A stretch of DNA of 20,000 bases from Chiloscyllium plagiosum (taxonomy: Eukaryota), in assembly GCF_004010195.1 (NCBI RefSeq), contig NC_057756.1, forward strand, positions 5,629,661-5,649,660, read 5' to 3'. The notes beneath the pieces are model-generated. The model saw only the letters and a program-made list of their open reading frames with translations, ran no database searches and was not told the DNA's origin. Every line of letters begins with the position of its first letter. Position 1 is the stretch's first letter. Of this stretch, positions 1 through 20,000 are shown piece after piece. Both the position numbers and the translations under genes were made by a program.

Positions 1-165
1 TTATTTGATGGTCATCAGCAGTGAGGTTAGCTTTCAATTCCAGATTGATGGAATAAATTTAAACTCCATCAGCTGTTATGTTGGGAAATGAACCCATGTC
101 ATCAAAGAAGCAGCCTGGGACTCTGAATTACTGTCCCATGATAGTACCATGACACCATCATCACC
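1..165 (-). mobile_element. tRNA-derived SINE, 5' head (shark family), decayed
   Basis: Reverse complement reads GGTGTCATGGTACTATCATGGGACAGTAATTCAGAG...GACATGGGTTCATTTCCCA, an A-box/B-box-like head typical of a common shark SINE. Confidence 0.65.
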
Positions 166-214
166 AACCCCAATTGTATAGCTCCCTTCATCTGTGTTAT
201 TTGCATCATTATGA

Positions 215-540
215 TCTGGTATTAGATAGCTGAGGCCCCAGTACAAATTCTTGGAACAATGTAAACATCACAGCCTGCCAACCTTGGAAATTTCTCCTTC
301 TCTCCATTTTCTGTCTGTTAGCCAGTCCTCAATCCACGTTAACGTATCCTCTAATCCCCAGAGTTCCATGAAACCTTTGTGTGACACCTGGTCGAAAGAT
401 ATGTTAAAATCCAAATATCTCATTCTCTGGTTCAGCCAATGTTGACACAGCTATTTACAGTCTCACACCTGAAATCAATTTGTCAACCACAGCTTCTTCT
501 CAGAAAGCAAGGTGTCTCTGCCAAATCATATTCTGCTTTT
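215..540 (-). mobile_element. CR1-clade LINE RT fragment, highly decayed
   Basis: Segments such as TTGTGTGACACCTGGTCGAAAG..AAATCCAAATAT and CTGTCTGTTAGCCAGTCCTCAATCCA resemble the antisense of the CR1 RT region; no ORF remains. Confidence 0.6.
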
Positions 541-579
541 CAAACACAGTGGCAGCAGTGGGTATCAAATGTATGATGG

Positions 580-862
580 CCTAAAGCAACTTGCCAAGGC
601 TCCTTAGTCAGCACCCTCCAAACTCATGATCATTGCCACCGAGGAGGGCATTGACAGCAGATTAGTTGGGACACCACCACCTGCAAGTTCCCCTCCACTC
701 CACTCACCATCCTGAAGTACATCATCATCCCTTGAGTATTGTGGGCCCAAGTCCTGGAACTCTTCCTGACATCACTGCATTTCTCTGCACCAAATAGATG
801 ACAGAGAAACAAGAGGGTAGCTCACCACCATCTTGTCAGGGGCAGTTGTAGATCAGCAATAG
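580..862 (+). mobile_element. 3' end of a shark CR1-like LINE family
   Basis: CACCACCACCTGCAAGTTCCCCTCC...TCCTGGAACTC...GCTCACCACCATCTT; the same family appears in reverse at 4915-5275. Confidence 0.7.
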
Positions 863-929
863 ATTAATTCAAAACATCTTAACTCTCTGGTGCATCCACC
901 AGAGGGAGTATGAATCAATAGATTTAACA

Positions 930-1145
930 CCATTCTTTCCCCCTCTCTCACTGTTTGTCTGTCTTTCTCTCTCTCTTTTTCTCTCTCATTGCCTGTTTCT
1001 CAGCTAGTTCTCACTTTGAACCTCTGCCTATCTCTACCTATTTCTTGCTTTCTCTCTTTAATTGTTAATATGTCTTTTGCTGTCACATTGTCTTTATCTC
1101 TCGATTTCTGTCTCTCTCTCCTCTGACTATTGGCTGTCTCTCAAC
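930..1145. repeat. CT-rich low-complexity / degenerate (CT)n tract
   Basis: Polypyrimidine runs such as TCTCTCTC and CTGTCT. Confidence 0.8.
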
Positions 1146-1230
1146 TGCACCTGACAGAGGGGCTGCGATCTGAAAGCTTGTGATTTCAAATAAACCTATT
1201 GGACTATAAACTGGTGTCTTCTGACTGTTT
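1146..1230 (+). mobile_element. Penelope-like terminal repeat fragment with decayed hammerhead motif
   Basis: CACCTGACAGAGGGGCTGCGATCTGAAAGCTTGTGATTTCAAATAAACC is a close homologue of 18637-18715, with a mutated CTGANGA core. Confidence 0.75.
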
Positions 1231-1529
1231 TTTTTTTGCCTCTGGCTTCTCCCGCTCCTTTTCTGTATTGGTCTCTGTCTTGTCTTGACTTGACATGATG
1301 TGTGTGTTGTGTCTCTGCCTGGAGCTAGTCTGCTGTGAGTTTGCAAGTTGCACATAGAAATCAGTTAGTTGGCTGTATTGTCTGCATTATAAGCTATAAT
1401 GTGTTTTGTTTTTTAGGGTTAATCATTCCCAAATGAACAAATTAACATTAGAGCAGTCTTGTTAAGTGGATAGGCACAGCCAGTAGTGGTAGTTAGAGAC
1501 TTGAATCTGAGCTCAGTCTAGTTTCTTGG

Positions 1530-1700
1530 TCAGTGTGAACATACCCATAGGCACTATTCCATGAAAGATCATGATGGAGTTCTCCCTATGTCTGGGACAC
1601 AGTTTGACCCTGAAGCAACATCACTTAAAAACCAAAGGCTGCATTCATTGTCAAGTTGCCACTGGTTGGATCTTGCTATGTCTAATTTGGTCGTAACACA
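1530..1700 (+). mobile_element. Deu-domain SINE fragment (DeuSINE superfamily)
   Basis: CCCATAGGCACTATT...GGAGTTCTCCC...CAACATCACT...GGATCTTGCTATG resembles the Deu central domain; an antisense homologue lies at 4665-4895. Confidence 0.6.
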
Positions 1701-2099
1701 ACCCACAGTCCTTCCGTGACTTTTCAGATTTCTGCTTTAAAAACAAATTGTTTTGAATATCCTAAGCCTGTGAAAGTTGCTATTGATGTCTAGTTTGAAA
1801 TTGAAAGCTGAGACTGAAAGGAATGTATTGAAATGGGTGGAACCTCTCTCTTCACAGACAAGAGCAAATGTTTCCCTGGGACTGAACTCCGCAAACATTG
1901 AGATATTTATACCTGAAGTTGTGTTACTAATACCTGCCATCACCTTTCTAATGATTGACAGTTATTGTGACAATTGACTGAGTTGTATTTGTTTTGTTGC
2001 TTGTGCATAACTGGGCAATTTTCCACATTGTTGGGTAGATACTACTTTCATTTTGTGCTGGAACAGCTTGGCTCTGAGTACTATAAGTTTGCAGATAAT

Positions 2100-3440
2100 T
2101 GTCAGGGCTCATGGTCTTTGCAGTATCCAATGGCGTCAGCCTTTTTTTGATATCAAATGGAGGACTGCCATTGTGATGCTGGGGACCTCAGGAGGAGACT
2201 GACACAGATCATCCAGATGGTATTGTTGACTGAAGCTTGTTGAAGATAAATTCAGTGTTACATTTTGTATTGATGTGTGGAGGTTTCCCATAATTCAAGA
2301 TGGAACATTTGTGAAATCTTCTCCAGAGAGTTGAAAAGTGTGGTGCTGGAAAAGCGCAGCAGGAATGAAGAAGGGCTTATGCCCGAAACGTCAATTCTCC
2401 TGCTTCTCAGATGCTGCCTGGCCTGCTGTGTTTTTCCAGCACCACACTTTTCAACTCTGGTCTCCAGCATCTGCAGTTCTCACTTTCTCCTCCAGAGAGT
2501 TGTTTAATTGTCCACCACCATTGAGAACCTGGTTTCTCAGGACTGCGGCACCTAGATCTGATCTGTTGATGGGATCACTTAGCTCTGTCTGATATTTGCT
2601 GCTTATGTTCTTTGACATCCAAATAGGCTTGTCTTGTTGCTTCATCAGGTGGACACTCCATTTTTTAGGTATGCCTGGTGTTGCTCCTGGCATGTCCTCC
2701 TGCACACTCCATTGAACCAGGATTGATCCACTGGCCTGATGGTAATGCTAGAATGGAGGATATGGTGGGTTATGAGGCTAAAGTTTGTAATGGAGTACAG
2801 TTCTGCTGTTGATGGTTGATAGCGCTCATGAACGTCTTAAATTGCGAGATTAGATCAGTGATAGTGTACACGTGATAGAGTATTCTCAATGTGAAAATGG
2901 GACTGAGTCTCCATCCGGAGTAAGCACTAGTCACTTGTGCAGATACTGTTGTGGACAAATGAATTCATAGCACCTTGGGGTCTTCAGATGGTCTCTGGGG
3001 CAATGTCTACAAGGTGCATTTCTCTGAGGTAGGCCATGGTTTGATGAGTCTTTGAGACATCTCTCCTAATTTTGAAGTTTAATTTTGACTTTCCTTAATG
3101 TTGGTTGAGGAGGACTTCACCATTCTTGTTTCCAGAGCTGAGATTGGTGTCTGATAATCTGTCTGGCTTTGTTCCTTTTCTGATCTGTTTTAGCAGTTTG
3201 ACCATTTCAGAGGACAGTTAACAGTAAGTCACACTGCTGTATATTTGAACTTGCATATATTCCAGTTCATTTCCTTCCCTAAAGAACATTATTGAGCCAG
3301 GTGGGCTTTTATGACCGTAACAGAGGTTAAACTGTAAGACCATGAGACATCAGAGAAGAAGTAGACCAATCAGTCCATTGTTACATGGTCTTCATTTGAT
3401 ATTTAATTCAATATTTTATTTGGAATTCAAATTTCACCTT
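2100..3440 (-). mobile_element. Decayed CR1-like LINE ORF2 fragment, interrupted by a PLE-derived insertion
   Basis: Typical antisense LINE segments (TTGTTTAATTGTCCACCACCA; TTTTTAGGTATGCCTGGTGTTGCTCCTGGCATG); many stops; boundaries approximate. Confidence 0.6.
2321..2502. mobile_element. Short fold-back Penelope-derived non-autonomous element with flanking direct repeat
   Basis: Inverted arms AGAGTTGAAAAGTGTGGTGCTGGAAAA / TTTTCCAGCACCACACTTTTCAACTCT; central GGGCTTATGCCCGAAACGTC; CTCCAGAGAGTTG at both 2321-2333 and 2490-2502. Confidence 0.8.
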
Positions 3441-4071
3441 TTTTTTATTAAGTCAAGTCATTTTATCCCAGTGCTGCAGCTTTGGAGAGTGCTATCAACA
3501 GCACTTTTGTTATAGACCCTCTGTTCACTGAATAAACCTGCACATTGCCTAACGTAATGCTGTTTCTGGATGGTTTTGAATTCCCATCACAAGGCAGCAA
3601 TCGGGTAATTGTTTTGTCTACTCTTTTATCTTAATCTATTGAACAGCTCACCACAATAATTTTAAAAATATGCAACGATAGTTCATCATCACCAAGATGC
3701 CACTCAGAGAGGACATCCTCAATGAAACTAAAACCATGCCTTTCACCCTTACTATTAACATACACAGTATAGAAATATAAATCAAACATAAAGCTTTATC
3801 AAAACCTCCACTTTAGAATCCACATTCTCAAACAATAGTAAGACATTATGAAGCTTCGTCACAAGTGCTTCAAATAATATCTGTAAAATGGTACACCTCA
3901 TAAGCTTTTTGCATTCTCTGACAGCATGAAAACGATACAGCACATAAAAAACATGTTCAGAACTAACAACAGAGTTGAGTAATGCCATTTTCTCTTCTTA
4001 ATTATTCAACATATTGGATGCACACATCCCTCTCCCTGCTTCTGTGTCAATTTGGATGGAAGCTGATATCT

Positions 4072-4259
4072 AGGAGAAAGTGAGGACTGCACTTGCTGGA
4101 GATCATAGTCGGGAGTCTGGTGCTGGAAAAAGCACAGCAATTCAGGCAGCATCCGAGGAGCAGGAGAATCAACGTTTCAGGCATAAGCCCTTCCTGATTC
4201 TCCTGCTCCTCAGATGCTGCCTGACCTGCTGTGCTTTTCCGGCACCACACTCTCAACAC
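4072..4259. mobile_element. Short fold-back Penelope-derived element
   Basis: Inverted arms GGTGCTGGAAAAAGCACAGCA..CAGGCAGCATCCGAGGAGCAGGAGAATCA / TGATTCTCCTGCTCCTCAGATGCTGCCTGACCTGCTGTGCTTTTCCGGCACC; imperfect 15-bp flanking direct repeat at 4057-4071 and 4260-4274. Confidence 0.85.
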
Positions 4260-4497
4260 TGGAAGTTGACCTCTGCATATTCTGTGTCTTCACCCCTGTA
4301 CACAAGCCCATCTCTGCTGGGCAGCTTGAGAAGTTGATGTTGGTCGAAAGGAGGCCCTTAGTTCTGTCAGGATTCCCGTGTTGAGCATCTCCTTCCACTG
4401 GACCTTCAAAGACATCCCAGGAACCTGGTGTCTCCCCTTCTCCAACTCTCTTCCTGATTGTGTTCTGAGGGTCAGTGACCACCCTTTTCTGTGAAGC
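4253..4497 (-). pseudogene. Damaged terminal cytoplasmic exon of a Siglec/CD22/MAG-like Ig-superfamily receptor
   Basis: Strong acceptor CCATTTCTCTGCAG| precedes 4497. The exon reads ASQKRVVTDPQNTIRK...RTKGLLSTNINFS, then after a 1-nt frameshift KLPSRDGLVYRGEDTEYAEVNFQC*. TEYAEV fits TxYxxV/I (ITSM / distal Siglec motif); LLSTNINF sits where a proximal ITIM (LxYxxI/L) is expected. Confidence 0.65.
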
Positions 4498-4664
4498 CTG
4501 CAGAGAAATGGAAGCACAAGATATTCTCACATCATTTATCGGCATGGATAGGTTTAAAATATTGCAAAGCCTTGGAGGAGTCAATCATGGTTTAGTGAGC
4601 CCCGAGAAGGCAAGAGTTATGAGTTCATCGTTCACAGAGACTGAATATTCCCAAATACCCCTCA

Positions 4665-4895
4665 GCCACTGAAGGACTTTATTGATTGAACAGTGGTCAC
4701 TGAAGTAACATATGGAACACCGCAGCAAAATCTCCCAACAGCAATATTAGAATAAAATGCATTATTACATTTTTTAACGCTATTTAGTTTGAGCAAGATA
4801 ATAATAGACCCCAGGACACTGAGGCCAACTACTTCCTGCTTCACTTTCAAATGGTTGCCATGGGATCTTTGACACCCCCAAGAGGGCAGATAGTG
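4665..4895 (-). mobile_element. Deu-domain SINE fragment
   Basis: CCAGGACAC...TTCAAATGGTTGCCATGGGATCTTT...GAGGGCAGA...GGTTTAAT matches the antisense of the Deu domain. Confidence 0.65.
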
Positions 4896-4914
4896 TGGTT
4901 TAATTTTTCTTTTT

Positions 4915-5275
4915 ACTCACCCATGCCATGTAAGCGTTGCTGGCTGGCCAGCATTTGTCTTTCCGGAGTGGCCCTTGAGAAGGTGGGATGAGCTGCATTC
5001 TTCAACTGCTGCAGTCCATGTGCTGGAGGTAGACCCACAATACTCCTTGGGAAAGGAATTCCAGGATACTGAAGCAACCACTCTGAAGGAGCAGCCAATA
5101 TATTTCCAAGTCAGGATGGTTTGGAGCTCGGAGGGGAACTAGTAGGATGTGGTGTTTGCATGGATCACCTGCCCTTGTCCCTCTAGATAGAAGTGGTCCT
5201 GGGTTTGGAAGGTGCTGACTGAGGATCTTGGGTGAATTTCTGCAGTGCAACTTGAAGATGGTACACATCTGTTCT
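4915..5275 (-). mobile_element. 3' end of a shark CR1-like LINE family
   Basis: Reverse complement of the family at 580-862 (GCCCTTGAGAAGGTGG...CTGCAGTCCATGTG...TTCCAAGTCAGGATGG...GAGGGGAACT). Confidence 0.75.
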
Positions 5276-5289
5276 GGCTCCTCCAACCG

Positions 5290-5455
5290 GTATATTCAGG
5301 AGCACCTCTTAAAAAGCATGGGTAAATAGTTTGTGGAGCTTTCCAGAGAAAGCATGGGGATGGGCCAGAGAGTGGGATCAATTGGACCACTTGAGCAGAA
5401 TGACAGAACAGGTCTGAAGGGCTGGCTGGTCTCTCTCTCTGTGCTCTGTTCTGGA
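5290..5455 (+). mobile_element. CR1 3' tail remnant
   Basis: Ends in GAAGGGCTGGCTGGTCTCTC..CTGTGCTCTGTTCT, similar to the CR1 3'-UTR motif. Confidence 0.45.
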
Positions 5456-5530
5456 ATCCTGTGAGCTTTAATTCCTCTGTAGATCAGAGACAAACAATGA
5501 ATTTCTGCACATTTCACACGTGGGACTAAC

Positions 5531-5646
5531 TGGTCTTTCAGTTGTTTTGCCTCTTCATGGTGATTGCTTTGATGGTGAGGCTTGACAGAAAGTGCAGCAT
5601 TTGACTGCATACTCTTAGCTTTGCTGCTTTGGCATTATGACAACAT
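5531..5646 (-). pseudogene. Possible decayed penultimate cytoplasmic exon of the same receptor gene
   Basis: Acceptor CCTGTTTTTGTTTTAAG| and donor-like CCA|GTTAGT flank non-repeat sequence; one frame gives SSKAKSMQSNAALSVKPHHQSNHHEEAKQLKD but it contains a stop and the phase is unclear. Confidence 0.25.
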
Positions 5647-5664
5647 CTTAAAACAAAAACAGGT

Positions 5665-5765
5665 CATAGAATCATAAAACCCAAAAGAGGCCCTTCGGCC
5701 CATTGTGTCAATAGCAGCAAAAATATCTACATTAGTCCCTCTTTCCCACATTAGGCCCATGCCTC
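5665..5765 (-). mobile_element. CR1 3' tail remnant
   Basis: CATAGAATCATA...GAGGCCCTTCGGCCCAT is the antisense of a CR1 tail. Confidence 0.6.
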
Positions 5766-5884
5766 TCTGAGCTCCTCCATTTCTGACTTATTGTTTATTC
5801 CCAATATTTCAGGAGCTTTGGGGCCAAACAGTGAAAGGCTGCTGGACCAATGGAAATTGGGGAATGCTCAACTACCCAGAGGCG

Positions 5885-6068
5885 GCAGTGATGTTGGAGT
5901 GTTGTAGCAGTGTCGTAGGAGAATGCAAGGAGTTTGTAGCAGTGTCATGGTAGAACACAAGGCGTTTGTAGGAGTGTTGTAAGAGAACACGAGGAACTTG
6001 TGGAGTGTCGTGGGAGAGCACAAGAAGCTTGTTGTAGCAGTGTTGTGGGAGAAGACAAAAAACTTGAA
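5885..6068. repeat. Degenerate ~32-bp minisatellite (about 5 units)
   Basis: Unit resembles TTGTAGCAGTGTYGTRGGAGAACACAAGGAG and recurs at about 5902, 5933, 5965, 5998 and 6032. Confidence 0.85.
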
Positions 6069-6424
6069 GGATTGCCATGGGAGAAAACTTTCGAAAGCAT
6101 TAACCAATGGAATTTTACTGTAAAGTCAAAAAGTCACAACATCAACAAAATTTGGTTAGGTGGATTGGCTGGTTTATGACCCCTCTGAAAAAAATCAAGG
6201 ATACAGTGTCCTTCAGAAAAGGAATAGCTTTTAGAAAAAAAGGGACAGGAGGGAATCTATGATTCTATGGTATATGATGCAAAGAGGAAGTGTCAAAGTG
6301 AGTCAAATCAGCAAGTAAGGAAAAGTGAGAAAACAAACCCACATCTGTCACTCCAAGCAAACTATTAATTTGGAGAAAAATCTTTGAGGTTATTTCTGTG
6401 TAGACGAGAGAATCATTGACAAGG

Positions 6425-6715
6425 CTCACAGGCAGAGGAAGAAGCCCATTCAGCCCCCTCCTCCAGCCTGTTACACAGGAACAAGANNNNNATTCAGCCC
6501 CCCCCCCCCCCCCCCCCAGCCTGTTACACAGGAACAGGATACCATTTGGCTCCTTCCTCAAGCCTGTTACACAGGAACAGGAGGAGGCCATTCAACCCTC
6601 TCCTCGAACCTATGGAATGGGAACAGGAGGAGGCCATTCAGCTCCGTCCTCAAGTCTGTTCCACTTGAGCAGAAGAAGGCCATTCAGCTCCCACCTTGAG
6701 CCTGTTACCCAGGAA
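6425..6715. repeat. ~42-bp tandem array derived from the antisense CR1 3' tail; contains 5 N bases (6487-6491)
   Basis: Repeating ACAGGAACAGGAGGAGGCCATTCAGCCCCCTC..AGCCTGTTAC; further decayed units at about 7685-7830. Confidence 0.85.
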
Positions 6716-6959
6716 TAAATTGGGAAAGGTGATCCACCCAGTGCAAATAAAGGAAATTAACAACAATATTAGATCCAAGGAAGGGTTGAACAAATAGACC
6801 ATAAACAGAGGCAGGATTTGGAGTGGTTTAGGTGGAAGAAGGGATTGATTACAAAGGAAAAAATAAGAGCACGAGAGGAAGAGAAATATAAGTTCTCTAT
6901 AATTAGAAGCAGGGGAATGTATAATGGGGAACAAAGAGACAGCTGACCAATTTTAGTTC

Positions 6960-7690
6960 TGACTTTACAAAAATATTAAAGAGCGTGGATTGGGACTAGT
7001 GCACTGAAATGGATATTGAGTCAGAATAAACGGGTCATTTTCAAGTGACAGTCGGTGACTAGTGGGGTACCGCAGCAATCAGTGCTTGGACCCCATCTAT
7101 TCACAATACGTACTTATGATTAGGTTGAGGGAATTAAATTTAATATCTCAAGAGTAGCAGAAAATATAAAGCCGGATGGGAAGGTGAGCTGTGAGGAATA
7201 TGCAGAGGTACGTCATTGTGATTTGGACAAGTTCAGTGCATAGTTGCGTAGCAGATGGAGTACAATGTGACTTAAAGGGAGGTTATTCACTTTGGGAGCT
7301 AAAACAGAAAGGCAGAGTATTATCTGAATGGTGATAGATTTGGAAAGAGGTTGTGCAATGAGACCTGGGTGCCATTGTACACCAGCTGTTCAGAGTAGGT
7401 GTACAGAAGCAGCAGGCAGTGAAGGCAGCAAATGGTCCACTATCCTCCATGGCGAGAGGATTGGAGTACGGGAGCAGGGATGTCTTGCTGTGATTATACA
7501 GGGCTTTGATGAGACCATGCCTGTTACATTGTATGCAGTTTTGATCTCCATATCTGAGGAAGGATGTTTTGGCAATGGTAGCAGTGCACTGAAGGTTTAC
7601 CAGACTGGTTCCTGGAATGGCAGGACTGACGTATGAAGAGAGATTGGATCGGTTAGGACTATATTCACTGATATTTTGAAGGATGAGGCC
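6960..7690 (+). mobile_element. CR1 LINE reverse transcriptase fragment, decayed
   Basis: GTGACTAGTGGGGTACCGCAGCAATCAGTGCTTGGACCC encodes VTSGVPQQSVLGP (RT motif GVPQGSVLGP); a downstream L.RP.L.YC.QFWSP-like region has stops and frameshifts. Confidence 0.9.
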
Positions 7691-7919
7691 CATTTAACCC
7701 CTACTGACTGTTATACAGGAAATGAGTCAATTCAGCGCATTCTGCCTTTAAAACTGGAAAAGAGGAGACCATTCAGCCTAACGACACTTACACTGGAATG
7801 GGAGGAGACCATTTTGCCACTTTGAACCATGACAGTAGCTGCCCAGATCTGCAGAGCAATATTGTCATAGTCGTGGCATGAGGTTCACAGCTTGTTTCCT
7901 GTAAGGCCAGGTAAGCTGC

Positions 7920-8066
7920 TACTGTGACACTCTGTACCCACTTCCTGATATAACTCGCAGGAATACATTAGACCTCCTGAATAGGACATGAAGAAACCAT
8001 TCAGCCCAAGTAGAGCACTTCGGCAGTTACTCTCGAGAAGGGCAGTTGGACAGTGTGTAGGTGAGT
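7920..8066 (+). other. Putative 5' non-coding exon / promoter-proximal region, copy 1
   Basis: Homologous to 14345-14469; ends at the consensus donor TAG|GTGAGT (8061-8066); ETS-like ACTTCCTG at 7940-7947. Confidence 0.4.
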
Positions 8067-8261
8067 ACTGTAACATTTGAAACTCAGTTCCAAGACCAGC
8101 ATCATTCCATGTTGATGTTTTGACTTTAAATAGTCAGAGTTCCAATGGTTCCAATAGTTGATACCTTTGAAATGTTTCTATTCCTTATTGCGATCTGGAC
8201 TAAAGGCAGAACATCTTTCTAGATCAAAGGATGAGAGAATTGCAAAGACGTGAGCTTTGGG

Positions 8262-9065
8262 ACAGAAAACAGGAAATACTGAAGAAAGCAGGCCTGGCAG
8301 CATCTATGGACAGAGAGAAATAGAGTTAACATTTGAGTCCAATCTGGTTGTTCTTCTGAAGTAAAAGGGTCAGTAAATGATGGTTTTTATGAAGTCGATG
8401 GAGAGGACGAGCAAGTGGAACAGATGCCTGGAGGATAGAAAACGAAGGATTGCTAATGATGGTGAAAGAGAGCGTGAGACATAAAATGATCGGTATGGGT
8501 CCACTGTATGGGGAGGAAAGCCAACAAGACACAAGAAAGACCCATACATGGGTAATCAAAATAGAGAAGTGAATTTGTTGAACCTAGTGCTGAAAGCTGT
8601 GAAGTGCTTGGTGGAAAATGAGGTGATGTCCCCTCAGTTTGCATTGAGCTTCACTGGAATACAGAAGCAGTTTTGAACCTGGGGTTCAACACTGGGCTTA
8701 GTAATTTCAGAGCTTGCCCTCTGTCCAAACCACCCACCCAATCACCAACATGTCTTGTTGACCTTCACCTAAGCAGAATGGGCCCATTTTCTCCTTTACA
8801 CACTTAATCATTTGTACGCATCGTATACCGCAATCTTTACTACCATGAGAACTGCCCCTGTCATTTTCTCTGGGCACCTCCACTATCTCTTCCAATTTAT
8901 CTGTCCTTTCCTTCTGACAACAGCATGAAAAACATAATTTTCCACACTCTTTCAGTTCTGGCGGATTGAGATTGTACTCAAGGTGTTAACTTTTTCTGTC
9001 CATAGATGGCCAGATCTGTTGGATTTCTCCAGGACTTTTTGACTCTATTTATAATTTCCAGCATT
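8262..9065. mobile_element. Old Penelope-derived element with inverted termini
   Basis: The left end (CTGGCAGCATCTATGGACAGAGAG..GAGTTAACATTTGAGT) is an inverted match to the right end (ACTCAAGGTGTTAACT..CTGTCCATAGATGGCCAG). The element is absent from the paralogous module at about 14570-14700. Confidence 0.65.
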
Positions 9066-9338
9066 CACTCAAATTTGTTTTTATTTGAACATCTAGTTGC
9101 CTTGTGGTGGTGAAAAGTGCTGTAAAAATACAGTTCCCTCAGAGGTTTCTTTCTTTCAATGTTTGTAACTCTCTGCAGAGCACTTATCATTTCATGGAGA
9201 AACAGGGTAGTCAGTGAGGACGTTGTCTAAATGTAGCTCTGATATCTCCAGAGCTGTTGGACAAAAGGTGAGGGCACATTCACACCTTTGTCTTTCACAC
9301 TGAGAGGGAGAAACTGATTAAATATCTGGGAGTGAACA

Positions 9339-9378
9339 ATGATTGGGAAATCTTACTTTCTGCTGTCACGCTGCCAAG
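9339..9378 (+). pseudogene. Signal-peptide (leader) exon, copy 1: MIGKSYFLLSRCQ + phase-1 G
   Basis: Start context ACAATGA; donor CAAG|GTAATG; upstream acceptor CTCTCTGCAG (9169-9178); paralogous to 14879-14918. An Arg interrupts the hydrophobic core and no downstream Ig exon is seen. Confidence 0.55.
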
Positions 9379-9649
9379 GTAATGTCTTGGTCAGCTCCGA
9401 CAGATTTATGGTTAATAGTCTTTGTGACAAATTGTTCTTATTGAGCTCTGACTGGGAACCAAACCAGCAGTGAGCCAGATACACATACACCCATTACCCT
9501 CTGCTCACTGATATACACTAGCTCTGGGTCAATAAAATTAAAATCCAGTTCCTTGAATTATAACCTCCCCAGTCTTGCAGCCCAACCTCCCTTGCTGTAA
9601 TCTCCTCCAGCTCCTGCACCACTCCCATTCTCTCTCAACTCTTCTAGCC

Positions 9650-10030
9650 TTGAGGATGTTTTCGTTCAAGAAGAGAATGTTGAGAAGTGACTTAATAGAG
9701 ACATACATGATAGTCAGAGGATTAGATAGGTGGATGTGAGAGCCTGTTTCCTTGGATGGTGCTGGCTACCACGAGGGGACATAGCTTTAAATTGAGGGGG
9801 GATAGGTATAGGATAGATGTCAGAGATAAGTTCTTTACTCAGAGTAGTAAGGGCATGGAACACTCTGCTTGCGACAGTAGTAGACATGCCAATTTTTAGG
9901 GCTTTGAAATGGTTATTAGATAAACATATGGATGATAATGGAATAGTGACAGACTTCAGATTGGTTTCACAGGTCGGCGTAACATCGAGGGCCAAAGGAC
10001 CTGTCCTACGCTGTTATGTTCTATGTTCTA
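9650..10030 (+). mobile_element. CR1 (HER1-like) LINE 3' end, 5'-truncated
   Basis: R.RSDLIETY..-like ORF2 end, F.QRVV.AWN.L motif, and tail GGGCCAAAGGACCTGTCCT..TATGTTCTATGTTCTA. Confidence 0.9.
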
Positions 10031-10575
10031 GCTCCTACAGGTCTCCCCACTCCTGTAATGTCTTCCACCCCCTTACCTCTCCCCATTTCTACAATCTTCC
10101 CCCAGTCCCTACACCCCCTCTTTATCTCTGTAATCTCGACAAGCCCTTAGACATTTCACTATCAGTGTCATGTCCAGCAGTCCTTATACATTTCGCTATC
10201 TCTGTAACCGCCTCCAGGCCCTACAACCCCTCCCTATCTCTGTGACTTCTACCAGTCCCAACACCTCCTCCCTATCTCTGTAACCTCCTCCGTCCCCTAT
10301 ACTCCTGCCTATCTATGTAACCTCCTCCAGCCCCTACTCTCCCTCCCTATCTCTGTAACCCCCTCCATCCCCTACAACTCCTCCCTATCTCTGTAACCTC
10401 CTCTAGCCTCTATATCCCTCCCTATACCCCTCTGTGTAATTTGCTGCAGCCCTAACATCTCTCTCTTTAATCTCCTCCAGCCCTCTACCCCTCCTCATCT
10501 CTGTAACATGCTCCAAGCCCTACACCACCGCCCAACCTCACCCCCATTCACCCTGATCTCTGTAACCTTGTCTGA
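10030..10575. repeat. ~37-bp C-rich minisatellite; also at 9560-9645, split by the CR1 insertion
   Basis: Repeating CCCTCCCTATCTCTGTAACCTCCTCCAGCCCCTACA; followed by an L2-like remnant to about 10690. Confidence 0.85.
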
Positions 10576-10729
10576 CTCCCTCGATTTCTCTGCTCCTTCA
10601 TTTCCAGCGTATTCCTGATCCCCCTCATTCCCATTGCTGTGCTATCATCTGCCTAGGCCAAAATCTGTGGAACCCTTCTTCCTGAAACTTGAGCATTAAC
10701 ATTTAGACTTGAACAGGAGAAGCTGCGTT

Positions 10730-11092
10730 AGAGCTGAAAATGTGTTGCTGGAAAAGCGCAGCAGGTCAGGCAGCATCCAAGGAGCAGGAGAATTGACGTT
10801 TCAGGCATGAGCCCGTCTTCAGGAATGAGGAAAGTGTGTCCAGCAGGCTAAGATAAAAGGTAGAGAGGATGGACTTGGGGGAGGGGTGTTGGAAATGCGA
10901 TAGGTGGAAGGAGGTCAAGGTGAGGGTGATACAACCGTCGTGTTGCTATGGTCTGGCGATGGAGGAGTCCAAGGACCTGCATGTCCTTGGTGGAGTGGGA
11001 GGGGGAGTTGAAGTGTTGAGCCACGGGGTGGTTGGGTTGGTTAGTCCAGGTGTCCCAGAGGTGTTCTCTGAAACGTTCCGCAAGTAGGACTC
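10730..11092 (-). mobile_element. Penelope-like element 3' fragment: GIY-YIG endonuclease C-terminal part plus terminal repeat
   Basis: LAERFREHLWDTWTNQPNHPVAQHFNSPSHSTKDMQVLGLL contains the R..EH and VA.HF..H GIY-YIG motifs of PLEs; a hammerhead-containing terminus follows. Confidence 0.9.
10793..10824 (-). ncRNA. Minimal hammerhead ribozyme motif (PLE-associated)
   Basis: C-CUGAAGA-C-GGGC UCAU GCCU-GAAA-CGUC; core intact, stem II closed by a G-U pair. Confidence 0.6.
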
Positions 11093-11114
11093 CTCCATCG
11101 CCAGACCATAGCAT

Positions 11115-11600
11115 ACTTGGCTCATTGTGCTTGTTGTGCTAGCTCATTGGTCATAAGTTCTCACTCTGCAAGTAATTTTCTAACTCGCTTTTTGAAAGTT
11201 CCTGTTGAACCTGTTCTCATTTCCCTTTCAGGCAGCACATCCCAGATCACGATAACTTTGTGTCAAGAAAACACGTTCTCCTGCACTCAACCCCGCCCTT
11301 CCAGCTCTTTCTTTTCCTAATTCTCTTCAATCTATGTCCCTCTGGCAACCTCTGCCTCTGGTAACAGGGACTGCTAGTTGACTCTGTGGAAAGTTCTGGT
11401 GATTTTGAACTCCTCAATTAAATCTCTTCTCTACCTCCCTTTTCTCCAAAAGTCTTCCACATTCAGTAAAGTACTTCATCGCTGGAAACACTCTTGTGAG
11501 TATTTTCCACACCCTCTCTCAAGCCTTTGCTAAAATGTAGTGCCCAGAACTGGACACAATACTCCAGATGAGGCTGAACCAGTGTTTTATAAAATTCATA
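11115..11600 (-). mobile_element. CR1 LINE 3' fragment, decayed
   Basis: GTGCCCAGAACTGGACACAATACTCCAG is the antisense of LEYCVQFWA. Confidence 0.7.
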
Positions 11601-11629
11601 GTGACTCCTTTGATCTACCCTATCATTTT

Positions 11630-11785
11630 TTCAACTTTAAATTAGTGATGTGTTTGAACAGCAAACATTTTCAGGGCTATGGGGAGGGATGTAGAGTGGG
11701 AAGAACTGGAGAGACATTCAAAGAGCCAGCACAGAGGCAACAGGCTGAATGGCCTCCTCTGGTGCTGTACAAGTCAATGATTTAA
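11630..11785 (+). mobile_element. CR1 3' tail remnant
   Basis: CAGGGCTATGGGGAG...AAAGAGCCAGCACAG...GGCTGAATGGCCTCCTCTGGTGCTGTA. Confidence 0.75.
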
Positions 11786-11855
11786 TTTTCTTATCATTAA
11801 CTTCTGCTGTAATGATGAAAAAAATGCAGAGGAACAAGGGTGTGTTCCTTATTAG

Positions 11856-12393
11856 CTTTTTCGATTGGGTTTTACTTCATGCTTTGAGCACAAAGGCTGT
11901 GAAACCACCTGTGAAAGTTACAGACTCAACCTAGAGGCTTCTCTAACACATTGCAGAGCTCAGGCAAGCGCTCGGGTGTTCCACAGTGTCTGCAGGGGTA
12001 GGATCAGCACTGAGCTTGGGGACCAGACAGTCTCCAATGCTGCACTGGATTCAACAGGATGGGTTTTGGATCAGAAATTATTCCTTTGATAATGAGGATC
12101 CAGAGAGATTTCCTGGACAATGAGGAACCATGAAGATCCCTCAGATGGTGAGGATCCAAAGGGATCCTTTAGCGAATGAGATTGCAAAGTACACCAGTTA
12201 GTTTGGATCAGGTGAGCCAATCAGCTGGGTCGAAGAACAAACAAAAAGGTGTGTCTAATTCATGATTCATGATGGTGAGATTGGTGAGAGTTCTGAAGAC
12301 TCCATGTTCATCATCCTTCCCAGTAAATCAGCACAGATTGTACCTTCATTGGTACATCTTGTAGGCACTGTATTGGGTTCACTGAACAGGATC
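11856..12393 (-). pseudogene. Two candidate pseudo-exons (12195-12393 and 11856-11908) of an unidentified gene
   Basis: Acceptors TTTATTCTTTGATCCCCAG| and TGTAACTTTCACAG|; the phases join into one frame with five stops, all TGA; donors are weak or decayed. Confidence 0.35.
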
Positions 12394-12807
12394 CTGGGGA
12401 TCAAAGAATAAATGCAGCTGTATCCCAGCTTTATGTTTCCAATAAGGATTGTGTTATAATTACACAACCATTCACATCTAACAACACAAACTGGATCATT
12501 CACACATTAACACAAAACCCAGTTAATTGTGACAGTGTCTGATCATCAATAACTTGGTGACAGCTTCACACATGCTGGGGAGGAGAGTGGGGAGAGGTAT
12601 TCAAGGTTCTGTGAGAATCAGGGAGATTTTGGGGGGAAACCTGAGTCTCAGACACTTTCCCCCACTCTGAGCCCCAGGGAGAATTGGGCTCCTACACCCC
12701 CAACAGGGGAGCCTTGGCCTGTCTCCTCCCTTAACCCCAGCTCCATCAACAGGCAGGTAGCAGCAGAGTTCCCGGTCCCGTGGGCGAGATCAGCACAAAG
12801 CTGACTC

Positions 12808-13808
12808 ATGGAATCCTCATAGGAGAGGCTGGGGCCATTCAGCCCATCGGGTCTGCACCGGCCATCTGAAGATGGTCACATCCAGATCCACCCCACCCCC
12901 CCCCCTTTTCACCATGGTTAACCCACCCAACCTGCACAGCTCTGAACACTGTGGGACAATTCCCCATGGCCAATCCACACTAACCTGCACATCTATGGAC
13001 TGTAGGAGGAAACCAGAGCACCTGGAGGGAATCACTCGCAGACGCAAGGAGCACGTGCAAACCCCACATCGAGTCATATAGATGTACAGAGCAGAAACCA
13101 ACCCTTTGGTTCAACTCGTCCATGCCAACAAGAAATTCTAAATTAATCTCATCCCATTTGCCAGCATTTGGACCATATCCCTCCAAAACCTTCCTATTCA
13201 TGTCCCCATCCAGATGCCTTTTAAATGTTGTTATTGTACCAGCCTCCACCACTTCCTTTGGCAGCTCATTCCATGCACGTACCACCCTCTGTGTGAAAAC
13301 ATTTGCCCCTTTTGTCCTTTTTAAATCGTTCTCCTCTCACCCTAAACCTATGCTGTATAGTTCTGGACTCCCCTACCCCAGGGGTATGGGTAAATTCTAT
13401 TTACCTTACCCATACCGCTCAAGATTTTATAAACCTCTATTAGGTCACCCCTCAGCCTCCGCCGCTCCAGGGAAAATAGCCCCAGACTGTTCAGTACCTC
13501 CCTGTAGCTCAAACCCTCCAACCTCGGCAACATCCTTGTAAATCCTTTCAAGTTTCATAACATCCTTCCTGTAGCAGGGAGACCAGAATTGAACACAGTA
13601 TTCGAAAAGTGTCCTCATCAATGTCCTGTACAGCTGTAACATGACATCGCAACACCTATACTCAATGAAGGGAAAGCATGTAAAACCCCTTCCCTCTCCT
13701 ACCTACCTACCTGCAACTCCACTTTCAAGCAATGCCTAAGGGTGGAATTGAACCCAGGTCCATGGCGCTGTTGGGCAGTAGTGCTAACCACTGAGCCACC
13801 ACACTGCC
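12808..13808 (-). mobile_element. HE1-type V-SINE split by a nested CR1 (body and tail 12808-13070; head about 13730-13808)
   Basis: Antisense tRNA-like head GGAATTGAACCCAGGTCC..GTGCTAACCACTGAGCCACC..CTGCC, antisense V-domain GGAGGAAACCAGAGCACCTGGAGG, and a CR1-type tail. Confidence 0.85.
13071..13728 (-). mobile_element. CR1 LINE 3' fragment nested in the SINE
   Basis: Minus-strand ORF pieces MLQLYRTLMRTLFEYCVQFWSP, LFSLERRRLRGDLIEVYKI and VRAWNELPKEVVEAGTITTFKRHLD match the CR1 ORF2 C-terminus, with frameshifts. Confidence 0.95.
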
Positions 13809-13934
13809 CAGATACTGAATGGCAGCTGTTGAGCTTTAGGTTCAGGCTTGAGCTGTGATAATGCCTCTTCCCACTCTGCATTGGTTTTCAGTCTGCATGC
13901 CTACTCCTGGGGCGCTGTTTGAAAACAACACAAC

Positions 13935-14135
13935 TTGCAGAATCAGGCCATTCGGCCCATTGAGCTTGTTCTTGGCTGACCTGATTGCTCAAGCTTCATG
14001 TCTGTTCCTCATGAGCCTCAACTCCCTCATTAGTCAAACATCTGCCTGACTCAGCAGTGAATACACAGGAAGGCCCCACCCCGAGTGCTTTCTGGGGAAG
14101 GGATTTCCACACGTTAGAAAGTGGCCACTCTGTTC
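13935..14135 (-). mobile_element. CR1 3' tail remnant
   Basis: AGGCCATTCGGCCCATTGAGCTTGTTC...TTCTGGGGAAGGGATTTCCACA. Confidence 0.65.
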
Positions 14136-14324
14136 TTTGATCCTGTAACGTGGATACAGGGCGGTGGTCAATCAGCATCTCGAACCTGTTACATAAGATC
14201 AGGAGGAAGTCCATTCAGCCCCTCAGACCATATTAAATGCTGCCCACGGCCACATTCAAACAATCAGGGCCATACAAAGCAGTTTGTCTGAAATCCTGTT
14301 AAACAGCTGACTTCTGTCTTTGAG

Positions 14325-14469
14325 CTGACTTCCTGATCTCATTCACTGTGACACAGTCAGTCCTTTCGAATTAAATACACGGGAGAAGCACAGGAAGGAA
14401 CCATTCAGCCCAGGCAGAGTGCATTGGTACTTAGTCCCGGGCAAGCAATCGGACAGAACCAGGGTGAGT
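14325..14469 (+). other. Putative 5' non-coding exon / promoter-proximal region, copy 2
   Basis: Homologous to 7920-8066; donor AGG|GTGAGT (14464-14469); ACTTCCTG at 14328-14335. Confidence 0.4.
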
Positions 14470-14878
14470 AACGGCAACTCACTTCCAGGACCAACATCAT
14501 CCTGTGTTGACATTGTAACTCTGTAAAAACAGATTCCAATGATTGGTGGCTTCAAAATATTTCTGTTTAATATTAAGTTCGGGAGCCTAGTGTTGAAGTC
14601 GGTAGTATGGAGCATCTTTCTAGATTAGGGGAAATGCAGAGACATGAGCATTGTGGGGAGGTGAAGGGTGATATATAAATGCAAACCTTTCATTGGTTTA
14701 CTTGTTTGAAATTTTGTAGCTTTGCAGAGTACCTGTCACCCCAAAGGGAATTAGAGTTTTCAGTGAGGACGTTGTGTAAAAGTAGTTCTGATCTCTCGGA
14801 CAGGAGTGAGGTTTCATTAACTCCTTTCTCTTTCAGAGCCTTCGAGGGAGAAGCTGATGAAATATCTGGGAGCAGACA

Positions 14879-14918
14879 ATGATCAAGGGATCTTACTTCC
14901 TGCTGTTCCTTCTCCAAG
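14879..14918 (+). CDS. Signal-peptide (leader) exon, copy 2: MIKGSYFLLFLLQ + phase-1 G; probably of an Ig-superfamily (Siglec-like) receptor
   Basis: Start context ACAATGA, basic n-region and hydrophobic h-region, donor CAAG|GTAATG, acceptors at 14721-14727 and 14821-14836. A phase-1 leader exon is typical of IgSF genes. Remaining exons are not seen in the window. Confidence 0.6.
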
Positions 14919-14980
14919 GTAATGTCATCGTCATTTTGGACAGATTTACGATTTATCGTGTTTGTGACAGATTGTTCTTT

Positions 14981-15278
14981 GTAGAATTGCTACAGTGTGG
15001 AGGGAGGCCATTCAGCCTAGCAGGCTGGCTCCTACCCCACCAATGAGCATCCCATCCAGACGCAGCCACCCAGCCCACTCTAACCCCAGCATTTACTATG
15101 GCTAACCCACACATCCCTGGGCACTACAGGGCTATTTATGACCAAACCTGTACATCTTTACACCCACACAGGCACAGGGAGAACGTGCAAATGCCAGACA
15201 GTCACCCAAGGGTGGGATCGAACCTCAGTCCCTGCTGCTGTGAGGCAACAGTGTGATCCACTGAGCCATCATCCTGCC
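14981..15278 (-). mobile_element. HE1-type SINE
   Basis: Antisense head GGGATCGAACCTCAGTCCCTG..CCACTGAGCCATC and a CR1-type tail; the empty site is visible in the paralogue at about 9430-9445. Confidence 0.85.
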
Positions 15279-15345
15279 TCTTTCTTGAGCTCTGATTGGG
15301 AACTAATTCAGCAGGGAGCTGGGTTCCAGACTCCTCCTAACTTTA

Positions 15346-15545
15346 GGAGATAATGAGAACTGCAGATACTGGAGATTAGAGTCGGGAGTGTGGTGCTGGA
15401 AAAGCACAGTAGGTCAGGTAGCATCTGAGGAACAAGAGAATCAACGTTTCAGGTAAGAGCCCTTTGTCAGGAATGAGGCTGTGAGATGAAGGGGTGGAGA
15501 GATTAATGAGTGGGGGGCTGGGGGAAAGGTACCTGAGAGTGTGAA
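15346..15545 (-). mobile_element. Penelope-like terminal repeat fragment with decayed hammerhead
   Basis: GTGGTGCTGGAAAAGCACAGTAGGTCAGG..CGTTTCAGGTAAGAGCCCTTTGTCAGG; the core reads CUGACAA on the minus strand. Confidence 0.85.
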
Positions 15546-15980
15546 TACTAGGTCTAGCTCACTCAACACCCCTGTGCTCACTGACAAAAGTAGTGGAGGA
15601 GCACAGAGATCCCCAAGTGTATATTTTAAGTGAAAAGGAGATTACAATGGGTAGGTGTGGGGAAGGGCCTCAGTGGGATTGGATCTGAATGAGGCATTGC
15701 CATGCTCTAGGGCAGTAACAGGCTGAAGCAAAGCTCCTTAATAAGAACTGGAAAATGACCTCGACTCTGATGCCACCATTTTGATAACTATTCTGGATGC
15801 GGGTACTACGGGGTAAGTGAACTGATACATTCTGCAGTAGCTAAACCCAAAACACTACACATGTAGTATCTCCCACTCATCTTCCTCCTCCTCCTCTAAG
15901 CAAAACAAATGACTCTGTGTGGGAGGTTGGTAAGATAAGGATTTTTTTTTCATTTCTTTTGGCCATTTAGAGCAAAGTGA

Positions 15981-18240
15981 ATGGAGACTAGGGCAGTTGC
16001 ATGCTCCTCTTGCAGGATGTGGGAGGGAAGGGTCACCATTGGTGTTCCTACTGACTGTATCTGCTCCTCACTGACTGCGTTAGGGAGCTGGAACTGGAGC
16101 TGGGTGAACTTCAAATTATTCAGGAGGCTGAGGGGGTGATAGAGAGGGGTTATAGGGAGGTAGTCACATCTAAGTTACAGGACAAAGGTGGCTGGATGAC
16201 CGTCAGGAGAGTAAAAGGGAATAGGCAGACAGCGCAGGGACCCCCTGTGGCTGTTCCTCTCAATAATAAGTACACCACTTTGGATATTGTTGGTGGGTGC
16301 GACCTACCAGGGGAAAGCCACAGTGGCCCAGCCTCTGGCACTGAGCCTGGTTCTGTGGCTCAAAAGGGAAGGGGGAGAATAGGAGATCGATAGTGAGAGG
16401 AGATTCAATGGTGAGAGGAACAGACAGGAGATTCTGTGGACGCGGACAACACTCCCGGGTGGCATGTTGCCTCCCGGGTGCCAGGGTCAGCAATATCTCG
16501 GATCAAGTCCACAGGATTCTTAAGAGGGTGGAGAGCAGCCAGAAGTCATGGTACACATTGGTACCGATGAGATAAGCAGGGAAAGGGAGGAGGACCTGAA
16601 AAGTTAATATAGGGAGTTAGCTGGGAAGCTAAAAGGCAGGGCGCGCACAGTAATAATCTCAGAATTGTTACCGGTGCTACAGGCTAATGAGGTTAGGGAC
16701 AGAGAGTGAGTGCAGCTGAACTCATGGCTGCAGGGCTGATGTAGGAGGAAGGGCTTCAGACATGTGGATCATTGGGATACCTTCTGGGGAAGGTGGGTCC
16801 TGTACAGGGAGGATGGGTTGCATCTGAACTGGAGGGGCGCTGATACCCATGAGCGAGAGGCTTGCTACAGCGCTTCAGGAGGGTTTCAACAAGTTTGGCT
16901 GGGATATGGGAACCAGAACAGTGGATCAGAGGATGGGGTAGCTGGTGAACAGGCAGGTACAACGTGCAGAGAGTCTGTGAGGAAGGATAGACAGTTGTTA
17001 GGGCAAAGGTGCAGTCCGTGTGACAGGTTGGAGTGTGTCTATTGAAACACAAGAAGTATCAGGAGTAAGGGTGATGAACTTAGAGCATGGATCAATACTT
17101 GGAGCTACGAAGTTGTGGCCACTATGAAGATTTGGATGTCACAGGGCAGGGATGGTTGTTGGATGTTCCAGGGTTTAGATGTTTCAGAAGGAATGGGGGG
17201 AGGTGAAAGAGTGGTATTGCTAATCAGGAATAGCTGCAGAAAGGGGGGTTGTTGAGGAGGGTTTGTCTACAGAGTCAGTATGGGTGGAAGTCAGAAACAG
17301 AAAAGGAGCAGTCACCTTATTGTGAGTTTTCTATAGACCCCCCAATAGCAACAGAGACACGGGGGAGCAGATTGGGAGGCAGATTTTGGGAAGGTGCAGA
17401 AATAACAGGGTTGTTGTCATGGGTGACTTTAACCTCCTTAATCTTGATTGGAACCTCCTTAGTTCAAATAGTTTGGATGGAGCCGATTTTGTCCGGTGTG
17501 TCCAGAAAGGATTCCTGACTTAATATGTAGATAGGCCAACTAGAGGGGAGGCCATATTGGATTTGGTGCTTGGCAACGAACCAGGTCAGGTGTCAGATCT
17601 CTTGGTGGCAGAGCATTTCAGCGAGTGATCACAACTCCCTGATTTTACTATACTCATGGGGAGGGATAGGAGCAGATGATATGGGAAAGTATTTAACTGG
17701 GAGAGGACAAATTCCGATGCTATTACGCAGGAACTGTGGAGCATAAATTGGAACAGATGTTCTCAGGGAAATGCACATCAGAAATGTGGAAGTTGTTTCG
17801 GGAGCACTTGCTGCGGGTGCTGGATATTTTTGGAGGCAAGGAAGGGATGGTAGGGTGAAGGAACTTTGGATGACAACAGATGTGGAACATCTATTCATGA
17901 GGAAGAAGGAAGCTTACTTTTGGTTGAGGAAGCAAGGATCAGACAGGGTTCTAGAAGGTTACAAGGTAGCCAGGAAGGAACTGAGAAATGGACTTCGGAG
18001 AGCTAGAAGGGGACATGAAAAAGCCTTGGCAGATAGGATTAAGGAAATCCCCAAGACGTTCTACACTTGTGAGGGATAAGGAGATGGCCAGAGTGAGGGA
18101 AGGCCTGATCTGGGATAGTGGAGAGAATTTCTGCCTGGAGTTGGAGGAGGTAGGGGAGGTCCTTAATGAATTTTGCTTCAGTATTCACTCATTTCTGAGG
18201 ACAGCATGAAACAGGCTGATACGATCAAACAGGTTGATGG
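15981..18240 (+). mobile_element. CR1 LINE 5' part: ORF1 (Cys-rich N-terminus plus SGNH/GDSL esterase) and ORF2 AP-endonuclease; decayed, RT missing
   Basis: METRAVACSSCRMWE at 15981; GDSMVRG..CLPGARV at about 16399; endonuclease motifs GDFN (17422-17433), LDLVL and SDH (17624-17632); many stops and frameshifts; similarity ends near 18240. Confidence 0.9.
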
Positions 18241-18519
18241 TAAGTGAAAGTCTGGAAGACCAGGTGAGCTGGCTAGGGAGCAGCTCCTCATTGCCAAGAT
18301 TAAAACCTCCCATTTTGCAAAAGCAAGACAAGTTCTTTTCTACGTGTTCCTGCAGTCCTACAACCTTGGTGTCAGGTTCCTCAGTGTCCCCCCCCAACAA
18401 CCCTGCCTGCTGCCCCTGTGTTTCACTTGTTCATATCAATGAAGTCATGAATCTCAAGGCCATGTGGGTTCTCTCCTGCCTGAGGCTGAGCTGGTGCCTA
18501 ATCTTCTCAGTGGCCATGA

Positions 18520-18725
18520 TGTGGAGGTGCTGGTGTTGGACTGGGATGGACAAAGTCAGAGATCACAACAACAGCAGGTTACAGTCTAACAAGGTTATAT
18601 GAAATCACCAACTTTCAGAGCACTACCCCTTCACTGCACCTGATGAAGGAGCAGCACTCCGAAAGCTTGTGATTTCAAATAAACCTGTTGGTCTATAACC
18701 TGGTGTCATGTGACTTCTGCCTTCA
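18520..18725. mobile_element. Palindromic Penelope-derived non-autonomous element
   Basis: 18555-18633 is an imperfect inverted copy of 18640-18720. Confidence 0.85.
18637..18671 (+). ncRNA. Minimal type-I hammerhead ribozyme motif
   Basis: CAC-CUGAUGA-A-GGAG CAGCA CUCC-GAAA-GCUU-GUG: intact core, 4-bp stem II, CAC/GUG stem I and palindromic AAGCUU helix III. Confidence 0.75.
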
Positions 18726-18816
18726 ATCTTCTGGGGGCCAGTGACCCGGGAAGTTTTTCTCACTCTGTGCCAACTGCAGAGAGGTGGCAGTGAAACGCTC
18801 AGCAGCATATGCACTC

Positions 18817-18995
18817 ATAGAGACGTTGAAAACTGGAGCAGGAGCTCGCTCTGCCATTTAATATGATCACAGCTGACCGACCAACTCAGTCCCCATACCC
18901 TTTGTTCCTTTTATCTCCAAGAACTACCACGAACTCCTTCTCGAAAACATTCAATGTTTTGGCCTCGACCGCAAACTGTGACAGACAATTCCACC
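18817..18995 (-). mobile_element. CR1 3' tail remnant
   Basis: CTCTGCCATTTAATATGATCACAGCTGA..CCCCATACCCTTTG..CATTCAATGTTTTGGCCTC. Confidence 0.7.
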
Positions 18996-19074
18996 AGCTC
19001 CCCCATTCACTGCCTCAGCCCCAAATGGTTTTACCACCTCCCCTGGGGGGACCTGAGTATGGACCTGACAAGGG

Positions 19075-19556
19075 AGTCATGAAGGGAATAGTCTTTACGT
19101 AAAGTGGATAGGGGTGGAGAGGGAAATATGTCTCTGGTGGTGGGTCCATTTGTAGGTGGTGGAAATGGCGGAGGATGGTGCAATGTATATGGAGGCTGGT
19201 GGGGTGAAAGGTGAGGACAAGGGGTGGGGTTTCAGTCCTTGTTGCGGTTGATGGGGTAGGGTTCGAGGGCTTACGTGTGGGAAGTGGATGAGATGCGCTG
19301 AAGGGCATCATCGACCATGTGGGAAGAGAAATTATGGTCCTTGAAAAAGGAGGCCAACTGGTGTGTTCTGTGGCGGAACTGGTCTTCCTAGGAGCAGATG
19401 CAGTGGAGGCAGAGGAATTGGGAATAAGGGATACAGGAGGCAGGGTGGGAGTCATTGGGTTTTTAGAAGATGTCCATGCTGAGTCGGTCACTGTTGACGG
19501 AGATGGAGAGGTTCAGGAGGTGGAGGGAGGTGTCTGAGATGGACCAGGTGAATTTA
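19075..19556 (-). mobile_element. Penelope-like element, RT C-terminal/linker region
   Basis: Minus-strand frames give IPYSQFL, FFKDHNF and PPLVLTFHPTSLHIHCTILRHFHHLQMDP, typical of the vertebrate PLE ORF between RT and GIY-YIG. Confidence 0.85.
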
Positions 19557-19559
19557 AGT

Positions 19560-20000
19560 TCTGGATCAGTGGTGCTGGAAGAGCACAGCAATTCAGGCAG
19601 CATCCGACGAGCAGCAAAATCGACGTTTCGGGCAAAATCCCTTCATCAGGAATAAAGGCAGAGAGCCTGAAGCGTGGAGAGATAAGCTAGAGGAGGGTGG
19701 GGGTGGGGAGAAAGTAGCATAGAGTACAATAGGTGAGTGGGGGAGGAGATGATAGGTCAGGGAGCAGAGGGTGGAGTGGATAGGTGGAAAAGGAGCTAGG
19801 CAGGTCGGACAGGTCCAGGGGACAGTGCGGAGCTGGAAGTTTGAAACTAGGATGAGGTGGGGGAAGGGGAAATGAGGAAGCTGTTGAAGTCCACATTGAT
19901 GCCCTGGGGTTGAAGTGTTCCGAGGCGGAAGATGAGGCGTTCTTCCTCCAGGCATCTGGTGGTGAGGGAGCAGCGGTGAAGGAGGCCCAGGACCTCCACA
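19560..20000 (-). mobile_element. Penelope-like element 3' end (GIY-YIG C-terminus, 3' UTR, terminal repeat); continues beyond the window
   Basis: Minus strand EVLGLLHRCSLTTRCLEEERLIFRLGTLQPQGINVDFNSFL (conserved E and G.N of GIY-YIG), then a pyrimidine-rich UTR and a hammerhead terminus. Confidence 0.9.
19620..19652 (-). ncRNA. Minimal hammerhead ribozyme motif in PLE terminal repeat
   Basis: UUC-CUGAUGA-A-GGG AUUUUG CCC-GAAA-CGUC-GA: intact core, GUC cleavage triplet and palindromic ACGU helix III. Confidence 0.75.

Follow-up and report, generated by a model that had tools for sequence, protein, structure and literature searches.

A minimal hammerhead ribozyme motif within a palindromic 204-bp element of Chiloscyllium plagiosum, probably a decayed insertion of a Penelope-like element end

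What kind of element places a hammerhead ribozyme motif between two inverted arms, and does the ribozyme still act there? This question is raised by a locus of Chiloscyllium plagiosum, which we studied within a window of 20,000 nucleotides (contig NC_057756.1, positions 5,629,661 to 5,649,660; positions below are those of the window). An initial annotation had described the locus as a protein-free, retrozyme- or MITE-like unit mobilized by the machinery of Penelope-like elements (PLEs). Very probably, it is instead a decayed, ORF-less pLTR insertion of an endonuclease-bearing PLE, in which a single event left two 5'-truncated cDNAs head to head within a duplication of about 22 bp.

The ribozyme motif was searched with a strict descriptor, consisting of CTGANGA, zero or one extra base, a stem II of at least 3 bp, GAAA, a loop-less helix III, H17 and a stem I of at least 3 bp. 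A minimal type I hammerhead is found on the plus strand at 18637-18671, where the initial annotation had placed it, with every piece at its coordinates. Stem I (3 bp) is formed by 18637-18639 and 18669-18671 and encloses the CTGATGA core (18640-18646), an extra A between A9 and G10.1 (18647), a perfect stem II of 4 bp (18648-18651 with 18657-18660), GAAA (18661-18664) and GCTT (18665-18668), H17 being 18668. Cleavage of the plus-strand RNA is predicted after 18668 (CUU). This is the sole strict match in the window on both strands (at 18640), a result unchanged with one core mismatch permitted, and 150 dinucleotide-shuffled versions of the window yielded two matches in total. Rfam reported no hammerhead family among its 15 matches to the window at an E-value of at most 5; these comprised 13 miRNA-type hairpin models, IRE_II and SNORD38, every one under its gathering score. 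A miRNA precursor was rejected, as the matches to hairpin models follow from the palindrome.

The proposal that this is a PLE-type hammerhead was borne out. The core positions C3-A9, G12-A15.1, U16.1 and H17 all conform to that type, the G10.1-C11.1 pair corresponds to G18648-C18660, the extra nucleotide to A18647, and the palindromic positions 15.2-16.2, without loop 3, to 18664-18667. In the available text of Cervera and de la Pena (2014; PMC4209133), the minimal hammerheads of PLEs are likewise of type I, devoid of loop 3 and palindromic at 15.2-16.2, with an extra nucleotide between 9 and 10.1 and a G10.1-C11.1 pair, and they occur, as here, in thousands of mostly solo copies. Those of Schistosoma have longer stems (7-8 bp for stem II, 4-5 bp for stem I) than the present copy, with 4 bp in stem II (5 in the family majority) and 3 bp in stem I (PMC4209133). 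The host lineage was not found in the accessible part of supplement file 2 of the same paper. Helix III had been given as AAGCTT, which is indeed a loop-less palindrome, but helix III proper spans only the 4 nt at 18664-18667; of the two outermost letters of AAGCTT, the first is core A14 and the last is the base at the cleavage site, which is A in 39-47% of family depth.

The extent of the element was delimited by aligning runs to 18380-18860 at 80% likeness, namely contigs of X1 and X2 (organism A) and X9 (organism B) and raw RNA reads of X21; in the three contig runs, 26,845, 35,038 and 45,743 contigs were aligned. A palindromic element of about 170 bp starting at 18555 had been proposed; its inverted arms are real (18571-18633 and 18644-18706, 78% alike), but the element extends over 18516-18719, i.e., 204 bp, family depth and loose ends reaching 18516/17 on the left and 18713-18719 on the right. 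From the left, a 38-nt tail that is unique to the left arm (18516-18553, minus strand), where the DNA runs show high depth of the family as well as loose ends at 18516/17, is followed by an inverted 5'-truncated arm (18554-18633, minus strand). Next to a 2-4-nt overlap at the inversion junction (18630-18633, pairing with 18644-18647) lies a 10-nt unpaired centre (18634-18643, plus strand), which holds the 5' strand of stem I and the CUGA of the ribozyme. The forward arm (18632-18719, plus strand) is 5'-truncated as well and has no tail; family loose ends lie behind 18713 and 18719, and it carries AATAAA, a candidate poly(A) signal, at 18678-18683 (plus strand). Tail depth amounts to 0.41-0.42 of core depth in the DNA contig runs, and the family has two preferred 3' ends, 38 nt apart.

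Both arms are bracketed as one unit by a decayed target-site duplication of about 22 bp, the left copy of which (18495-18516, plus strand) matches the right one (18718-18740, plus strand) in 19 of 24 columns. The match was first spotted by eye, and its score was equalled by 34 of 20,000 random window pairs and at none of 20,000 places for this flank. Since duplication, tail, inverted arm, forward arm and duplication follow each other in order, the 204-bp unit was inserted by one event. A contig of organism B covering 18694-18860 with 5 differences suggests that the insertion is present in that organism, just 26 of its letters lying inside the element (threshold 31). The left flank (18380-18447) has zero depth in all four runs, the left junction being seen in the window sequence only.

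The same plan recurs elsewhere in the window, where a second hammerhead family (A; the family of 18637 is hereafter B) forms palindromes at 2327-2491 and 4072-4260, each with a one-sided tail, a flanking repeat and a centre that is broken in its own way close to the 5' edge of the core. In the first of them (2321-2502), which contains one hammerhead with a clipped core, a 33-nt tail is confined to the right side; the flanking repeat is an exact 13-bp match that overlaps the arm end and is expected by chance in about 3% of cases in a scored test. The second (4057-4274) has its tail on the left only, a short arm that starts at or beside the predicted cut site and a flanking repeat of 12/15, also at about 3% by chance. 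The three palindromes of the window have three different centres. As for family B, the solo decayed copy noticed initially at 1148-1182 is real and spans 1144-1226 (plus strand), 84% alike, with a core broken by two mismatches, no tail and no clear duplication. The 5' ends at the three palindrome junctions and that of this solo copy fit a position 8-12 nt upstream of the core, but three family A copies of the window start farther upstream.

Another hammerhead of family A (19654-19617, minus strand), with an intact core, sits behind the end of an ORF in the region 19617-20000. Seventeen relatives of this ORF end were found, and one of them, P0015 (E 2.5e-4, 63%), shows VIY...YIG, which we take to be the GIY-YIG endonuclease of a PLE; a broken ORF piece at 19040-19519 presumably corresponds to a PLE reverse transcriptase thumb, which it resembles. 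Pfam recognized no reverse transcriptase or GIY-YIG family in the ORF pieces of the window or in the 17 relatives, a protein atlas gave only matches under 0.9, a homologue search gave none, and no reverse transcriptase or endonuclease ORF of family B was found in the window. The putative PLE origin of the element is therefore argued from its architecture and by analogy with family A, whose ORF is without Pfam match. Further ends of family A occur at 10728-11140 and 15344-15478 (minus strand), the former behind an endonuclease-like ORF piece with a perfect 27-bp inverted pair (10944-10970 and 11087-11113).

The centre of the element shows how its two arms met. The left half had been regarded as a decayed inverted copy of the hammerhead, and the head-to-head arrangement as having originally placed a ribozyme on each strand. 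The inverted arm is genuine, but it is not a whole hammerhead, for it starts at core position N7, has neither CUGA nor stem I, reads GCAGTGA in place of CTGANGA (4 mismatches) and has G as H17. Moreover, the arms pair outward from 18633/18644 and the 10 nt left unpaired carry stem I and CUGA for the plus strand only, so that there is no second ribozyme and room for one requires an assumed deletion; the idea of a ribozyme on each strand is thus unsupported by this copy. Several family contigs align natively as far as 18629-18631, and the overlap at 18630-18633 may have served as microhomology at the junction.

Such a deletion is the substance of a first alternative, according to which the insertion began with two complete hammerheads, one per strand, and later lost the minus-strand core at the hairpin tip. 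Hairpin tips are prone to deletion, the overlap at the junction is short, and the centres of family A can also be read as deleted between short repeats. In Schistosoma, minimal hammerheads are found in opposite-strand pairs 100-700 bp apart, according to the accessible text of PMC4209133. We nevertheless consider this course rather unlikely, as no allele or orthologue with a longer centre was seen and 5' truncation near the core accounts for the centre without an extra step; it would alter the history of the centre, not the class of the element.

Family B counts thousands to hundreds of thousands of copies, as judged from a depth ratio and not from copy number: summed core depth is 2-3e5 times that of the flank, or 6e3-1e4 times after a crude division by 31 for overlap. 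The centre is common to about 1% or less of this depth, a rough bound as the decayed left arm draws few reads; relative to the neighbouring bin, the bin over the centre has a depth of 0.52-0.53%, and position 18636 reaches 1.2-1.4% of core depth. Loose ends before 18637/38 most often lead into other upstream sequences, with a low agreement of 0.35-0.41 in the contig runs, and not into an inverted arm. Record 19 of X9 (18603-18719, 83%, 20 other letters, no gap) spans the centre in the same register, so that a second palindrome with a like junction exists, among the 24 of 111,266 pieces and 15 of 424 joints listed; record 18 spans the centre with 5 gaps.

These two X9 records favour the view that the palindrome is a non-autonomous, retrozyme- or MITE-like unit copied whole by PLE proteins, which can mobilize pLTR-bounded sequences in trans (PMC3846280, available text). 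Against this, the centre is so rare in the family, the commonest loose ends lack the inverted arm, the three palindromes of the window differ in their centres, no tandem is present and the hairpin blocks the ribozyme, all of which makes copying of the whole unit very unlikely. As far as the accessible parts of two sources go (PMC7229834; bioRxiv 10.64898/2026.07.22.740005), an element qualifies as a retrozyme if it is a tandem in which two or more units carry a complete motif. According to the same texts, animal non-LTR retrozymes resemble the present element in being non-coding, derived from PLE pLTRs, dependent on PLE protein and equipped with a type I hammerhead, whereas 18516-18719 is not a head-to-tail tandem and carries one core only, in a minimal and not a canonical motif. 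No tandem was found in 17500-20000 except one 10-bp dimer. The element shares with MITEs its short, non-coding and hairpin-forming nature and its high copy number. MITEs are uniform units with terminal inverted repeats, a shared interior and a short duplication, whereas here unequal arms derived from a retroelement end meet at 5' breaks, the duplication is long and the centre is not common to the family. The initial proposal hence stands as to the lack of protein and the PLE machinery, but a self-standing retrozyme or MITE unit is unsupported because of the absence of a tandem, the unequal arms, the one-sided tail, the duplication of about 22 bp and the rarity of the centre.

Insertion of a PLE end, the reading that we prefer, has close precedents. 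In the available parts of Craig et al. (PMC8557442), PLE insertions often include an inverted 5'-truncated copy adjoining the 5' end, as well as a tail of 30-40 bp that is frequently restricted to one end. Arkhipova et al. described inverted pLTRs with an optional 31-bp tail, a 15-bp overlap and 8-10-bp duplications, head-to-head being the most frequent arrangement (PMC3846280, available text). An inverted 5'-truncated copy at the 5' end, a one-sided tail of 38 nt and a flanking duplication are what 18516-18719 displays. Its head-to-head arms, junction overlap, one-end tail and flanking duplication are those of complex insertions of EN+ PLEs, as described in the accessible text of three papers (PMC3846280; PMC8557442; PMC11167929), but its arms enclose neither an ORF nor a second direct pLTR, and its duplication of about 22 bp exceeds the 8-10 bp of rotifer PLEs (PMC3846280). 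The element is a decayed example of an already published PLE insertion pattern.

Frangieh et al. showed for an anole PLE that its protein both cuts and extends the two strands and that a pair of internal start sites bounds the tail (PMC11167929, available text). By the same scheme, the PLE protein would have nicked both target strands here, and copying would have begun at two internal start sites delimiting the tail, as in the anole element (PMC11167929). Both copies may then have halted near the 5' edge of the hammerhead and been joined through the 2-4-nt overlap; they may represent two primed cDNAs or a single one that folded back. The hammerhead is presumably inherited from the source element. 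Occurring in bulk, such stubs offer junctions and paired ends that can test how PLEs make inverted copies, a step that the literature, in the parts available, calls undefined.

A different role of the ribozyme in this process can be imagined, in which the palindromic helix III mainly dimerizes two template RNAs, and a protein dimer primes two cDNAs per site, giving head-to-head pairs. Helix III is palindromic in 7 of 8 window copies despite letters that are specific to each family (AGCT, ACGT), and models show the anole protein, by which both strands are cut and extended, as a dimer (PMC11167929, available text). Yet inverted insertions are also made by Naiad elements, which have no canonical hammerhead (PMC8557442, available text), mutants of the catalytic core left insertion in vitro unaffected (PMC11167929, available text), and the finding that both arms are of the same subfamily type does not discriminate template dimerization from fold-back; we regard it as quite improbable. 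As a separate observation, the equivalent of 18650 is G in the left arm and the solo copy and A in the right arm, a G-U pair keeping stem II, and a rare G at 18636 is common to the right arm and the solo copy; this pattern could mark two different templates or recurrent change.

Does the ribozyme still act? Secondary-structure prediction without protein gave, for the isolated 35-mer, stems I and II forming at 0.85-0.97 and a fully open hammerhead fold at 0.15, a value that fell to 9e-4 for 59 nt and to 4e-15 for RNA of both arms. In the latter, the hammerhead fold lies 20.5 kcal/mol above the long hairpin (z = -4.6 for the hairpin), and RNA read through both arms would form a hairpin burying the ribozyme. 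When two 35-mers were cofolded, the best fold had -16.5 kcal/mol, vs. -13.1 kcal/mol for stems II plus a trans helix III, stem I not being scorable. Head-to-head copies lie on opposite strands, and probably belong to different transcripts, leaving no dimer partner in cis. The hammerhead at this locus lacks a tandem partner and would be sequestered in a hairpin whenever RNA covers both arms; as far as such models predict, it is most likely idle. That of the source element probably cleaves only as a dimer or with help of the PLE protein. The anole hammerhead cleaves only with protein and is dispensable for insertion in vitro (PMC11167929, available text), and of nine Xenopus dimers tested one cleaved, in the accessible part of the source.

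The variants found at 8% or more among those listed fall, inside the motif, in loop II (18653, 18655 and 18656), C11.1, H17 and the distal base of stem I. At C11.1, which is part of a CpG, C>T reaches 25-27% and a G-U pair is retained; at H17, T>A stands at the 39-47% given above, both bases being allowed; and the distal stem I base varies in 10-24%. None of the A>G, T>C and T>A variants, all of which are listed for X1 and X2, falls in the core, clipping affecting the positions near 18640. A two-sided stem change within the family was not seen among the variants listed (21 further ones being outside the list), and in a comparison of families A and B, the stems and helix III still pair in spite of their different sequences. 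This pattern of sequence variation is compatible with constraint on the source elements. The 21-nt family motif was found at no viral locus; a single metagenome locus carries it with flanks unlike the family and was dismissed as chance. Among 8 hammerhead copies in the window, the CpG at C11.1-G12 reads TG in 5, CG in 3 and CA in none (p 0.06), and family reads show the above C>T at C11.1 with G>A at G12 absent among the variants listed; a bias against loss of G12 is possible.

Preservation of the core might also be ascribed to selection for a host function, e.g., cleavage of a host RNA immediately upstream of a poly(A) signal. Indeed, the core is intact here and broken in the sister arm and the solo copy, and AATAAA lies 10 nt past the predicted cut, with a precedent in Clec2 3' UTRs (PMC6765202, available text). 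Clec2 hammerheads similarly have their cut site just upstream of a poly(A) signal, but the Clec2 ribozyme is discontinuous, domesticated and active, whereas here the motif is minimal and transposon-borne and its cut is predicted (PMC6765202). However, the computed chance that a copy diverged by 6-10% retains all 27 key positions is 6-19%, and the core, the extra A and the core-proximal part of stem I are together preserved in 2 of 8 window copies, so that an intact core is expected by chance and requires no selection. Furthermore, the copy departs from the family majority at two positions, namely 18656, where the majority G (61-77%) would give stem II a fifth pair, and 18636, where the majority T (88-89% of the few contigs reaching there) would give stem I a fourth, and it has lost both pairs. 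Its predicted fold in context is poor, and RNA depth in its unique flanks is nil in the about 2% of the X21 run that was read. A host function is accordingly extremely improbable.

X21 is a poly(A) single-cell library, of which about 2% was read, and provides a view on the RNA of the family. Of the 3,150 reads aligned, 31 were at least 99% alike and 2,452 under 90%; given this low identity and the absence of reads over the unique flanks, the X21 reads come mostly from other copies. Core depth was oriented as hammerhead-sense RNA for 88%, and it was even across 18668/69 with no start or end pile-up listed, in a type of library that could not reveal cleavage ends. An A-run followed 18695 in 446 reads and 18698 in 636, i.e., in 1,082 of the 3,150 family reads, although family DNA is not A-rich at 18695-18698. 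These A-runs begin 12-15 nt past AATAAA and ahead of a GU-rich stretch, and 281 more X21 reads of a variant with ATTAAA end likewise. A hexamer AATAAA, a spacing of 12-15 nt and a GU-rich region downstream constitute the canonical poly(A) geometry. Thus, some copies of the family are probably polyadenylated behind AATAAA, the alternative being that such reads were primed from A-runs adjacent to truncated copies.

A poly(A) signal in PLE pLTRs was not found reported in the literature covered, including the available parts of PMC2377424 and PMC11167929, most subscription journals, Repbase and Dfam being outside this scope, and the use of the family end for polyadenylation is the only part of the present analysis that may be new. 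If confirmed, this use would give the PLE cycle a further step of RNA processing and host genes a large supply of alternative 3' ends. More tentatively, and with a likelihood well below even, the end of this PLE family could act as a compact switch of RNA 3' ends, combining a cut site, a working AAUAAA with its GU-rich element and two start sites for reverse transcription. Polyadenylation would then yield RNA without the start sites, fit as message only, and read-through a template; the poly(A) tail would be removed when the ribozyme cleaves. Were this true, tens of thousands of dispersed stubs would offer poly(A) sites to host transcripts, with a latent ribozyme in front.

Other repeats occur in the window. 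Tandem arrays lie at 10099-10539 (units of about 38 bp) and 6440-6720 (about 46 bp), the latter containing the only N run of the window (6487-6491), and two related 74-bp pieces at 13735-13808 and 15205-15278 look to us like the head of a tRNA-derived SINE.
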